This document shows, piece by piece, positions 1 through 64,000 of a stretch of 64,000 nucleotides of DNA. Source of the DNA: Acidimicrobiia bacterium (lineage in GTDB: Bacteria; Actinomycetota; Acidimicrobiia; Spongiisociales; ZC4RG35); contig JBBDQN010000032.1 of NCBI GenBank assembly GCA_040905905.1, forward strand, positions 30,796 through 94,795, read 5' to 3'. How positions within the stretch are numbered: the first letter of the stretch is position 1; each line of letters starts with the position of its first letter. The notes under the pieces are model-generated. The model ran no database searches. It was not told the DNA's origin and saw only the letters and a list, made by a program, of their open reading frames with translations. Position numbers and translations under genes: made by a program.

Positions 1-2678
1 TCGACCAGCCAGGGAGTGACAGTGGCAAAACGGCTGGAGGTGAAAGCGCTAAACGCCTCTGGGACCGCGGGACCGCTATCCGCTTCAGGGAGGTCGTACA
101 GATCGGTAGTGACGTCGTCGAAGGCAAGTTGGCCCCGGTGGTGCAATTCGATCCGGCGATGGATGTCGGTGCCGTGGCGGGCGGCTGGATTGGGCCGGCG
201 CGGGAGGCGATCTACCTCGGTCCAGAAGAACCGCCGGGGACACCCGGCATAGGTGACCAACCCGGTGACCGACGTGCTCAACAACGATTCGATCGGGTCC
301 GGTCGGTCGGGGGGCAGGTCGATCAACATCTGGACGAACTCGGTGTGATCGACGACAAAGCTGTCGGCCACGTCGACCAATCCGGCCTGGGTGGCCGCCC
401 ATCCCGGGTGGGCGAGCTCGGTGCGCAGCGCCGCATCCCACCCCTGGTGGAAGACCGGGTCGGGGCCGGGAGGGGAGGGCTCAAACCGCAACATGAGCGG
501 CCGGGGCGGTGGTTCCGCAGCAGGTGACGACTCGACCCTGGTGGAGGAATGTTCGGCCACCAGACGCCAGAGGTCGCTCGGCGGGACCGGCTTGGCATGG
601 GGTTCGGGGTGGCCGTACCACGTGGCGCCGCTGACGAAGAGCCGCTCCTTGGCCCTGGTCATGGCCACGTAGGCCACTCGCCACTCCTGGCGAAGGTGGT
701 GCTCGCGCAAGATGTCGTCAGCGTCTTTCTTCTCCATGTCGGCGGTGATGGGCGGCAGCCCGGCGGTGTCGAGACGCAATTCGTAGGGGAGGTAACGCCC
801 CGAGCGATACGGGTTCTCAAATCCCGCCGACCTGGTTGGGAAGTTGTCGCGATAACAGGCCGGGACAAACACCACCTCCCATTCCAGTCCCTTGGCGCGA
901 TGAACCGTCAGCAGGATCACCGCGTCCTCGCCGGACAAACGGGCGGTATCGAGCTCCTCGGTGGCGTCCTCATCCATCAGTGACAGGAAGTCAAGGAAGG
1001 CCTCGAGCGAAGGCCGTCCTTCCAATGGGCTCCACTCCTCGGTGAGATCGAGGAAGCGGTAGAGATTGAGGCGGGCGGTGAGCTGTTCGGTTTCGGGCAG
1101 CGACGCTAGGTCCTGCCAGGCCCCGACCCGATCGAGGATGCGACGACACAACTCGACCAGAGTCACCCCTTGCGCCGCCGAGAGCAGGTGGCGGTATTCA
1201 TCACCGAATCGCTCCAGCGCCATCCGCGCCGCCGGGCGGAGGCCCTCGATCTCGTCGAGATGATCCACCGCCTCCAACAGGGTGTGCGGGGAGGTAAGGA
1301 GATGTTCGGCCTGCTCCCGGCGGCCCGGGTCGCGGCTGCGAACCCATCCGGCCAGGGAGCGGAGGTCGCCCATGCCGAGGCGAAAGCGGCTCCCCATCAA
1401 CACTCTGAACAGGGACGGCTCGTCGGACGGATCCTGAATGATCGCCAGCCAGGCCCGGAGGTCAGCCACCTCGGGGATGGTGAGAAGGCCTCCCAGGTTG
1501 GCGACCTCGACCGGGATACCACCAGCTCGCAGAGCGTCGTGAACGAGCACCATGTCTTTGTTCTTTCGAAACAGGACGGCCATGTCTTTCCAGTTGTGAT
1601 GAGCGTGAAGCTGGGCGAGGGTGCGGGCGATCCATTCCGCCTCGGCCACGGAGCTGTCGTGCCAGGAAACGGCCACCTCGCCGCCGATGCGATCGCGCAG
1701 GGGCACCAGGTCGGGCTGGCCCGACCCGGTGCGGGCTCGGACCGAGTTGGCGAGGTTGATGATCGAGCGGTGCGAGCGGCGGTTTTCGGTGAGGTGAAGA
1801 GTCGAGCTAGGAGAGCCGTCCTTGAGCGGAAAGTGAACGGGGAAGCTTTCGAAATTGTCTGGCGACGCCCCGCGCCACTCATAGATGGTCTGATCGGCGT
1901 CGCCCACCGCAGTCAGCGGAAAGCCCGCCGGGAAGAGGGTGCGCAGGAGCTCGCGTTGGCCGGGGTTGGTGTCCTGGTATTCGTCCAGGAGAACAGCCTG
2001 ATAACGGTCCCTGATCTCGGCTGCGACCTCGGGGAACCTGGTCAGAAGACGATGGGCCATCACCACCAGATCGGCATAGTCGGACACCCCGAGTCGCCTT
2101 TTCTCCCTCTGGTAATGAGTGAGGCCGGTCAGAAGCGCCGATCGAAGCTCCCACGGCGAACCGGCTTCGAACTCAGGGACCGCAACCTCGTCGGCAATGA
2201 GCAGGTGGTCCCCCAATGACGACCCGAGTCGGCGCAGGTCTTCCACGGTACGGGCATAGGTGGCATCGAGACCGGGGAGCTCGACCGATCGCAGGATTTG
2301 GCTGAGGAGCTGGCGGGTGAAAGTGGGGGTGATGACTCCGGCGCGCCGCTCGACTCCCACCAGGGCGCCAAACTCGCGGAGGATCTGGGCGGCGAAGCCG
2401 TGATAGGTGTGGACCTCCACCTCCCGACCTTCATCGACCAGCACACTGGCGTTGGATTCGCGCAACATCTGCCGAATGCGATCTGCCAGTTCGCCCGCGG
2501 CTTTGTTGGTGAAAGTGATTCCGAGGAGCCGTTCCGGTTCAACTTGGCCGGCGGTGACGAGGTGAACCACCCTGGCCGCCATGGTGGTGGTCTTCCCGGT
2601 TCCGGCGCCAGCTGCCACTCGCAGGGGGACGAACGGTGCGGTGATGATGGCTGCCTGTTCAGGCGTGGGAACGATCAT
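1..2678 (-). CDS. UvrD/AdnB-like SF1 helicase-nuclease, 3' end cut by window edge
   Basis: The frame is open from ATG 2678-2676 to position 1, so it is absent from the ORF track (no listed minus ORF uses this frame). My translation: MIVPTPEQAAIITAPFVPLRVAAGAGTGKTTTMAARVVHLV..ITFTNKAAGELADRI (motifs I/Ia), VLLDEYQDTNPGQ (II), VGDADQTIYEWRGA (III), TVHRAKGLEWEVVFV (V), VAYVAMTRAKERLF (VI). The distal part has GCPRRFFW, typical of a RecB-type nuclease. ATGA overlap with the upstream gene stop. Confidence 0.8.
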   Translation of the reverse strand, partial: MIVPTPEQAAIITAPFVPLRVAAGAGTGKTTTMAARVVHLVTAGQVEPERLLGITFTNKAAGELADRIRQMLRESNASVLVDEGREVEVHTYHGFAAQILREFGALVGVERRAGVITPTFTRQLLSQILRSVELPGLDATYARTVEDLRRLGSSLGDHLLIADEVAVPEFEAGSPWELRSALLTGLTHYQREKRRLGVSDYADLVVMAHRLLTRFPEVAAEIRDRYQAVLLDEYQDTNPGQRELLRTLFPAGFPLTAVGDADQTIYEWRGASPDNFESFPVHFPLKDGSPSSTLHLTENRRSHRSIINLANSVRARTGSGQPDLVPLRDRIGGEVAVSWHDSSVAEAEWIARTLAQLHAHHNWKDMAVLFRKNKDMVLVHDALRAGGIPVEVANLGGLLTIPEVADLRAWLAIIQDPSDEPSLFRVLMGSRFRLGMGDLRSLAGWVRSRDPGRREQAEHLLTSPHTLLEAVDHLDEIEGLRPAARMALERFGDEYRHLLSAAQGVTLVELCRRILDRVGAWQDLASLPETEQLTARLNLYRFLDLTEEWSPLEGRPSLEAFLDFLSLMDEDATEELDTARLSGEDAVILLTVHRAKGLEWEVVFVPACYRDNFPTRSAGFENPYRSGRYLPYELRLDTAGLPPITADMEKKDADDILREHHLRQEWRVAYVAMTRAKERLFVSGATWYGHPEPHAKPVPPSDLWRLVAEHSSTRVESSPAAEPPPRPLMLRFEPSPPGPDPVFHQGWDAALRTELAHPGWAATQAGLVDVADSFVVDHTEFVQMLIDLPPDRPDPIESLLSTSVTGLVTYAGCPRRFFWTEVDRLPRRPNPAARHGTDIHRRIELHHRGQLAFDDVTTDLYDLPEADSGPAVPEAFSAFTSSRFATVTPWLV

Positions 2679-5671
2679 GTGACGAATCCCTCCCGCCCCT
2701 CTGGCCAGGCCGGACACACCAGTCGGAGTCGACAGCGCCCGCAATGTGGCCCCGGCAGGGGGGTCCAGTCTTCGGCGGCGATGGCGGCGGCCACCCGGCG
2801 CAACTCCTCCGCAACGACGGGGAGATTGGCCTGGTCGAACGAACGGGTGATGCCTGCCAGCGGATACCAGAGTTCAGCCTCCGTTGGGGTACCCCATGCT
2901 GCCAACTCCGGGTCCGCCGCCACTGCCAGCAGATAGAACCCGAGCTGGAGCGATCGTTTGGAGTCCGTGACCGTCGCCGCGGTCTTGCTGGTCTTGTAGT
3001 CGACCACCCTGAGCTCACCCGTCTTGTGGCTTTCGATCCGGTCCGAGTAGCCGGTCCAGCTGTGGCCGTCGAGCTCGAGCGTCAACCTGCGCTCGAGGAC
3101 GACCGGTATGGCAACGCCTCCGGGCCACTCCGCATACATCTTCTCGAGGAGCTGGCGACCCCGGTGATGCCAAGCCTGATTGAGCACCGGTGAGCCGAAG
3201 TTGGCCGACCTCTCCCAGACTTGATCGAGGACCTCGAGGGCGCGGTCAAGCCCGGAGTTGGGCTGGCGTTGTTCAACCGCCTCCTTCTCGGCCACCTCCA
3301 GGACTTCGTGGATCAAAGACCCGAACTCGGCATAGGGGCCGGACTCCTGGGCCGTCTGCACTCGTCTCTCTAGCGCGTATCGACGGGGACAGCTCGAATA
3401 AGCGTCGGCCTGGCTGGGAGACAGGACCAGGGGCAGGCTCACCAGCGGCGAGTCGGGGCCGCGCTCGGGGGCGCCGGCAAACGCCGCGGCGTCCCACAAC
3501 GGCGTCGGGGGCGAGGCCAGAGTGGCCAGCGCGGCCAACCGGCGTGAGGCGCTCTGGGCGGGATCGGTGAAGAGTTGTCGGAGGCTGGCCTGGGCTTCGG
3601 TGACTGTCACGGGCCGACGGTCGGGATCGCGGGAGGGGGCGCCGAGCTGGTCGAAGCCGTCGGCTCCTACCGCCGCCAGCAGAAACCGGGAGGGCCGTCG
3701 TTCACCTTCGTCGATGGCTGCCGAGGTTGCGGTCCACACCACCCGGCGTCTGGCCCTGGTCATGGCCGTGTAGGCCAGGCGCATCTCCTCCTGAAGTCGT
3801 AGCCGGACCGGGTTTTCGGCGGCGGCGTAGGTCGGGGACAACAACTCCGGCCGCAACAAGGCCCGGGAACGACGGAGATCGGGGAACACACCTTCGGCAG
3901 CGTCGGCGATGAAAACCACTTCGAACTCGAGGCCTTTGGCCTGGTGGAGGGTTGTCAGGGTGATGCGGTCGTGACGCCGTCCCAACAAGCTGTAGAGAGG
4001 GGTTGCTTCGAAGTCGTCGTGTTCGGCCAGGCGCCGGACGTCGAGGAGGGTGACAGACGGGTCGCGTTCTTCCTGGCGATCGAGTACCTGGGCGAACGCT
4101 GCCCAAGCCGCTCTGTAGTCGGCAAGGTGGGGATCACCCACTAGCCGTTCCAGTTGGGGAAGTGAGGTCCAGAGGTGCCAGAACCCTTGGTTGGCGCCCA
4201 GTTCTACGGCCCAGCCGGGATCCCGCAAGAGCTCCGCCAGCGGCGAGCCCTCGTCGAGGTCGCGGTCGAGCACTGAGCTCCACGGAGCGAAGTTGCGTTG
4301 CCGGTTGCGAAGAAGGTTTCGTTCGGCGGACAAGGCCAGCCCAAAGAGTGGACCGAGCAATATCCGACGGATTGCCCGATCGACTTCGTCGAAGGAAACC
4401 GAACCTGTCGAACTCTCGCCGGCCGCGGCCAGCGCCAGGTCGAAGACGAGCTGGACCGCAGGATGGTCGACCAGGCGGCGGTCGGGAGCATCGTGAGGGA
4501 TGTGGCGTCGCTCCAGGGACCGGGATAGCTCCGGCAAGAGATGGCGGGTCGTTCGCACCAAGACGGCGATGTTGTGCCACTCGAGGCCTTCGGTTCTGAC
4601 CAGGTGCTCAACCTCGGAGGCAATCCATTCAGCCTCGGCTGTCGCCTGGTCGAAGACGTAGGCCTCCACCCTCCCCTGATGTGCAGCCGGGCGGACGGGT
4701 CCGGCACCTCCTGGCAAGTCACCTCCGGCGACGATTCGCAAGGCACTGCTCAAGATCTCGGCGGGCACACGAAAACTCTGAGTGAGGATGAGCCGGCGGG
4801 GCTGGCCGAAAGACCCAAAGCGGGCACCAAACTCGGCGACATTGGCAATCTCGGCGCCCCGGAACGAATACACGGACTGGTACGGGTCGGCGGCCACTGT
4901 GATATTGCCGTGATTGGCCACCAACAACTCCAGCAGACGTGCCTGGGCAGGGGCGGTGTCCTGGTATTCATCAACCAACACATACCGAAACTGTTCACCA
5001 AGGGTGGCGGCGACACTCGGCTGTTCCAGACAACTGACCGCTGCTGCCTGGAGACCGCCGTAGTCGATCCGCCCAAGTCGCTCGAGTTCGAGGTCGTATC
5101 GAGTCATGAATCCGCTGAGCGCCCGCCATTGCGGGCGGCCGATCGCCAGGTCGGCGAGGTGACCGGGACCGAGAAGGCGTTCCCGGCTGCGGAGAAGGAA
5201 GTCGGCCAGTTCCTGGCCAAGGGTGTTGGTCGTGAGGAGGGGTCGCAGCGTCAGCGGCCACTCGGAAGGATCCTCCCCGCCGAGGAGGTCCGTGACCAGC
5301 GCCACCTGCTCGGGCCCGGTGAGGAGCGACGGGACCTCACGCCAACCGTGCACTGCGGGTCCATGGACCTCTAGCAGACGGTGAGCGAAGGAGTGGAAGG
5401 TGGAGGCGCCGACGCCGGGACCACCCGATGGGAGGCTGGCAACGACCCTGTGGCTCAACTCCCCGGCGGCCCGGCGCGAAAAGGTGAGGATGAGGATCTG
5501 GGAAGGTTTGGCCTTGCCCGATTCGACGAGATGGGCGGCCCGACCCACCAGGAATTCGGTCTTACCGGTGCCTGGCCCGGCCACGACCAACTGTGGTCCG
5601 TCGCAATTAGCAATCGCTTCTGGCCACCCGTCGGGTTCGACCCTGATGTCAATGAGGTTTGCTGATGTCAT
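2675..5671 (-). CDS. UvrD/AdnA-like SF1 helicase with C-terminal RecB-type (Cys4) nuclease
   Basis: ORF 2675..5800. Start trimmed to ATG 5671 (MTSANLIDIR) because the 43 upstream codons are Cys/Arg-rich and overlap the divergent gene. Motifs: VVAGPGTGKTEF, LTFSRRAAGEL, VLVDEYQDT, AADPYQSVYSFRGA, LHQAKGLEFEVVFI, LAYTAMTRARRRV. C-terminal VVDYKTSK nuclease motif plus SCPRRY...CGRCRLRLVC. Confidence 0.85.
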   Translation of the reverse strand: MTSANLIDIRVEPDGWPEAIANCDGPQLVVAGPGTGKTEFLVGRAAHLVESGKAKPSQILILTFSRRAAGELSHRVVASLPSGGPGVGASTFHSFAHRLLEVHGPAVHGWREVPSLLTGPEQVALVTDLLGGEDPSEWPLTLRPLLTTNTLGQELADFLLRSRERLLGPGHLADLAIGRPQWRALSGFMTRYDLELERLGRIDYGGLQAAAVSCLEQPSVAATLGEQFRYVLVDEYQDTAPAQARLLELLVANHGNITVAADPYQSVYSFRGAEIANVAEFGARFGSFGQPRRLILTQSFRVPAEILSSALRIVAGGDLPGGAGPVRPAAHQGRVEAYVFDQATAEAEWIASEVEHLVRTEGLEWHNIAVLVRTTRHLLPELSRSLERRHIPHDAPDRRLVDHPAVQLVFDLALAAAGESSTGSVSFDEVDRAIRRILLGPLFGLALSAERNLLRNRQRNFAPWSSVLDRDLDEGSPLAELLRDPGWAVELGANQGFWHLWTSLPQLERLVGDPHLADYRAAWAAFAQVLDRQEERDPSVTLLDVRRLAEHDDFEATPLYSLLGRRHDRITLTTLHQAKGLEFEVVFIADAAEGVFPDLRRSRALLRPELLSPTYAAAENPVRLRLQEEMRLAYTAMTRARRRVVWTATSAAIDEGERRPSRFLLAAVGADGFDQLGAPSRDPDRRPVTVTEAQASLRQLFTDPAQSASRRLAALATLASPPTPLWDAAAFAGAPERGPDSPLVSLPLVLSPSQADAYSSCPRRYALERRVQTAQESGPYAEFGSLIHEVLEVAEKEAVEQRQPNSGLDRALEVLDQVWERSANFGSPVLNQAWHHRGRQLLEKMYAEWPGGVAIPVVLERRLTLELDGHSWTGYSDRIESHKTGELRVVDYKTSKTAATVTDSKRSLQLGFYLLAVAADPELAAWGTPTEAELWYPLAGITRSFDQANLPVVAEELRRVAAAIAAEDWTPLPGPHCGRCRLRLVCPAWPEGREGFVT

Positions 5672-6489
5672 CTCCACGAGTAGGCATTGTGGACAGAAAA
5701 ACACGCCAGGTCGACAACAATGCCGTCGTGGTCCACCCGGTTGCAGCCAAAGGCTTTGAGGAGAGTCAACGATACGACCGTGGTCGCCCGGGATATCCAC
5801 CTCAGGCTGTCGATTGGCTGCGGCTAAACCTTGGTTTAGGGCCAGGAAAGCTGACGGCGGACGTGGCGAGCGGGACTGGCAAGCTCACGGGCTCTCTCGC
5901 AGAGGATGGAAGCGGGGTGATCGGTCTTGAGCCAGTTGCGTCTATGCGTCGCCAGTTCCTGATCAACTGCCGGTCCGTTCCTTGTGTCGGGGCGGTAGCC
6001 GAGAGACTCCCTCTCCGTTCAGGTTGCCTGGATGCAATCACGGTGGCTCAGGCATTTCATTGGTTCGATGCGCCTCGGGCCTTGGAGGAGTTTCACCGAG
6101 TGCTGAGGCCGCAGGGTCGAGTGGGCTTGATTTGGAACGTGCGTGATCGATCAGTGGACTGGATTGAGCGTCTCTGGCAGGTCATGGACCGCGTGGAGAG
6201 ACACGCTCCCTGGCGTGACCATGATCGCCTGCCCCTGGCTGGTGTGGCCGGGGCAGCAGGATTCGGCCCCATTCAGCAGGCACAATTCCACCATGTTCAT
6301 ACGATCGATCGGCAAACACTGGTCGACCGGTTTTGCTCGGTCAGTCATGTTGCCGTGCTGTCCGAACCTGAGCGGCAGAGCGTGATCGACGAGGTCCTGT
6401 CGGTTGTTGACGAACACCCTTCAACAAAGGGCCAGCCAACACTGGCGATTCCCTACCGGGTTGACGCTTATTGGATGGAGCGGATCTGA
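5659..6489 (+). CDS. class I SAM-dependent methyltransferase
   Basis: ORF track. YDRGRPGYPP N-terminal signature and ADVASGTGKLTG (motif I-like), then RSGCLDAITVAQAFHWF. The real start may be the in-frame GTG at 5728 (VHPVAAKGF). Confidence 0.7.
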   Translation: MLMSSPRVGIVDRKTRQVDNNAVVVHPVAAKGFEESQRYDRGRPGYPPQAVDWLRLNLGLGPGKLTADVASGTGKLTGSLAEDGSGVIGLEPVASMRRQFLINCRSVPCVGAVAERLPLRSGCLDAITVAQAFHWFDAPRALEEFHRVLRPQGRVGLIWNVRDRSVDWIERLWQVMDRVERHAPWRDHDRLPLAGVAGAAGFGPIQQAQFHHVHTIDRQTLVDRFCSVSHVAVLSEPERQSVIDEVLSVVDEHPSTKGQPTLAIPYRVDAYWMERI

Positions 6490-6495
6490 GCCGGC

Positions 6496-7299
6496 TCAAC
6501 CGCCAAAGACGTGAGTGGTCCAGAGTTTCCCGCTGGAGTCGATGAAGACTCCTACCCCGAGGTGAGTGAACCTGGTGTCGACCATGTTGGCGTAGTGGGG
6601 AGGGCTCGCAAACAGGGCGTCGAAGATGGAGGCAACGGAACCGCCCCTGCCTATGTTCTCACCGACAATTCCCCAAGGCCCGAGCAGCGAGGCGATGTTG
6701 GAGTGCCGGAAGTTGCCGCTGGTGGCCATTTCCTGTGACCAGTCGCGGGCGTAGTTGTTGAGACTGGAGCTGACGGAAAGCTGAGCCAAACCTTGCTGGG
6801 CTCGAAGGTTGTTGATCCTCGATACGAAGTCGGACTCGGCGCCCGGAGAGAAGTTGCCGGCCGGAGCGGTAGTGGTGGTGGGGGCCGCGGTGGTCGTCGT
6901 CGCCGGAGAGGTGGTGGTAGCCGGAGGGGGAGCGGCTGTGGTGGTGGTTGCGGGTGGTGGCTTGGGCCTCGTGGTTGTGGTGGTGGCCACAGCGGTGGTT
7001 GTTGTCGTAGCCGAGGTGGTAGTCGTGGTGTCGGCAGTGGCTGAGGTCGTTGTGGTGGTGGGCTCCGCCACCGGATCCACAAACGCAGTTGGCGACTTAT
7101 CCGCCCGTGTCGAGTCGAAGAACTCGGTTTGGAACTCGGTAACCAGACCCTCGACTTCGTATTCGACAGGGGGAGCCATGCTCCCGGTGACCAGTTGGAT
7201 GACTGCTACCCAACCGGTAGCAGCAATCGTCAACGCCAGCGCTCTCCTCATCTTCCCTCCTAATGGAGTATCCGACCCCGTACGGGTATCGGCCATCAC
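6496..7299 (-). CDS. membrane-anchored CAP/SCP-domain protein with Thr/Pro-rich linker
   Basis: N-terminal hydrophobic helix (ALALTIAATGWVAVIQLV), a ~90-aa T/P/A low-complexity linker, and a C-terminal CAP-like region (FVSRINNLRAQQGL...YARDWSQEMA...HYANMVDTRFTHLGVGV). Confidence 0.7.
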   Translation of the reverse strand: MMADTRTGSDTPLGGKMRRALALTIAATGWVAVIQLVTGSMAPPVEYEVEGLVTEFQTEFFDSTRADKSPTAFVDPVAEPTTTTTSATADTTTTTSATTTTTAVATTTTTRPKPPPATTTTAAPPPATTTSPATTTTAAPTTTTAPAGNFSPGAESDFVSRINNLRAQQGLAQLSVSSSLNNYARDWSQEMATSGNFRHSNIASLLGPWGIVGENIGRGGSVASIFDALFASPPHYANMVDTRFTHLGVGVFIDSSGKLWTTHVFGG

Positions 7300-7317
7300 G
7301 GAGAGTGACTTGAGTGG

Positions 7318-8097
7318 CTAACCCGCCAGGATCTCGGCCGGCGCCCAGGCCGGGCAGCGGTCCCGGAAGGAGCAGTAGTCACAAAGGCGCCCGGGGCGGG
7401 GTGGGAAGAGGTTCTTTTCGATAGCCCGATTGATCGCCTTCCACAGTGCCCGCAACTGCCTTTCCATCGCATCGAGTTGGCTGGCGTGGATCGGGATTCG
7501 ATAAACGGTGGGGCCGTTCAGGTATATCAGGCGGACCTCGGCCGGAGTTTCACCGAGGCGGCGTCTGATCAACAGGGCATAGATCTTCAAGGCGAAAAAC
7601 GCCGGCATGGCGTAAAGCTCGGGCGGGGCTCTGCCGGTCTTGTAGTCCGTGATGATCAGCCGGCCGTCGGGAAGGCGATCGATCCGATCAAGGATGCCGC
7701 GGATGACGATCTCATCGTCGATTGCCTCGAGCATGTCCAGCTCGCGGGCGAGAGGCTCGACCAGGGCCGGGTCTTCGATTCGCAGATAGTTGGCGAGGAG
7801 GGCGAGGCTGTCGAGTCCCCACTGACGTTCATCCTCGACCGAGCCGAAAAGTTCTGTGAACTCTTCGTTGGTCCGAAGTTCACTCCAAGCCTCCCGAAAG
7901 AGGTCGTAAAGACGTTCAGGCGTGCGTTGATCCGCCGACAGGTCATAAAGGCGCTGTAGGGCAAGGTGGGCAGTGGTGCCTCGGGCCTGATACACGGTGG
8001 TGGGCTCGGGCAGGTGGTCGATCGCCCGGAACCGGAACAGTTGCGGGCACGTCTTGAAGTCACCCGCTCTGCTTGGTGACAGCGTCTCTAGTGCCAT
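7318..8097 (-). CDS. PD-(D/E)XK / RecB-family exonuclease with Cys4 (Cas4/AddB-like) pattern
   Basis: ORF 7318..8181 trimmed to ATG 8097 (MALETLSPSRAGDFKTCPQLFRF). Has the ITDYKTGR nuclease motif and C-terminal CDYCSFRDRCPAW. Confidence 0.7.
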   Translation of the reverse strand: MALETLSPSRAGDFKTCPQLFRFRAIDHLPEPTTVYQARGTTAHLALQRLYDLSADQRTPERLYDLFREAWSELRTNEEFTELFGSVEDERQWGLDSLALLANYLRIEDPALVEPLARELDMLEAIDDEIVIRGILDRIDRLPDGRLIITDYKTGRAPPELYAMPAFFALKIYALLIRRRLGETPAEVRLIYLNGPTVYRIPIHASQLDAMERQLRALWKAINRAIEKNLFPPRPGRLCDYCSFRDRCPAWAPAEILAG

Positions 8098-8165
8098 GTT
8101 CGGGACTATACGGGGTACGAATGACAGATTTGCAATTCTCCTCGTCCAGAGCTTCTGCATCACAC

Positions 8166-8195
8166 CGCGAAAACAAATCAACCGCTCGCGAAAAC
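8166..8195. repeat. pair of CGCGAAAAC boxes, 21-nt phasing (module 1)
   Basis: Exact 9-mers at 8166-8174 and 8187-8195. The same 9-mer pair with identical spacing recurs at 8444-8473. Confidence 0.8.
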
Positions 8196-8211
8196 CAAGT
8201 TGTCAGTCAGC

Positions 8212-8241
8212 TTGACGTTGGTCCACCGAGCTCTTTAAGTT
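8212..8241 (+). promoter_or_regulatory. sigma70/SigA-like promoter candidate
   Basis: TTGACG (8212-8217), a 17/18-nt spacer, then TTAAGT/TAAGTT (8235-8241). It sits just downstream of the first CGCGAAAAC pair. Predicted TSS is near 8247. Confidence 0.4.
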
Positions 8242-8353
8242 GCGCCCTGCCTGATCGGGGGTGACTCCGAATAGGCGCCGGAAGGTCGAGAGGCAGTCCG
8301 GCAAGCCATTGGAAGAACGGGCCCTCGGGAACGGAGTTCGAATGGCGAGGAAT

Positions 8354-8398
8354 CCCGAGAGGGTGCGACTTCGGTCGGAGCTCTCTCGGGGTTTTCTC
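8354..8398 (+). terminator. terminator-like hairpin A
   Basis: CCCGAGAG (8354-61) pairs with CTCTCGGG (8383-90). This encloses CGAC-UUCG-GUCG (8366-77) and is followed by GUUUUCUC. Confidence 0.4.
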
Positions 8399-8443
8399 AT
8401 TGGGCGGCGTTCCTTCGTGAACGCTCAGGCAACGGCAACGAGT

Positions 8444-8473
8444 CGCGAAAACGAAAAGCCCCTTCGCGAAAAC
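8444..8473. repeat. pair of CGCGAAAAC boxes, 21-nt phasing (module 2)
   Basis: Exact 9-mers at 8444-8452 and 8465-8473. The second sits in the palindrome TTCGCGAA. Confidence 0.8.
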
Positions 8474-8809
8474 GAGATTGCCAAAACCGGCTCGCAGCCC
8501 CCATTGACGGTCTACATTGACTTTTGCGCTGTGGGGTTCGCCTCAAAGCGACCTGGAAGGCGGGAAACCGTCGTCTAGGGAGCGGATCGACCCGCAAGAG
8601 TTGAACCGCTCGTCGTCCGGGCTCTGCTCGCAAGAGGAGAACGGCCGGGGACCTTCGGGTCGTCGAGCCGCCGGAAACGACACCTCGGAGACCGGAAACG
8701 GTTCACCGAGTATCTCCGGCAACGGGGATAGCTGACATGGTCTTCGGACCAAGCCAGCGTTTCGCTGGCGACAGGATCTTCGGGTCTTGTCACCAAGGAA
8801 CAGCGAGGG

Positions 8810-8860
8810 CCCCGAGAGGGTGGAGATTCGTCGAAGCTCCCTCGGGGCTTTCGTATTCTC
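8810..8860 (+). terminator. terminator-like hairpin B (paralog of A)
   Basis: CCCCGAG (8810-16) pairs with CUCGGGG (8841-47), followed by CUUUCGUAUUCUC. By eye it is roughly 80% identical to hairpin A, including the flanking GCGAGG. Confidence 0.35.
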
Positions 8861-8919
8861 GGACGGAGAACCCGGAGGGTTCCGGGTGGGAAGGGGGAGA
8901 ACCCTCCGGGCTCCGTTCG
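8860..8919 (+). other. long (~20 bp) imperfect hairpin just upstream of the PH-domain gene
   Basis: CGGACGGAG (8860-68) pairs with CUCCGUUCG (8911-19), one G-U pair. CCCGGAGGGUU (8871-81) pairs with AACCCUCCGGG (8900-10). The 18-nt loop is G-rich. Confidence 0.6.
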
Positions 8920-8956
8920 GACATCATGGTCACCACCTGCGAAGTAGCCTCGCCAC

Positions 8957-9586
8957 GTGCCTTACCCATCTCGCCTTCTCAGTCCTGGTGAAGAAGTCGT
9001 AACGGAGTTTCGTCCACACTGGACGGCAATTCTCGGGCCGCTCTCGATCACTCTCGGCGCCCTGGTTGCGATCATCCTCCTCGCCTTTGTCGTCCCTGAC
9101 AGCCAAGCCGGCCTGAGCCGCTTTGGTCCGGCGGTGATCGCGGTGCTCTGGTTGGCGGTGACGCTCCGCGGATTCATCAAATGGTTGACCACCCAGCACA
9201 TCATCACCAACGAGCGGGTCATCCACCGCCAGGGTTTTATCTCCAAACAGGGCAAGGAGATCCCCCTTGAGATGATCAACACGGTTTCGTTTTCCCAGAA
9301 TGTGTTCGAGCGGATAGTGGGCAGCGGGGATGTCGTGATCGAGTCGGCCGGGGAGGGTGGCCAAAATCGGTACAAGGACATCCCCGATCCTGAAGGTCTG
9401 CAGACCCTGATCTATAGCAACCGCGAACAGCGGATGTTCTCGCTGGAAAGAGGGGGCCAGGGCGCCACCAAGGCCGAGCAACTCCAGATTCTCTCAGAGC
9501 TGCACGACAACGGAAAGCTCTCGGACGAGGAGTTCGAGCGCGAGAAGGCCAAGATCATGAACCAGGATCAGGGTGGGAGCCGTTGA
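8957..9586 (+). CDS. membrane bPH_2 (YdbS/YdbT-like PH) domain protein with C-terminal SHOCT motif
   Basis: GTG start. LLSPGEEVVTEFRPHW, then two TM helices, then ITNERVIHRQGFISKQGKEIPL. C-terminal KLSDEEFEREKAKI is SHOCT-like. Confidence 0.65.
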   Translation: MPYPSRLLSPGEEVVTEFRPHWTAILGPLSITLGALVAIILLAFVVPDSQAGLSRFGPAVIAVLWLAVTLRGFIKWLTTQHIITNERVIHRQGFISKQGKEIPLEMINTVSFSQNVFERIVGSGDVVIESAGEGGQNRYKDIPDPEGLQTLIYSNREQRMFSLERGGQGATKAEQLQILSELHDNGKLSDEEFEREKAKIMNQDQGGSR

Positions 9587-11199
9587 TGACGCACATGATG
9601 GACTTCCCCTTGTTGCTCTCGACTCTCTACGACCGGGCAGTGAGGCTCTATCCGGATCGAGAGATCGTGTCCGTGGAGGCCGACAGGAGTCTGACCCGGA
9701 CCAACTTTGGGGAGGTCGATGGCCGGATCCGGAGGTTGGCAACCGCTTTTGCTCGCCTTGGAGTGGAACCAGGGGAGGCCATCGCCACTTTTGCCTGGAA
9801 CAATCACCGCCACCACGAGCTGTACTGGGCAACTGCCAACACAGGTCGTATCTGCCATACGGTCAACCTGCGGCTCTTCCCCGAACAGCTCGTCTACATC
9901 ATCAACCACGCCGCCGATCGGGCGCTCTTCGTCGATCCCGACCTGGTCCCCCTTATCGAACGGATTGCCTCCGACCTTGAAACTGTGCAGAACTTCGTGG
10001 TGATGGGGGCATCGGTGGGGGAGACGACACTTCCCAACGCCATTGCCTACGAGGACCTGATCGACGGGCTGGTACCCCATGGCGCCTGGCCGCTGCTCGA
10101 TGAGCGGTCGCCGATGATGTACTGCTACACGTCGGGCACTACCGGCAATCCCAAAGGAGTGGCCTACACCCAGCGGTCAACCTACCTCCACACCATCTCC
10201 AACCTGGCCAACTTCAACCTGGGCCCGGCCGACAACGTGTTGCCCGTCGTGCCGATGTTTCACGCGTCAGCGTGGGGCTATCCGTGGATGGCCACGGCCG
10301 TGGGAGCCAAACTCACCTACCCGGGCCCTGACCTCACCCCGGCGGGTCTGGTCAAGCTGTTCGACGATGAGAAGGTGACGTTCTCCGCCGGGGTGCCCAC
10401 CGTCTGGCTGGGCATCCAGCAATACCTGGCCGACCATCCCGAGGCAGATGTGTCCTCGATGCGAGCATTTTTGTGTGGAGGGTCAGCGGTGCCGCGGGCC
10501 ATGATCGACTGGTTCTGGAAGAACCGGGGGATCCTGGTGCAACAGGGTTGGGGGATGACCGAGACCAACCCGGTGGCGTCGATCGCCCTGCTCAAACCCG
10601 AAATGGAGGATTGGGACTTCGAAAGGAAGCTGGATGTGCTCGAAACCGCCGGCCTCCCGGTGCCCGGGCTCCAGGTGAAAATCGTCGATGACAATGGTAA
10701 AGAATTGGCACAGGACGGGGAGGCTTTCGGCGAGCTGCTGATCAGGGGACCCTGGATTGCCGCCGAGTACTACCGCGACCCCCGCTCTGCCGAGACATTC
10801 CAGGACGGGTGGATGCGGACCGGGGATGTCTGCAAGATCACACCCGAGGGATACATCCGGATCACGGATCGGGCCAAGGATGTCATCAAGTCGGGCGGAG
10901 AGTGGATCTCATCGCTCGACCTCGAGAACACGCTGATGGCCCATCCGGCGGTCTTGGAAGCGACGGTTGTGGGCCTCAAACACGTCAAATGGCAAGAGCG
11001 TCCCGCCGCGTTTGTAGTGCTCCGACCCGGTGCCGGTGCGACCGAGGACGAGTTGGTCGAGTTCCTGGCTACCAGGATGGCCAAGTGGTGGCTGCCCGAC
11101 CGGGTGGTCTTCATCGATCAGATTCCCAAGACCGGAACAGGAAAGTTCGATAAAAAGCTTGTGCGCGACCAGTACTCTGATTTACTGATGGAGGCATAG
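9583..11199 (+). CDS. AMP-dependent acyl-CoA synthetase / long-chain fatty acid-CoA ligase
   Basis: YTSGTTGNPKGV AMP-binding motif, GWGMTE, TGDV...GYIRITDRAKDVIKSGGEWISS. Confidence 0.85.
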   Translation: MMTHMMDFPLLLSTLYDRAVRLYPDREIVSVEADRSLTRTNFGEVDGRIRRLATAFARLGVEPGEAIATFAWNNHRHHELYWATANTGRICHTVNLRLFPEQLVYIINHAADRALFVDPDLVPLIERIASDLETVQNFVVMGASVGETTLPNAIAYEDLIDGLVPHGAWPLLDERSPMMYCYTSGTTGNPKGVAYTQRSTYLHTISNLANFNLGPADNVLPVVPMFHASAWGYPWMATAVGAKLTYPGPDLTPAGLVKLFDDEKVTFSAGVPTVWLGIQQYLADHPEADVSSMRAFLCGGSAVPRAMIDWFWKNRGILVQQGWGMTETNPVASIALLKPEMEDWDFERKLDVLETAGLPVPGLQVKIVDDNGKELAQDGEAFGELLIRGPWIAAEYYRDPRSAETFQDGWMRTGDVCKITPEGYIRITDRAKDVIKSGGEWISSLDLENTLMAHPAVLEATVVGLKHVKWQERPAAFVVLRPGAGATEDELVEFLATRMAKWWLPDRVVFIDQIPKTGTGKFDKKLVRDQYSDLLMEA

Positions 11200-11218
11200 C
11201 GGGCAATCGGGGCAACTT

Positions 11219-11482
11219 ATGTTTGAGTCGGTCGAATTTGTGGAACCTCAATTGCCAATCGGCGCGCCAATTTCCCAACGGTTGATTGGGGTTTTTGAGG
11301 TTGAGGAGGATGCCATAGAGGCAGCCCGCGACTCCCGCGAGGCATTTGGCGAGTCCGAGGACTATGCGTGGTGGATCGTGCGGAGACAGGGCGCCCAGCT
11401 TTCCCGCTGGATCGCCGACAACCGCAGCCACAAGGAGTTCGTGCTCGACATGCGGACGGGCACCCTCGTCGAGATCCCCTAG
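11219..11482 (+). CDS. hypothetical small acidic protein
   Basis: ORF track only. It fits the gap between flanking genes. No motif recognised. Confidence 0.4.
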   Translation: MFESVEFVEPQLPIGAPISQRLIGVFEVEEDAIEAARDSREAFGESEDYAWWIVRRQGAQLSRWIADNRSHKEFVLDMRTGTLVEIP

Positions 11483-11504
11483 GACCGACGCCCTTAATCA
11501 GCGG

Positions 11505-12479
11505 TTAGCCGTCTAGCAACCAGGTGTCGGCCGAGTTGACGACATCGCCCGCCTCCTTAGAACCGGCGATCACGAACAGGTCATCAGCGATTGCCACCAT
11601 CGGAACCCCATGCAGTGGCACCGGCAGTCTGGGGGCCGCGGTCCAAACCCCACCCACCAGGCTCTCGACCTCGTCGAGGGTGCGAGTCGGGTCGAACACC
11701 TCCCCACCACCCACGAAGATGGCGCCCTCCACTACGGCCGCCCCAAACCCGGAGCGGGCGTCGATCATGCCAGGACCTTCGCTCCAGGTTGCCAGCGCCG
11801 GGTCGAAGACCTCCACCGATCTCAGCATTAGCCCTTCCCAACGCCCACCGAGCGCCCACAACTTGTCGTCGTGTGCCACGACGACAAAGTGTTCGCGGGG
11901 CTGTTGGAGGGGTGCCAGCGAGGTCCAGGTTTGGTCGGCGGGGTCAAAGACCAGAGTTTCCGTCCCGTTGGGAACCCCTCCCAACACGTATATGAGCCCA
12001 TCGAGGGTGGCCGCGGCGCCTGCCCCGGTGGCCTCGGGGAGGTCGGGGATCTCAGCCCACACGTTGGTTGCGGGGTCGTATGACCATCCACTCGCCACCG
12101 GGATGAAACCCTCAGCGCTGTAGCCCCCAACCACGTATACCAACCCTCCCATGGCCGCGGCCATCAGGTGATGGCGCGGACTGGGAAGGGCGGCCACCGG
12201 CTCCCATCGATCTTCGTCAGGGAGATATCGCTCGACGGACTCGGTGGCGGCGAAACCCTGAGCGGTGCTCACCAGACCCCCGATAGCGTATATAGCCGAG
12301 TCGACCGCCACCGCCGGCATCTCTGAGCGGGGAATGTCCATCGGCGCCCGACGGATCCAATCCTGGAATGCCGGGTCGGAGTTGCTGCAGGCCACCATCA
12401 CCAGCGCCACCGCGATCAGCATGGAGCCGAACGGCGGCGATGTAGCTGGATATAGGCTGGCGTGGTGGGAGCTTTTCAT
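11505..12479 (-). CDS. Kelch-repeat lipoprotein
   Basis: C-terminal 300 aa of ORF 11505..13247. Lipobox-like LIAVALVMVACSN. Repeated IYAIGG / VYVVGG / IYVLGG / LWALGG / IFVGGG blades. Start is either ATG 12479 (MKSSHH) or ATG 12422 (MLIAVAL). The rest of the long ORF is rejected. Confidence 0.7.
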   Translation of the reverse strand: MKSSHHASLYPATSPPFGSMLIAVALVMVACSNSDPAFQDWIRRAPMDIPRSEMPAVAVDSAIYAIGGLVSTAQGFAATESVERYLPDEDRWEPVAALPSPRHHLMAAAMGGLVYVVGGYSAEGFIPVASGWSYDPATNVWAEIPDLPEATGAGAAATLDGLIYVLGGVPNGTETLVFDPADQTWTSLAPLQQPREHFVVVAHDDKLWALGGRWEGLMLRSVEVFDPALATWSEGPGMIDARSGFGAAVVEGAIFVGGGEVFDPTRTLDEVESLVGGVWTAAPRLPVPLHGVPMVAIADDLFVIAGSKEAGDVVNSADTWLLDG

Positions 12480-12830
12480 TCGGTCTTTGGTTGGGTGGTG
12501 GTCGGATTGTGTGCCTTGTCCGGTCTCTATGGGATCATCCTGGCCATCGCCAAACGAACTCCCGGGGGATTCTTTCGGGGGGCGCTGACGGTGGCAGTGG
12601 GGGCTCTGCTCCTGCAGGTGGTGCTGGGAGTGGCATCGATGAACCTCGAGGAACGGGACCCCGGGAATCAACATCTCTTCTACGGAGTGGTGGCAGCCAC
12701 CACTCTCGGCTTCGCTTACATCTACCGCATCCAATTCTCCCGGCGCCCGGCGCTTTACTACGGCTTGTTGATGTTGTTCCTGATGGGTTTGGCGATTCGC
12801 GGCATCATGACATTCGGAAATAACTTCTAG
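12462..12830 (+). CDS. hypothetical integral membrane protein (4 TM)
   Basis: ORF track. Four clear hydrophobic helices. Directly precedes fabI. Confidence 0.55.
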   Translation: MVGAFHSVFGWVVVGLCALSGLYGIILAIAKRTPGGFFRGALTVAVGALLLQVVLGVASMNLEERDPGNQHLFYGVVAATTLGFAYIYRIQFSRRPALYYGLLMLFLMGLAIRGIMTFGNNF

Positions 12831-12845
12831 ACCGAGGAGGCGTGC

Positions 12846-13649
12846 GTGTTGTTGCAGGGGAAGAGACTGCTGATCACCGGCATAACCACCGACGATTCCA
12901 TCGCTTACCACGTGGCCCGGGTGGCTCTGTCCGAAGGTGCGGAGATCGTCGTCACCAATTTCGGCCGGGGTCTGCGGCTCACCGAAAGGGTGGTCCAACG
13001 CCTCGATCCGACGCCCCCGGTCCTGGAGATGGATATCAACGAGCCTGCCCATGTCGCGGCCGTGGCGGAAGACCTCAAAGGGCGCTGGGGAGCATTGGAT
13101 GGTGCCCTTCATGCGATTGCTTTCGCGCCTATGGACGCCCTTGGCGGAAATTTCCTCAACACTCCTCCGGAGTCTGCCCAAACCGCTTTTATGGTCTCTG
13201 CCTTCTCGTTTAAGACGCTCGCAGTGGCGATGTTGCCGCTGCTGCAAAATGCAGGCGGGGGAGCGCTGGTGGCGCTCGACTTCGACAATGAACAGGCCTG
13301 GCCGGCTTATGACTGGATGGGGGTAGCGAAGTCGGCCCTGGAGTCGGTTACTCGTTATCTAGCCCGCGATCTCGGTCGTCATCGGATCAGGGTCAACTGT
13401 GTTTCGGCGGGCCCACTGCGGACGGTGGCAGCCAAGTCCATCCCCGGCTTCGAGATCCTCCAGGACATTTGGAACGACCAGTCGCCCCTGGCCTGGGATC
13501 TCAACAACCCGGACCCGGTGGCCCGCATGGTCTGTGTCCTTCTGTCCGATTGGGCACCGATGACAACCGGTGAGATCGTCCACGTCGACGGTGGATTTCA
13601 TGCGATGTCGGCCGGAGGCGGCACGCCGATGCCAACTGAGGAGGCCTGA
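12846..13649 (+). CDS. fabI: NADH-dependent enoyl-ACP reductase (FabI/InhA type)
   Basis: LLQGKRLLITGITTDDSIAYHVARVA..., YDWMGVAKSALESVTRYLARDLG, CVLLSDWAPMTTGEIVHVDGG. It aligns by eye along its whole length to mycobacterial InhA. Confidence 0.88.
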   Translation: MLLQGKRLLITGITTDDSIAYHVARVALSEGAEIVVTNFGRGLRLTERVVQRLDPTPPVLEMDINEPAHVAAVAEDLKGRWGALDGALHAIAFAPMDALGGNFLNTPPESAQTAFMVSAFSFKTLAVAMLPLLQNAGGGALVALDFDNEQAWPAYDWMGVAKSALESVTRYLARDLGRHRIRVNCVSAGPLRTVAAKSIPGFEILQDIWNDQSPLAWDLNNPDPVARMVCVLLSDWAPMTTGEIVHVDGGFHAMSAGGGTPMPTEEA

Positions 13650-13674
13650 CTCCGACAACCCTATCGACGGCGAT

Positions 13675-15492
13675 CTATCGCCTGGTGAACGTCCGCTCGC
13701 GGGCCGCGGCCAGTCCGACCGCAGCCGAGGGCAGGGTACGGGGTAGCGAGATCGTGAAGGTGGCTCCGCCGCCCACCGTCTCGTGCAGCCCGACATTGCC
13801 ATTCATGGCTTCGGTAAGACCCCGGACGATGTTCAAGCCGAGCCCGGTTCCGCCACGGGTTCTCGTAGCCGAACCCTCCATCTGGGTGAAGCGTTCGAAT
13901 ATCCGATCGCGCTGTTCGGCGGGCACACCCTCGCCGTGGTCGATGATCGAGATGTCGACCCGGTCGCCACGGGCCCGGGCGAAAACCTCGACCGCACTTC
14001 CCGGGGCGTATTTGGAGGCGTTGTCGAGGAGGTTGACGAAGATCCGGTTCAGGTGATCGTGGTCGGCCAACACTGCGGCGTCGTCGGGATCAACGTCGAT
14101 GTTCAACTCGGCAATGGCGATCGTCGAGGTGACCTCCTTCAGGAATGTCATCAGCGGGACTGCCTCGAGCTGGATGGGGACGGCATTGCGGTCGATGCGA
14201 CTGACGATCAACAGATCCTCAATGAGGCGCTGCAACCGGCCCGCCTGGCGGCGGGCGGTGTTGAGGAGGTTGCGGGCCGCCTCCGCCTGGGGAGCCAGTT
14301 CCGGTCGGGCCACCGTATCGAGCGATCCGATGATCGAGGTGAGGGGTGTTCGCAACTCGTGGCTAACCACCGACACGAAGTCGGTTTTCATCTGGGCTAC
14401 CTCCTCGAGCCTTCTGGTCATCTCCGAAACGGCTTCGTAGCGCCCGAGCTGAGAGAGCACCAGCGCAGCCGGAGCGCCCAGGCTGTACAGGGCTTCAAGT
14501 TGGTCGGCCTGGAAGCCGCCGACGACCGGGTCGCCGACGGCGATCACCCCGACCTTGAATTGCTCGACCCGCAAGGGCGCGACCATCGCTTCCACGAGGC
14601 CGAGTTCCCCGAGCACGCCGTAACTTTCTGGTTTTTCGGCGATCCTCTGCAATAACACCGGCTTGCCAGACTTGAAAACCTGGGCTACCACCCCTCCGGT
14701 GCCGACCGGGATGCGAATGTCGGGGATGGCAAGCGGATAGCCAGTGACCCAGATCGGGTTCATCACCTTTAACTCATGTGTGTCGGGGATGTACAACATC
14801 ACCACCCCCACCTGAGCGTTGAGGTAGGTGCATATGCGACCGACCAATTCGGGGAGGACGTCGGCGAGCGATTCGGCGCCGGCGAGGGTGGTTGAAACGG
14901 CGTATAGGCGTTCGAAGTCTGCTCGCTGCCGCTGGAGGTCGGAGAGCCGGCGCCCGCTTCTTTGGGCTTCCCTTTCGAACTCGGATCCGATCAGGGCAGT
15001 CGCCGCCGCCACCACCGCAGCGGACAAGGCCTGCACCACCACCTCGGTGATGTCGAAATCGGGGACAGTGATGATCGTGCTGATCGCCAGAGTGGAGACA
15101 ACGGCAATAGTCACCATGACGTGTTTGAAACGGTCGAGCACCAGACCCGAGAGGGCCACTATGCCGAAAAAGAGTGGCTGGGTAACTGCGCGGAGGTTGG
15201 GGATCGAGGAAATCGCCGCCAGGCAGACAATTATCGACATGTTCCAGACGAGGGTTGCCCACAGTCCTTTCTCGGTGGGCATCACCCGGTTCCAATCGAC
15301 AAGCGAAGCTGCCACCAGGACAGAACCCATGAAGGCGGCAGGAACCAGGAACCAGGGATCCTCGAACACGCCGGAGGTCACGGCCCTGGCGCCGATGATG
15401 ACGAGCACGATCCAGCCCAGGGCGACCGAGCGTCGCAGTGAGGCGGCTCGAAACCGCCAAAGCGGCTGCGACGATTCTGCTGTCAGTTCCAC
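13675..15492 (-). CDS. sensor histidine kinase (multi-TM, GAF, HisKA, HATPase_c)
   Basis: N-terminal ~6 TM helices and a GAF-like middle region. H-box SHELRTPLTSI. N/G boxes NLLDNASKY, DHGEGV, GGTGLGL. No response regulator in the window. Confidence 0.85.
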   Translation of the reverse strand: MELTAESSQPLWRFRAASLRRSVALGWIVLVIIGARAVTSGVFEDPWFLVPAAFMGSVLVAASLVDWNRVMPTEKGLWATLVWNMSIIVCLAAISSIPNLRAVTQPLFFGIVALSGLVLDRFKHVMVTIAVVSTLAISTIITVPDFDITEVVVQALSAAVVAAATALIGSEFEREAQRSGRRLSDLQRQRADFERLYAVSTTLAGAESLADVLPELVGRICTYLNAQVGVVMLYIPDTHELKVMNPIWVTGYPLAIPDIRIPVGTGGVVAQVFKSGKPVLLQRIAEKPESYGVLGELGLVEAMVAPLRVEQFKVGVIAVGDPVVGGFQADQLEALYSLGAPAALVLSQLGRYEAVSEMTRRLEEVAQMKTDFVSVVSHELRTPLTSIIGSLDTVARPELAPQAEAARNLLNTARRQAGRLQRLIEDLLIVSRIDRNAVPIQLEAVPLMTFLKEVTSTIAIAELNIDVDPDDAAVLADHDHLNRIFVNLLDNASKYAPGSAVEVFARARGDRVDISIIDHGEGVPAEQRDRIFERFTQMEGSATRTRGGTGLGLNIVRGLTEAMNGNVGLHETVGGGATFTISLPRTLPSAAVGLAAARERTFTRR

Positions 15493-15510
15493 CGTGTCCT
15501 GTCGGGTCGG

Positions 15511-16308
15511 TTGCAGAACAGTATTCTCGACTGCTGTGCCCTCCGCATTGAGTATGTCGTGGCGCTGAGGGCCTTCGGGGGCGGCTCAATGTTCGGGGAT
15601 GTGGCTGGTAACGGGCCACCTGTGGTCCTTGCCCTACACGGTTGGGGCCGGCGGGGAACCGATTTCGCTGCCTCTTTGCAAGGTTTTGCCTATATAGCTC
15701 TTGATCTGCCCGGGTTTGGCGCGTCTCCGGCCCCGGACCGACCCCAGAGCGCTGTCGGCTACGCCGAGATGGTGGCCCCGGTCCTCGAAGAAATGGCCCT
15801 GCGGCCCATACTGGTCGGGCATTCCTTTGGCGGGCGGGTGGCGGTGGTTCTGGCGGCCCGGCATCCCGAAAAGGTCGGAGGTCTGATCCTGACCGGGGTC
15901 CCCCTCATCCGGCGGCCGCGATTGCGGCGGGCGTCGTCAGTCTTCGGGGTCTTGCGATGGGGACACAAGATTGGATTGATCTCCAAGACGCGCATGGAAC
16001 GGTTTCGACGTCGCTATGGATCGGCCGACTATCGGGCGGCGACCGGGGTGATGCGCCAGACCCTGGTGGCAGCGGTCAACGAGTCGTACGAGGACGAATT
16101 GCGTTCGATCAAGGCGCCCGTGCATCTGATCTGGGGTGAGGCCGACACCGAGGTGCCCGTGCGGGTTGCCGTCGAAGCCGCGGCCCTCTTGAAGGGGTCC
16201 GGCGTGGAGGTCACCATCGAGGTGGTGCCGGGAGTGGGTCATTGGCTTCCCACGGAGGCACCCACCGCCCTCCAACACGCGGTAGAGACGATGTTGTCCA
16301 ACCCATGA
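15511..16308 (+). CDS. alpha/beta-fold hydrolase
   Basis: VVLALHGWGRRG, nucleophile elbow GHSFGG, C-terminal GVGHWLP. The likely true start is ATG 15589 (MFGDVAGNG). The stop overlaps the next gene start (ATGA at 16305-16308). Confidence 0.75.
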   Translation: MQNSILDCCALRIEYVVALRAFGGGSMFGDVAGNGPPVVLALHGWGRRGTDFAASLQGFAYIALDLPGFGASPAPDRPQSAVGYAEMVAPVLEEMALRPILVGHSFGGRVAVVLAARHPEKVGGLILTGVPLIRRPRLRRASSVFGVLRWGHKIGLISKTRMERFRRRYGSADYRAATGVMRQTLVAAVNESYEDELRSIKAPVHLIWGEADTEVPVRVAVEAAALLKGSGVEVTIEVVPGVGHWLPTEAPTALQHAVETMLSNP

Positions 16309-17798
16309 ATGCCTGGTTGACGGTGTTGGCAACCCTGGTGGCAGCCGTTACCTCGGTGCGGTGGCTCCGAATCGCCCAGCGCGAACACTATCTGGCGGGA
16401 TCGGTCGTCCGTTTCGCCCTGCGCTGGTGGCGATCGACGCCTCTCAACATGGTTGTGGCCGGCCTGGCCCTGGTGGGGGTGGTCGGGGTTTGGCTATGGC
16501 CGCTACTCGGGTGGCTCGGGCTCGTTGCCGGGCTTGGTCCCCTGGGTCTCTCGATGCGAGGGCGCACGTCGAAGCTGGCCTGGACCGGACGCCTGCGCAG
16601 GTTGTCGGGAGCGGCGGGCGCGTTGTTCGGGGCGACCCTGCTGATCGGATTGGTCACCGGAAGGCCGGGGTGGACGGTGGCCACAGTGGTTGGATCACCG
16701 CTGATGGTCGATCTGTCGCTGGTGTTACTTTCGCCGATCGAGCGGCGACTCGGGCAACGATGGGTCGACCAGGCCCGCTCACGGTTGGCAAGCTCGGGGG
16801 CGCGGGTGGTGGCCATTACCGGGAGCTATGGCAAAACCACGACCAAGGGTTATCTCGGCCATCTCATCGGCGGTCGCTTTCACGCCTCGGTCAGCCCGGC
16901 ATCGTTCAACAACCGGATGGGACTGGCCCGGGCGATAAACGAACACCTGGTGCCAGGGACCGAGGTGTTTGTTGCCGAGATGGGGACCTATGGCCGTGGT
17001 GAGATCACCGAATTGTGCGAATTCGTGACACCCGAGATCGGGATCATCACCGCGATCGGCCCTGTCCATCTCGAACGGTTCGGCTCGCTAGAGGCGATCG
17101 TGGAGTCCAAGAGGGAAATCCTCGAAAGGTCCCGGGTAGCGGTCCTCAACATCGATGACGATTATCTGGCGAAGGTCGCCGACGAAGAGACAGGACGTCG
17201 CCAGGTGGTGCGGATCTCGGCCCGGGCGCAGCACGCAGATGTCGCGGTGGTTGGACAAGTCCTCAGGGTGGGACAAAGAGAAGTCGCCTCAGTTGGCCCC
17301 GAGGTGTTTGGGGCCAACCTGGCCGCGGCGGTCGCGGCCGCCCTCGAGCTGGGAATGACGGTGGCAGAGATTGCCCCCCGGCTCGGGGATCTTCCGACCA
17401 CCGCTCACCGGCGCCACGTGATGACCACCGACCGGGGCTTGGTGGTGGTGGACGACACTTACAACTCCAATCCGGCCGGGGCGGTGGCTGCACTAGACGT
17501 GTTGCAAGCACTCCCCGGTTCCGGTCGCAAGGTGGTGGTCACCCCGGGCATGGTCGAGTTGGGAAAGCGCCAGTACGACGAGAACCTCCGCTTGGCGCGA
17601 TCGGCGTCGACCCTGGCCACGGACTTGATCGTGGTCGGGCAAACCAATCGCCGGGCCCTTTCGGAAGGTGCGGTGGGAGGAAGAGCCGCGGTTACCGTGG
17701 TTGCCTCAAGAGAGCAGGCGGTTGACTGGGTCCGATCGCATCTGGAACCGGGCGACGCCGTCCTTTACGAAAACGATCTACCGGACCATTACCCATGA
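16305..17798 (+). CDS. Mur-ligase family protein (MurF-like) with N-terminal ~170-aa multi-TM domain
   Basis: ORF 16242..17798 trimmed to ATG 16305 (MNAWLTVLATLVAAV). About five hydrophobic helices precede the Mur-ligase P-loop ITGSYGKTTTKGYL. Then EMGTYGRGEI, DDTYNSNP, and a C-terminal domain. Confidence 0.75.
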   Translation: MNAWLTVLATLVAAVTSVRWLRIAQREHYLAGSVVRFALRWWRSTPLNMVVAGLALVGVVGVWLWPLLGWLGLVAGLGPLGLSMRGRTSKLAWTGRLRRLSGAAGALFGATLLIGLVTGRPGWTVATVVGSPLMVDLSLVLLSPIERRLGQRWVDQARSRLASSGARVVAITGSYGKTTTKGYLGHLIGGRFHASVSPASFNNRMGLARAINEHLVPGTEVFVAEMGTYGRGEITELCEFVTPEIGIITAIGPVHLERFGSLEAIVESKREILERSRVAVLNIDDDYLAKVADEETGRRQVVRISARAQHADVAVVGQVLRVGQREVASVGPEVFGANLAAAVAAALELGMTVAEIAPRLGDLPTTAHRRHVMTTDRGLVVVDDTYNSNPAGAVAALDVLQALPGSGRKVVVTPGMVELGKRQYDENLRLARSASTLATDLIVVGQTNRRALSEGAVGGRAAVTVVASREQAVDWVRSHLEPGDAVLYENDLPDHYP

Positions 17799-18868
17799 CG
17801 ATCCCCGCAGTGGTGTTTGGCGGGCCCTCCGACGAACACGACATCTCGATCCTGACAGGCCTCCAGGTGAGTCATGCGCTGGCGGAGGTCAACGTCTTCT
17901 ACTGGAGTAAAGGGGGGCAATGGTTTCAAGTGGACGCCGACTCCGAAGCCGCTGACTTCATCGAGGGTCCGCCCCGTCGAGCCAAGACCGTGAACCTGAT
18001 TCCAGAGCTTGGCCAGGGTTTCGTCAGTAAGAAGCCCATCCCCGTCTCGGCGGTGGTCAATTGCTGCCACGGTGGGCCAGGCGAAGACGGTACGTTGCAA
18101 GGGATATTCGATCTGGCCGGAATCCGCTACACCGGGCCAGGCCAGGCGGCCTCGGCCCTTGGCATGGACAAGTTTGCATTCGGGGGGGCGATGGCTGCCG
18201 CCGGCTTGCCAACCTTGCCGCGGGCGTTGTTGGCCGCACCGGACCCAAAGGCGCCGGATTTCGCCGGCCCCTATATAGTCAAACCCCGGTTTGGTGGCTC
18301 TTCGATCGGAATCGAGGTGGTGGAGGATTGGTCCACGGCGATGGCTCTGGCCCGCTCTTCCCCATTCTTTGGCAACGGTGGGGTCGTCGAACCGTTTCTG
18401 GCTTCCAGCCGCGACCTTCAACTCGCGATCAGGACCTGGCCTGGCCTTGAGTTGTCGGCAATCGAGGCACCGCTCAGGGCGGGAGGCGGCATCTACTCCT
18501 ACAGTCAGAAGTACCTGGCCTGGGGAGGGGAGGTGTCCGGTGGTCGCGAATTGCCGGCCCGCGTCGATGAGAACGCCGAACACACTCTCCGGGACCTGGC
18601 CCGCCAGGTGGTAGCGGCCGCCGGGCTCCGCGGAGTCTGCCGGATCGACTTTCTGGAGATGGATGGCCAGGTTTGGGTCAACGAGGTCAACACCATCCCG
18701 GGCTCGATGGGCGCCTATCTCTGGATCGACCCGCCCATCTCGCGACCTGCCTTGTTCAAGGCCATGCTCGAGGAGGCGATGGCGTCACCAGCGAGGAGGT
18801 TCTCGACTGCGGGCTCGGACGGGACGGCCTTGCGGTCGGCCGGAGCCATCGCCGGCAAACTCGGCTAA
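17795..18868 (+). CDS. ddl: D-alanine--D-alanine ligase family (ATP-grasp)
   Basis: VVFGGPSDEHDISILTG, CHGGPGEDGTLQGIFDLAGIRYTG, YIVKPRFGGSSIGI, CRIDFL...VNEVNTIPG. ATGA overlap with the MurF-like gene. Confidence 0.85.
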   Translation: MTIPAVVFGGPSDEHDISILTGLQVSHALAEVNVFYWSKGGQWFQVDADSEAADFIEGPPRRAKTVNLIPELGQGFVSKKPIPVSAVVNCCHGGPGEDGTLQGIFDLAGIRYTGPGQAASALGMDKFAFGGAMAAAGLPTLPRALLAAPDPKAPDFAGPYIVKPRFGGSSIGIEVVEDWSTAMALARSSPFFGNGGVVEPFLASSRDLQLAIRTWPGLELSAIEAPLRAGGGIYSYSQKYLAWGGEVSGGRELPARVDENAEHTLRDLARQVVAAAGLRGVCRIDFLEMDGQVWVNEVNTIPGSMGAYLWIDPPISRPALFKAMLEEAMASPARRFSTAGSDGTALRSAGAIAGKLG

Positions 18869-18889
18869 CCCTCCTCGACGCCGTCGTTA

Positions 18890-19123
18890 TTAGAGGTGAA
18901 CTACCGGGCAGGTCAGGGTGCGGGTGATTCCGTCAATCATCTGGATGCGGGCGACTACCAGTTTGCCTAATGCATCAACATCCTCGGCCGACGCTTTGAC
19001 GATGACGTCGTAGGGACCGGTGACGTCGTCGGCTGACTCGACGCCAGGGATCTTGCGGACTTCCTCGGCGACCAGCGCCGCCTTGCCAACCTCGGTCTGG
19101 ATGAGCACGAACGCTTGGACCAC
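18890..19123 (-). CDS. stand-alone Lrp/AsnC ligand-binding (RAM) domain protein
   Basis: MVQAFVLIQTEVGK...VESADDVTGPYDVIVKA...ITRTLT. This is the typical AsnC_trans_reg fold signature without an HTH. Confidence 0.65.
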   Translation of the reverse strand: MVQAFVLIQTEVGKAALVAEEVRKIPGVESADDVTGPYDVIVKASAEDVDALGKLVVARIQMIDGITRTLTCPVVHL

Positions 19124-19197
19124 GAATCCTCCCTCTGGATCGCTGTTACTTATGGGGGTGGCCGCGGCGGACTATAACGATTGGGCGGTTCCGGCGC

Positions 19198-19410
19198 TTA
19201 ATAGCCGTCCGACCCGATGCGCACGGAGGCGGCGAAGGGCCGCCCCTCTTCAGTGACAACGTCAAAGACGATGCGCTGGCCCTGGCGGAGCATGCGAAAT
19301 ATCGAACCGGCCAGAGATCCGGGGCGCAACAACACCTCGCTGCGGTCCTCGTCGCTGACGACGATGCCAGCACCGGTCAGGGGGTCGTAGAGTTTGACGA
19401 CTCCCTGCAT
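19198..19410 (-). CDS. cold-shock-domain-like small protein
   Basis: MQGVVKLYDPLTGAGIVVSDE...VLLRPGSL...GQRIVFDV is an OB/CSD-like pattern. Lies immediately downstream of rpmB. Confidence 0.5.
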   Translation of the reverse strand: MQGVVKLYDPLTGAGIVVSDEDRSEVLLRPGSLAGSIFRMLRQGQRIVFDVVTEEGRPFAASVRIGSDGY

Positions 19411-19413
19411 GGC

Positions 19414-19602
19414 TCAGCCCTTTTGGACCTTGCCTGCCCTGATGCAGGAGGTGCAGACCCGGGCACGGCGCGTGTTGGACCCGTGGGTCACTCGCACTCT
19501 CTGGATGTTGGGCAGCCAGCGACGGTTGTTGCGCTTGTGGGAGAAGCTCACGGTTTTGCCGTAGCCAGGCTCTTTGCCGCAGATTTCACACCGGTAGGAC
19601 AT
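19414..19602 (-). CDS. rpmB: 50S ribosomal protein L28 (Cys4, zinc-ribbon form)
   Basis: ORF 19414..19716 trimmed to ATG 19602: [38 protein letters not shown]...[10 protein letters not shown]. Confidence 0.9.
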
Positions 19603-19727
19603 AGAAGGAAGGAGGCTAATCGGGGGGTGGGACGTAACGCGAATCAAGTCGGAAGTTGGAAGCCGCAATCCCCAACGCGTCAGAGCTTCCGTCTTCTGCT
19701 TGCCGTCTTCCGTCATAACCTTGGCTG

Positions 19728-21893
19728 GTGAGGTCCCTCGCTTATCTGGCCACTGTCGACATCGCCAAGGTGCCCGGGCTGGGCGGCCAGGGGGGAGTGA
19801 CCCTTCGCAAAGCCGGGATCAGCACGGTGGCCGACCTCCTGCTTCTGGCACCTCGCAAGTACCTCGATCGCAGTCGCACCGAGCCCATCGCCCAAGCACC
19901 GGTTGGCGAAGAGGTGACCCTCCTCGTTCGGGTCGTTTCTTCTGGGACCCGCAGGCCCCGGCGCAACCTTGTGATTGTCGAGGCCCGACTTACGGACGGG
20001 ACCGCGACGTTCAAGGCGGTGTGGTTCAACCAGCTCTTCCGGGAACGGCAGTTAGAAGTCGGGGCTGAGGTGGCCATATCGGGCAAACTCGAACGATTTC
20101 GCGGGAACCTGCAGATGAACAACCCGGCAGTGGACATCGTCGACTCGCCCAAAGAGTCGCTCAGGACCGGACGGGTCGTTCCCATCCACCCGCAAATGGG
20201 CAAGATCAAGGCGGGTCACATCCGGCGCTGGATCCACAACGCTTTGGGGGTGGCCGGGGGCATATCTGAGGTCGTGCCGGCCGAGATTCTCCACCGCCAG
20301 GGCGTGGTAGGCCGCGACGACGCGTTTGCGAATATCCACTTCCCTCCCACCCCCGAAGACGCGGCCGTCGCCCGCCGCCGTCTGGTATTCGATGAGTTCT
20401 TTCGCCTGGAGCTGGCACTGGCGCTCCAAAAGCGGAGACAGATGGCGGAGGCCAGGGGCACCGCTCATCAAATCGAGGGCGAGCTGGTCTCGCGTTTCGT
20501 ATCCGGGCTGCCCTACGACCTGACGGCCTCACAGCACAAGGTGATCGCTGAGATCAACGCCGATCTCGCCTCAGGTCACCCGATGCATCGGCTGTTGCAG
20601 GGGGAGGTGGGGTCGGGCAAGACCGTCGTGGCAGTCGCGACACTCCTGGTGGCGATACAGGGTGGGTGGCAGGGAGCCGTGATGGCGCCCACCGAAGTTC
20701 TGGCAGAACAACACTTTCTGGCAATTCGTGCGCTGCTGGAAATGGCGGGGCTCTCCCCGGTAGAGGAAGGTGACGGGGCTCGCAGAGGAATGGCCAACCT
20801 CTTCGCCACCGACAAACCCCAGGTGCGGATGGTGGTCCTGACGTCGTCACAGGCCAGGGCCAACTACGACCCTGGAGCGAGCCGGACCGAGATCATCGAG
20901 GCGATTGCCTCCGGCAACGTCGATCTGGTCATCGGCACTCACTCACTCATTCAGGAAGGAGTCGACTTCGCCCGGCTGGCGATTGCAGTGATCGACGAAC
21001 AACACCGCTTCGGGGTCGGTCAACGCGTCCTCCTGAAGGAGAAGGCCACCGAATCCGACCCGGACCTGCTGATCATGACTGCCACCCCGATTCCCCGGAC
21101 GCTGTCCATGACCCTGTATGGAGATCTCGATGTGTCGATCATCGCCGAGATGCCCCCTGGACGATCACCGGTCAAGACCATCGCCCTGGGATGGGCCAGC
21201 CAGCAGCGGGCCTGGGACCTTGTCGAGAGAGAAGTCAAAGAGGGCAGGCAGGCATTCGTGGTGTGCCCGCTCGTCGAAGACAGCCCCAAGATCGAGGTCA
21301 CGTCGGCGACCTCAGAGTTTGAACGGCTGCAAGCGATCGTGGCGGACCTGCGGCTGGGGCTGATCCACGGTCAACTTCACTCCCGCGACAAAGAAGCAGT
21401 AATGGCCGCATTTCGGGCGGGCGAGATCGACGTCCTCGTGTCGACCACCGTGATCGAAGTGGGAATCGACGTTCCCAACGCGACGGTGATGGTGATAGAA
21501 GATGCCGATCGCTTCGGACTGTCCCAACTCCACCAGCTCAGGGGCAGGGTTGGCCGCGGTGCCCATCAGGGAACCTGTGTCTTGATCGCCGACCCCACCA
21601 CTGAGGAGGGTGAGACGCGGTTGTCGGCGATGGTCGCCACCAACGACGGGTTTCGGCTGGCGGAAGAGGACTTGCGGCTGCGCGGCCAGGGAACGGTGTT
21701 TGGAGCGCGCCAGTCGGGAATAGCCGATCTTCGCCTAGCGGACCTTCTCGCCGACTTCGATCAACTGGTCGCCGCCCGGACCGAGGCGTTCGCATTAGTG
21801 GATCGCGACCCCGACCTCTCCTCCCACCCCGACCTACGCGAGGAGGTCCGAGTCATGCTGGGCGAACGGGTGGAGTGGCTCTTCCGGTCCTAA
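19728..21893 (+). CDS. recG: ATP-dependent DNA helicase RecG
   Basis: Wedge/OB N-terminus, [45 protein letters not shown], and the TRG motif region. Confidence 0.92.
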
Positions 21894-21907
21894 CGGGTCG
21901 CGGAGGG

Positions 21908-22429
21908 CTAGATGAACAGCTGAACGTCGGCGTCACCGGCGAAGTCGAGGAAGGCAGCAGCCCCCGCGACGAGGCAGCCGTCGATGAGGTCGCGGTCCTT
22001 GACGCCCATCACTCCCATGGTGGTTGAGCATGCGAAGAACTTGACGCCCTGGCCTTTGGCCATCTCGATGAACTCGGTGACGGGAGGCATCTTGGCGTCG
22101 CGCATCCACTTCTTCATGATCCCGGTGGCGGCGGCAGTGGCGCCCGGAATTGCTCCCAGAAGATTGGGCAGCTGTATGGGTCCCGAAGGATTGGCGAGCG
22201 ACGCCACCTTCAGTTTCGGGAGACGTTTGCGGTGGATGATGTCGAGTCCGTAGAACGTGAAATATACCCCGGCCTCCCAACCCAGGCTGGCGGCGGTGGT
22301 CGCCAGGATCAGAGGTGGGTACGCCTGATCCAGGGTTCCTTTGGAGGCAACCAGGGCGATGCGCTTGGGTCGGCGGGCAGGCTCCGCTTCCGAATCAGTC
22401 GGCGCCAGGTTGAGCGCAGCGGTAGTCAT
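21908..22429 (-). CDS. DsrE/DsrF-like sulfur-relay family protein
   Basis: KRIALVASKGTLDQAYPPLILATTAASLGWEAGVYFTFYGL...FFACSTTMGVMG. 4-nt overlap with the TusA-like gene. Confidence 0.65.
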   Translation of the reverse strand: MTTAALNLAPTDSEAEPARRPKRIALVASKGTLDQAYPPLILATTAASLGWEAGVYFTFYGLDIIHRKRLPKLKVASLANPSGPIQLPNLLGAIPGATAAATGIMKKWMRDAKMPPVTEFIEMAKGQGVKFFACSTTMGVMGVKDRDLIDGCLVAGAAAFLDFAGDADVQLFI

Positions 22430-22677
22430 CGTGGTGATCCCTTCTCTATCCAGAAGAGCTGGCGGCTTCCCTGGTTGTCGGCGCCAAGCAACGCATCGCC
22501 GCGCTGGCGAGCCAGGGCAGGGATGTCTTCGAGGGCTCCAGGGTCGGTGGTGATGATGTGCAGCACCTCACCGGTGGCGAGGCGGTTGAGCACCAACCCC
22601 GCCTTGTAGACCGGCAACGGGCACAACAGCCCGGAGGTATCGAGGGTCTCGGTTGGTTCTTTTTTCGGCGTGGCCAT
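22426..22677 (-). CDS. TusA/SirA-family sulfur carrier protein
   Basis: LDTSGLLCPLPVYKAGLVLNRL with the CPxP active-site motif. 83 aa. Confidence 0.8.
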   Translation of the reverse strand: MATPKKEPTETLDTSGLLCPLPVYKAGLVLNRLATGEVLHIITTDPGALEDIPALARQRGDALLGADNQGSRQLFWIEKGSPR

Positions 22678-22689
22678 ACGGTGTCCTTC

Positions 22690-23106
22690 CTAACTTCCGT
22701 CTTCCGTCTTCGGTCTTCCGGGATCCCTTCCTCGGCGAGTCCGTCCGCGAAAAAGCTCGTGTACTTGAACCCCGGGTCGGGTGAGATCCCCACGGTCAGA
22801 CCTGGCGAGTCGAGCCGGGTGGTCGCCTCGACCACGGCACCGGTCGAGGGCCCCACCATTAACGCTTCCTCCCGGAAGAGTCGCTTGGTCATGGAATAGA
22901 TAGGCGGCGGCCCGATCCTTGATGGAGCCGAAAGGGTTGAACCACTCGAGCTTCAGATAGACCTGGCCGGGAGGCGGCACGATCCGGCTTACCAGGACCA
23001 TTGGACTCGGATTGTCGAGGTCGGGCAAGAGTTGGCGGATGTCGTCGAACCGTCTCAAACGGCGATCACTTTGCAGTTGTAGTTGTCTGGATATCGAGGT
23101 GGTCAA
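22690..23106 (-). pseudogene. cysteine synthase (CysK/CysM family) remnant with large internal deletion and frameshift
   Basis: The TTG-start frame gives the PLP-enzyme N-terminus ...VYLKLEWFNPFGSIKDRAAAYL and then nonsense. The overlapping frame (ORF 22446..22892) gives the family C-terminus TKRLFREEALMVGPSTGAVVEA...GISPDPGFKYTSFF. The ~170-200 aa in between are absent. Confidence 0.7.
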
Positions 23107-23118
23107 AGGCCTTCTCCC

Positions 23119-23156
23119 GGAAAAGAAAAAGACCCGCCCATTTGCCGGTGCGGGTC
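23119..23156 (-). terminator. intrinsic terminator (attenuator candidate)
   Basis: Minus-sense GACCCGC-ACCGGCAAAUGG-GCGGGUC followed by UUUUUCUUUU. It lies between the poly-Cys sORF and the RBS/TTG of the cysteine-synthase remnant. Confidence 0.7.
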
Positions 23157-23184
23157 TCGAGTGGAGTCTTGTCGCAGTTGAGCG

Positions 23185-23265
23185 CTAAGCAGTCTCCTCG
23201 CCGCACGGCACGGCCGCACACACGCAAGCGCAGAGACAGGCGCAGGAGGTACGGGCGAGGTTCAT
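23185..23265 (-). CDS. polycysteine leader peptide (26 aa)
   Basis: ATG 23265 to TAG 23187-23185: MNLARTSCACLCACVCAAVPCGEETA, 6 Cys including C-x-C-x-C-x-C-x-C. A TACACT -10-like hexamer lies 9 nt upstream of the ATG (leaderless or near-leaderless). The terminator is 28 nt downstream. Confidence 0.55.
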   Translation of the reverse strand: MNLARTSCACLCACVCAAVPCGEETA

Positions 23266-23309
23266 CCGAGGTTGAGTGTACGCACCTTTTGGTGATGGGA
23301 CAATGGCCA

Positions 23310-23855
23310 ATGCGCGTGATCGCCGGGTCGGCCAAGGGGCGGCGTCTGATCGGACCCGATTCGATGGCGACCCGTCCGCTGACCGATCGGGCGAAAGAAG
23401 CGGTCTTCTCATCGCTGGCAGACCGGGTGATCGATGCCGACGTGCTCGACCTCTACGCCGGCTCCGGGAGCCTCGGGATCGAAGCGATGTCCCGCGGAGC
23501 GATCCGAGCGGTGTTTGTCGAGAAGGGTCGCAAGGCCCTTGAAGCGTTACGTCGGAACCTGACGACGGTTGGTTTTGACAACGTGGTAGTCGTGGGTCAG
23601 GACGTCGAAGGATTCGTCGAAACGTCCCACGGCGAGTTCGATCTCGTATTTTGTGATCCGCCCTGGGCGATGCCGACAGAAGATGTCGAGGTTGTCATGG
23701 CGAAAGTTGACCGGATCACCGCCGATGGGGCGGAGTTCATCGTCCAACGCCAGAAGGCGGATCGGGAGCCGCAACCACCCCCCGGCTGGCGACATGTCAC
23801 CACTCGGCGGTATGGAGACGGCAAGATATGTCGGTACGTGAAGGAGACCACCTGA
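23310..23855 (+). CDS. rsmD: 16S rRNA (guanine966-N2)-methyltransferase RsmD
   Basis: ORF 23001..23855 trimmed to ATG 23310: MRVIAGSAKGRRL...RPLTDRAKEAVFS...DLYAGSGSLGIEAMSRGA...VFCDPPW. Confidence 0.88.
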   Translation: MRVIAGSAKGRRLIGPDSMATRPLTDRAKEAVFSSLADRVIDADVLDLYAGSGSLGIEAMSRGAIRAVFVEKGRKALEALRRNLTTVGFDNVVVVGQDVEGFVETSHGEFDLVFCDPPWAMPTEDVEVVMAKVDRITADGAEFIVQRQKADREPQPPPGWRHVTTRRYGDGKICRYVKETT

Positions 23856-24316
23856 CCACAGCCCTCTGCCCGGGGAGTTTTGATCCCCCCACCAACGGCC
23901 ATCTCGATGTCATCTATCGCAGCCTCGAGATTTTTGAACGGGTGGTGGTGGGGGTGGTTCACAACCCGTCAAAGACCCCGTTCTTGCCCGCGGAGGAACG
24001 GGTAGCACTGCTGGCGGACCTGGTCGAGGGGCGAGCCGAGGTGGAGGCTTTTGAGGGGCTCCTGGTCGACTTTGCCCGCACGAAATCGGTTGATGTGGTG
24101 GTCAAAGGGGTGCGAGTAGTCAGTGACTTCGACTACGAGCTTCAGATGGCGCAGATGAACTGGACCCTGGCCGGGACCGAGACCCTTCTCATCCCCAGCA
24201 ACCCGCAATGGGGCTACCTGTCGTCGTCGCTCGTCCGGGAAATCGCCCGGCTGGGGGGCGACGTCGATAGCCTCGTACCTCCCAACGTGGCTAAGGCCCT
24301 GAAGGAGCGCTTGTGA
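23828..24316 (+). CDS. coaD: phosphopantetheine adenylyltransferase
   Basis: CPGSFDPPTNGHLDVI, VVKGVRVVSDFDYELQMAQMN, SSSLVREI. Confidence 0.9.
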   Translation: MSVREGDHLTTALCPGSFDPPTNGHLDVIYRSLEIFERVVVGVVHNPSKTPFLPAEERVALLADLVEGRAEVEAFEGLLVDFARTKSVDVVVKGVRVVSDFDYELQMAQMNWTLAGTETLLIPSNPQWGYLSSSLVREIARLGGDVDSLVPPNVAKALKERL

Positions 24317-24837
24317 TGAGCGACGAATCACTCCATGCCGCCATCGAATCGAGGCTGCATGACACGACCGACGTTTTTGAGCTGATCGAGAGCCTCATCG
24401 CCGAAGTGCAGGAAGCCAAGTCGGTGCCTTTGTCCGGCAGCGTGATAATGGACCGCGAAATGCTCATCGACCAGTTGCAGAAACTTCAGGTGATCCTCCC
24501 CGACGAATTGCGAGCAGCTCGCTGGATGGTGCGGGAGCGGGAGGCTTTCATCGCTAGAACCAACGAGAAGGCCCGCGACCTCCTGGATAAGGCGCAGACC
24601 GAGTCGAGACGGCTCGTGGGCGATACATACGTGCTTGGCGAGGCAGTGGAGGAAGCCAACCTGCTCGTCCGACGCGCCGAAGGTGATGCCCGGCGGATGC
24701 GACTCGAATCCGAGGACGATATCGACAGCCATCTCAGCCGGGTCGAAACGCTTCTGACCGAGTTGTTGGGACGGGTTCATTATGCGCGGGACGAGTTCCA
24801 TAAGGCCCGCCCCAAACCGCCTGAACCGCCCATCTGA
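24313..24837 (+). CDS. conserved coiled-coil protein of unknown function
   Basis: ORF track. Heptad-rich and acidic. Sits between coaD and yceD. No catalytic motif. Confidence 0.55.
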   Translation: MMSDESLHAAIESRLHDTTDVFELIESLIAEVQEAKSVPLSGSVIMDREMLIDQLQKLQVILPDELRAARWMVREREAFIARTNEKARDLLDKAQTESRRLVGDTYVLGEAVEEANLLVRRAEGDARRMRLESEDDIDSHLSRVETLLTELLGRVHYARDEFHKARPKPPEPPI

Positions 24838-24844
24838 GAAGCCG

Positions 24845-25342
24845 ATGTCCGGGCTTGCCTTCGACGTTGGCGACCTCGTCGGCCACCCGGGTCTGTATCG
24901 GCAGGTGCAGGGCGAGTTGGGAGTCAAGTTCGAGGTGGGGGAATCAACGGTTGACGACAATGCAGTTGTCAATGCCCGTCTGGAGTGGATTTCGGACGGC
25001 GTGCTGGTCACGGCTTCCGCCACGACCGTTGTCACCCATCAATGTGCCCGGTGTCTGACCGAGTGGACCGGAGAACTGGAGGTGAGGTTCACCGAGATGT
25101 TTGCCCGGCATCCCACCGAGGAGCAGTCCGGTGTCAACCCGGACGCCACCGTTGACCTCGGGCCGGTTGTCCATGATGAGCTCTCCCTGGCCCTTCCCTC
25201 GGACCCGATATGCCGCCCCGATTGCCAAGGACTTTGCCCAACGTGTGGAGCCGACTTGAATGTGGAGCCCTGCGCAGGCCACGGCGACGAATCGGCCTCG
25301 CCTTTTGCCGCGCTAAAACAGTTGTTCGAAGCCGAAACCTGA
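24845..25342 (+). CDS. yceD: YceD/DUF177 family protein
   Basis: Trimmed to ATG 24845 (MSGLAFDVGDL). CARCL...CRPDCQGLCPTCGADLN. Immediately upstream of rpmF, as is usual. Confidence 0.8.
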   Translation: MSGLAFDVGDLVGHPGLYRQVQGELGVKFEVGESTVDDNAVVNARLEWISDGVLVTASATTVVTHQCARCLTEWTGELEVRFTEMFARHPTEEQSGVNPDATVDLGPVVHDELSLALPSDPICRPDCQGLCPTCGADLNVEPCAGHGDESASPFAALKQLFEAET

Positions 25343-25353
25343 AGGAGTGCACC

Positions 25354-25530
25354 ATGGCGGTGCCAAAGAAAAAGAGTTCGCGCATGCGCACCCACCATCG
25401 CCGTTCGGCATGGAAGGCTGCCAAGCCGCCGTTATCGATCTGTCCGCGTTGCAATGCCCAGAAGCTGCCCCATAGGGCTTGTCTGAACTGCGGCACCTAT
25501 CGCGACCGCGAGGTGCTCGAAACCGAATGA
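25354..25530 (+). CDS. rpmF: 50S ribosomal protein L32 (Cys4 form)
   Basis: GAAGGAG RBS at 25341-47. MAVPKKKSSRMRTHHRRSAWK...CPRCNAQKLPHRACLNCG. Confidence 0.92.
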   Translation: MAVPKKKSSRMRTHHRRSAWKAAKPPLSICPRCNAQKLPHRACLNCGTYRDREVLETE

Positions 25531-26501
25531 TCCCGATCGCCCTCGACGCCATGGGGGGCGACCGAGCCCCGGCGGAGGTGGTGGCGGGCGCCGTTGAGGC
25601 GGCCGCAGAAGGCGTCGAGACGATCCTGGTTGGAGACGAACACCGTCTCAAATTCGAACTGGCCGGTCTCGGCGCCGACCTTCCCATCGTCCATGCCGCT
25701 GACGTGGTCACGATGGATGACGATCCCCGCCGGGCCTTGCGGGAGAAACCCGACTCTTCGGTCAGCGTCGCCGCCCGCCTGGTTCGAGACGGCGTGGCCG
25801 GGGCGCTGGTCTCGGCTGGTTCGACCGGGGCCGCGATGGCAGCTGCCGCCATCGTGATCGGCCGGTCACCCGGGGTTCAACGACCAACGATCGCTTCGGT
25901 CTTCCCCACCCTCGGCAGTCCCACCCTGGTGCTCGACAGCGGAGCCAATCCCGAGGTGAAGCCCAAACATCTGGTGCAGTTTGCATTGATGGGATCGGTG
26001 GCGGCGGAGGTCTTCTTCGGGATGGACAATCCCCGGGTCGGCCTTCTCAACAACGGCGAGGAGCCGGGCAAGGGAAGGTCGCTCGAAAAGGAGAGTCATG
26101 CCCTCCTCACCGCCGCCGCCGTTAACTTTGTTGGCAATGTCGAAGGCCGTGATCTGGCCCTCGACCGGGCGGATGTGATCGTCACCGACGGTTTCGTCGG
26201 CAACATCTTTCTGAAGACCACCGAAGGTGTTGCTCAGATGGTTATCGCGCTGGTGACAGAAGCGCTGGGCGGGCTCGACGGCGCAACCTTGTCAAAGGTT
26301 GAAATGGCGCTGCAGCCGGTTCGTCAGAGGCTCGACTACGAACACACTGGCGGCGCTCATCTACTCGGGGTGGGAGGGGTGGTGGTCATCGCCCATGGCG
26401 CCTCCTCACGGCTGGCCATTGCCAATGCTCTACGTCAGGCCAGGGACGGCATCGCCCGTGACCTGGTGGCGAGGGTTACCGCCCGCCTTGCCCAGGAATG
26501 A
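25527..26501 (+). CDS. plsX: phosphate acyltransferase PlsX
   Basis: ATGA overlap with rpmF. MIPIALDAMGGDRAP..., GNVEGRD, DGFVGNIFLKT. Confidence 0.9.
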   Translation: MIPIALDAMGGDRAPAEVVAGAVEAAAEGVETILVGDEHRLKFELAGLGADLPIVHAADVVTMDDDPRRALREKPDSSVSVAARLVRDGVAGALVSAGSTGAAMAAAAIVIGRSPGVQRPTIASVFPTLGSPTLVLDSGANPEVKPKHLVQFALMGSVAAEVFFGMDNPRVGLLNNGEEPGKGRSLEKESHALLTAAAVNFVGNVEGRDLALDRADVIVTDGFVGNIFLKTTEGVAQMVIALVTEALGGLDGATLSKVEMALQPVRQRLDYEHTGGAHLLGVGGVVVIAHGASSRLAIANALRQARDGIARDLVARVTARLAQE

Positions 26502-27157
26502 CCGGGCTCGAGTCCGCCCTCGGTCACAAGTTCGCTGATCCTTCGTTGCTCGAGAGGGCGCTCATCCATCGATCGTTTCAGGCTGAGCACCCTGAGTCCG
26601 AGGACAACGAGCGGATGGAGTTCCTGGGCGACGCGGTGTTGGGCCTGGCGGTCGCCTCCCATCTGTATGAACGCCATCCCGAAATGACCGAGGGACAGAT
26701 GGCCAAGGTCAGGGCCGTAGTTGTCAGTCGAGACGAGCTGGCGGCAGTGGCCCGCACGCTCGACCTCGGCCAATATCTGGTCCTGGGCCGCGGCGAGGAA
26801 GCGACCGGCGGTCGCGACAAAGCTTCGATCCTTGCCAACGCCGCCGAGGCGGTCATCGCCGCCGTCTATCTCGACGCCGGCTTCGCAGTCGCCCGCCGGT
26901 TCATTCTCGACCATTGGGAGGCCCGCATCCAGGCCCGCACCGAACGTCCTGGTGGTGCGGATTACAAGACGAGATTGCAGGAGATGCTGGCGGCGGCAGG
27001 TATGCGACCTGATTATCGGGTCGAGGCGTTCGGACCCGAGCACGCCAAACGGTTTGTGGCGCGCTTGATGGTTGACGGCGAGGTCCGGGGGGAGGGGAGT
27101 GGTGCCTCCAAACGCGAGGCCGAACAAGATGCGGCCCGGGCAGCACTGGAGTCTTAA
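26498..27157 (+). CDS. rnc: ribonuclease III
   Basis: NERMEFLGDAVLGL signature. C-terminal dsRBD ...GSGASKREAEQDAA. Confidence 0.92.
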   Translation: MTGLESALGHKFADPSLLERALIHRSFQAEHPESEDNERMEFLGDAVLGLAVASHLYERHPEMTEGQMAKVRAVVVSRDELAAVARTLDLGQYLVLGRGEEATGGRDKASILANAAEAVIAAVYLDAGFAVARRFILDHWEARIQARTERPGGADYKTRLQEMLAAAGMRPDYRVEAFGPEHAKRFVARLMVDGEVRGEGSGASKREAEQDAARAALES

Positions 27158-27819
27158 ACCGGCACGGTGCCGACAAATAGCCGCTCGGCTATGAAAGAGC
27201 CAATCCCAACCTGGAGGTTGTCGTTGATCCGAACGGTGAGGGTGCCGTCAGGGGTTCGGGCAACCAAGGCAACCCTGGCCCCGGGTCGCAACCCGGAGTC
27301 GTCGAGGAATCCCATGATGTCGGAGTCGAGCTCAAGCTCCTCGGATATCCGGTGCAGGACTCTGTCTGAGTCACCTATATCGGCCAGAGGGATGAGCAAG
27401 GGCTGGCGATATCCGGCACCGGGAATCGGGTTGCCGTGGGGGCAGGTGGTCGGCTTTCCGAGCTTGGCCAGCATCGCGGCTTCAACATCGTCGGAGATGG
27501 CATGTTCCCACACCTCGGCCTCGGCATGAACCTTCACCCACGGCAGCCCCAAAACCTCGGACAGGAATCTCTCGGCCAGCCGATGTCGGCGTACCACGAC
27601 CTCGGCCAGATGTCGTCCCTTCCCGGTGAGGCGGATCTCCCCCTCGGAGGTGACGATGTCATCCGCCTCCATCCGTTTGATCATCTCAGAAACGCTGGGG
27701 CGGCTTATTCCCAACCACTCGGCGATCCGGGCCTGGATCACGGGCAGGCCTTCTTCCCCCAACTCGTAGACGGCCGCTACATATTCGCGGTAGGTGGCCG
27801 TATAGACCGAGGCGTCCAT
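27154..27819 (-). CDS. DtxR/IdeR-family metal-dependent transcriptional repressor with C-terminal FeoA/SH3-like domain
   Basis: Trimmed to ATG 27819 (MDASVYTATYREYVAAVYEL). ISRPSVSEMIKRM HTH, RHRLAERFL, metal-site H/E/C residues (VHAEAEVWEHA..CPHG). Confidence 0.8.
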   Translation of the reverse strand: MDASVYTATYREYVAAVYELGEEGLPVIQARIAEWLGISRPSVSEMIKRMEADDIVTSEGEIRLTGKGRHLAEVVVRRHRLAERFLSEVLGLPWVKVHAEAEVWEHAISDDVEAAMLAKLGKPTTCPHGNPIPGAGYRQPLLIPLADIGDSDRVLHRISEELELDSDIMGFLDDSGLRPGARVALVARTPDGTLTVRINDNLQVGIGSFIAERLFVGTVPV

Positions 27820-27901
27820 AACCGCATAGTACGGCAGTAGATGGGGAGCGGTCCGAAAATGATTTGTGATAGCGGGAGAGTGATAATTAGGGTCACCTAT
27901 C

Positions 27902-28921
27902 ATGAGGCGCTATACGAACCTACTTGTCAACGTTTGGTTGCTCGCTCTACTTCTCATGGCCTGTGGCGGCGCCGGTTCCACGACGACCGCCGCCACGGAC
28001 AATCCTCTGGTGATCTACTCAGGGCGGTCCGAGGAGCTGGTGGCGCCTTTGATCGCCTCATTCGAATCCGACACCGGAATCGACGTCGAAGTCAGGTACG
28101 GGAGCTCGACCGAAATGGCCGGCACGATCAATGTCGAAGGCGCCTTGTCGCCGGCGGACGTCTTCTACGCCCAGGATCCCGCCACCATCGGAGCGGTTGC
28201 CAACCTGCTCGCCCCTATTCCAGAGGCGGTGCTGACCCTCGTCCCCGAGCGGTTCCGTGATCCTGACGGGTATTGGACCGGCATCACCGTGCGCAGTCGC
28301 GTGCTCGCCTACAACCCCGAACTGGTTTCTCCAGGCGAGCTCCCGGATAGTTTTCACGCCCTCACTGATCCCGCCTGGGCCGGCCGTATTGGCATCGCCC
28401 CCACCAACGGGTCGTTTCTTACTTTTGTGGCGGCGATGATCGTCCTTGAGGGGGAGGAGGACACTCTCCAATGGCTGACGGGTTTGGCGGAGAATGACCC
28501 GGTCGAGTTTGACGGCAACGCGCCGATCGCCGCCGCGGTCGACGCTGGCGACATCTCTGTAGGACTTATTAACCACTACTACCTTCTGCGCCTGGGCGCC
28601 GAGCAGGGTGGAACCACGGCCGCGAACTACTTCTTCCCAAATGCCGACGCCGGGTCCTTTGTGATGCCGGCCGGCGCCGCAATCCTGGCGACCGCCCACA
28701 ACCCCGAGGGCGCAGCCACCTTCCTCGAGTATCTGCTGTCGTCGGGCTCGCAGGCATATTTTGCCGAGTCCGTCTTCGAGTACCCGGTGGTAGCAGGAGC
28801 GCCCGCCCCGGCCGGGGCCCCGCCCCTCGATTCGCTGGTGACGCCGCAGGTGTCATTGGCAGATCTGGCCTCAGCGTTTGACCGAGCCACCGATCTGATC
28901 TCGGAGTCGGGCCTCTTGTGA
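27902..28921 (+). CDS. Fe(III) ABC transporter substrate-binding lipoprotein (FbpA/AfuA-like)
   Basis: Lipobox LLLMACGG. VIYSGRSEELV..., NHYYL motif. Followed by the cognate permease and ATPase. Confidence 0.75.
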   Translation: MRRYTNLLVNVWLLALLLMACGGAGSTTTAATDNPLVIYSGRSEELVAPLIASFESDTGIDVEVRYGSSTEMAGTINVEGALSPADVFYAQDPATIGAVANLLAPIPEAVLTLVPERFRDPDGYWTGITVRSRVLAYNPELVSPGELPDSFHALTDPAWAGRIGIAPTNGSFLTFVAAMIVLEGEEDTLQWLTGLAENDPVEFDGNAPIAAAVDAGDISVGLINHYYLLRLGAEQGGTTAANYFFPNADAGSFVMPAGAAILATAHNPEGAATFLEYLLSSGSQAYFAESVFEYPVVAGAPAPAGAPPLDSLVTPQVSLADLASAFDRATDLISESGLL

Positions 28922-29003
28922 GGGAGGTGAGCTGACCGTCGTCACCGCTCCGGTCTCGTCCTCCGCGGCGCAGGCCCGATCCGAGCGCGCTCCGCGAGGG
29001 CTG

Positions 29004-30536
29004 GTGCTCGCTTCCCTGCTCGTAGTGGGGCCGCTGGCCTTGCCCATCGTCCATCTGCTTGGACAGGCACTGACCGGCGGAGCAGGGTCGAGTGTGCTTC
29101 CCGCTGGTCGGCTCTTCCAACTGGCCCTGAACACGTTGGCTTTGGTGGCGGGGGTGGTCTTCGCCGCCACTTCCATCGGGCTCGTCACGGCCTGGTTGAC
29201 GACCCGTACCGACCTGACCGGCGCCAGGGTGTGGTCGACTCTCGCAGTGCTTCCGCTAGTGATTCCTTCCTTCGTGGGAGCCCTGGCCCTGCTTGGGGCG
29301 ACCGGCCGCCGGGGAATCATCAGCCAGGCACTGGCCCAAATCGGCGTGGGTCCTCTGCCCATACCCCACGGTTACTTTGGTGCCTTCTTCGCCCTGACGA
29401 TGTTCACATTCCCCTATGTGCACCTCCTGGCGGTGCCAGCTTTGCGCAGGCTCGACGCCGGGCTCGAAGAGTCGGCTCGTGGCCTCGGAGCCTCACCCAC
29501 CCGGGTGTTCCGCACGATCACCCTTCCCCAGGTCGGTCCGTCCCTGCGGGCGGCCATGTTGCTGGTTGCTCTCTACACAATGGCCGACTTCGGCGCGGTT
29601 TCTCTTCTGCGGTACGACACTTTCACCCGGGCCATCTTTCTCCAATACGCCGGACGACTCGATCGGCGCCCGGCGACTCTGCTGGCGGGCACCCTGGTCG
29701 TCATTGCCCTCGTGGTCATCTGGGGCGAGCGACGCAGCCGGGGGCGGGCGGCGATCCTTGGCGGTCGCGCCCTGAGGAGCCCCCGCCGGGTGACCCTGAC
29801 CGGATGGAAACGGATGGCCGCCTTTGGATTTCTCGGGTCGGTGGTCACCGGGTCCCTGGTGCTGCCCGTAACCGTCCTCGCGGGCTGGTGGTTGCGCGGT
29901 GCCGCGGCCGGTCAGGCGCCACTAGCGATTTGGAGCGAGACCGGGCGGTCACTTTCGGTATCGGCAATCACGGCGATCGTGGCGGCAGTGGCTGTCCTGC
30001 CGATCGCCATCCTCACGGTCCGATACCGCACCAGAGTTGGGGCAATATGTGAGTCGTTGGCCTGGTCCTTGTACTCGTTGCCCCACCTCACGGTGGGCCT
30101 AGCGGTCCTGGTCATGGGTCTGACAGTTCTCACACCGTTCTATCAGACCCTCCCGCTGCTCTTGTTTGCGTATCTGATCATGTTCCTGCCACAAGCGATG
30201 GGGCCCACTCAGGCAGCGCTCGGGCGGGTGGCACCAAGTCTGGAGGAAGCGAGCAGGTCGCTGGGGCGATCCGCCCTGGCGACCACCCGTCGGATAACGG
30301 TGCCGCTGGTCGGGCGGGGGATGCTGGCCGGCGCGGGTCTGGTCTTTCTGACCACCATGAAGGAGTTGCCGGCAACCTTGCTGCTGCGCCCTACCGAGTT
30401 CGAAACTCTGGCGGTTCGTATCTGGTCGACCACCACGGAAGGTTTCTACACAAGGGCCTCGATGGCGGCCCTGGTGCTGGTGGCGGTATCGGCGGTGCCT
30501 CTCCACCTTCTGGTCTCGATGAACACCCATGAGTGA
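29004..30536 (+). CDS. iron ABC transporter permease (duplicated two-domain FbpB type)
   Basis: ~12 TM. Two EAA-like loops (LEESARGLGASPTRVF and LEEASRSLGRSALATT). The N-terminus may start further upstream at a non-canonical codon. Confidence 0.8.
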   Translation: MLASLLVVGPLALPIVHLLGQALTGGAGSSVLPAGRLFQLALNTLALVAGVVFAATSIGLVTAWLTTRTDLTGARVWSTLAVLPLVIPSFVGALALLGATGRRGIISQALAQIGVGPLPIPHGYFGAFFALTMFTFPYVHLLAVPALRRLDAGLEESARGLGASPTRVFRTITLPQVGPSLRAAMLLVALYTMADFGAVSLLRYDTFTRAIFLQYAGRLDRRPATLLAGTLVVIALVVIWGERRSRGRAAILGGRALRSPRRVTLTGWKRMAAFGFLGSVVTGSLVLPVTVLAGWWLRGAAAGQAPLAIWSETGRSLSVSAITAIVAAVAVLPIAILTVRYRTRVGAICESLAWSLYSLPHLTVGLAVLVMGLTVLTPFYQTLPLLLFAYLIMFLPQAMGPTQAALGRVAPSLEEASRSLGRSALATTRRITVPLVGRGMLAGAGLVFLTTMKELPATLLLRPTEFETLAVRIWSTTTEGFYTRASMAALVLVAVSAVPLHLLVSMNTHE

Positions 30537-31527
30537 GGCGATAAGGCTGACCGAGGTCACCAAGACCTATGGCGCCACCACCGCCGTCGACCTGTTGTCT
30601 TTTGCCGTGCCCTCTGGCTGTCTGTTGACTTTGCTCGGCCCTTCGGGGGGAGGCAAGACCACGGCCCTTCGACTCATAGCCGGCTTCGAAAAGCTCGACA
30701 GAGGTTCGATCGTGGTCGGCGGGGTGGAGGTCTCCGGTCGGGGGGTGCACATGTCCCCGGAAAAGCGTCGGGTGGGGATGGTGTTTCAGGACTACGCCCT
30801 CTTTCCGCACATGACCGTGGCCGCCAATGTCGGCTACGGGGTCGAGGCTGGCAAGAAAGTGGGGGAGCTACTCGAACTCGTCGGGATGACCGGTCTTGAA
30901 CACCGGTTGCCTCACGAACTATCCGGGGGCCAACAACAACGGGTGGCGTTAGCCCGAGCCCTTGCACCCGAACCGGCCGTCATCCTGGCCGACGAGCCGT
31001 TCTCGAATCTCGACGCCTCGCTTCGCACCAGGGTGCGGCGCGAAGTGAAGGGGATCCTCGAGGCCGCCCACACGACGGCGGTGTTTGTGACCCACGACCA
31101 GGAGGAGGCCCTGTCGATCTCGGACCAGGTGGCGGTCATGAACGAAGGAAGGGTGTTGCAGATTTCCAGCCCCTCGGATCTTTATCGCAACCCCATCAAC
31201 CCGTGGGTGGCGGGGTTTCTTGGGGAGGCCGACTTCATCGAAGGCAGGGCTGCGGGAGGTCGGGTTGACACTCCGCTCGGCATCTTCGCCACCGACCTGT
31301 CCGGTCCGGTGCAGGTGATGGTGCGACCGGAGATGGTGTCCCTCGTGCCGGACCTCGATGGCGATGCCGTGGTTTCCGGGAGCGAGTTCTATGGCCACGA
31401 CCAACTGGTGACGGTCGTCGTCTCGGGTGGCGCCCGGGTGCGGTCCCGGCTCGGCCCGATCCCGGTGTTCCCGCCCGGGACGAGGGTGTGGGTGAAGGCC
31501 GAGGGGTCAGTTACCTACCCGGCCTGA
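30529..31527 (+). CDS. ABC transporter ATP-binding protein (FbpC/PotA type)
   Basis: GPSGGGKTT, LSGGQQQRVALARAL, ILADEP, and a C-terminal TOBE-like domain. Confidence 0.88.
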   Translation: MSEAIRLTEVTKTYGATTAVDLLSFAVPSGCLLTLLGPSGGGKTTALRLIAGFEKLDRGSIVVGGVEVSGRGVHMSPEKRRVGMVFQDYALFPHMTVAANVGYGVEAGKKVGELLELVGMTGLEHRLPHELSGGQQQRVALARALAPEPAVILADEPFSNLDASLRTRVRREVKGILEAAHTTAVFVTHDQEEALSISDQVAVMNEGRVLQISSPSDLYRNPINPWVAGFLGEADFIEGRAAGGRVDTPLGIFATDLSGPVQVMVRPEMVSLVPDLDGDAVVSGSEFYGHDQLVTVVVSGGARVRSRLGPIPVFPPGTRVWVKAEGSVTYPA

Positions 31528-31544
31528 GCGGTTACGGTTCGGCG

Positions 31545-32369
31545 GTGCCTGAGTTGCCCGAGGTCGAGACAGTTCGCCGCTTCCTCGAGCCGGTGGTCAC
31601 CGGTCGGCGAATGGTCTTGGTCGAGGTCAATCACCCGCGGACAGTGCGTCGCAACCTGCATCCCGAAGACGTTGTCGACCGCCTCACTGGTGCCGTCGTC
31701 GAGAGGCTCGACCGCCAGGGCAAGTTCTTGTTCGGGCTCCTCGACAACGGCATGACCTGGATAACACATCTGGGGATGTCGGGCCGGGTGGTGGTGGCCT
31801 TGCCCAGCCAGCCCCGGGCCAATCACACCCACTTCGTGGCGCGAACCGATCGGGGAGAAGAGGTCCGTCTGGTCGATCCACGCACCTTCGGGTTCGTGGC
31901 AGTGGTCACTCCTGAAGAACGGGACCGTTTCACCGAGCTCGGACCCGACGCCCTCACCAGTTTGCCCAGGGCAAGCTCTCTCGCCCGCTCCCTGGCAGGA
32001 CGCACAGCCCCGATCAAGAGCCTGCTGCTCGACCAGCGACTGCTTGCCGGGCTTGGCAACATTTACGCCGACGAAGTCCTCCACCGCGCCGGGGTGCGAC
32101 CTACCCGGGCGGGCGGTGGACTGAACCCTGAGGAGGTCAAGCGGATCCGCAGCGCGGTGAAGCCGATCTTGACTGCGGGCATCACCGCCGGTGGGACCTC
32201 CCTCGACGACCTGGCTTATCTCCTCCCGGACGGGCGGGCGGGCGGCTACCTGGATCGGTTGCGTGTTTATGGAAGGGAAGGTGATCACTGCCACCGATGC
32301 GGGACGCTCATCGAACGGGTGGTAGTGGGTGGGCGCTCCTCGTTCTATTGCCCTACCTGCCAGTTATGA
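31545..32369 (+). CDS. mutM: formamidopyrimidine-DNA glycosylase
   Basis: GTG 31545, then PELPEVETVRR N-terminal catalytic Pro. H2TH. C-terminal zinc finger CHRCG...YCPTCQ. Confidence 0.9.
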   Translation: MPELPEVETVRRFLEPVVTGRRMVLVEVNHPRTVRRNLHPEDVVDRLTGAVVERLDRQGKFLFGLLDNGMTWITHLGMSGRVVVALPSQPRANHTHFVARTDRGEEVRLVDPRTFGFVAVVTPEERDRFTELGPDALTSLPRASSLARSLAGRTAPIKSLLLDQRLLAGLGNIYADEVLHRAGVRPTRAGGGLNPEEVKRIRSAVKPILTAGITAGGTSLDDLAYLLPDGRAGGYLDRLRVYGREGDHCHRCGTLIERVVVGGRSSFYCPTCQL

Positions 32370-32638
32370 AGGCGGTGCACGCCGTGGTCAGCGGCCGGGT
32401 GCAGGGCGTCACCTATCGTCACGCCACCCGAACCGCTGCTCGTGGGCTGGGATTGGTGGGTTGGGTGCGCAATCTCGGGGACGGGCGTGTCGAGGTGTGG
32501 GCCCAGGGCGATGACGATGGAGTGACAAAGCTGGTTGATTGGCTATGGCTCGGACCGGCCGGGGCCGTCGTCATGGCAGTTGAATCCGATGTAGTGGCGA
32601 TCGATCAGAGCATTCGCGATTTCTTCATCAGGCAGTAG
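32366..32638 (+). CDS. acyP: acylphosphatase
   Basis: ATGA overlap with mutM. VSGRVQGVTYRHAT...GWVRNLGDGRVEV. Confidence 0.85.
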   Translation: MKAVHAVVSGRVQGVTYRHATRTAARGLGLVGWVRNLGDGRVEVWAQGDDDGVTKLVDWLWLGPAGAVVMAVESDVVAIDQSIRDFFIRQ

Positions 32639-32725
32639 GGGGAGTTATGAGTTATGAGTGGTGGGTCCAAGCCCATGACTTCGTCTAATCTCAGACCGTT
32701 CCCAGAATCACACGGTTGTAACTAG

Positions 32726-35700
32726 ATGTACCTCAAAGCTGTAAAAGTCGTCGGTTTCAAGTCGTTTGCCGACCGCACCCGGCTGGAGTTCCGGCCCGGG
32801 GTGGCTGTCGTGGTGGGTCCGAACGGGTCGGGCAAGTCCAACCTGGTCGACGCGATCCACTGGGTGTTGGGATCACAGGCACCCACGTCATTGCGGACCG
32901 GGAAGATGGAAGACGTCATCTTTGCCGGTACTTCCACCCGGCCCTCCCTCAACCGGGCCGAGGTGACATTGATTTTCGACAATGCCGACCGCCAACTGCC
33001 ACTCGACCTCAACGACGTCGCCCTGACTCGTCGGCTCTATCGGGACGGTTCGTCCGATTACGAGATCAACGGCGTGGCCTGTCGACTGCTCGACATCCAG
33101 GAGCTTCTATCGGACTCCGGGGTGGGGCGACACCAGCATGTGATCGTGAACCAGGGCCAGGTCGAGTCGATCCTGACCGCCGGACCGGAGGAGCACCGCG
33201 CCATCATCGAAGAGGCAGCCGGGATCCTCAAGCACAAGCTGCGTAAAGAACGCGCCGTCCGTCGTCTGGAACGGACCGACGAGGACTTGATCAGGGCTCG
33301 CGATATCGCCGGCGAGGTCGCCCGGCAGATGCGACCCCTCAAACGCCAGGCCCAGGCAGCCGATCGACATCAGCTGGTAGCGAACCAGGTTCGGTCGTTG
33401 TCCCTGTTCCTGGCTGGCGAGGAATTGCGAGCCCTCGATCAACGTCTCGGCCTCTCGACGGCCGAGGACGCCGAGATACGCCGTCTGAATGAAGCCGCCA
33501 GGCGCGAGGCTGACAACCTTGGAGGCCAACTTCGGGAAGTCACCGCCGCTGCGGCTGCGATAGGGGCTTGCCTTGATCGCGACACTGCCGCCGCCGCAAG
33601 GCTTGAGACAACAGTAGAAAGGCTGCGGCGGGTGGCGCAGGTGGCTCAGGAGCGCTATCGCACCCGACGCGCTCGCATGGAAGGGGTCAGCGAAAGACGG
33701 CGCGATCTCGAAATCGAGGTAGCCGGACTCGTTGATGAGGTCGCGAGCGCGCGCCTGGCCGAGAACGAGGCCGAAGCCGCGGCTGAAGAGGCGGAGCGCC
33801 GTTTCCGGGCGGCCGACCACGAGGCCGCCTCGCTCACCGAACAGGACGGGCTCAGCCCCGAAGGAGCGCTGGCCGTCGTCACCGGGGATCTTCGTTCGCT
33901 GGAGGCAGCCGAAGAACGTGATCGCCGCGAGTTGGAGGCTGTAACCCATCGGGCCGAGGTCGTCGAGGCCCAGCTTGGTGACGAGGTCTCCGAGGCCACT
34001 CGCCTCGAAAAGGAGATTCTCTATCTCGACGAAGGGGTGGCCACGACCCAGCGCGCCTACCAGACCGCCGCGGCGGTGCGGCGGCGACATCAACAATCCT
34101 GGGAAGACTCTGAGACGATCGACCGAGATTGTCGCCTGGCAGTAGCGGCGGCCCGGGCCCGATTCGAGGCCCTTACTGCGGCGGCGGCTGGTCTGGCCGA
34201 CCCGGCAGGGCGAAACATGGTCCAAGGTTCCACCGGTGCGCTCGGGAGCGTGACTGCATTGTTGGACGTTCCGGCTGTTTGGGCGGCGGCGGTCGATGCT
34301 GCCCTGGGCCCCTGGGCTGACGCCATTGCCTTTGGCGGGTCCGCAGACATGGTCGGGGCGGTGGGTGCCCTCAAGGCGAGTGGCCGCGGCGGAGTAGGGA
34401 TGGTCACGGCCGCCGGGTCGGCCTTCGGGGAGGCTGGCAGGGACCAGGCTCGCGAGGTGGCGAACACCCGCGGCCTGGACCTTCTCATCGACGTGCTGGG
34501 TCCGGGGGCCGACCGCGTCCTGGCAGCGATTCTTCTTGGCGGCGTTGTTGTCGTCGAAGGTTGGAGCACAGGATGGAACCTGGTTCAGCGCCACCAGGAG
34601 TTGGCAGCAGTGACGCCCGAAGGAGATCTAATCACCAAGACCGGGATCAGAGTCGCCCATCCCGAGGGTGCCACCCCGGCGATGGTGGAAACCGCGGCGG
34701 TGGAGTTGGCCCGGGTTGATCGCGATCTGGCAGCAGCCGAGAGCCGCCATCTCTCCAATCGTCGCCAATTCGAGGAGAGCAGGGTCCTCGAACGGGAAGC
34801 TCTCGAGGTTCTGGAAGGATCTGAAGCCAAACTGGCGGGAGCGGTGGAGGCCAAGGGCAGGTCGAGCCGGGCCGCCGCCGAATTGGAAGCCAGCCTCGCC
34901 AGACTGGTCGAGCGCCGGGCCGCATTGGTCAGCGCGGGCCAGGAACGGGAAGCCCAGAGGCGCAGACTCGCCGAGTCGATGGCAGCCTTGCAAGGTGCAG
35001 AGGCAGAACATCACCTCCTTCTCGAAGAGCGGGCCGCCCATCGGACCCGGATCAACCAGGCCCGAGAGCAAGCGCTCGTGGCCTGGCAGGAGGCGTCGTC
35101 GGAGGCTTCGTCTGCCCGCTCCCGGCTCAGCATGCTGGCGGCGCGTCTGGAAGTGGTGGGGAAGGAACTTGGAACCGGAGACGGTGCGCCAGTAGCCCCT
35201 GAGAGCTTGCCCAGGCTCGTCGAAATCGAGACCGTCGCCCGTCATGCCGTTGAACTTCTGCGGGTCAAGCTCGAGGAGTTGCGCCAACGTCAGCACCACG
35301 AACGCACCACCGCCCGGGAGTTAAGCGAAACCCTGGCCGCTCTGCGCTCTGGCCACACGGCTCAGGAAGCCCAGCTGTCGGATGGGCGCGACCGTTTGGC
35401 CCGGCTGGCGGTTGAGCACACCGAAACCAGGGTGCGACGCGAGTCCGTGGCAGAGGCGCTGCGCCGCGAGATGGATGCGTCCGAAGAGGAGGCGTTGACG
35501 GCGGCTGTTCCCGACCCGCCGGAGGACGGCTCCCTGGCCGACCTCTTGGCGACCCGCCAAGCGGAGCTGCGAAGGATGGGACCGGTCAACCCCCTCGCAG
35601 CCGAGGAGTATCGCCAGTTGTCGGAGCGTCATGACTTCATGGCTGGCCAACTTGCAGACCTGGAGAGTTCGCGGCTTGAACTTAAGAAGGTCATAAGTGC

Positions 35701-36187
35701 CCTCGATGACGAGATCGAGGGACAGTTCATGACAGCCTTTGGCGAAGTGGCGGCGGCCTACGAGCAGCAGTTCGGGCTCTTGTTCCCTGGTGGCAGGGGA
35801 CGGATCCGTCTGGCTGAACCAGACCAACCGCTTACCTCCGGTATAGAGATCGAAGCCCAGCCACTCGGAAAGAAGATCGGACGTCTCAGTCTGCTCTCTG
35901 GTGGCGAGAGGTCCCTAGCGGCACTGGCGTTCCTCTTTGCCATATTCAGAGCCCGGCCCTCACCCTTTTATGTCCTCGACGAGGTTGAGGCCGCCCTCGA
36001 CGACTCCAACCTCCGTCGATTCCTGCGCCTGGTCGACGCCTTCCGCGACCAGAGTCAGTTGATCATCATCACCCACCAGCAACAGACCATGGAGGCAGCC
36101 GACGTCCTGTATGGCGTCACGATGGAGCCCGGTGGGTCTACCAAGGTCATTGCGAAATCGTTGTCGACCACCTTCACGTCGAACTGA
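32726..36187 (+). CDS. smc: chromosome segregation protein SMC
   Basis: GPNGSGKSNLVDAI Walker A, long coiled coils, a hinge, LSGGERSLAALAF, YVLDEVEAALD. Confidence 0.95.
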   Translation: MYLKAVKVVGFKSFADRTRLEFRPGVAVVVGPNGSGKSNLVDAIHWVLGSQAPTSLRTGKMEDVIFAGTSTRPSLNRAEVTLIFDNADRQLPLDLNDVALTRRLYRDGSSDYEINGVACRLLDIQELLSDSGVGRHQHVIVNQGQVESILTAGPEEHRAIIEEAAGILKHKLRKERAVRRLERTDEDLIRARDIAGEVARQMRPLKRQAQAADRHQLVANQVRSLSLFLAGEELRALDQRLGLSTAEDAEIRRLNEAARREADNLGGQLREVTAAAAAIGACLDRDTAAAARLETTVERLRRVAQVAQERYRTRRARMEGVSERRRDLEIEVAGLVDEVASARLAENEAEAAAEEAERRFRAADHEAASLTEQDGLSPEGALAVVTGDLRSLEAAEERDRRELEAVTHRAEVVEAQLGDEVSEATRLEKEILYLDEGVATTQRAYQTAAAVRRRHQQSWEDSETIDRDCRLAVAAARARFEALTAAAAGLADPAGRNMVQGSTGALGSVTALLDVPAVWAAAVDAALGPWADAIAFGGSADMVGAVGALKASGRGGVGMVTAAGSAFGEAGRDQAREVANTRGLDLLIDVLGPGADRVLAAILLGGVVVVEGWSTGWNLVQRHQELAAVTPEGDLITKTGIRVAHPEGATPAMVETAAVELARVDRDLAAAESRHLSNRRQFEESRVLEREALEVLEGSEAKLAGAVEAKGRSSRAAAELEASLARLVERRAALVSAGQEREAQRRRLAESMAALQGAEAEHHLLLEERAAHRTRINQAREQALVAWQEASSEASSARSRLSMLAARLEVVGKELGTGDGAPVAPESLPRLVEIETVARHAVELLRVKLEELRQRQHHERTTARELSETLAALRSGHTAQEAQLSDGRDRLARLAVEHTETRVRRESVAEALRREMDASEEEALTAAVPDPPEDGSLADLLATRQAELRRMGPVNPLAAEEYRQLSERHDFMAGQLADLESSRLELKKVISALDDEIEGQFMTAFGEVAAAYEQQFGLLFPGGRGRIRLAEPDQPLTSGIEIEAQPLGKKIGRLSLLSGGERSLAALAFLFAIFRARPSPFYVLDEVEAALDDSNLRRFLRLVDAFRDQSQLIIITHQQQTMEAADVLYGVTMEPGGSTKVIAKSLSTTFTSN

Positions 36188-36210
36188 CCCGCCTCATTAG
36201 CCTGTAATTC

Positions 36211-37212
36211 GTGGACTTCACTCCCGTCCTCATACTGATACTCGTGCTGGTCGTGGCCGGGTCTGGCTGGTACTTCTGGAGCCGGCAACAAGCAGCGGAC
36301 CAAACTTCGTTTCCGTCTGCGCCCGCCCGCGGGCTCTCCGGTCGTCTTGGCCAGACTCGTTCGGCTTTGGGTGAAGCCCTGGGCCGGGTTTTTCGATCGT
36401 CGAATCTCGACAACCGATTCTGGGAGGAGATCGAGGAGGCGCTGGTAGCCGCCGATGTCGGAGTGGCCGGGGCCGCGGGCGTGGTGGAACGGGTACGCCG
36501 GGCCAAACCAGACGATGTCTCCGAGGCTCGCACCACCCTCAGACACGAATTGGAGTCGGTTTTCGCAGGGGTCGACAGAGCCCTTCATCTCGACGGAGTG
36601 CCGTCTGTCATCCTGGTGGTGGGCGTCAACGGTTCGGGAAAAACTACTTCGATCGCCAAGCTAGCCGGACGCCTGCTGACAGCAGGGAAGCGGCCCCTGC
36701 TAGTGGCTGCCGACACCTTTCGGGCTGCAGCCGACGCTCAACTCCGCACCTGGGCGGAGCGAGTCGGGGTACCGGTGGTGGCCGGCAAAGAAGGGTCGGA
36801 TCCGGCCTCGGTCGCCTTCGACGGCCTCGCTGCGGCCCGAGCCCGCGACAAAGACGTGGTGATCGTTGACACCGCCGGCCGATTGCATTCCAAGCAACAT
36901 CTGATGGCTGAGCTGGCGAAAATCCGGCGGGTGTTGGAACGCGACGGTGCCAGGGTGGCTGAGTCCCTGCTGGTTCTCGACGCCACCACTGGTCAGAACG
37001 GCATCGTTCAGGTGAGGGAATTCGCCCAGAGCGTCGGTCTGACAGGGATCATCCTGACCAAACTCGATGGGACCGCCCGCGGCGGGATCGTGGTCGCGGT
37101 TGAACAGGACCTTGGGGTGCCCGTCAAGTTCGTAGGGGTGGGAGAAGGTATCGATGACCTGATTCCGTTCGACCCGGCCGAGTTCGTCACCGAGTTGTTG
37201 GCCGACGCATGA
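36211..37212 (+). CDS. ftsY: signal recognition particle receptor FtsY (N-terminal TM anchor)
   Basis: GVNGSGKTTSIAKLA, DTAGRL, TKLDGTARGG. Confidence 0.92.
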   Translation: MDFTPVLILILVLVVAGSGWYFWSRQQAADQTSFPSAPARGLSGRLGQTRSALGEALGRVFRSSNLDNRFWEEIEEALVAADVGVAGAAGVVERVRRAKPDDVSEARTTLRHELESVFAGVDRALHLDGVPSVILVVGVNGSGKTTSIAKLAGRLLTAGKRPLLVAADTFRAAADAQLRTWAERVGVPVVAGKEGSDPASVAFDGLAAARARDKDVVIVDTAGRLHSKQHLMAELAKIRRVLERDGARVAESLLVLDATTGQNGIVQVREFAQSVGLTGIILTKLDGTARGGIVVAVEQDLGVPVKFVGVGEGIDDLIPFDPAEFVTELLADA

Positions 37213-37595
37213 GTCCCGATGATCTCGTCGCGGCGGCCCGGGAGGCAGCGCTGAAGGCGTACGCGCCCTACTCGGGGTTCCGGGTGGGGGCAGCGGTGCT
37301 GGCTGATGACGGTCGAGTCTTCACCGGGGCGAACGTCGAGAACTCTGCCTACCCGAGCTCGAGTTGCGCCGAAGCGACCGCCGTGGCGCATGCCGCCTCC
37401 GAGGGTATGAGACGAATCACCGCCACTGCGGTGGCGTGCATCGACGCCGCCTCCATCGAGGGGGCGTACCCATGTGGACGCTGCCGGCAGATACTCAGCG
37501 AGTTCGACACCGAGACCGTGTACGTGACTGCTGCCTCCGGCGAGGTCCGTACCCACACTCTCGTCGAACTCCTTCCGCACGGCTTCAAACTCTGA
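37209..37595 (+). CDS. cdd: cytidine deaminase
   Basis: CAEATAVAHA and PCGRCRQ zinc-binding motifs. 128 aa. Confidence 0.88.
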   Translation: MSPDDLVAAAREAALKAYAPYSGFRVGAAVLADDGRVFTGANVENSAYPSSSCAEATAVAHAASEGMRRITATAVACIDAASIEGAYPCGRCRQILSEFDTETVYVTAASGEVRTHTLVELLPHGFKL

Positions 37596-37772
37596 GACAG
37601 ACCATCTAGAGTGCGCCTACGGCGATGCCCGTCGCCGAAGCCCAGAGCGGGTGCCTGCACCACCCGCCGCAGATGGGACAAAGGGGATCGAGTCCCCGGG
37701 CATGAACCTGCCGACGATGTCTTCATGCCGCCGGATTGGATGTGCGGGGTCTGATTTGGTGGTGGAGGAGAC

Positions 37773-38747
37773 ATGACTCAGAACAAACACTTCAAAGCCC
37801 TCGTTCGGGCGCGTATGGCAAAAACCGGCGAGAGCTACTCGATCTCGCGAAGCCACCTTCTGGGCGCTATCAAACCGATCACCCCGGAGTTGGTGGCCGA
37901 GTTCAAGGCTCACGACAGGCATACCTCTTCGCTGGCCTTCGTCCCGGGCAGAGGGGAACTGCTCTCGGGGGGCTTCAGCGGTCAGGCCCGCATCTGGTCG
38001 ACTCATGACTGGTCGTCCACCGGGGAGTTGGTTGGTCACATAGGATCGGTAAACGGTTTTGGCCTTTCCGGCGACGGGACCAGGCTGGTCACGGCTTCGT
38101 CTGACAAATCCGTGCGGCTGTGGGACTTGCCGGCCCGGGCCGAGATCGCCACGCTTGGCAAGCACCGTAAGCCGGTGGTCGCGGTTGACCTCTCCGGCGA
38201 TGGCGACCTCGCAGCCACAGGCTCCTACGACGGCACCGTGGTCATCTGGTCCATCGCAGACTTGAGCGAGATGAATCGGATCAAGGTTGGTGATCGGGTG
38301 AGCTCGGTTTCCTTTCATCCGCTCAAGAACTGGTTGGCGACGGGCAGCGTCAGCAACGAGGTACTGGTGTTGGAACCGGACGGTGGCGAGGTCGCCAGGC
38401 TCGCGACCGGCGGTCCTGTCACCGCCGTCGGTTGGACTGGGGATGGTGAGTTCCTTATCGGGGTGGGCGCCAACATCGCGCGACTCTGGTCTCGCGAGGA
38501 CTGGGAGGCGGTTCGCACGATCGAGGTTGCGACCACCTGGATCGCTCCTTTCGCCGTCAACAACGACTCGTCATTGTTAGCGGTCGGTTGGGAGCACCAC
38601 GTCGGAGTTTGGAAGGTGGACGACGACCAGCCCGCGGCAGTCATAGATGGGTTGCCCAAAGGTGTCTATAACCTCGACTTCTCCGATGACGGCAGGTTGC
38701 TGGCGATGGGCGCGGCCGACGGTAGGGTTCGAGTCTGGCGCCTCTGA
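37773..38747 (+). CDS. WD40-repeat protein with short basic N-terminal motif
   Basis: GGAGGAG RBS. N-terminal KALVRARMAKTGESYSISRSHL. About seven WD-like blades (SDKSVRLWD, YDGTVVIWS, ADGRVRVWR). Confidence 0.75.
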   Translation: MTQNKHFKALVRARMAKTGESYSISRSHLLGAIKPITPELVAEFKAHDRHTSSLAFVPGRGELLSGGFSGQARIWSTHDWSSTGELVGHIGSVNGFGLSGDGTRLVTASSDKSVRLWDLPARAEIATLGKHRKPVVAVDLSGDGDLAATGSYDGTVVIWSIADLSEMNRIKVGDRVSSVSFHPLKNWLATGSVSNEVLVLEPDGGEVARLATGGPVTAVGWTGDGEFLIGVGANIARLWSREDWEAVRTIEVATTWIAPFAVNNDSSLLAVGWEHHVGVWKVDDDQPAAVIDGLPKGVYNLDFSDDGRLLAMGAADGRVRVWRL

Positions 38748-38842
38748 GAGTTTTCCTTCTAGTCCTCGATGCCTTCGATCCGGTCCGGCTGTCGCCGCGT
38801 CTGACACCCAACCTGTGGGGTTGGTCGAATACCGACGGAGCG

Positions 38843-39751
38843 GTGGCCGGGACCGGCCAATCGGTGATGGCTTCGTGCACATATCCCAATCACGCCACTT
38901 TCATCACCGGCCAACCACCCGCGGCTCACGGCATCTACACCAACCATGTGGTTCGTGACGGCAAGGTCCTCGGAGCCTGGGAGGTGGGGCCGGCGGCTCC
39001 TAGCCTGTTTGAAGTATTGAACGAACACGGTACCGAAGCGGTGCTGGGCGACCATCACTTGGTCGGAGTGATGAAGGCAAGGGCGGCTAACCGACATTGG
39101 CCGCCAGATGGAGACGTCACCCTGGTCGACCACGTCGACCTGCTCGGCTATCCCTCCGATGAGGCGGTGTTGCCGCCTCTGCTGAAGGCTCTCGAAGGTG
39201 ATGCAGGACTCGTGGTGGGCTATTTCGGATCGATCGACACCTATTCGCATGTGTACGGGCCAGCATCCGATGAGGCAGCGAATGCCTACCAGCTAGTCGA
39301 TGAGAAATTGGGGATCATTGCCGGAGTGATCAAAGGGCGGTGGGATGACACGGTTCTCATCGTTGTCAGCGATCACGTCCAGGACACCGTGGCCGGTCCT
39401 GGTATCGATCTCCACAGCGCACTCGGAGATGACGTGTTGGTGATCGACGAGGGGAGTGCGGCTCTCATTTCCGGGAGCGTCGACACCGACGTCCTGTCTG
39501 CGATCGATGGAGTGCAAGGTTGGGAGGGCCACCCGGACGGAACCATCCTTGCCTGGTGCGGTCCCGGTCGATACTTCGGGCGTTCGGAAGAACCGGTATT
39601 CCTCGGTATTCACGGTGGCAACCACACCCGCACGCAGATGGCCCTTGTGTCCGGCGGCAACCCTGCCCGTCTGCCGCTCGCGGCCGCCTTGAAAGAAGGC
39701 GCGGTGCCCGCCACATTCTGGGCCAACGCGATCAAACAGCTGATGCTCTAG
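38843..39751 (+). CDS. alkaline-phosphatase-superfamily nucleotide pyrophosphatase/phosphodiesterase; start probably further upstream
   Basis: CTYPNHATFITGQ (Thr nucleophile), IDTYSHVYGP, VVSDHV. The conserved N-terminal metal-ligand strand (LVLDAFDP) is encoded in-frame at 38759-38782, upstream of the first ATG/GTG/TTG. Confidence 0.7.
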   Translation: MAGTGQSVMASCTYPNHATFITGQPPAAHGIYTNHVVRDGKVLGAWEVGPAAPSLFEVLNEHGTEAVLGDHHLVGVMKARAANRHWPPDGDVTLVDHVDLLGYPSDEAVLPPLLKALEGDAGLVVGYFGSIDTYSHVYGPASDEAANAYQLVDEKLGIIAGVIKGRWDDTVLIVVSDHVQDTVAGPGIDLHSALGDDVLVIDEGSAALISGSVDTDVLSAIDGVQGWEGHPDGTILAWCGPGRYFGRSEEPVFLGIHGGNHTRTQMALVSGGNPARLPLAAALKEGAVPATFWANAIKQLML

Positions 39752-39765
39752 TCGGGGTTGGCTTG

Positions 39766-40716
39766 CTATCGATTCTCGAGGGCCTCGATCAGCTTGGGCA
39801 GCACCTTGTGAACGTCGCCCACAATCCCGAGGTCGGCAATTGCGAAGATGGGTGCATCCGGGTCTTTGTTGATGGCGATGATTGTCTTGGCGTCCTTCAT
39901 CCCGACCAGGTGCTGCATGGCCCCGGAGACCCCGGCTGCGATGTAGACCTCAGGCTTGACCGTCTTCCCGGTTTGACCGACCTGCTTGGCATACGGCACC
40001 CAGCCAGCGTCGACGAGGGCGCGGGTGGCGCCGGTGGCAGCGCCGAGGAGCTTTCCCAGTTTTTCTATGAGTTGATAGTTCTCGGGCGAGCCAAGACCCC
40101 TGCCGCCTGACACGATCACCGCGGCGTCTTCGAGCTTGGGTCCCTCGCGCTCTTCGATGTGAGTTTCGATCACCCGCGCGTCCGCCCGACCAACCTCCGC
40201 CGGCTTTTGCTTAGAAACCTGGGGAGCAGCAATGCCCACGGGTGAGGCCGCGAACGACTTGGGTCGAACCAGGACGAGATAGGGCCCCGGGCCGGTGAAA
40301 GCGGCCCCGGCGATCTGGGTGCCGCCGAAGATCTCGTGCGAGGTGGTGGCGGGTCCCTGTTCCAACCCGACATCGATGGCGTTGGAGAGCACGGTCGCTC
40401 CGAGCCGGGCCGCCAGCCGCCCGGCAACGTCCCGATCGTCGTACGCCTGGCCAAAGAGAATCAGGTCCGGCGCTTGGACTTGAGCCATCTCGGCCAGGGC
40501 ATGGGCCACGGGCGCTGCAACCAGATGGTCACCAGGATCGAAGTGGAACACCTTCCGCGCCCCGTACTCCCCGAGGGTGGCGAACGCCGCATCGGAGCCG
40601 ACGCCCACGTAGATGACGGCCACCTCACCGAGGTCGCGCGCCTTGGTCATCAACTCGAGGCTCAGGGTCGAAGGACCGTTGTCGACCTCACGAGAAAAGA
40701 CCCAGACCGATGCCAT
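39766..40716 (-). CDS. etfA: electron transfer flavoprotein alpha subunit
   Basis: C-terminal FAD-binding region GGRGLG...[16 protein letters not shown]...[13 protein letters not shown]. Confidence 0.9.
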
Positions 40717-40717
40717 C

Positions 40718-41476
40718 TCAGATCACCTTTCTCTGGGCGAGCAATTCGACGATCTTGAGATATGCCTCACCGTCATCTTCGATCTTGGCCCCGGCGACCC
40801 GGCTGGCTGCTGCTGTGACCGTCGTCACCTTCTGGCCGATCTCGGCCGGGATCCCGAGGTCGGCCAGAGTGTGTGTCTCCACCGGCTTCTTCTTGGCCTC
40901 CATGATCCCCTTGAAGGTCGGATATCGGGGTTCGACCACCCCGGCGGTCACGCTGACGACGGCAGGTAGCGAGGCCTCTACAACCTCGTATCCGGTGTTG
41001 GTCTGTCGATGGATTGTGACGCTTCCGTCGCCAACTTGAACACTGGTGGCATAGGTGAGCGCCGGGACGTCCAGGAACTCGGCCACCATCTGTGGCACGA
41101 CCCCCGAGTAGCCGTCGGTCGACTCGGTGCCGGCTATGACCAAGTCAAAACCCTCCCTGGAGATCACTGCCGCCAGCACACGTGCGGTCAGGAGGGCATC
41201 GGACCCGCGTAGTTCCGGGTCGTCGACGACGATGGCTTTGTCAGCGCCCATCGCCAGGGCTTGACGGATGCCCTGCATAGTGCCGGTCGGGCCCATCGAG
41301 ACCAGGGTGACCGTGCCGCCGGCCGCCTGGGCAAGCTGTAATCCCATCTCGACGCCATAGCGGTCGGTGTCATCGAGAACCTGTTCCCCGGGCCGCACCA
41401 GCCAGTGGCTGTCCGGTTCGAGCTTGTATTCGGTGGCGGGATCGGGGATCTGTTTGGCGCAGACGACCACACGCAT
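40718..41476 (-). CDS. etfB: electron transfer flavoprotein beta subunit
   Basis: [12 protein letters not shown]..., [12 protein letters not shown]. Directly upstream of etfA. Confidence 0.9.
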
Positions 41477-41499
41477 TTCGATGAAGAACTCCTCTTCTG

Positions 41500-42390
41500 A
41501 TGGCGGCGATCGTACGCATCCGGACCGGACCGGACAATCCAGTCCGCCTCTACGCTGCCGCCCTCATGTCCGTGGTGCTCGCCCTGCTGGCCTCCCTCAC
41601 TTATGGCGTGGCCGACTTTCTCGGAGGATTGATGGGCCGCAAGGTTCCGGTCCTCACCGTGGTGTTGTGGTCGCAATCCGCTGGATTGATCCTGGCGATC
41701 ATGGCGGCAGTGGCGTTCCCTGCCGAGTCCGTGGGCGCAAGCGACTTCTGGTGGGGCGCCGGCGCCGGACTGGTCGGGACGATGGGGCTGTTCTACCTCT
41801 ACAAAGGCCTGGCCGAGGGTCGTATGGCGGTCGTATCGCCGGTGACGGCCCTCGTGGGTGCGGTGGTGCCTTTGGGAATCGGTCTGGCGATCGGCGAGCG
41901 GCCGGAGATGATCGACGGGATCGGCATCATCCTGGCGCTCCCTTCGATCTGGCTGGTGGCGGCGGCTTCTCATTCCAGCACCGGAGCCAAGGGAGGGGCC
42001 CGCTATGGCGTGATCGCCGGGACCGGGTTCGGGCTGTTCTTCGCTGCCATCGCTCAGACAGGTGCCGAGTCGGGGTTCTGGCCATTGGTCGGGGCGAGGC
42101 TGTCCCAGGTTGCGGTCGTGGCGTTGGTGGCCGGGATCCGTGGCATGTCCGCCCCCCACCGCGACACCAGGCTGGGTCTGCTGGCGGTAGGAGCGGGCGA
42201 CATCCTTGCCAACGTGTTTCTGCTTCTGGCCTTTCGCTCGGGTCTGTTAACGGTTGTCTCGGTGCTCGCCTCCCTCTATCCGGGGATCACGGTCCTGCTG
42301 GCGGTGGCGATACTCCATGAACCGATCGGCCGCCGTCAATGGTGGGGTCTGGGCCTAGCCCTGGTGGCGGTTGGCCTGATCGCGGTATGA
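41500..42390 (+). CDS. EamA/DMT-family transporter
   Basis: Ten hydrophobic helices. SLTYGVADFLGG start-region motif. The true start may be ATG 41566. Confidence 0.7.
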   Translation: MAAIVRIRTGPDNPVRLYAAALMSVVLALLASLTYGVADFLGGLMGRKVPVLTVVLWSQSAGLILAIMAAVAFPAESVGASDFWWGAGAGLVGTMGLFYLYKGLAEGRMAVVSPVTALVGAVVPLGIGLAIGERPEMIDGIGIILALPSIWLVAAASHSSTGAKGGARYGVIAGTGFGLFFAAIAQTGAESGFWPLVGARLSQVAVVALVAGIRGMSAPHRDTRLGLLAVGAGDILANVFLLLAFRSGLLTVVSVLASLYPGITVLLAVAILHEPIGRRQWWGLGLALVAVGLIAV

Positions 42391-42400
42391 GCCGTTAGAA

Positions 42401-42461
42401 CCCCGTTTTGGCGCGTAGTTCTGCTCCCAGGGTGTCGTTTCTACGCGCCAAAACCGAAGGG
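42401..42461. repeat. palindromic intergenic repeat, copy 1
   Basis: GTTTTGGCGCGTAG (42405-18) pairs perfectly with CTACGCGCCAAAAC (42441-54) around a 22-nt loop. The arm plus loop matches the reverse complement of 47862-47920. Confidence 0.8.
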
Positions 42462-42468
42462 TCGGAGG

Positions 42469-43769
<1,301 letters not shown>

Positions 43770-43773
<4 letters not shown>

Positions 43774-44939
43774 GAGAGCTCGGCGAGGAAAGACTTTCCG
43801 CGTGCTGGCATCGGCAGCTTCAGACCCTCGGCGATCGTGGCGGCTATGTCGCAGTATTGATCCCTGATCCCGAGGTCGACGCCGGCGCCATTCATTCCCG
43901 CCACCAGCAGTGGAACGTACTCCCGGGTGTGGTCGGTGGAGCCGTCAGTGGGGTCATTGCCGTGGTCGGCGGTGATAAAGAGCAGGTCGTCTGCGATGAG
44001 CTCTGTAACCAGGGCCGGGATATAGGAATCGATCAGAGCGAGACCCTGGGCGTAGCCCGAGGGGTTCTCGCGGTGGCCGTAGGTCATGTCGAGGTCGACC
44101 AGGTTGGTGAAGATGATCCCCGGCCCGTCCCGGGTCTTCAAGGCCTCGATCGTGTGCCGAAGTCCGTCTTCGTCGCCTTCGGTGTGGACCGCGCTGGTGA
44201 GGCCGCACCCTGCAAAGAGATCTTCGATCTTGCCGATGCCGTGCACCGAGAGCCCGGCCTCTTTGGCGTGATCGAGCAAGGTCGGCGAGTGTGGCTCCAT
44301 GGCGAAGTCGTGCCGCTCGTAGGTCCTTTTGAAGTTGCCGGGTTCTCCTTCGAAGGGGCGGGCGATCACTCTTCCGATCTGATATCGATTGGCGTGTTTG
44401 CGGGCGATGCGGCTGATCCGGTAGAGCTCTTCGAGGGGAATGACACTCTTGTGGGCGGCGATCTGAAACACCGAGTCGGCCGACGTGTAGAGGATCGGGC
44501 GGCCCGTGGCGATGTGCTCGGGGCCAAGCTCGTCGAGAATGACGGTGCCTGATGCCGCGTAGTTGCCAATGAAGCGATGACCCGACTCCTCCTCGACCGC
44601 TTGCACGAGTTCGGGCGGGAAACCGGTGTCGGTGAAGGTTGCCTGGGCGTCAATTGTGACGATCCCGGCGATCTCCCAGTGACCGGTGGTGGAGTCTTTG
44701 CCTGCCGAGGCTTCGGTCAGCTTCCCATAGGCCATCGATGGCTTTGCAACCGGTGGCACTCCCTTGATGGAACCGTGGAGATTTCCGAGACCTGCCTGCT
44801 CGAGGTTCGGCAGATCCAACCCGCCTACCACCGCCGCCGCGTGTCCCAGGGTGTCGGACCCCTCATCGCCGTAGTCGGCGGCATCGGGAGCTTCCCCGGC
44901 GCCGCACGAATCCATCACCAGGATGATCCCGCGCTTCAT
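43770..44939 (-). CDS. deoB: phosphopentomutase
   Basis: Trimmed to ATG 44939: MKRGIILVMDSCGAGEAPDA..., NLVDLDMTYGHR, ITADHGNDP. Confidence 0.9.
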
Positions 44940-45184
44940 CGCAGGTGAGTCCCTTCGCTGCGAAGCAGTTCCGCCTGTTCGCGTGGATTGGGTGACACCA
45001 GACGGCCTCCATGACCAACCACTCTCCACCACGGCACTTCCTCATCGGTCTGGGAGAGAATCCGGCCGACACCGCGGGCTCGACCGGGATAGCCGGCCAG
45101 CTCAGCCACCTCGCCATAGGTGACGATTTCGCCCCGGCGCAGAGAGCGCAGAACCTCCAAAACCGCGGCTTCGAACTCGGTCAT
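44936..45184 (-). CDS. MGMT-family DNA-binding protein lacking the acceptor Cys (alkyltransferase-like, ATL)
   Basis: Trimmed to ATG 45184: ...GEIVTYGEVAELAGYPGRARGVGRIL...VPWWRVV, where true MGMT has PCHRV. ATGA overlaps on both sides. Confidence 0.65.
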   Translation of the reverse strand: MTEFEAAVLEVLRSLRRGEIVTYGEVAELAGYPGRARGVGRILSQTDEEVPWWRVVGHGGRLVSPNPREQAELLRSEGTHLR

Positions 45185-45801
45185 GCCGTTCCGAATAACC
45201 GGTCGCCCATGTCGCCCAGACCCGGGCGGATGTAGAAATTCTCGTTGAGGTCGCGGTCGATCGCGGTCGTCACGATCCGCACATCCGGGTGGCGTTCTTC
45301 CATGAAGGCGATTCCTTCCGGCGCCGAAACCACACAGACTGCAGTGATGTCTGAGGCTCCATGCCGCTTCACCTGATCGCATGCCCATGCCAACGATCCT
45401 CCGGTGGCGAGCATCGGTTCCAGGATCAGCACCCGGGCATCGGTCATGGTCGGAAACTTCGTGTAGTACTCCATAGGTTCGGCCGTTTCTTCGTTGCGCT
45501 GGACCCCCGCATAGCCGATGCGGGCGTTGGGAATCAGGTCGGTGGCGGCGTCGATCAATCCGAGACCGGCCCGGAAGACTGCGACCACAACTATCGGCTT
45601 CCCGAGAACTGTGGCGGTAGTGGGCTCAAGCGGCGTTTCGATCTCTTTCTGGGCCCGGGGTAGGTCCGAAGTGGCCTCGGCGACGAGGAGATAGGCCAGC
45701 CGGCGGGCCGTTTCCCTGAACAACGGAGTCGCGGTGGTGCGATCGCGCAGCGTCGTCAGATAGTGCTGGGCCAGCGGGTGATCGACCTGAGTGACGGGCA
45801 T
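45181..45801 (-). CDS. upp: uracil phosphoribosyltransferase
   Basis: Trimmed to ATG 45801: MPVTQVDHPLAQHYLTTLRD..., LILEPMLATGGS, YIRPGLGDMGDRLFG. Confidence 0.9.
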   Translation of the reverse strand: MPVTQVDHPLAQHYLTTLRDRTTATPLFRETARRLAYLLVAEATSDLPRAQKEIETPLEPTTATVLGKPIVVVAVFRAGLGLIDAATDLIPNARIGYAGVQRNEETAEPMEYYTKFPTMTDARVLILEPMLATGGSLAWACDQVKRHGASDITAVCVVSAPEGIAFMEERHPDVRIVTTAIDRDLNENFYIRPGLGDMGDRLFGTA

Positions 45802-45838
45802 CGGGCGAGCGTAGCGACCCGCGCTCAGCCGGTACCCT

Positions 45839-47857
45839 GTGGCCATGGCCACCCGCACGATTCTCGGCACCTGTCACCACGATTGCCCCGACACCTGCGG
45901 TTGGGTGGTGACCGTCGAGGACACCAAGGCCGTCAAGTTGCGAGGAAACCCCGACCACCCGTACTCCCGGGGTGAGCTGTGCCCGAAGGTGAACTCGTTC
46001 CTCGATCGGGTGTATCACCCCGATCGCCTCCTTCATCCAATGATCCGCGTCGGTCCCAAAGGTGGGGGAGAGTTTCGTCACGCATCTTGGGACGAGGCCC
46101 TGACGATGACCGCGGATCGGCTGCAAGAAGTCATCGCGACGTACGGTGGCGAGTCGATCCTCCCGTGGTGGGATGCTGGCACCCAGGGGCTGATCCAGAT
46201 GTCCTCTCTCGATCGTCGCTTCTTTGCCCGGCTTGGAGCCTCCCGGCTCACCGGGTCTCTATGCGGGGCAACGGCCAGGGCCGGTTTGGCTGCCACCTAT
46301 GGCTCCGGCAAAAGCGCCGACCCAATGGATGTCAGGTTTTCGAAGTTCATCGTCCTCTGGGGGACCAACACCCGTCTGACCAATCGTCATCTGTGGCCGT
46401 TCATCGAGCAGGCCCGGGCGGCCGGAGCCGAGGTGGTGGTGATCGATCCGATTCGCACCATGACGGCCCTGTCGGCCGACTGGTTCATCCAACCGCTGCC
46501 AGGTACCGACGTCGCCTTCATGCTGGCGGTCATGAACGTGTTGATCCGCGACGATTTGGTAGACCAGGACTATGTCGATCGTCACGCGCTCGGGTTTGAA
46601 GATCTCGCTACCAGGGTCGGGGAGTGGCCCCCGGAACGCGCAGCCGGCGTTTGTGGAATAGAGGCCGCCGAGATCGAACGATTCGCACGCGCTTATGGCA
46701 CCCGTCGCCCGACCTTCATCCGCACCCTGATCGGAGCCGAACACCGCGAACGTGGCGCTATGTTCTATCGGACGCTGGCGTGCCTACCGGTCCTGACAGG
46801 CGCCTGGAAGGACAGGGGCGGCGGTCTGTCAAGATCGGTCGGGGTGTGGTCGGAGGATCAGGCCGACGACTCCGTCTTCGACGTTCCTTCCGGGACCCGC
46901 CAGATCAGCATGAACCATTTGGGGCGGGTGTTGACCGACCCGACCGTGGGTATCCGTGCCCTATTTGTCTGGAATGGCAACCCGGTCGTGTCGGTGCCCA
47001 ACGCCACCCAAACCAGGAAAGGCCTGGTCCGGGAGGATCTCTTCACAGTGGTCAGCGAACAATTTATGACCGATACAGCGATGTTCGCCGATGTCGTGTT
47101 GCCAGCCACCACCGAACTCGAACATCTCGACGTCATCCCCTCGTGGGGTCATCTGTACCTGGGATGGAACCAACCTGCGATACCCCCGGTGGGCGAGTCG
47201 ATACCCAACACCGAGTTGTTTCGGCGGCTGGCCGGGGCGATGGGATTCGATGACCCGGAGTTCGCCATGGACGACGAGGCTCTCCTCCGCTCGGCCCTGG
47301 TCGACGTGGATATCGAGTTGTTGCAAAAGCAGGGATGGGTGCGTCTCGACCTGCCCGAAGACCTGCGGCCCTACGCCACGGGTGGGTATGCCACCGCCTC
47401 GGGTAGGGCCGAACTGCGCGCCGATGGGCTCGCCGCCATCGGACAGGACCCGTTGCCCTCCTATGAGCCGGCCCGCGAAGGTCCTGGCGGCGACCCCGAC
47501 TTGTTTGCCAAATATCCGCTGGTCCTGCTGAGCCCCAAGAATCACACCCGCTTTCTCAACAGTTCGTACTCACATCAGCACGGCCATCTCGAGAAGGGCC
47601 CGTTCGTGGAGATCGACCCCGCCGACGCCGCCGATCGGGGCATCGACGAAGGCGACCTTGTCTGTATCACCAACGATCGATCCACTCTGAAATTGCCAGC
47701 GCGGCTGTCGACAAGACTGCGACCGGGAGTGGTGGCGATCCCCTGGGGCTGGTGGAGTGAAGGCGCCAACGTCAACACACTGACCAACGACACCCTCACC
47801 GATTGGGGCGGCGGCGTTGCCTTCTTCGACACGCTGGTCGAGGTGTCGGGCGCCTGA
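45839..47857 (+). CDS. molybdopterin (MopB-family) oxidoreductase with N-terminal 4Fe-4S motif
   Basis: CHHDCPDTCGW cluster motif, a molybdopterin-binding core, and a C-terminal beta-barrel (VEIDPADAADRGI...). Substrate unknown. Confidence 0.8.
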   Translation: MAMATRTILGTCHHDCPDTCGWVVTVEDTKAVKLRGNPDHPYSRGELCPKVNSFLDRVYHPDRLLHPMIRVGPKGGGEFRHASWDEALTMTADRLQEVIATYGGESILPWWDAGTQGLIQMSSLDRRFFARLGASRLTGSLCGATARAGLAATYGSGKSADPMDVRFSKFIVLWGTNTRLTNRHLWPFIEQARAAGAEVVVIDPIRTMTALSADWFIQPLPGTDVAFMLAVMNVLIRDDLVDQDYVDRHALGFEDLATRVGEWPPERAAGVCGIEAAEIERFARAYGTRRPTFIRTLIGAEHRERGAMFYRTLACLPVLTGAWKDRGGGLSRSVGVWSEDQADDSVFDVPSGTRQISMNHLGRVLTDPTVGIRALFVWNGNPVVSVPNATQTRKGLVREDLFTVVSEQFMTDTAMFADVVLPATTELEHLDVIPSWGHLYLGWNQPAIPPVGESIPNTELFRRLAGAMGFDDPEFAMDDEALLRSALVDVDIELLQKQGWVRLDLPEDLRPYATGGYATASGRAELRADGLAAIGQDPLPSYEPAREGPGGDPDLFAKYPLVLLSPKNHTRFLNSSYSHQHGHLEKGPFVEIDPADAADRGIDEGDLVCITNDRSTLKLPARLSTRLRPGVVAIPWGWWSEGANVNTLTNDTLTDWGGGVAFFDTLVEVSGA

Positions 47858-47861
47858 CCTT

Positions 47862-47920
47862 CCCCGTTTTGGTTCGGAAGATCGACACCAGGGGAGCAGG
47901 ACTACGCGCCAAAACGAGGG
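47862..47920. repeat. palindromic intergenic repeat, copy 2 (inverted, one arm degenerate)
   Basis: The reverse complement reads CGTTTTGGCGCGTAGTCCTGCTCCCCTGGTGTCG... Copy 1 reads CGTTTTGGCGCGTAGTTCTGCTCCCAGGGTGTCG... Confidence 0.75.
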
Positions 47921-47925
47921 TTTTG

Positions 47926-50640
47926 TTAGCCCGTGTTGCGCATCCCGGCGGCGATTCCGTTGACGGTCAACAACAAGGCTCGCTGCAACGCGGGATCCTC
48001 CTTTCCGGTTCGCCGGCTTCTCGCCAGCAGGCTCACCTGGAGATAGTTGAGAGGGTCGAGGTAGATGTTGCGCACCTCCAGGGTCCGAGCCAGCACCGGG
48101 TTCTCGGCCAGCACCTCTTCACCCGTGAGGCTTCGGATCTCGGACACGGTCTTGTGATGTTCGGCCTGAATCAGGTCGAACAGGTGGCGGTGCTCGGGTT
48201 TTACGAGCCGCGCGACATAACGCCCGGCGATCGACAGGTCGGTTTTGGCCAAAGTCATCTCGACGTTGGCGATGAACGTCTGCATGAATGAGAACCTCTT
48301 CGCCATGTCCTTCAGGTCCGGTCCTAGACCTTGACCCCGGACGGCTTCGAGGCCTGATCCCACCCCGAACCAGCCGGGGATGATCTGACGAGACTGAGTC
48401 CAACCGAACACCCAGGGAATGGCACGGAGATCCGCCAGCCCGCCCCCGCCCCCCGGTCGTCGGGAAGGGCGGGAGCCGATGTTCATCGCCCCGAGTTCTT
48501 CCACCGGAGTCGATGAGAGGAAGTAGTCCACGAGGTCTGGGTGGTCGACGAGGTTTCTATAGGCGGAGAAGGCTGCGTGCGAGAACGCTTCCCAGGCCGC
48601 GGTCCATCGATCGAGGACCTCGGTTGGTTGTCTCGAAACCCGATGGAGTAGAGACGCCTCCAGCACCGAAGAAATCCCTAGTTCCAGGTTGCGGGCCGCC
48701 AGCCGGGGGAGACCGTACTTGTCGGAGATGACCTCACCCTGTTCGGTCACCTTGAGCGCTCCATCGATAGTGCCGTACGGCTGGGCCAGGATGGCGGCAT
48801 GGGAGGGGCCGCCGCCCCGGCCGATGGTGCCTCCCCGGCCGTGGAAGAGTCGCAGAGTCACACCATGGTCGACGGCGGCGTTGCGGAGGAGCCGCTGGGC
48901 CTTGTAGATCTCCCATTGGGAAGTGGTGATGCCTCCGTCCTTGTTGGAGTCCGAGTAACCAAGCATCACCTCCTGGATGTCGCCCCGAAGCTTCACCAGC
49001 TTTCGGTAAGGCTCGATGGAGAGAAGGCTGGCGAGAAGATCGCCGGCGCGTCGCAACTCTTCGATCGTCTCGAAGAGCGGCACAAAACCGATCCGAGCAA
49101 TGTCCTGTTGGAGATCCACCAGACCCGCCTCGCGAGCCAGCACGGCGGCGGCCAGGACATCGTCGGTACCCTGGGTCATGCTGATCACAAACGACTCGAT
49201 CACCGGTCCAAAGCGGTCGAGGGCTGTGCGAATAGATTGGAAAGCCCGCAGGGTGACGGCGGCCTCGCCGTCGAGGGAAGTGGTGGCAGAGCTCAGCGGA
49301 CGTCTCCCCACCAACTCCCCGGCCAGGATTTGGGCCCGCGCATCTCTGGTCAGCGATCGGTACTCGACCCCGATCCGTTCGTAGAGGTCACCGATCGTTA
49401 GCTGGAGTGGATCCGCATGTTGGCGGATGTCCATCGTCGCCAGGTGAAATCCAAAAGTCTTCACCCGCCTGACGAGCCGGGCCAGAGTGCCCGAGGCCAG
49501 GAGTTCGCCGGCGTTCTTGTTGAGAGACTCCGCCATCAGGCTGAGATCGCCTTCCAGCTCCTCGGCTGACGCGTAGTCCCAACCGGGCTGGTGACGGGCT
49601 CCTCCGAGTATGCGCTCACGCGTGTTGTGCAAGCGCTGGTGGATGTATGCGCACTTGAGCCGGTAGGGCTCGGTGGCGTTGATCCCTCGAAACCGGTGCC
49701 ACACCTGGGGCAGGAGTTCGCGGTCCTCCTCTAGCGAACTGGCCAGGTCGGCCGTGATCGGCCGGATCCGCGAAGAGACTGATAGCTCGTCGGCAGCCTG
49801 TTCCACGGCGGTGACGAGATTACGGAGACCATGATCGTGTTGAAGCTCGAGAACCTCAAGGGTGACTTCGGGGGTGACCGCAGGGTTGCCGTCGCGATCG
49901 CCGCCCACCCAGGTCCCGAATCGGATGGCCGGTGCCCCGCTGTGCCCCAGCCGACTCAGGGCGTTCTCCAACTCCTCGGCGAGATCGGGGAGCACATGCG
50001 TGAAGAGCTGGTCGAGGTAGAAGATGGCCGACTTCGCCTCGTCCAGAGGCTGAGGTCGCTCGGCTCGTAGCTCGTCCGTCTGCCAGATCTGGTCGATCAG
50101 CTCGGCGATCCGCCGATCGATCCGCTGTCGTTCGCGATCGGTGGTCGTAGGCTCGAGTCGCTCTTGCAGAAGGTCGGCGAGAGTCCGCAGCTTGGTGAGG
50201 ATCGTCCTGCGGGCGGCTTCGGTGGGATGGGCGGTGAAGACCGGTCGCAGTTCGAGTCGCGACAAAACGCGGGTAATGGTTTCTTGGTCCACACCGGCGG
50301 CCAGTACTCGGTCAACGGTGGCGTTGAGGGTGAGCTCGTCGTCGGTGGCGGAGAGCTCCCCTACCCGATGGGTCTGCTCGGCCACATTGGCTAGATAGAA
50401 ATAGGCGGAGAATGCCCGGACCAGCTCGATGGTCGTCTCGAGGTCGAGCTGCTCGAGCATCGAGGCCAGCCGGTCGTCGGCTTCGGTATCACCAGCCATC
50501 CGCACCGCTTTGGTGTGAGCCCTGACTCTTTCAACCAGATCCAACAGATCCGGTCCGTGCTGGCGAGTGAGCGCATCTCCCAATTGGGCGCCCAGCCGGC
50601 GGATGTCGGCGCGGAGAGCTTCATCGACGGCATCCATCAC
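47926..50640 (-). CDS. ppc: phosphoenolpyruvate carboxylase
   Basis: VFTAHPTE, GYSDSNKDGG, FHGRGGTIGRGG, C-terminal GMRNTG. Confidence 0.95.
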   Translation of the reverse strand: MMDAVDEALRADIRRLGAQLGDALTRQHGPDLLDLVERVRAHTKAVRMAGDTEADDRLASMLEQLDLETTIELVRAFSAYFYLANVAEQTHRVGELSATDDELTLNATVDRVLAAGVDQETITRVLSRLELRPVFTAHPTEAARRTILTKLRTLADLLQERLEPTTTDRERQRIDRRIAELIDQIWQTDELRAERPQPLDEAKSAIFYLDQLFTHVLPDLAEELENALSRLGHSGAPAIRFGTWVGGDRDGNPAVTPEVTLEVLELQHDHGLRNLVTAVEQAADELSVSSRIRPITADLASSLEEDRELLPQVWHRFRGINATEPYRLKCAYIHQRLHNTRERILGGARHQPGWDYASAEELEGDLSLMAESLNKNAGELLASGTLARLVRRVKTFGFHLATMDIRQHADPLQLTIGDLYERIGVEYRSLTRDARAQILAGELVGRRPLSSATTSLDGEAAVTLRAFQSIRTALDRFGPVIESFVISMTQGTDDVLAAAVLAREAGLVDLQQDIARIGFVPLFETIEELRRAGDLLASLLSIEPYRKLVKLRGDIQEVMLGYSDSNKDGGITTSQWEIYKAQRLLRNAAVDHGVTLRLFHGRGGTIGRGGGPSHAAILAQPYGTIDGALKVTEQGEVISDKYGLPRLAARNLELGISSVLEASLLHRVSRQPTEVLDRWTAAWEAFSHAAFSAYRNLVDHPDLVDYFLSSTPVEELGAMNIGSRPSRRPGGGGGLADLRAIPWVFGWTQSRQIIPGWFGVGSGLEAVRGQGLGPDLKDMAKRFSFMQTFIANVEMTLAKTDLSIAGRYVARLVKPEHRHLFDLIQAEHHKTVSEIRSLTGEEVLAENPVLARTLEVRNIYLDPLNYLQVSLLARSRRTGKEDPALQRALLLTVNGIAAGMRNTG

Positions 50641-50698
50641 ACCAGGCTACAACTGGCATCTCCCCAAACCTCCTAGGGTCGAGTCAACTCAGTTGTCC

Positions 50699-52066
50699 AT
50701 GTTCGACACCATCTCGCACCGTTTCGAAGACGTCTTCACCCGGCTCCGGAGCAAGGGCCGGTTGTCCGCGGCCGATGTCGAAACGTCCTTGCGTGAAGTC
50801 CGCCAGGCGCTGCTCGAGGCCGACGTCAATGTTGGGGTGGTCCGGGAGTTCCTGGATCGGGTCAGAGAACGATCCATTGGCGACGAAGTCCATCGGAGCC
50901 TTACTCCCGGTCAACAGGTCATCAAGATCGTCCACGAAGAGCTGGTCAAGACGTTGGGTGATGTCAACGTCCCCATCCGGCAGGCGGGGGCGCCAACCGT
51001 GATCCTGCTCGCTGGTTTGCAGGGGTCGGGCAAAACCACCACGGCGGCCAAGCTCGCCCTCCATCTACTCGAGGGGGGTCGTCGGCCCCTGCTGGTTGCT
51101 GCCGATCTGCAACGCCCGGCGGCGGTGGAACAGCTCCAAACCCTGGGCGACCGCATCGGGGTCCCGGTCTTCACTGAGCGAACCTCGCGGCCACCCCGCC
51201 TGGTGCGGGCGGCCCTCAAGGAAGCTCCGCGGTTGAACCGGGATGTCGTGATCATCGACACCGCTGGCCGGCTCCAGATCGACCAGGAGTTGATGGACGA
51301 GCTGAGTGAGATCTCTCGGGAAGCATCGCCGCACGAGACCCTGCTGGTGGTTGACGCCATGACCGGACAGGTTGCGGTCAACGTGGCCCAGGGCTTCAAA
51401 GACCGGCTCAACCTCACTGGCCTGATCCTCACCAAACTCGACGGCGACGCCAGGGGAGGGGCGGCCATCTCCGCCCGGGCGGTAACCGGCGTCCCCATCA
51501 AAATGGTGGGTGTCGGCGAGTCGCTCCAGGGGCTCGAGCCTTTCCATCCCGAACGAATGGCATCGCGCATTCTCGGCATGGGTGATGTCCTCACTTTGAT
51601 CGAGAAGGCAGAAGAGACCTTTGACCAGGCCAGCGCCGAGAAGGCCGCCGCCAAGATGCAGAAGGGTCAATTCACCTTGGAGGACTTCCTCGAGCAGTTC
51701 CAGTCGATCAAGCGGATGGGGCCACTGAGAGACGTTATTGCTATGCTTCCAGGCGCCGGTTCGCTGCTCCGTCAGGTCAACGTCGAAGATCGAGACCTGG
51801 GGAGGGTGGAGGCGATCATCTACTCGATGACGTCCGAGGAGCGCCGGAGCCCCAAAGTGATCGGCAATAGCCGCAAACGCAGGATCGCGGCCGGGTCGGG
51901 CACCAGCCCGCAGGAGGTCAACCAGCTACTGCGCCAATTCGCCGATGCACAAAAGATGATGAAGTTGTTGTCCGCAGGTCGGGGATTGCCCGGTCTCAAG
52001 GGTTTGAACCCGGGGCGGTCCCCGGGCCGTCCTGCGGCCAGAAAGAAGAAGAAGTCACAAAGATGA
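50699..52066 (+). CDS. ffh: signal recognition particle protein Ffh
   Basis: Trimmed to ATG 50699 (MFDTISHRFEDVF). GLQGSGKTTTAAKLA, DTAGRL, TKLDGDARGGAA, and an M domain. Confidence 0.93.
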   Translation: MFDTISHRFEDVFTRLRSKGRLSAADVETSLREVRQALLEADVNVGVVREFLDRVRERSIGDEVHRSLTPGQQVIKIVHEELVKTLGDVNVPIRQAGAPTVILLAGLQGSGKTTTAAKLALHLLEGGRRPLLVAADLQRPAAVEQLQTLGDRIGVPVFTERTSRPPRLVRAALKEAPRLNRDVVIIDTAGRLQIDQELMDELSEISREASPHETLLVVDAMTGQVAVNVAQGFKDRLNLTGLILTKLDGDARGGAAISARAVTGVPIKMVGVGESLQGLEPFHPERMASRILGMGDVLTLIEKAEETFDQASAEKAAAKMQKGQFTLEDFLEQFQSIKRMGPLRDVIAMLPGAGSLLRQVNVEDRDLGRVEAIIYSMTSEERRSPKVIGNSRKRRIAAGSGTSPQEVNQLLRQFADAQKMMKLLSAGRGLPGLKGLNPGRSPGRPAARKKKKSQR

Positions 52067-52068
52067 AA

Positions 52069-52098
52069 CCAATGACCACAAATTGGCCAATGACCACA
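52069..52098 (+). repeat. perfect 12-nt direct repeat CCAATGACCACA x2 in the rpsP leader
   Basis: Copies at 52069-80 and 52087-98. Either ACCAC can pair with GUGGU (52105-09) next to the rpsP start region. Confidence 0.8.
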
Positions 52099-52116
52099 CA
52101 TAGGGTGGTGAACTGA

Positions 52117-52434
52117 ATGGCGGTCAAGATTCGCCTGATCCGGATGGGCAAGACCAAACAGCCCACCTACCGGGTGGTGGTCATGGACGGCCGCTCGCCC
52201 CGCGACGGCCGCTACCTCGACCGGGTTGGTCGTTATGACCCACGCCAGGAGCCCTCGTTGATCGAAATCGACAACGACAAAGCGGTCGAATGGATTCGCC
52301 GCGGTGCTCAGCCGACCGACACCGTCCGCAAACTTCTGGAAATCTCCGGGGCGATGGCCAAGCTCAAGGTAGCCACCGGCCAGATACACACAGTCAAAGC
52401 CAAACCGGCCGCAGCCGCCGATGGCGAGGAGTGA
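52117..52434 (+). CDS. rpsP: 30S ribosomal protein S16
   Basis: MAVKIRLIRMGKTKQPTYRVVV... Confidence 0.93.
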   Translation: MAVKIRLIRMGKTKQPTYRVVVMDGRSPRDGRYLDRVGRYDPRQEPSLIEIDNDKAVEWIRRGAQPTDTVRKLLEISGAMAKLKVATGQIHTVKAKPAAAADGEE

Positions 52435-52687
52435 CATGGCTAAAGGCGACATTCTCAAGAGGGTTCTCGATTACATCGTCGGCCAGATCGTCGACGACCC
52501 CACCAAGGTTTCGGTGACCATCATCGAGCAAGGACCCGACGAGGTCCTGGCCGAGGTGCGGACCGGACCCGGTGATCTAGGCAGGGTTATCGGTCGGCGG
52601 GGCCGAACCGCCCGCGCGATTCGCACGGTGGCACAAGCCGCCGCCGACGAAGAGGGGATCACCGCCGGAGTTGAGTTCGTCGACTGA
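52421..52687 (+). CDS. KH-domain RNA-binding protein (YlqC/UPF0109)
   Basis: GRVIGRRGRTARAIRTV is a GXXG KH motif. Conserved position between rpsP and rimM. Confidence 0.85.
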   Translation: MARSDMAKGDILKRVLDYIVGQIVDDPTKVSVTIIEQGPDEVLAEVRTGPGDLGRVIGRRGRTARAIRTVAQAAADEEGITAGVEFVD

Positions 52688-53210
52688 TTCACCCCAGGCG
52701 GCCGACGACCTGGTGCTGGTGGGTCGGCTGGGACGTGCCCATGGCCTCCGGGGCTTTCTCGTCCTCATTTCGGATTCGGACAACGATGCCCGCTTTGAAA
52801 GAGGCTCGGAGCTTGTCCTTGGTTCCGGAAACGCGTTGACCATCCGCGACGTTCTGACCATCCCCAACGGTCGCGCCCTCGCCTTCGTCGGGTATGACGA
52901 CCGCACCATTGCCGAGGTATTGAGGGGTGAGGAACTGTATGTGGTGGCCGCGACCCGCCGACCCCTCGCTCCCGACGAATTCTGGCCGGACGAGTTGATC
53001 GGTCTGGATGTCCGCAACACCGCCGGGTCGACAGTGGGCCGGGTTGAGGCAATCGACGACACCTCGGCACAAACGCGCCTGATCGTCGCCACCCTCTCAG
53101 GTCAATTCATGGTGCCGCTGGTGACGGCCCTGGTGCCGGAGGTATCGATGGCTGGCGGCTACCTGGTGGTGGCCGATCTCCCCGGGCTGTTCGACGACCA
53201 GACCGGTTAG
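52671..53210 (+). CDS. rimM: 16S rRNA processing protein RimM
   Basis: LVLVGRLGRAHGLRGFL..., PRC barrel C-terminus, synteny. Confidence 0.85.
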   Translation: MSSSTDSPQAADDLVLVGRLGRAHGLRGFLVLISDSDNDARFERGSELVLGSGNALTIRDVLTIPNGRALAFVGYDDRTIAEVLRGEELYVVAATRRPLAPDEFWPDELIGLDVRNTAGSTVGRVEAIDDTSAQTRLIVATLSGQFMVPLVTALVPEVSMAGGYLVVADLPGLFDDQTG

Positions 53211-54070
53211 GGGAGTTCGAGACCCACCACCACGCCCCGTTCCGACCCGTCCTCCCCGGAAAACTGCCCGACGAACAACTCCACCTGGCCACTGATGCCA
53301 GGGTCGGCTGTGGTGGAGAACGAGCCCCAGGTATCGCTGTAATCGGTGGCGTTGGTGACGTCCTGCAACAAGACCGCGTCGTCCTGTCGAAAGGTATAGA
53401 CAACGTTGGCCTCAAAAGGCCTTCCGTAACCCTCGATGAGGACGGGCACCGGACTCGGTCCGGCGAGTGGTGAAGTCAGAACCATCAGATCGCCGATCGC
53501 TGGAGCCCCGGCGTAGGTAGGCCCCCCTGGCTCTAACTCGACTACCACGCTGGCAGGTCCATTGGCGAGCGAGGCCCGGGCTATAGCTGGAGCAGTCAGG
53601 TGGAGATCGACAAAGAGGCTCCGATCTACCTTTCTGACTACAAAATACCGCCCCACCACCCGGGTCTCCACCAACTGATCGGTCACCGCGGTGGCGTCGA
53701 GGGCTAGGTGCACCCGGAGGATGGAGAGTTCCCGCAACAGCTCGATGGTTACCGATGGTGGGGTAGTGGCGGGGGCGCCCTGGTCGGTGACAAGCTCGAT
53801 CGTGAACGTCTCGCAGCCGGGTTGGGCGTGCCAGGTGATGGCTCCGATCGACTCGGCGTCGGTACTGGGCTGGGCGATGTCGAGCACCCTGCCGGCTTCG
53901 ACCATGGGATCTCCGTCGGGACAGGTGCTCGCCGGGGCTGTAACGGTCGTTGGGGGGGAAGGAGCAATCGACGTTGCGGTGGTCGTGCTTGCGGTCGTAC
54001 CGGTCGGTGCCGGCGGGCTACAGGCAACGATCAGCAGGCCGAAGATCGTCGCTGACTTACGAAGGTCCAT
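53207..54070 (-). CDS. lipoprotein with C-terminal Gmad2-like Ig domain
   Basis: Trimmed to ATG 54070 (MDLRKSATIFGLLIVACS lipobox). The C-terminal region ...IEGYGRPFEANVVYTFRQDD...WGSFSTT resembles Gmad2. Confidence 0.55.
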   Translation of the reverse strand: MDLRKSATIFGLLIVACSPPAPTGTTASTTTATSIAPSPPTTVTAPASTCPDGDPMVEAGRVLDIAQPSTDAESIGAITWHAQPGCETFTIELVTDQGAPATTPPSVTIELLRELSILRVHLALDATAVTDQLVETRVVGRYFVVRKVDRSLFVDLHLTAPAIARASLANGPASVVVELEPGGPTYAGAPAIGDLMVLTSPLAGPSPVPVLIEGYGRPFEANVVYTFRQDDAVLLQDVTNATDYSDTWGSFSTTADPGISGQVELFVGQFSGEDGSERGVVVGLELP

Positions 54071-54133
54071 GGGTTGGACAGACAGAATACCGGTCAAAAA
54101 CGCTGTGGGCCCTGGGTTACAAGGAAATATCAG

Positions 54134-54167
54134 CAAAGTGACATTAACCCCTTGACAAAGTGACATT
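54134..54167. repeat. 12-nt perfect direct repeat CAAAGTGACATT x2 (22-nt phasing) in an AT-rich divergent control region
   Basis: Copies at 54134-45 and 54156-67. More TGACA units at 54172-76 and 54180-84, the latter forming the palindrome TGACAGTGTCA (54180-90). Confidence 0.8.
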
Positions 54168-54180
54168 GATCTGACATCAT
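54152..54180 (+). promoter_or_regulatory. sigma70-like promoter candidate
   Basis: TTGACA (54152-57), a 17-nt spacer, CATCAT (54175-80). It overlaps the second direct repeat. Confidence 0.45.
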
Positions 54181-54207
54181 GACAGTGTCAACGAGAAGGA
54201 GAAAGAA

Positions 54208-54306
54208 ATGTTGGGCGGAAGTCTCATCACCATCGAAGCGATTCGCGGCCAGCGGTTCCCACAGACCCACAAGTGGGAGCGTCGGGTGTTCTTCAGCAAG
54301 CGATAA
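54208..54306 (+). CDS. candidate small protein (32 aa), below the ORF-track length cutoff
   Basis: AAGGAG at 54196-54201, 6 nt before ATG 54208. MLGGSLITIEAIRGQRFPQTHKWERRVFFSKR. The TAA at 54304-06 is 4 nt before the RHH gene ATG. Confidence 0.35.
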   Translation: MLGGSLITIEAIRGQRFPQTHKWERRVFFSKR

Positions 54307-54310
54307 GGGC

Positions 54311-54760
54311 ATGCAGACCTCAGCGATCCTTCACAATCTCGAGTCGGCCCTTGAATCCCAGCTGGCCCTGGCCGGCGCCGATCCCAACCTGGAGGCGGCC
54401 GGGCGGGCCATCCTGGCGGCGTTGCGACCGGCCCTCAAAGAGGCCGCTTTTGACCTGGCCGGACAGGCTGCCGAAGAAGTGCGGGCCCAGGTCAGCGGTC
54501 ACCGGGTCGACCTCACGGTCGTCGACGGTGAACCCACTATCAGGATCACCCCAGAAGACCAACACATGGCAGCGTCCGTCGAGGAGGACTTTGACGCCCG
54601 CATCACCCTGCGGCTTCCCCCCTCCATCAAAGAGATCGTCGAACAGGCGGCCTCGGAGTCTGGTGATTCGGTCAATTCCTGGGTCGTCAAGGCCCTGTCT
54701 CGCCGGGTCTCGGGCTCGCGACCGTCACGCCGCAGGGTCAATGAGACTTTCGAAATATGA
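54311..54760 (+). CDS. ribbon-helix-helix (HicB/Arc-like C-terminus) protein
   Basis: Trimmed to ATG 54311. C-terminal ARITLRLPPSIKEIVEQAASESGDSVNSWVVKAL is a typical RHH strand-helix-helix. Confidence 0.6.
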   Translation: MQTSAILHNLESALESQLALAGADPNLEAAGRAILAALRPALKEAAFDLAGQAAEEVRAQVSGHRVDLTVVDGEPTIRITPEDQHMAASVEEDFDARITLRLPPSIKEIVEQAASESGDSVNSWVVKALSRRVSGSRPSRRRVNETFEI

Positions 54761-55539
54761 GCCGGTACAGCTTCGTTTCGGGTTCCGTTCCCACGATCGA
54801 GGTCAGAGTCGCATCCGGGCGTCTGGATCTCGTGGAGTCGAGAGATCGCTCCATCACTGTTGACGTCAATGGACGCGGTGCGGAGAACATCGTCGTAGAA
54901 CAGAACGGTGACATCGTCACCATCCGCGAGGATCGCAACCGCTTTGGTGACCGGGCCGTCTCGTTGCGGGTGGCGGTCCCTCGCGGAACAGCGGCCGACA
55001 TCACCGGCGCCTCCCTCGACGTGCATGCCCGGGCGTCGCTCGACAGGGTTAATGCTCGCACGGCCTCGGGTGAACTCGAGTTCGAGGACATAGGTTCAGG
55101 AGAGCTGCGATCGGCCTCGGGCGATGTCTCCATCGAACGCTGCGACGCTCGGTGTCAGATCAGCACGGCCTCTGGTGACATCCGGGTAGAGATAATCGGG
55201 GGAGACGCCATTATTGCAACTGCTTCGGGCGACATCCATATCGAACTGGCCAAGTCCCGGGTCGAAGCCAAGAGCGCCTCGGGAGACATCACTTTCGGGT
55301 GTTGCTCCGGCCACAGCGTCGAGGTCGTTTCGATGTCTGGAGACATCCGGATCGGCCTTCCGGAAGGCCGGGTGGTTGAAGCCTCCATGGACAGTCTCTC
55401 GGGGGAGGTGCGGCTACCATCGCGCCGGACCGCCGTTGGCGCAGACCCGGAAGGGGTCAGAGCAAGAGAAACGGTCAAGCTGCGCCTCAAGACCGTATCG
55501 GGCGACATTCAGGTCAGCCGGGTGGAGCACACCAACTGA
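54757..55539 (+). CDS. DUF4097-like beta-strand-repeat protein (putative adhesin fold)
   Basis: Iterated (T/S)ASGD(I/V) repeats: ASGELEF, ASGDVSI, ASGDIRV, ASGDIHI, ASGDITF, MSGDIRI, LSGEVRL, VSGDIQV. Confidence 0.65.
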   Translation: MSRYSFVSGSVPTIEVRVASGRLDLVESRDRSITVDVNGRGAENIVVEQNGDIVTIREDRNRFGDRAVSLRVAVPRGTAADITGASLDVHARASLDRVNARTASGELEFEDIGSGELRSASGDVSIERCDARCQISTASGDIRVEIIGGDAIIATASGDIHIELAKSRVEAKSASGDITFGCCSGHSVEVVSMSGDIRIGLPEGRVVEASMDSLSGEVRLPSRRTAVGADPEGVRARETVKLRLKTVSGDIQVSRVEHTN

Positions 55540-55564
55540 TCACGTTCGGGGCCACAATGAGAGT

Positions 55565-56737
55565 GTGCAGCCCTACGACTCACCGGAGGAAGCGGCGTTC
55601 CGGCACGATGCCCGTTCCTGGCTGCTGGAAAACGCCAAACCTCACACGGCTCCGCCGATCGCTCCGTCGGCCATCGTCGCCGAGTGGACCACCGAGGAGG
55701 AGGTCGAGAAACTGGCGGTGGCCCGGGCCTGGCAGCAGCAAAAATTCGACGCCGGATGGGCCGGGGTCGCCTGGCCCCGTGCCTACGGCGGTAGGGGCGG
55801 GACTCCCATCCAGCAGATCATCTTCGATCAAGAAGAGTCCGACTTCGACGTGCCTCGCGATGCCCTCATCGTTGGCCTGGGCTGGTGTGGCCCGGCGGTG
55901 TTGTTGCTGGGCAACGAGGAACAGCGCTACCGGTTGATTCGCCCGCTTCTCTCGGGCCAGGATGTGTGGTGCCAACTGTTCTCCGAACCCGGTGCGGGCT
56001 CCGACCTGGCGGGCCTCGCCACCAGGGCCGTGCAGGATGGTGATGAGTGGGTCCTTGACGGCCAGAAGGTGTGGACGACTTTTGCGCACTTGTCTGATTG
56101 GGGGCTGTGCATAGCCCGCACCGATCCTGACCAACCCAAACACCGCGGTTTGTCGGCCTTCGTCGTGGATATGCGCTCGCCGGGCGTGGAGGCCCGGCCG
56201 GTACGCCAGATGACCGGTGCCGCGAACTACAACGAGGTATACCTCGACAATGTGCGAGTACCCGACTCGCAGCGGATCGGTTCCGTCGGTGACGGCTGGC
56301 GGGTGGTCATCACCACCTTCATGTTCGAACGGATGGGGATCCTGGTGGGACGCGGATGGATGCTGCAGGCGGCCCGCGGGTTGCTGACCGACGATCGCCG
56401 GGGCATTGACCAATGGACCCGCAACTGGATCAATGGAAGAGTCCTCGGATTCACCGGCCTCCGCCAACTCACCTCCTTATCCCGGGGTGAGGTCCCCGGG
56501 CCGGAAGGCTCGCTCGGCAAGCTGGTCGGAACTCAAATACTTTCGGATCTGTACGCCCAGGCGATTGCCAACCTGGGGGCGGCCGGGCTGCTGGCCGGAG
56601 TCGACGCACCTTTCGACGGCGATTGGCAGGATGCCTTCCTGGGCACCCCCGGCTTGCGAATCGGCGGCGGCACCGACCAGATCCAGCGCAACATCATCGC
56701 CGAACGCGTGCTGGGACTGCCCAAAGACCCGGCATGA
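55565..56737 (+). CDS. acyl-CoA dehydrogenase family protein
   Basis: In-frame GTG 55565 (VQPYDSPEEAAFR). FSEPGAGSDLAG, DGQKVWTT, and a C-terminal GGTDQIQRNIIAERVLGLP-type helix. ATGA overlap with trmD. Confidence 0.8.
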   Translation: MQPYDSPEEAAFRHDARSWLLENAKPHTAPPIAPSAIVAEWTTEEEVEKLAVARAWQQQKFDAGWAGVAWPRAYGGRGGTPIQQIIFDQEESDFDVPRDALIVGLGWCGPAVLLLGNEEQRYRLIRPLLSGQDVWCQLFSEPGAGSDLAGLATRAVQDGDEWVLDGQKVWTTFAHLSDWGLCIARTDPDQPKHRGLSAFVVDMRSPGVEARPVRQMTGAANYNEVYLDNVRVPDSQRIGSVGDGWRVVITTFMFERMGILVGRGWMLQAARGLLTDDRRGIDQWTRNWINGRVLGFTGLRQLTSLSRGEVPGPEGSLGKLVGTQILSDLYAQAIANLGAAGLLAGVDAPFDGDWQDAFLGTPGLRIGGGTDQIQRNIIAERVLGLPKDPA

Positions 56738-57399
56738 AGATCAGCGTTGTCACCCTTTTCCCCGGGTACTTCTCGGGACCGTTGGCCACCTCCATGGTGG
56801 AGAGGGCTATCGCCAAAGGAGCCCTGGAGGTGGACCTGGTCGACCTGCGCACCTATGGCAAAGGTGCTCACCGCCAGGTCGATGATGCTCCGTTTGGAGG
56901 CGGGCCGGGGATGGTGTTGATGATCGAGCCGCTGGCGGCTGTCCTCGAACCTCTGGCTGGGAGTCATCGGGTCTATTTCTCGCCGGCGGGCACTCCCATC
57001 GACCAGCAGATGATCGATCGGTTTGCACTCCTCTCCCATTTGACTCTGCTCTGTGGCCGCTACGAAGGAGTCGATCAACGGGTTGTTGATCTCTTCATCG
57101 ACGAAGAGGTATCCCTCGGCGACTTTGTCCTCGCCGGTGGCGAAGCGGCGGCAGCTGCGGTGATCGAGGCGGTAGCGCGTCTGCTTCCGGGCGTGGTCGG
57201 CAACCCCGGGTCGGTCGACACGGAGTCATTCCGCTCCGGCCTTCTCGAAGAACCTCACTACACCCGTCCGGCCGAGTTTCGGGGGTTTGCCGTTCCCGAG
57301 ATCCTGTTGTCCGGCGATCATGCCCGCATCGAAGCGTGGCGCAGGCAACAACGAGAAGACCGCACCGCCACCCGCCGTCCCGATCTCCATGAGGATTGA
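56734..57399 (+). CDS. trmD: tRNA (guanine37-N1)-methyltransferase
   Basis: [13 protein letters not shown]..., [22 protein letters not shown]. Confidence 0.93.
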
Positions 57400-57482
57400 A
57401 GGCGTTTCTGGTTATCCAGTCTACGACTGATAACATTCCGGGTGTCTTCCGGTCAATCGGCCGGTTCTCCAAGGAGCAATCG

Positions 57483-57827
57483 ATGAACAAGCTTGAGATG
57501 CTCGGTGGCGCCTACGCGCGCACCGACATCCCCGAATTCAGACCTGGCGACAGTGTCAAGGTGCACGTCCGGGTCGTTGAGGGCAACCGTGAGCGGACCC
57601 AGGTCTTCGAAGGAGTAGTGATTGCCCGCAACGGGTCCGGTCTCGACTCCAGCTTCACCGTCCGCAGGATGAGCTTCGGGGTCGGAGTGGAGCGGGTGTT
57701 CCCCTTCAACGCACCAATCATCCAGAAGGTGGAAGTGGTGCGGCGTGGGGACGTGAGACGCTCCAAGCTCTACTACCTCCGGGATCGAGTCGGCAAAGCC
57801 GCTCGTATCAAGGAGAAGCGCGACTGA
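57483..57827 (+). CDS. rplS: 50S ribosomal protein L19
   Basis: AAGGAG RBS. ...[34 protein letters not shown]... Confidence 0.93.
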
Positions 57828-57892
57828 GCGTCGAGGCCCGTACCACTGAACCCTCCCCCCGGAAGCAGGCGAAAAAACAGCGTCCTTTCTGG

Positions 57893-58477
57893 GTGGAGCT
57901 GCCGGTCTTGTTGCTCATCGCCCTGACGGTGGCGGTGGCGATCAAGACCTTCCTCGTCCAACCTTTCTACATCCCGACCGAGTCGATGCTGCCCACCATC
58001 GAGGTGAACGATCGGGTGATGGTCTCCAAACTGAACTACCGCTTCGGGGATCCGCAGAGAGGTGACATCGTGGTGTTTCTGTCACCGCTCAACGGCGAGG
58101 ACGACGCCAGTTTTCCAGAACGAGCAGTGCGAGTGGTCCTGGAGGCAGTGGGCATCCGCACCGCCTCGGCTGACGACCTCATCAAGCGGGTCGTGGCGAT
58201 CGCGGGCGACACGGTCGAGATCGACGATGGTCTCCTCTACATCAACGAAGTCGCCGTGGACGAGCCCTATCTGTTTGAGCAGGGAACCATGCCCGACTTC
58301 GGGCCAATCGAGGTCCCGGCCGAGAGTGTCTTCGTCATGGGCGACAACCGCGACGTCAGCTATGACAGTCGTCGGTTCGGGCCTATCTCCCTCACGAACG
58401 TGGTTGGCGAGGCCGTAGTCAGGATCTGGCCACTCGATCGCTTTGGCTCTGTCGATTCCGTCCCACCCGGCTCTTAA
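57893..58477 (+). CDS. lepB: signal peptidase I
   Basis: IPTESMLPTI (Ser box), GDIVVF, KRVVAIAGD, GDNRDVSYDSR. Confidence 0.9.
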   Translation: MELPVLLLIALTVAVAIKTFLVQPFYIPTESMLPTIEVNDRVMVSKLNYRFGDPQRGDIVVFLSPLNGEDDASFPERAVRVVLEAVGIRTASADDLIKRVVAIAGDTVEIDDGLLYINEVAVDEPYLFEQGTMPDFGPIEVPAESVFVMGDNRDVSYDSRRFGPISLTNVVGEAVVRIWPLDRFGSVDSVPPGS

Positions 58478-58487
58478 AACCGGGGGG

Positions 58488-58850
58488 ATGAAGCCCCCTT
58501 TTTGGCGTGATCGCCGGGCCACTGGTCGTTTGGCCGAAGAGTTGGCTGCCGAACTGCTGTTGCGCCACGGAGCCAGGATCGTGGCCCGCAACCTCGCGGT
58601 CAAAGGTGGCGAGGTGGACATCGTCGCCGAGATCGATCGCGTCAAGACGGTGGTGGAAGTCAGATCGGTCACGACCCGGGAGAGTTTTGGCACTTTGCCA
58701 TCTCCCCATCCGCTTGACGCCTTCGACGACGCTAAAGCCCGCCAGGTGCGGCGATTGGCAAACGCCCTTCTTTGCCGTCGGGTCGACCTGGTGGCGGTCC
58801 GGTTCCACGCTCGTGGGGTGGACCTCCATTGGGTGAAGAACATCGGGTAG
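58488..58850 (+). CDS. yraN: YraN-family (UPF0102) endonuclease
   Basis: ORF 58443..58850 trimmed to ATG 58488. GRLAEELAAELL...GGEVDIVAE...VVEVRS. Confidence 0.75.
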   Translation: MKPPFWRDRRATGRLAEELAAELLLRHGARIVARNLAVKGGEVDIVAEIDRVKTVVEVRSVTTRESFGTLPSPHPLDAFDDAKARQVRRLANALLCRRVDLVAVRFHARGVDLHWVKNIG

Positions 58851-58864
58851 GGTGCCCGAAGCCA

Positions 58865-59764
58865 GTGTCCACAGGTCCGAGTTCTGTAGCAATCGTCGTC
58901 GACGGTCTCCGCAAGAAATACAAACAGACCGTCGCACTCGACGGCCTCTCTTTTGAGGTGCCCGGTGGCGCTCTGACCGGTTTCCTGGGCCCCAACGGCG
59001 CCGGCAAAACCACCACGTTTCGGTCCCTTTTGGGTCTGACCAGACCCGACAACGGACGTATGGAGATCCTGGGAATGAAGGTCGGGGCCGAGACGGCCGA
59101 AATCGTCAAGCGGCTGGGAGCGGTGGTCGAGGAACCGGGCCTCGTGAAAGGTCTCAACGGACGGGACAACCTGCGGGTCGCGGCCTTGACCCTGGGACGG
59201 GGATCGGAGAGGATCGAGGAGATGCTCGACTTCGTCGGCCTTACCGATGCGGCAGGGCGGCGGGTGGACGGCTACTCGAAAGGCATGCGACAGCGACTGG
59301 CCTTGGGCGCCGCTCTGCTGGGCGACCCGGATTTGCTGTTTCTCGACGAGCCCTTGGACGGACTCGACCCGGCCGGCCAGTCCCAGATCAAGCAGAAGTT
59401 GCGAGAGTTGGCACAACAGGGCAAAACCGTCGTCGTTTCCTCGCACAACCTCAACGATGTCGAGGCGATCGCCGACCACGTGATCGTCATCAACCGCGGC
59501 AAACTCGTCTCAAGCGGCAGCCTCACCGATCTGCTGGGCAAAAGGGGGTTCAGGGTGGTGGCCGAGCCGCTCGCGGAGACAGCGAGGGTTCTCGAGGGAG
59601 CCGGTCTGAGGACCGCGATCGTTGACGGTGGTGTAGTTGTCGACACCGAGGACGGTTCTGTTGTCTCGAGGCTGTTGGCAAGTGCTGGGATCTATCCCTC
59701 CGAGCTGGTCCGGGACTCGGCCCGGCTCGAGCATGTTTTCCTCGAACTCACCGGCGGTACCTGA
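58865..59764 (+). CDS. ABC transporter ATP-binding protein (ABC-2 subfamily partner)
   Basis: In-frame GTG 58865. GPNGAGKTTTF, YSKGMRQRLALGAAL, LFLDEP. Confidence 0.85.
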   Translation: MSTGPSSVAIVVDGLRKKYKQTVALDGLSFEVPGGALTGFLGPNGAGKTTTFRSLLGLTRPDNGRMEILGMKVGAETAEIVKRLGAVVEEPGLVKGLNGRDNLRVAALTLGRGSERIEEMLDFVGLTDAAGRRVDGYSKGMRQRLALGAALLGDPDLLFLDEPLDGLDPAGQSQIKQKLRELAQQGKTVVVSSHNLNDVEAIADHVIVINRGKLVSSGSLTDLLGKRGFRVVAEPLAETARVLEGAGLRTAIVDGGVVVDTEDGSVVSRLLASAGIYPSELVRDSARLEHVFLELTGGT

Positions 59765-59767
59765 GAG

Positions 59768-60538
59768 ATGGTCGGGCTACTGAGGGCCGAGTTGATCAAG
59801 CTGGTCAAACGGCGCACCTACTGGGTATTGCTGATCGTGCTGGCGGCTCTCACGGCTCTCCTCGCGTTCATATTCTTTGTGCTTCCGCAGATCATCGGGG
59901 CCAGCGACGGCGAACAGGGTTTTCCCGATCTGCAAAAGCCCGACGCCTACATCTTTGGCGCTCAGCAGGTTTTGGGTCAGACCTGGTTTCCGTTGATCCT
60001 GGCGGTCATGTTCCTGGCCGGGGAGCTGGCGACCTCCACCTGGGCTACGGCTCTCACTCGCAATGCGCGCCGCTGGCAACACCTGGTGGCGCGATTGGTG
60101 GTTGTCACGGGCGGGGCCTGGGTGGCGATGTTGATCTCGATCGGAGCCTTCGGGGTGGCCACTTACCTATTCGCCGAGGGATCGGGTTTTCCGTCAGGCT
60201 CCGAGATCGTGGGTGTGGTCTGGAAGTCATTGCTGGTAATGACGACCTGGGTGGCGCTCGGGTTTGCGGCCTCGGCGTGGCTGCGGTCGGTGGGGCCCGC
60301 TATCGGAGCCGTACTGGCCTTCAGCTTCGGCGAGGGCTTGTTGGCCCTATGGGAGGGTTGGCGCAACGTTTCATTGTCGATCCACACGAGCGCCCTTCTT
60401 GGCAGTCTCGACATCGGCGGGTTCGGCGAACTGCTGGGCGGGGACATCTCGTTCGGGCGCGGTCTGACGGTGGTCTTGGTCTGGGCGATGGTCTCGCTCT
60501 CGGCTGCCTGGGCGGGTCTTCAGCTCAAAGACGCCTGA
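59768..60538 (+). CDS. ABC-2-type transporter permease
   Basis: Six hydrophobic helices, immediately after the ATPase. Confidence 0.7.
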   Translation: MVGLLRAELIKLVKRRTYWVLLIVLAALTALLAFIFFVLPQIIGASDGEQGFPDLQKPDAYIFGAQQVLGQTWFPLILAVMFLAGELATSTWATALTRNARRWQHLVARLVVVTGGAWVAMLISIGAFGVATYLFAEGSGFPSGSEIVGVVWKSLLVMTTWVALGFAASAWLRSVGPAIGAVLAFSFGEGLLALWEGWRNVSLSIHTSALLGSLDIGGFGELLGGDISFGRGLTVVLVWAMVSLSAAWAGLQLKDA

Positions 60539-60723
60539 GCGCCCCGTCCAAAGCGGCGCCGCAACTCTTTGTACCAGCAGCCGTGATGCCAATGGCGGCG
60601 GAGATCGGGTTCGTCGTCGGGAACCACCACCAGATGGAAGGTTCCGGGTGGGATCGTTGCCTGACAGCCGGGGCAGAGGTAGGCCTTGCGAGCAGCATAC
60701 GGCTGCACCGGTGTGACAGTCAT
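60520..60723 (-). CDS. small CxxC...HxxC (zinc-ribbon-like) protein
   Basis: C-terminal 67 aa of ORF 60520..61494: MTVTPVQPYAARKAYLCPGCQATIPPGTFHLVVVPDDEPDLRRHWHHGCWYKEL... The upstream part of that ORF is an antisense shadow. Confidence 0.45.
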   Translation of the reverse strand: MTVTPVQPYAARKAYLCPGCQATIPPGTFHLVVVPDDEPDLRRHWHHGCWYKELRRRFGRGAQASLS

Positions 60724-60868
60724 CCCCAGATCGCCCATGCCAGAAGTCCCAGGATCAGGAGGATGGTCCCGGCCACGAGGGCCAGGTCGAGACGGTCCTT
60801 GCGGGCGGGCCGGAACGGGTTGAATCCCACCGGGTCGACGGTAATCGGTGCGGCTACCGTCCCCGATC

Positions 60869-61645
60869 ATGTGGCTCGAGATCAACGATCGCGGCGCGGT
60901 CCGCTGGTTGACTATCAACCGGCCCGGGCGACGCAACGCCATACCGGGCGACGGCTGGCCCGAGCTGGAGCGAGCGTTTAGCGACTTCGGTTCTTCGTCC
61001 TCGCGCGTATTGGTCGTGACCGGAGCCGGTGGTGCGTTCTGTTCGGGGGCGGACCTCGACCCGACAGAGGCGGTGGCAATGGCCGATGTTGCCGGTCGAC
61101 ACCGGCGGATGCGATCAGTGGGGGCGGCGGCGCTCGCCCTGCACCGGCTTGCCAAACCAACCATCGCGGCGGTTGATGGAGTAGCGGCCGGAGCCGGGAT
61201 GAACCTTGCCCTCGGTTGCGACCTGGTCGTCGCCAGCCACCGGGCCCGGTTCTCCGAGATCTTCGTAAGGCGCGGATTGTCCGTGGACTTTGGGGGGACG
61301 TGGCTGCTCCCACGCGTCGTCGGTCTCCAGCGGGCGAAGGAGCTTGCGCTCACCGGGCGCATCGTGGAAGCGACCGAGGCATTGGCCATCGGGCTGGTGA
61401 TGGAGCTGGTGGATGCCGACCGGCTCGAGGCCCGCGCTACCGAAATCGCCGATTCTCTGTTAGGTGGCGCCCCGGTGGCGCAGATGTTCGCCAAACAGGG
61501 CCTCGACCGCTCCGGTGAGGTTTCGTTCGCGGAAGCGTTGGCCTGGGAGGGTCAATCACAATCGATCTGTTTCGCTACCGAAGATGGCGTCGAAGGCCTC
61601 GCGGCATTTCGTGAAAAACGATCACCGGACTTCAAAGGGCGGTAG
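60869..61645 (+). CDS. enoyl-CoA hydratase/isomerase (crotonase) family
   Basis: MWLEINDRGAVRWLTINRPGRRNA..., TGAGGAFCSGADL, AAVDGVAAGAGMNLALGCD. Confidence 0.85.
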   Translation: MWLEINDRGAVRWLTINRPGRRNAIPGDGWPELERAFSDFGSSSSRVLVVTGAGGAFCSGADLDPTEAVAMADVAGRHRRMRSVGAAALALHRLAKPTIAAVDGVAAGAGMNLALGCDLVVASHRARFSEIFVRRGLSVDFGGTWLLPRVVGLQRAKELALTGRIVEATEALAIGLVMELVDADRLEARATEIADSLLGGAPVAQMFAKQGLDRSGEVSFAEALAWEGQSQSICFATEDGVEGLAAFREKRSPDFKGR

Positions 61646-61687
61646 ATCCCTCTAGTACCCGATCCCCGGGCAGCGTATTTTCGAGCG

Positions 61688-63160
61688 GTGTATGCGGAGA
61701 CCACATCGGTGGCGATGGTCGGAGCCGAACCGCGGCCCGTCCGGATCGAGGTCCACGTCGGAAAACCAAAAGATCGATTCACGCTGGTGGGGCTCCCCGA
61801 CACCGCGGTGAGAGAAGCCAAAGACCGGGTGCGGGCGGCCATCGTGTCCACCGGCAAGGACTTCCCCCATCGCCTGGTCACCGTCAATCTCTCCCCAGCC
61901 AATCTCCCCAAAGCCGGCTCCGACTACGACCTCCCGATCGCCCTGGGGGTGTTGGCAGCGGCGGGGGAGCTGCCGAAGACCTCGAGCCGGGTGGTGGCAG
62001 CGGGTGAACTCTCCCTCGACGGCTCGGTTCGTCGCAGCCGCACCGCCATCGGCGCCGCGCTACTGGCAGCTCACTACGGACTTCCATGCGTGGTGGCCGA
62101 TGACGATGCCGCGATAGCCGCTCGCGTGCCGGGAGCGGCCGTCTATCCCGTGGCGACCCTCGCCGAAGCGATGGCGGTCGTGTCCGGCGTTAGCCAGCCC
62201 CGGGAGCCGGTCGACCTTCCTGCCGAGGTAAACCCCCAATGGGAAGACATGGCTGATGTAAGGGGCCAACCGGTGGCAAGGCGGGCTCTCGAGATCGCCG
62301 CGGCTGGTTCGCATCACCTTCTCATGGTGGGCTCACCGGGGGCCGGCAAGACCATGCTCGCCCGCAGGCTTCCCGGCATCCTCCCCCCGCTCAACGCGGG
62401 GCAGGCGGTCGAAGTTGCTTGTCTGTGGTCTGCCGCCGATCGGCCTCGCCGATTCTCCACCGCACCACCCTTTCGGGCACCCCACCACTCAGCCTCCGCG
62501 GCTTCGATCGTCGGAGGCGGACACGGCAATCCGGTTCCCGGCGAGCTTTCGCTGGCTCACCATGGGGTGTTGTTCATGGACGAACTGGGTGAGTTTCCTC
62601 CTCATCTGCTCAACTCTCTTCGTCAGCCGCTCGAGGAGGGCACGGTCACGATCGCCCGTCGCGGGTCGGCGGTCACGTTTCCTGCCAGGGCCCAGGTGGT
62701 TGCAGCTTCCAATCCCTGTCCCTGCGGGTTTCGCGGTGATCGCACTCGCGGATGCCGTTGCACGGAGTCGGCTCTGGAGCGCTACCGGCGACGGCTTTCG
62801 GGTCCCTTTCTTGACCGGTTCGACATCAGGGTGTTTGTCGGCGCGCCGGATCCTGAGGCGCTACTCGGACCTCCCGGCGAGGCTTCCCTTCCTGTGGCCG
62901 AACGAGTCCTCGCCGCCCGACAGCTCCAGGACGAACGCGGGGTGGCCAACGGGTACATGGCCCGGGCCGACCTCGATCGCCAACCCCTCGACCCGGGCGC
63001 CCGGAACCTCCTGCATCGCGGTGTGGAGGCGGGGCTTTTGACCGGGCGAGGAGCCGATCGGGTTCGGAGGGTTGCCCGTACGATCGCCGACCTGGCGGGG
63101 GTGGATCTCGTGGGGGAGAGTCATGTCGCCGAAGCGCTGGCCTACCGGAGCGGTTTGTGA
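61688..63160 (+). CDS. comM: YifB/ComM-family Mg-chelatase-like AAA+ ATPase
   Basis: Lon-protease-like N-domain, GSPGAGKTMLARRLP, VLFMDELGEF, and C-terminal ChlI-associated region. Confidence 0.88.
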   Translation: MYAETTSVAMVGAEPRPVRIEVHVGKPKDRFTLVGLPDTAVREAKDRVRAAIVSTGKDFPHRLVTVNLSPANLPKAGSDYDLPIALGVLAAAGELPKTSSRVVAAGELSLDGSVRRSRTAIGAALLAAHYGLPCVVADDDAAIAARVPGAAVYPVATLAEAMAVVSGVSQPREPVDLPAEVNPQWEDMADVRGQPVARRALEIAAAGSHHLLMVGSPGAGKTMLARRLPGILPPLNAGQAVEVACLWSAADRPRRFSTAPPFRAPHHSASAASIVGGGHGNPVPGELSLAHHGVLFMDELGEFPPHLLNSLRQPLEEGTVTIARRGSAVTFPARAQVVAASNPCPCGFRGDRTRGCRCTESALERYRRRLSGPFLDRFDIRVFVGAPDPEALLGPPGEASLPVAERVLAARQLQDERGVANGYMARADLDRQPLDPGARNLLHRGVEAGLLTGRGADRVRRVARTIADLAGVDLVGESHVAEALAYRSGL

Positions 63161-63972
63161 ACCCTGCGCCCATCGCGGTGCCCGGGTTGCTTCGGCTCAT
63201 CCCCGACCCGCCTACGGCGTTGTGGGCCATAGGTGAACTTCCCACCGTCCCCGGGGTGGCAATCGTCGGGACCCGCCGCTGTACGTCTTACGGCCGGAAA
63301 GCGGCGCTATGGCTGGGTGAGGCTGTTGCCCTGGCAGGATGGCCAGTGATCAGCGGGTTGGCCCGGGGGGTCGACGCTGCTGCGCACAGAGCAGTGGTGG
63401 AAGCAGGTGGGATCGGGGTGGCCGTTCTCGGCTCCGGTCTCGACACGATCTATCCACCGGAGAATCGCCAGTTGGCCGCCGATCTGGTTGGGGCCGGCGG
63501 AGCGATCATCTCCGAGTATCCGCCTGGTACACCGCCGGCGCCATTCCGGTTTCCTGCCCGCAACCGTGTCATCTCCGGACTGTCGGCGGCCGTGGTGGTG
63601 GTCGAAGCGGCTCTGACCGGAGGTGCACTCATCACCGCCCGGCTTGCTCTTGAGCAAGGAAAGGAGGTCCTGGCGGTACCGGGCGACATCGACCGGCCGA
63701 CCTCGGCCGGGTGCAATCTCCTCATTCGTGATGGCGCTCATCCGGTGCTGGGTGCAATCGACCTGATCGAAAGCCTCGAACAGATCATGGGTCCAGCTCC
63801 TACCTTGGCCAAGTCACCGGACGTGGCTCCCGGAGCCACGGTCGACGAACTCATAGCCGGGTCGGACCGCCCGGTCGGTGAGGTTCTGGCTGAGCTTGCC
63901 CGCCTCGAGCTCGAGGGCGGGCTCCGGGTCGAATCGGGTCGGACGGTGACCTCTCCCAAGAAAGGCTCATAG
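63157..63972 (+). CDS. dprA: DNA-processing protein DprA
   Basis: VAIVGTRRCTSYG, ISGLARGVDAAAHR, GVAVLGSGLD..YP, SEYPPGT.P....FP.RNR.ISGLS. 4-nt overlap with comM. Confidence 0.88.
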   Translation: MNPAPIAVPGLLRLIPDPPTALWAIGELPTVPGVAIVGTRRCTSYGRKAALWLGEAVALAGWPVISGLARGVDAAAHRAVVEAGGIGVAVLGSGLDTIYPPENRQLAADLVGAGGAIISEYPPGTPPAPFRFPARNRVISGLSAAVVVVEAALTGGALITARLALEQGKEVLAVPGDIDRPTSAGCNLLIRDGAHPVLGAIDLIESLEQIMGPAPTLAKSPDVAPGATVDELIAGSDRPVGEVLAELARLELEGGLRVESGRTVTSPKKGS

Positions 63973-64000
63973 GCCTAGCCCCCAGGGCGTAGCCTGGGCG

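Follow-up and report, generated by a model that had tools for sequence, protein, structure and literature searches.

The intergenic gap between the RecB-like nuclease gene and the bPH_2/SHOCT gene (PH gene) of this Acidimicrobiia bacterium probably carries two stand-alone structured small-RNA (sRNA) genes, type S and type L, a reading to which we assign a probability of about three in four. Positions are those of the window, the whole 64,000-nt (64-kb) stretch of DNA that was analysed. The two genes are tandem paralogues predicted to be transcribed independently, and each shows what is looked for in a stand-alone sRNA gene: a conserved promoter of its own, an intrinsic terminator and a structure supported by compensatory change. 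Comparison with relatives resolves the gap (8098–8956) into four predicted transcription units, namely the RecB-like gene promoter on the minus strand, the type-S gene, the type-L gene and the bPH_2/SHOCT promoter. The original prediction was of a single RNA of about 860 nt; in its place there are two genes, both equipped with a separate conserved promoter and a separate terminator.

A hairpin-rich gap without coding potential

The gap is real, and UUCG- or GNRA-capped hairpins of at least 4 bp number nine on the plus strand of 8098–8956 and one on the minus strand, compared with a mean of 0.9 and a maximum of four in 616 other 859-nt windows or strands of the same 64 kb, and a mean of 0.7 (maximum four) in mononucleotide shuffles. 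All of the hairpins described originally were recovered in place. The GCGUUC/GAACGC hairpin (8407–8424) is present but sits in variable spacer outside the conserved features, and the lineage-specific 20-bp hairpin at 8860–8919, between the type-L terminator and the PH promoter and assigned to neither strand, is likewise present (an inverted repeat with 15-nt arms that are 93% complementary) but is kept only in the two closest relatives (L001 and L002), which places it, on alignment, outside the conserved RNA family. The plus polarity that had been proposed holds: invariant G.U pairs fix the strand of the RNAs as plus, and the loop types and the promoter-to-terminator order agree with it.

That the gap encodes structured RNA and not protein was also borne out, both by the folds and by the absence of a conserved ORF. 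ORFs of 59–105 amino acids occur in several frames; in relatives these acquire stops and frame changes, and similarity extends over several frames on both strands. One antisense ORF, 8203–8400, is intact in the three closest relatives. A decayed protein gene (the alternative that the original prediction had named), a gene for a small protein, or mobile or repetitive DNA of the REP or MITE kind could be argued from such ORFs, the antisense one included, and from the fact that units S and L are repeats of each other. However, Pfam searches of the gap ORFs gave no significant match, the frames break in relatives and the compensatory changes preserve RNA pairs. There are two copies per 64 kb rather than many dispersed ones, by which REP and MITE elements were ruled out, and these are nearly always at the same syntenic locus: in about 100 genomes or contigs the RNA copies lie nearly always between or beside the RecB-like and PH genes, and plasmid and phage collections held nothing similar to type S or type L. 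An origin in a decayed gene or repeat is already largely refuted and we regard it as scarcely credible; judged from its reading frames, the gap is without coding potential.

Two units with a common architecture

Both genes follow the same order: two CGCGAAAAC boxes, a core promoter of housekeeping type with a -10 hexamer of the form TAnnnT (joined in type S by a -35 TTGAC), a multi-hairpin RNA and a terminator with the invariant 5' strand CCCCGAGAGGG. The direct-repeat families D1, D2 and D7 link the upstream boxes and terminators of both units in register, and four of the six occurrences of CGCGAAAA in the window fall within the gap. The boxes start 21 nt apart, with centres near -78 and -57 of the inferred start. 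The paired pattern occurs exactly twice in 64 kb, with none expected by chance; the CGCGAAA of the type-S boxes is invariant in 31 aligned loci, and across 80 loci the dual box was found upstream of these two RNA genes only.

On the plus strand, the type-S dual box (CGCGAAAAC, 12 nt, CGCGAAAAC) lies at 8166–8195 and the core promoter at 8212–8241, with the -35 element TTGACG (8212–8217), an 18-nt spacer and the -10 element TAAGTT (8236–8241). This promoter had been proposed over the same interval as TTGACG/TTAAGT, which was essentially right; it is conserved, and the relatives set the -10 at TAAGTT. Across 31 loci the -35 never departs from TTGA and its next base, C, hardly varies; in the -10, a TAnnTT hexamer, the final T is fixed and the initial T almost so. 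The predicted type-S RNA (about 153 nt, about 8248–8402, plus strand), delimited by fold, covariation and covariance model, consists of P1 (8249–8276; GNRA loop GUGA), P2 (8277–8302; loop CGAGAG), P3 (8305–8346) and the P4 terminator (8347–8398), which contains the invariant CCCGAGAGGG (8354–8363) under a UUCG cap (8370–8373). Its 12-bp GC-rich helix is followed by a UUUUCUC tail, the U-tract reading UUUUCUCAUU.

About 125 nt of spacer and promoter (8403–8525) separate the type-S RNA from the type-L RNA. The type-L dual box, again CGCGAAAAC, 12 nt and CGCGAAAAC, occupies 8444–8473 on the plus strand, and the -10 hexamer TACATT (8514–8519) is in register with that of type S at the 278-nt unit offset; in nine aligned loci TACA and the next T are invariant and GGTCTACATT nearly so. 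The predicted type-L RNA (about 335 nt, about 8526–8862, plus strand) was delimited by fold and covariation and has about ten hairpins. It includes a three-way junction (8612–8681) that contains the invariant hairpin GGCCGGGGACCUUCGGGUCGUCGAGCC (8643–8669), with a G.U and a G.G, and it ends in a terminator (8804–8853) that carries the invariant CCCCGAGAGGGU (8810–8821) and then CUUUCGUAUUCUC; the tail, CUUUCGU/CUUUCUCG, follows a GC-rich helix of at least 12 bp.

The bodies of both RNAs are consecutive GC-rich hairpins under GNRA or UUCG loops. The apical loops exchange GNRA for UUCG between lineages, the invariant nucleotides lie inside helices and internal loops, and no conserved single-stranded seed is visible in the type-S or type-L alignments. 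A GC-rich terminator hairpin with a U-tract is kept in all members of both types, its helix having an invariant 12 bp with an invariant G.U. The 5' and 3' ends of the transcripts were inferred from the conserved hexamers and from the hairpin plus U-tract, respectively. A generic consensus scan of 7900–9200 for sigma-70 promoters and terminators returned neither; we judge it uninformative since the -10 hexamers here have the actinobacterial TAnnnT form and not TATAAT, and since the terminators contain internal loops. Given these loops and a type-L U-tract that is not continuous (CUUUCGUAUUCUC), some read-through may occur.

Folding and compensatory change

The type-S segment 8248–8402 folds at -90.1 kcal/mol (z = -6.85) and the type-L segment 8526–8860 at -181.7 kcal/mol (z = -6.84), and in neither case did any shuffle equal the native sequence. 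Covariation of the hairpins in the orthologous gaps of relatives had been proposed as a check, and compensatory changes are seen. The type-S alignment of 25 sequences has 86% of its cells paired, with compensatory change at 30 of its 50 pairs, a count reached by 0 of 500 shuffles; slid-partner controls drop to 34–59%. In the 3' two-thirds of type L (34 sequences) 96.7% of cells are paired and compensatory change affects 23 of 52 pairs; again 0 of 500 shuffles reached this count, a control that for both types ignores phylogeny, and slid-partner controls fell to 39–63%. The 5' third of type L was aligned from nine sequences only, and in this full-length alignment the 5' hairpin and the stem of the junction both carry compensatory changes. 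Resemblance to the window, and a model made from the homologues themselves, determined which sequences were collected, so the alignments are biased toward the proposed fold. With that bias in mind, RNA-level covariation on the plus strand supports both predicted folds.

A covariance model of type S (R1) gave just two matches in the 64-kb window, one at type S itself (148.9 bits) and one in the 3' half of type L (55 bits, 8707–8859).

Conservation and rearrangement of the locus

Searches with nhmmer and blastn recovered both units, from promoter to terminator, in dozens of Acidimicrobiia loci, and R1 gave two matches in nearly every locus with enough upstream sequence. Of 80 Acidimicrobiia genome loci, about 70 have both RNA genes in the same syntenic position. 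Further members occur in about 27 of 80 metagenome contigs, most of them adjoining a RecB-like or PH homologue, with PH identities as low as about 37%; neither homologue accompanies the RNA member on five contigs that are short or incomplete. On this sampling, both predicted units are conserved at one syntenic locus across the class Acidimicrobiia.

Their orientation relative to the PH gene varies. In seven loci (L004, L013, L015, L016, L020, L022 and L028) the type-S cassette is inverted with promoter and terminator intact, and in five more (L005, L006, L009, L014 and L019) both cassettes are inverted, the second RNA retaining the type-L hairpin and terminator. One explanation that must be weighed here is that a single transcript of about 620 nt, comparable to PrrH, runs from the 8212–8241 promoter through the first terminator, the internal promoter being secondary. 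The units are indeed co-oriented in this window, in L001–L003, in L008 and in many distant loci, and the terminators are imperfect by the generic scan. However, the second unit keeps its dual box and -10 in nearly all loci, the first terminator is the 12-bp GC-rich helix with the UUUUCUC tail described above, and many lineages have the two units in divergent orientation or one or more kilobases apart, so that a fused RNA cannot be a conserved functional entity. We consider such a transcript very unlikely as the main product; S and L would each be transcribed from their own promoter and ended at their own terminator.

Flanking genes and the boundaries of the RNA genes

Pfam assigns PDDEXK_1 to the protein on one side of the gap and bPH_2 plus SHOCT to that on the other. 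Further neighbours are a UvrD-type helicase-nuclease, a methyltransferase, a CAP-domain protein and an AMP-binding enzyme, and Pfam indicates no obvious RNA-binding protein among the genes of this neighbourhood. The most likely start of the RecB-like PD-(D/E)XK ORF is the ATG at 8097, where homology to relatives begins. Its promoter lies on the minus strand at 8105–8126 as TGTCATTC-N8-TATAGT-N7-ATG (TGACA at 8122–8126 and ACTATA at 8105–8110 on the plus strand), and the pattern TGTCAnnn-N8-TAnnnT, 6–7 nt ahead of the start codon, is kept in relatives; the gene appears to be leaderless. This promoter is outside the RNAs and is the left boundary of the RNA genes. The bPH_2/SHOCT ORF starts with GTG at 8957 and its promoter (8945–8959, plus strand) consists of the -10 element TAGCCT (8945–8950), 6 nt and the start codon. 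The form gGTAGCCT-N6-ATG/GTG is conserved in most loci, and the PH gene has no Shine–Dalgarno sequence. The predicted PH-gene mRNA is leaderless, given that the conserved -10 lies exactly 6 nt before the start codon, and the PH promoter is the right boundary of the RNA genes. Conservation of these leaderless promoters argues that both RNA genes are independent of the genes on either side.

The original prediction also allowed for a giant leader of the PH-domain gene, a reading that did not withstand the finding of this conserved -10. In its narrower form, type L would be a cis-acting leader, a riboswitch or attenuator, that controls the bPH_2/SHOCT gene through its terminator. In most loci type L has the orientation of the PH gene, with 40–150 nt between the end of its terminator and that gene downstream, and alternative pairing might explain why the 5' strand of the terminator is invariant. 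Against this, the PH gene has its own -10 6 nt from the start and no Shine–Dalgarno sequence, and read-through transcripts would thus not resemble a leaderless mRNA. Moreover, both cassettes face away from the PH gene in one clade, 1–2 kb separates type L from the PH gene in other lineages, and type S carries the same terminator, which faces the other way in several lineages. A PH-gene leader was rejected on the conserved leaderless PH promoter and the inverted or displaced yet intact cassettes, and is highly improbable.

Relation to known RNA families

The original prediction could not assign the region to RNase P, tmRNA, 6S, 6C or a riboswitch, and our searches agree. At the gathering score, Rfam 15 (4227 models) gave no match in the whole window or in 17 homologous loci; at E values up to 10, positions 8000–9050 gave five chance-level matches of 13.9–19.2 bits against thresholds of 40–88. 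No tRNA or tmRNA was found in the 64-kb window. The literature search brought up no work on sRNAs of Acidimicrobiia; the only occurrences of the conserved motifs were in unrelated eukaryotic primer lists. Types S and L match no RNA family described in Rfam 15 or in this literature.

The closest parallels in anatomy are among the actinobacterial RNAs that bind RNA polymerase (RNAP). Ms1 is about 300 nt long and forms a 6S-like rod with a central bubble and short terminal hairpins, and its gene neighbours an HAD-IB hydrolase (alias morphological-differentiation protein) and an oxidoreductase (PMC9130861). Streptomyces coelicolor has one long and one short RNAP-associated RNA, and it has been proposed that every species has one RNAP-binding RNA, possibly of a novel type (PMC11077062). 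Like Ms1 (Mycobacterium MTS2823, Streptomyces scr3559) and CoRP (Corynebacterium), which are 300–500 nt, of an abundant type, lineage-specific in sequence and able to escape Rfam-style searches (PMC9130861; PMC11077062), S and L are stand-alone and highly structured and have their own promoters. The type-L length (about 335 nt, from inferred ends) fits that of Ms1 and terminal hairpins are present, but the middle, in an alignment whose 5' third has nine sequences, folds into covarying local hairpins. The fold that covariation supports in S and L is one of many local hairpins, not a rod with a central bubble, and RNAP binding by them is putative. The flanks also differ, with a RecB-like nuclease and bPH_2/SHOCT here, an HAD hydrolase and oxidoreductase for Ms1 and tRNA genes for CoRP; by synteny, the PDDEXK_1 and bPH_2+SHOCT flanks do not match Ms1. 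By fold and motif, the consensus folds do not support 6S, Ms1 or 6C.

6S RNA, including the Bacillus paralogues 6S-1 and 6S-2, resembles our reading of S and L in being housekeeping-type, dominated by structure, protein-binding (putatively so for S and L) and found as paralogous pairs. In contrast, 6S is a single long irregular end-paired hairpin with a large central bubble, neither of which is seen in S or L, and type S at about 153 nt is shorter than known 6S RNAs; in 8000–9050 the 6S models of Rfam gave no match even at E values up to 10. In Mycobacterium tuberculosis 6C lies near Ms1, so that a short and a long RNA are neighbours; 6C shares this arrangement with S and L and is likewise a widely conserved actinobacterial sRNA. 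It has two hairpins with C-rich loops, whereas the S and L loops in this window are GNRA or UUCG, with no Rfam match. Only type L of distant lineages has a C-rich loop, UCCCCGG.

Paralogous sRNAs with common upstream activator sites are familiar from other systems: PrrF1 and PrrF2 are in tandem, and CsrB/CsrC, RsmY/RsmZ, Qrr1–5 and GlmY/GlmZ are at separate loci. As in these sets, S and L are related genes, each with its own terminator and its own promoter under the same upstream element, and CsrB and RsmZ share the multi-hairpin body. S and L belong to another phylum, however, and have no repeated loop motif such as the GGA of a CsrA-type sponge, their loops being generic tetraloops. The doubled CGCGAAAAC element is not known to match any operator, those of GlnR, ClgR, PhoP and MtrA among them giving no convincing fit. 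The raiA motif, OLE, ROOL and GOLLD have many covarying helices, abundant GNRA tetraloops and conserved internal loops or junctions, as do S and L, but ROOL and GOLLD are much larger; their four Rfam models gave no match, and no tetraloop-receptor motif or pseudoknot was recognised in S or L.

Possible functions

We tentatively suggest, as a view that may well need revision, that both RNAs are trans-acting and form RNPs by binding protein, rather than acting as base-pairing antisense regulators. The suggestion comes from the placement of constraint in helices and internal loops, the interchangeable caps and the lack of a conserved seed. The dual CGCGAAAAC box could be bound by one factor, or act as an UP-like element, and would then co-regulate S and L; the RNAs would act in trans through protein binding, with the invariant helices as candidate recognition sites.

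Another possibility is base pairing: S and L would be trans-encoded sRNAs of the classical kind, controlling mRNAs by short stretches of antisense complementarity. Their anatomy is typical of that class, with a promoter of their own, a length of 150–330 nt and an intrinsic terminator, and base-pairing regulators are known to occur as tandem paralogues, PrrF1/PrrF2 being an example that the S/L pair resembles. However, the alignments contain no conserved single-stranded stretch, the loops swap GNRA for UUCG and the invariant nucleotides are in helices. Unrestricted duplexes with the 5' end of the PH mRNA (first 60 nt) had energies no better than those of shuffled controls and their sites were unconserved, and the 10-nt complementarities I9 and I10 are not conserved in the alignments. 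We therefore hold base pairing to be rather unlikely as the mode of action.

A more specific version of the protein-binding idea is that one or both RNAs (L alone, or L together with S) play in Acidimicrobiia the part that the abundant RNAP-binding 6S, Ms1 and CoRP RNAs play in other bacteria, and sequester core enzyme or holoenzyme, perhaps in stationary phase. At about 335 nt, type L resembles Ms1 (about 300 nt; PMC9130861) in being stand-alone and highly structured with a strongly conserved promoter; the RNAP-binding RNAs of actinobacteria differ by lineage, and sequence alone does not reveal them from one genus to another (PMC11077062), and the 64-kb window contains no 6S or Ms1 match. That search covered 64 kb of the genome, and a canonical 6S may exist elsewhere in it. 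Against such a role, the type-S consensus fold is a run of consecutive local hairpins and that of type L is a string of local hairpins with one three-way junction, not a rod joining 5' to 3' ends with a bubble that resembles an open promoter, and the HAD hydrolase and oxidoreductase of the Ms1 neighbourhood are absent from this locus. An RNAP-binding role is on balance unlikely.

The protein-binding reading can also be extended to a speculative model, which we put forward with considerable doubt: S and L may be the RNA components of an undescribed RNP system specific to Acidimicrobiia, turned on by a dedicated regulator that reads the CGCGAAAAC dual box. Within it, type L might represent a new fold class of RNAP-binding RNAs, functionally like 6S, Ms1 and CoRP, or alternatively the scaffold of another RNP, recognised through the invariant G.G/G.U hairpin; type S would be its paralogous partner or competitor.

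Implications

Communities in soil, freshwater, the sea and wastewater are rich in Acidimicrobiia, but, to our knowledge, almost nothing is known of the RNA biology of this class. The locus offers two class-wide RNA families supported by covariation, whose invariant helical elements resemble protein-recognition sites, putatively, and the CGCGAAAAC dual box, confined to these two genes in the sequence examined, is a clean handle on their regulator. A covariance model would mend the annotation of a recurrent 'empty' gap of 0.5–1 kb in hundreds of metagenome-assembled genomes. If type L is the RNAP-binding RNA of this class, it would support the proposal that each bacterial lineage has its own RNA of the 6S/Ms1 type; if it is not, it would still add to the known structured RNAs one of middle size, with a junction and a non-canonical hairpin that does not vary.

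Two predicted RNA genes of one architecture

The data show that the gap at 8098-8956 holds what are predicted to be two conserved, structured, stand-alone RNA genes, type S and type L, sharing a promoter element that is otherwise unused. The gap is flanked by divergent genes, with a PD-(D/E)XK RecB-like nuclease gene on the left (- strand; likely ORF 7318-8097, its ATG at 8097 being where homology to relatives begins) and a bPH_2/SHOCT membrane-protein gene on the right (the PH gene; + strand, GTG start at 8957). Repeat analysis resolved it into one architecture in two copies, with an upstream repeat pair (8166-8205 resembles 8444-8483) and two pairs of similar terminator halves (8354-8365 and 8811-8822; 8374-8401 and 8830-8857). 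Each unit opens with a dual box, CGCGAAAAC, 12 nt and again CGCGAAAAC, a pattern of which the 64-kb window has exactly two instances against 0 expected by chance; the 8-mer CGCGAAAA occurs six times in the window, four of them within the gap. After the boxes come a -10-like hexamer in both units, a clear -35 hexamer in the first, and a run of hairpins, and both units close with a long GC-rich hairpin, CCCCGAGAGGGU...CUC(U/C)CUCGGGG, and a U-rich tail. Type S would extend over ~8248-8402 and type L over ~8526-8862, both on the + strand and with inferred ends. A generic promoter and terminator scan found no site.

The original prediction described a structured, non-coding region, and all the hairpins that it listed are present in the sequence. 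UUCG- or GNRA-capped hairpins of at least 4 bp number nine on the + strand of the gap and one on the - strand, against 0.9 on average and at most 4 in 616 other 859-nt windows/strands of the 64 kb, and the two halves of the gap folded with z = -6.85 and -6.84 relative to shuffles, 0 of which were as good. The short ORFs gave no significant match to Pfam, and in relatives their frames are broken by stops and frame changes, with similarity in several frames and on both strands, so that the conservation is of the nucleic-acid type and not of protein. Hairpin counts, folding, the Pfam result and the broken frames all bear out the structured, non-coding character, and the last two also speak against a decayed gene. 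Antisense to type S runs a 65-aa ORF (8203-8400, - strand) that the three closest relatives keep intact and that carries stops in L013, L015, L004 and L020 (L numbers denote the 80 genome loci retrieved around PH homologues); most probably it is a side effect of conservation at the RNA level. The 20-bp hairpin at 8860-8919, which follows the type-L terminator and precedes the PH promoter, is shared with the two closest relatives (L001, L002) alone; on the - strand it shows a C-rich loop, CUCCCCCUUCCCACCC, and the region matches Rfam ar14 at chance level (E = 0.42).

Conservation and covariation in relatives

By its PH protein, the source organism belongs to the class Acidimicrobiia. A divergent RecB-like homologue lies upstream of the PH homologue in 61 of the 80 loci, and blastn and nhmmer searches with the window's two units recovered both, from upstream boxes through terminator, in dozens of loci. 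Among 31 aligned type-S units, CGCGAAA is invariant in the proximal box and nearly so in the distal one. The promoter originally proposed at 8212-8241 holds up in this alignment, TTGA of the -35 being invariant and the next C nearly so (8212-8216), with a TAnnTT -10 lying 18 nt downstream (TAAGTT, 8236-8241) and the RNA after it. The nine aligned type-L units have both boxes as in type S, a nearly invariant -10 (GGTCTACATT; TACATT, 8514-8519) in register with that of type S, an invariant 27-nt core (GGCCGGGGACCUUCGGGUCGUCGAGCC, 8643-8669) and an invariant terminator. A regular-expression search of all loci and the window placed the dual box exclusively upstream of the two RNA genes. We propose that the boxes, centred at ~-78 and -57 and about two helical turns apart, are recognised by a shared activator or form an UP-like element, in which case the two RNAs would be co-regulated. 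The same RecB-like/sRNA pair/PH locus as in Acidimicrobiia MAGs is found in MAGs labelled 'uncultured Acidobacteriota bacterium' (L023, L025, L029, L031-L033, L041, L045, L050, L059), and these labels are probably wrong.

Covariation in relatives supports structure in both RNAs. With homologue collection and alignment that lean toward the proposed structure, a type-S fold of four elements (P1, capped by a GNRA loop; P2, capped by GAGA; P3, which is long; and P4, the terminator) has 86% of cells paired in 25 sequences and both sides changed in 30 of 50 pairs, and the 3' two-thirds of type L, the part tested, has 96.7% paired in 34 diverse sequences and compensatory change in 23 of 52 pairs. None of 500 column shuffles for type S and none of 500 shuffles for type L reached the observed values, a control that ignores phylogeny; pairing fell to 34-59% when the type-S 3' partners were slid by 1-3 columns, and slid controls for type L gave 39-63%. 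In the full-length nine-sequence alignment, compensatory change is also seen in the type-L 5' hairpin and in the stem closing its three-way junction (GUCGUCCGG/CCGGAAACGAC in the window, GUCUCUCCU/AGGGAGAGAC in L004). An invariant G.U pair in each terminator (25/25 and 34/34 sequences) and a further one in the type-L core hairpin fix the RNA strand as +, the polarity first proposed. Sequence as well as pairing is constrained in two elements: both terminators have an unvarying 5' strand, CCCCGAGAGGG, opposite a 3' strand that drifts via G.U-compatible changes, and the type-L hairpin CGG-G-GAYCC-UUCG-GGRUC-G-UCG has an invariant G.U and a G.G mismatch; apical loops, by contrast, exchange GNRA and UUCG among lineages.

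Because conservation lies in helices and internal loops, the loop caps are generic and no conserved single-stranded seed was found in either RNA, we favour action by protein binding (RNP formation), at a probability of about 35%, over antisense base pairing, which those same loops and the lack of a seed make rather unlikely. In a specific form of the protein-binding reading, type L would take the place of Ms1, 6S or CoRP in this lineage. Recent work suggests that every lineage of actinobacteria possesses an RNAP-binding RNA of its own, with a sequence that cannot be predicted (PMC9130861, PMC11077062); however, the Ms1 gene neighbourhood is absent at this locus and the type-L fold, as far as covariation supports it, is not the rod with a central bubble of Ms1 and 6S, and we regard this identity as more doubtful still.

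Independence from the flanking genes

Across loci the four genes keep the order RecB-like, S, L, PH, with unrelated inserts of up to 1-2 kb at every junction in some lineage. In L004, L013, L015, L016, L020, L022 and L028 the type-S cassette is inverted as a whole, from boxes and promoter to RNA and terminator, and both cassettes are inverted in L005, L006, L009, L014 and L019, which suggests recurrent local inversions of whole cassettes between fairly close lineages. That the cassettes remain intact after inversion argues that each is a self-contained transcription unit, as judged from locus comparison, and excludes a single 860-nt RNA as well as a PH-gene leader, the two forms in which the region had first been conceived. 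The PH gene has gGTAGCCT exactly 6 nt before its ATG/GTG in most loci (8945-8950 in the window) and no Shine-Dalgarno upstream, and its mRNA appears to be leaderless. In a minority of loci a small gene that has a Shine-Dalgarno and is SHOCT-like at its C-terminus precedes it instead.

Distribution and relation to known RNAs

A type-S covariance model, R1, gave two matches in almost every locus with enough upstream sequence, a strong one to type S and a weaker one to the 3' half of type L; in the entire 64-kb window it matched only 8246-8403 (148.9 bits) and 8707-8859 (55 bits). Given the match to its 3' half, type L resembles a type-S-like core to which 5' domains have been added. In metagenome contigs, a pattern scan listed 80 loci, ~27 of them true members with PH identity down to ~37%; most adjoin a RecB-like or PH homologue, and neither is seen on five contigs that are short or incomplete. 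Across lineages, the second RNA ranges from ~167 to 420 nt through lineage-specific hairpin insertions (L054, L067, L080, L056, L038 and others). Even the shortest forms retain the type-L hairpin and terminator, which points to S and L as two distinct orthologous groups, both kept across Acidimicrobiia as covered by a single genome-collection scan. In most of the distant lineages one of the type-L hairpins is capped by a conserved C-rich loop, UCCCCGG; the window's clade has UUCG there.

Paired paralogous sRNA genes that end in terminators and share an upstream element are of a familiar kind. As RNA families, types S and L appear undescribed, since no Rfam 15 family matched the window or any of 17 homologous loci, in keeping with the earlier failure to place the region, plasmid and phage collections gave no match to the RNAs, and literature searches turned up nothing on the conserved motifs or on Acidimicrobiia sRNAs.

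The neighbouring RecB-like nuclease gene adjoins a UvrD-type helicase-nuclease gene. A UvrD-helicase/PD-(D/E)XK ORF mechanically listed at 1041 aa (2675-5800, -) overlaps the start of a divergent methyltransferase ORF (5659-6489, +) by ~140 nt, and the true start of this helicase gene is probably further downstream. The RecB-like gene carries TGTCAnnn-N8-TAnnnT 6-7 nt before its start codon, conserved across loci (8105-8126, - strand, in the window), and also appears to be leaderless. In sequence and spacing this motif corresponds to the RecA-independent (PafBC-type) DNA-damage promoter of actinobacteria; if it is of that type, the RecB-like nuclease would belong to a DNA-damage regulon.

Follow-up and report, generated by a model that had tools for sequence, protein, structure and literature searches.

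In the Acidimicrobiia, a leader that combines a cysteine-rich short open reading frame (sORF) with an intrinsic terminator precedes an operon for sulfur carriers and, in most loci, a cysteine synthase. The leader element is real and well conserved, and comparison across relatives shows its anatomy, geometry and gene context to be maintained. We consider it probable that the element is a leader-peptide attenuator of transcription, mediated by the ribosome and sensing charged tRNA-Cys; translation of the sORF, stalling of ribosomes, the existence of a switch and its response to cysteine are what we infer from this arrangement. A candidate attenuator of this kind had been put forward in an earlier note on the same DNA, and that interpretation finds support on every point that sequence comparison is able to address.

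The window, by which we mean the whole 64,000-nucleotide stretch that was analysed, comes from an uncultured member of the Acidimicrobiia. On direct reading of the sequence, every leader element listed in the earlier note (the sORF, its Cys run, the TACACT hexamer, the terminator, the U5CU4 tract, GGGAGAAGG and the TTG start) was present exactly where it had been placed (Table 1).

Table 1. Coordinates of the leader and of the operon downstream, numbered from the first letter of the window.
Feature	Position	Strand	Details
-35-like hexamer TTGTCC	23298..23303	minus	17 nt 5' of -10; 4/6 matches to TTGACA
-10 hexamer TACACT	23275..23280	minus	9 nt 5' of sORF ATG
Leader sORF MNLARTSCACLCACVCAAVPCGEETA	23185..23265	minus	26 codons + TAG; ATG 23265, TAG 23187-23185
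Regulatory Cys-codon run C-x-C-x-C-x-C-x-C	23218..23244	minus	codons 8, 10, 12, 14, 16; proposed ribosome stalling zone
Putative antiterminator strand GCCGUGCGGCGAGG	23196..23209	minus	GUGCGG core 23206-23201
Terminator hairpin GAGACCCGCACCGGCAAAUGGGCGGGUCUU	23129..23158	minus	12 pairs + one bulge; -19.4 kcal/mol
U-tract U5CU4	23121..23130	minus	intrinsic terminator tail
Shine-Dalgarno GGGAGAAGG + TTG start of first downstream ORF	23104..23118	minus	GGGAGAAGG 23118-23110; TTG 23106
Cysteine synthase (CysK/CysM family) remnant	22690..23106	minus	decayed gene
tusA, sulfur carrier with CPxP motif	22426..22677	minus	Pfam TusA E = 3.7e-17; NCBIfam match
dsrE2-like sulfur carrier gene	21908..22429	minus	Pfam DrsE_2 E = 3.3e-40; NCBIfam DsrE2 E = 9.6e-43

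Six of the 26 codons of the window sORF encode cysteine, and in a six-frame translation of the whole 64 kb it is both the only segment with at least five Cys per 12 residues and the sole instance of C-x-C-x-C-x-C-x-C. In 100 dinucleotide-preserving shuffles, segments of the former density arose at a mean of 0.35 per shuffle and the alternating run never arose (0/100). A 75-codon ORF opening at ATG 23412 was rejected as the leader ORF: it lies antisense within rsmD and 5' of the conserved promoter, and it is unconserved. The window sORF has no Shine-Dalgarno sequence, and the gap between the -10 hexamer and the ATG leaves no room for one, so that the transcript would be leaderless or carry a leader of at most ~3 nt; the -10 spacing is compatible with a leader of 0-3 nt. 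The usual distance from a -10 hexamer to the transcription start site is 2-3 nt shorter than the 8-9 nt spacing seen here, and strict leaderlessness is for that reason a candidate only. The TTGTCC hexamer shares sequence with the beginning of the divergent rsmD gene (plus strand, ATG 23295).

The comparative evidence comes from 80 loci fetched by DsrE2 homology alone, out of ~189 DsrE2-linked loci. Among the 73 that were assessable, 72 share one leader architecture: a -35/-10 promoter, a Shine-Dalgarno-less sORF, a GYGYGG segment, and a hairpin with a U-tract. Retention of the Cys run in orthologous leaders, which the earlier note had made a test of its reading, is thus seen in 72/73 loci as a Cys-rich sORF. 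These sORFs are 18-32 codons long, contain 3-8 Cys codons and start with ATG (65 leaders) or GTG (7). In all 72 a TANNNT hexamer stands 6-11 nt before the start codon, most often at 8 nt (28 leaders) or 9 nt (25), then at 10 nt (11) or 7 nt (6), and a first pass found a TTGAC-type -35 element (at least 4/6 matches) in 50 of the 67 leaders having the TANNNT hexamer. Cysteine makes up 22.5% of the residues over 69 distinct peptides, and the enrichment belongs to the reading frame: TGY triplets number 373 in frame, against 57 and 71 in the remaining two frames. TGT, the rarer of the two codons, makes up 49% of the Cys codons in the sORFs but 31% of those in long ORFs from these loci. Runs in the relatives comprise 2-7 Cys; consecutive Cys codons occur in 51/72 leaders and three in succession in 31/72, while the window peptide has no such pair. 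Several loci have other Cys-rich segments ~515-560 nt 5' of tusA; these proved to be the cysteine synthase gene read in an alternative frame and were set aside.

The terminator is as constant as the sORF. In the window its GACCCGC begins 28 nt 3' of the sORF stop codon, and the covariance model gives a single match there (77 bits, E = 1.4e-17); with filters off it finds no second copy of the element in the 64 kb, the next best score being 11 bits. A simple promoter/terminator scan returned no minus-strand site, the hairpin having escaped it because of the scan's loop and bulge rules. The claim of a terminator carries over to the relatives: 68/72 leaders have a hairpin (-11 to -25 kcal/mol) followed by a U-tract (at least five T among the 8 nt past the stem), and the other four have a hairpin with a weaker U-tail. 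The stem also shows compensatory change: in 46 alignment cells both partners of a pair have changed, where shuffled alignments give 26.6 ± 3.7 (0/500 reach 46), although this count, like the permutation count given below, overstates independence because the 72 loci are phylogenetically related. In the relatives the terminator precedes either an intact CysK/CysM-family gene or tusA directly, at a median of 23 nt from its end to the downstream start codon, and the element always stands 6-30 nt upstream of the Shine-Dalgarno sequence of the same operon.

More delicate is the antiterminator, for which the earlier note had pointed to the complementarity between GUGCGG in the sORF and CCGCAC in the 5' arm of the terminator (23153-23148, minus strand). 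In the window, the GUGCGG core and flanks of GCCGUGCGGCGAGG are complementary to CUCG...CCGCACCGGC of that arm, and a further GUGCGG copy lies upstream (23219-23214, minus strand). The conserved position of this pairing stands. A GYGYGG motif occurs at the sORF 3' end in 66/72 leaders, distributed over the three reading frames as 56, 9 and 1, which points to a constraint at the RNA level. In register, 83.9% of alignment cells show pairing between the GYGYGG segment and the terminator 5' arm, as against 22-60% when slid, and pairing with the cognate arm reaches -17.06 kcal/mol versus -15.77 for non-cognate arms (0/5000 permutations as low, subject to the same overstatement of independence). The motif starts at a median of 14 nt (interquartile range 12-14) past the final Cys codon of its run and lies 7-24 nt upstream of the sORF stop codon; in the window the start of the core lies 14 nt beyond the first base of the final Cys codon, and the stop follows 19 nt later. 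A ribosome footprint extends ~12 nt beyond the A site, and the spacing fits that reach: GUGCGG is so placed that a ribosome at the stop codon would cover it and one stalled on the Cys run would leave it free. Column-wise covariation of the antiterminator was not significant in the alignment of leaders, and RNAalifold predicted zero consensus pairs in the alignment truncated before the 3' arm; our claim for the antiterminator is hence made on complementarity, geometry and the cognate/non-cognate test.

Folding speaks less clearly for the window than for the family. When leader transcripts cut before the terminator 3' arm were folded with the ribosome-covered bases masked, upstream pairing engaged the 5' arm in 88% of loci when the ribosome sat on Cys codons, in 43% when it sat on the stop and in 54% when there was none, and two loci (L035 and L033) displayed clean four-segment behaviour. 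The window leader, in contrast, gave an engagement of 0.62 in every ribosome state, and folding by itself does not tell its ribosome states apart; the equality is due in part to an ORF that extends 5 codons beyond the motif and to the second GUGCGG upstream. At -15.0 kcal/mol, the window antiterminator duplex does not outdo its shuffles (z = -0.04), and the folding z-score of the whole window leader is an unremarkable -0.37, for which reason the significance of single-sequence structure was left out of the evidence.

This failure to separate ribosome states is one of the observations that would suit translational attenuation of the mycobacterial type, in which Cys-tRNA is likewise sensed but regulation bears on how accessible the ribosome-binding site is or on how stable the mRNA is, the hairpin being structural or a partial terminator and not the switch. 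The characterised Cys sORF Ms5788A does act via Shine-Dalgarno sequestration, and the Shine-Dalgarno bases of the window have a predicted pairing probability of 0.93. Their partner, however, is hardly the Cys tract: Shine-Dalgarno/Cys-tract pairing has a mean probability of 0.034 across loci (0.14 with any sORF base) and of 0.001 in the window, and we rejected sequestration by the Cys tract, in agreement with the earlier note, which had set an explicit terminator here against Shine-Dalgarno sequestration in mycobacteria. Masking of a Shine-Dalgarno sequence, moreover, needs no U-tract, yet one is kept right after the hairpin in nearly all leaders, and the sORF 3' segment shows conserved pairing with the terminator arm instead of with the Shine-Dalgarno sequence. 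We regard a translational output as unlikely.

Less likely again is that the sORF encodes a functional Cys-rich micropeptide, whether metal- or sulfur-binding or the precursor of a modified peptide, and is a small gene of its own with its own terminator. Cys-x-Cys runs do resemble metal- or sulfur-binding motifs, the adjoining genes encode sulfur carriers, a P-C/R-G ending recurs, and 56 of the 66 GYGYGG motifs fall in one frame. Against this, the 3' motif is spread over all three frames, and only the Cys codons and the RNA motif are conserved: the number of Cys, their spacing (CxC vs CCCCC), the length and the other residues of the peptide drift freely, and what is held constant is geometry relative to the terminator. 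The same antiterminator/terminator pattern, when run on metagenomes as a positive control, also retrieves Ile/Leu/Val-rich leaders before ilvC-like and ilvD-like genes, and these have the RNA design in common with the Cys leaders. Very improbable, finally, is a unit that functions mainly as a stand-alone or dual-function trans RNA, with the operon transcribed from elsewhere or merely juxtaposed: the unit does possess its own promoter and terminator, and attenuator-derived RNAs such as rnTrpL have reportedly been shown to act in trans, but a promoter scan found no other promoter-like site between terminator and operon, the distance to the Shine-Dalgarno sequence of one and the same operon is always short, and conservation together with the shuffles excludes chance.

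For transcription attenuation, the reading that we prefer, the following course may be envisaged. Transcription would begin at, or a few bases 5' of, the leader ORF ATG, and a ribosome would load without a Shine-Dalgarno sequence and trail the polymerase. Given ample Cys-tRNA, that ribosome would reach the stop codon and cover or sterically block GCCGUGCGGCGAGG; the hairpin and U-tract could then form, and transcription would end ~15 nt before the operon ribosome-binding site. Were Cys-tRNA scarce, the ribosome would stall on the five alternating Cys codons with its leading edge just short of GUGCGG, which, being free, would pair with the emerging CCGCAC(CGG) 5' arm, so that no terminator would form and the polymerase would read through into cysteine synthase-tusA-dsrE2. 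With no ribosome on the leader, the default state would be termination, because in several relatives the antiterminator strand is taken up by pairing with the Cys-codon region. Since at equilibrium nearly all ribosome states have the terminator as their fold of minimum energy, the proposed switch would have to be kinetic.

The sulfur/cysteine operon downstream of the leader is confirmed by gene content in the window and in the relatives. The earlier note had called the first gene a cysteine synthase remnant, and correctly so: its N-terminal ~69 residues remain in frame, ~595 nt are deleted, and the ~65 residues of its C-terminus follow in a different frame (22937-22743). Intact orthologues of 319-337 aa match cysKM/CysM models and O-acetylserine sulfhydrylase structures, and an enzyme of the CysK/CysM family is the first regulated gene in 61 loci. 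With that gene decayed, the attenuator of the source genome would now govern tusA-dsrE2. The two are paired in 79/80 loci, L024 being without a tusA match; dsrE2 is the last gene of the operon, and recG (plus strand) converges on it.

It is possible, if some way from likely, that the Acidimicrobiia possess a multi-operon Cys-tRNA regulon that uses terminators rather than Shine-Dalgarno masking, and that the TusA-DsrE2 carriers are sulfur donors for assimilatory cysteine synthesis. Two leaders of the same build hint at further members: a mixed Met/Cys leader before a metY-like enzyme (L085), and another before an operon of an ATP-grasp-like protein, a luciferase-like monooxygenase and a peptidase (L175). 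If such a regulon exists, a "dissimilatory-type" TusA-DsrE2 pair would be under Cys-starvation control, with or without an adjacent CysM-like enzyme. The regulatory link itself leads to the prediction that TusA-DsrE2 pairs serve cysteine biosynthesis in actinobacteria that do not oxidise sulfur. The leaders constitute an unannotated regulatory RNA family, absent from Rfam, with 72 genomic examples and further metagenomic ones. A search of the window leader against Rfam at a permissive threshold gave best scores of 13.8-20.3 bits against thresholds of 42-80, no family reaching its gathering score, and the sub-threshold matches fell on the bare hairpin (Leu_leader, 13.8 bits). The covariance model R1, which we built for the leader family, could improve the annotation of Acidimicrobiia genomes.

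Premature termination in the leaders of sulfur amino-acid genes, relieved on starvation, is also a feature of the Cys-specific T-box leaders and S-box/SAM riboswitches of Firmicutes, which sense uncharged tRNA or SAM through structured RNA and involve no leader translation; the window leader contains no T-box- or S-box-like structure and has no Rfam match to one. A close formal likeness is with the classical attenuators (trp, his, leu, thr and ilv of Proteobacteria; trp and ilvB of Actinobacteria). These also have an ORF rich in codons for the end product, an intrinsic terminator before the first structural gene, and an antiterminator strand at the ORF 3' end that competes for the terminator 5' arm, the counterpart of which in the present leader is putative; several of the relatives add an upstream segment that pairs with this putative strand, which completes the four-segment design. 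The present leader differs in that cysteine would be sensed, in that its ORF lacks a Shine-Dalgarno sequence and follows closely on the -10 hexamer, and in that its operon joins a cysteine synthase with the TusA/DsrE2 sulfur carriers. In the literature searched we found no earlier description of an Acidimicrobiia attenuator of this kind, nor of the link between TusA/DsrE2 and cysteine synthase.

A predicted ribosome-mediated attenuator upstream of cysS in the Rhodobacterales, uORFC-8-2 (Brewer et al., 2021, PMC8632094), also combines conserved Cys codons with an intrinsic terminator stem and U run. It is alphaproteobacterial, targets a cysteinyl-tRNA synthetase, has tandem Cys codons (14-15) inside the first of two stems and is unrelated in sequence; judged on these features, the Acidimicrobiia leader is an analogue of uORFC-8-2 and not a member. 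Within the actinobacteria, candidate Cys leader peptides have been described before cys/cbs operons of Mycobacterium, Propionibacterium acnes and Bifidobacterium longum (Seliverstov et al., 2005, PMC1262725). They resemble ours as short ORFs with Cys runs near the stop, placed before cysteine synthesis genes, but conserved terminator hairpins are missing from them and their termination was suggested to depend on Rho, in contrast to the explicit, conserved terminator and putative antiterminator of the Acidimicrobiia.

The polycysteine leaderless sORFs of mycobacteria, Ms5788A/Rv0815A, Rv2334A and others (Canestrari et al., 2020, bioRxiv 10.1101/834739), share with the present element an unannotated Cys-codon sORF at the transcript 5' end (predicted in our case), a position before cysteine/sulfur operons and, as we propose here, a stalled ribosome as the sensor. 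Ms5788A is translational, its polycysteine tract pairing with the downstream Shine-Dalgarno sequence, and has no terminator/antiterminator pair; whether the remaining mycobacterial loci act transcriptionally was left open by the authors. The Acidimicrobiia leaders belong to another lineage and another operon, and they keep a terminator with its U-tract instead of Shine-Dalgarno/Cys-tract pairing; the window run, being C-x-C without consecutive Cys, also lies outside those authors' definition, which calls for at least two consecutive Cys codons. The earlier actinobacterial Cys leaders are in sum terminator-less (the 2005 prediction) or translational (the 2020 report), whereas the high-GC actinobacteria studied here would appear to use canonical U-tract terminators for attenuation, and cysteine would in this way join the amino acids whose biosynthetic operons are under classical leader-peptide attenuation, with an explicit terminator/antiterminator pair.

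We suggest that the leader of the cysteine synthase-tusA-dsrE2 operon is best explained as a ribosome-mediated transcription attenuator that senses Cys-tRNA. With Cys-tRNA plentiful, transcription would end at the U-tract; a ribosome stalled on the Cys run would free the antiterminator strand and permit read-through into the cysM-like-tusA-dsrE2 genes. Translation, stalling and the switch are what the anatomy, geometry and gene context established by comparison would imply. An earlier note had proposed such a cysteine-sensing attenuator in the window; the leader is real, the interpretation is supported, and every element that the note named lies where it was placed on the minus strand.

Features of the leader in the window, and one leader of the same build from another locus
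Feature	Position	Strand	Remark
-35-like hexamer TTGTCC	23303-23298	-	17 nt 5' of -10 hexamer; overlaps start of rsmD
-10 hexamer TACACT	23280-23275	-	9 bases before ATG 23265
Leader sORF MNLARTSCACLCACVCAAVPCGEETA	ATG 23265 to TAG 23187-23185	-	read directly
GUGCGG, two copies	23219-23214, 23206-23201	-	read directly
Terminator hairpin, 12 pairs, -19.4 kcal/mol	23158-23129	-	holds GACCCGC...GCGGGUC, 28 bases after stop codon
CCGCAC	23153-23148	-	read directly
U-tract U5CU4	23130-23121	-	directly after hairpin
GGGAGAAGG	23118-23110	-	between U-tract and TTG 23106
TTG start of ORF after hairpin	23106	-	read directly
LVLVLITQPTGAGR-type leader, example	L095 ~4810-4975	matched strand	metagenome pattern

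The Cys run is the sole segment with at least 5 Cys per 12 residues in a six-frame translation of the 64-kb window (G+C 63.6%). The pattern C-x-C-x-C-x-C-x-C is likewise unique there, and none of 100 dinucleotide-preserving shuffles produced it; the run is thus no artefact of composition. R1, a covariance model built from the leader family, finds a single copy in the window. Upstream lie rsmD and coaD, divergent; the leader -35 region (23295-23303) overlaps the start-codon region of rsmD (plus strand, ATG 23295), as also in the homologous loci L001 and L002. Downstream of the hairpin the ORF has a PALP N-terminus; tusA and then a dsrE2-like gene come next, with recG converging from the opposite strand. 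The cysteine-synthase remnant of the earlier note proved genuine on comparison with the L001 orthologue: of its residues, 1-69 and 252-316 are retained, each stretch in a frame of its own, and ~595 nt (residues ~70-251 of the orthologue) are lost from the gene (22743-23106, minus strand), which is a pseudogene here or else reflects an assembly artefact. The attenuator itself is undamaged, and so are tusA and dsrE2.

Relatives were gathered by a DsrE2 protein search, one genome per species; because the query carries no leader information, the resulting 80 loci are unbiased toward the leader. All come from metagenome-assembled genomes, most labelled Acidimicrobiia or Acidimicrobiaceae and the rest bearing wider or different labels; DsrE2 identity spans 68% to 91%, and tusA adjoins dsrE2 in 79 of 80 (L024 has no tusA match). 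A Cys-rich sORF is present in 72 of the 80, that of L071 being recovered via the covariance model. Seven have upstream DNA too short to judge, and L060 is the sole assessable locus where the leader is absent, with tRNA-like and duplicated DNA instead (an apparent tRNA gene, then a tandemly duplicated segment, at ~2200-2700, 5' of the cysteine synthase gene). An intact CysK/CysM family enzyme of 319-337 aa is encoded 3' of the sORF in 61 loci; in about nine the sORF stands directly 5' of tusA. A recurrent Cys/Arg-rich segment, ..RRCCCGCWG.., ~350-560 nt 5' of tusA (L003, L005, L030, L046, L048, L054, L061, L067 and others), could be mistaken for a Cys sORF; it arises when a conserved stretch of the cysteine synthase gene is read out of frame.

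For anatomy we compared 72 leaders (71 loci plus the window; L071 left out). All carry TANNNT, most often TACCAT, 6-11 nt 5' of the start codon (gap 8 nt in 28, 9 nt in 25, 10 nt in 11, 7 nt in 6), and most a TTGAC-type -35 element. ATG opens 65 of the sORFs and GTG 7, and none of the 72 is preceded by a Shine-Dalgarno sequence. The peptides, of 18-32 residues (median 22) with 3-8 Cys (median 5), are distinct in 69 of 72 cases; Cys accounts for 22.5% of all residues, while the remaining ones vary freely. TGY occurs 373 times in frame versus 57 and 71 in the other two frames, consecutive Cys codons are found in 51 leaders, and C-x-C-x-C in 55. The sORF is unlikely to encode a functional Cys-rich micropeptide, its conservation being limited to the Cys codons and the RNA motif. 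TGT, the rarer codon, accounts for 49% of leader Cys codons versus 31% in the long ORFs of the same loci, an excess that either tunes stalling sensitivity or is demanded by RNA pairing. In some leaders UGUUG is complementary to downstream CAACA segments.

In 68 of the 72 leaders the sORF stop codon is followed, 20-41 nt later, by a hairpin (-11 to -25 kcal/mol) that has five or more U within the 8 nt after its stem; the remaining four have a hairpin with a weaker U-tail. The core CCCG/CGGG is invariant and the flanking pairs covary, with two-sided changes in 46 cells versus 26.6 +/- 3.7 in shuffles (0 of 500 reach 46), and the downstream start codon lies a median of 23 nt beyond. Translational control of the mycobacterial type, in which the Cys tract masks the Shine-Dalgarno sequence, does not fit: the probability of that pairing is 0.034 on average over the leaders and 0.001 in the window, and the conserved U-tract would be purposeless. 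Leader position and conservation rule out both a chance juxtaposition and an RNA acting purely in trans.

The proposed attenuator further calls for an antiterminator, and at the sORF 3' end we find a conserved GYGYGG(G), mostly inside GCCGYGCGGG, complementary to the terminator 5' arm CCCGCAC(CGG). Of the 72 leaders, 66 have the motif, which falls in each of the three reading frames (56, 9 and 1 cases) and is read, for example, as P-C-G, P-R-G, R-V-R-P-G-E-V or T-G-A-A-R; the constraint therefore acts on the RNA, not on the peptide alone. The in-register pairing holds in 83.9% of the cells of a MAFFT alignment, versus 22-60% for slid registers. Pairing with a locus's own arm reaches -17.06 versus -15.77 kcal/mol with other loci's arms (alignment-free; 0 of 5000 permutations as low, counts that kinship among loci inflates); the terminator arms, as positive control, give -19.22 versus -15.03 kcal/mol. 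Column-wise covariation of the antiterminator is not significant, the sole event being a UA-to-CG double change in four sequences, and RNAalifold predicts zero consensus structure for the alignment cut before the terminator 3' arm.

The geometry fits a ribosome-controlled switch. GYGYGG starts a median of 14 nt (IQR 12-14) past the first base of the run's last Cys codon; a ribosome covers ~12 nt downstream of its A site, and we infer that the motif begins just past the edge of a ribosome on that codon. Its start also lies 7-24 nt short of the stop codon, where a ribosome in the act of terminating would hide it fully or partly. Because the terminator is nearly always the fold of lowest energy at equilibrium, any switch must be kinetic, as in the trp attenuator. 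In predicted folds of transcripts cut before the terminator 3' arm, which give a kinetic view, the 5' arm is engaged upstream in 88% of loci with a ribosome on a Cys codon, 43% with one on the stop codon and 54% with none. Loci L035 and L033 behave in textbook fashion, and without a ribosome their antiterminator strand is taken up by a fourth segment, the region of the Cys codons or the Ala codons that precede it. The window's own leader is a weaker case within the family: its antiterminator duplex (-15.0 kcal/mol) is no more stable than in shuffles (z = -0.04), and its masked folds look alike whatever the ribosome state, partly because the ORF extends five codons past the motif and the upstream GUGCGG copy stays free. 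The CGAG part of its antiterminator, which pairs with CUCG just 5' of the stem, would still lie under a ribosome at the stop codon.

One metagenome scan with the pattern GTGCGG...CCCGCAYC...GCGGGTTTT found further Cys leaders 5' of cysM-tusA-dsrE2, and others elsewhere. Locus L085 has a leader MAMCICMDMCIARVRVGGHEG (4 Met, 3 Cys) and terminator (~2420-2600) before a PLP enzyme of Cys/Met metabolism, O-acetylhomoserine sulfhydrylase-like, and is possibly a dual Met/Cys sensor. In L175 (~6240-6380, matched strand) and L194 a Cys leader MKKSCAANCMPCCCPTRCGEVSA with terminator precedes not cysM-tusA-dsrE2 but an ATP-grasp-like ORF, a luciferase-like monooxygenase, an M20-like peptidase and a fumarylacetoacetase-like ORF, an operon that may be a second regulon member. 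The pattern also matched Ile/Leu/Val-rich leaders 5' of ilvC-like and ilvD-like genes. In 14 loci (L086, L095, L104, L112, L137, L138, L148, L162, L169, L170, L176, L184, L186, L192) leader ORFs ending ..S(I/L)LVLVLITQPTGAGR.., with the GTGCGG/CCCGCAC design, precede a ketol-acid reductoisomerase-like ORF and form a putative branched-chain amino-acid attenuator of the same build as the Cys leaders. In L082, L084 and L166 a leader ORF ..LLLALLIIGRGAGTG with the same terminator design precedes a dihydroxy-acid dehydratase-like ORF. These Ile/Leu/Val leaders serve as a positive control, showing a general RNA design in which the codon run corresponds to the pathway under control.

An Rfam search returned zero matching families for the leader, and our literature search found neither a prior Acidimicrobiia attenuator nor a link between TusA/DsrE2 and cysteine synthase; what the finding chiefly offers is a clear-cut regulatory RNA family that is unannotated, together with a hint at the function of TusA-DsrE2. 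Judged by its sequence-level features, which are those of the trp/his class, with a mutually exclusive antiterminator deduced from conserved complementarity, the leader would operate like a trp/his attenuator. The Cys leader peptides predicted in 2005 in Mycobacterium, P. acnes and B. longum lack terminators (PMC1262725), whereas the Acidimicrobiia leaders conserve one. Polycysteine leaderless sORFs of M. smegmatis were shown to attenuate translation, the authors leaving the mechanism open at their other loci (bioRxiv 10.1101/834739); in the Acidimicrobiia leaders, in contrast, Shine-Dalgarno/Cys-tract pairing is near absent and the U-tract is conserved. The uORF predicted 5' of cysS in Rhodobacterales (PMC8632094) combines, as do the Acidimicrobiia leaders, Cys codons with an intrinsic terminator. 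With respect to the mycobacterial and Rhodobacterales Cys-leader families, the leader is an analogue rather than a member.
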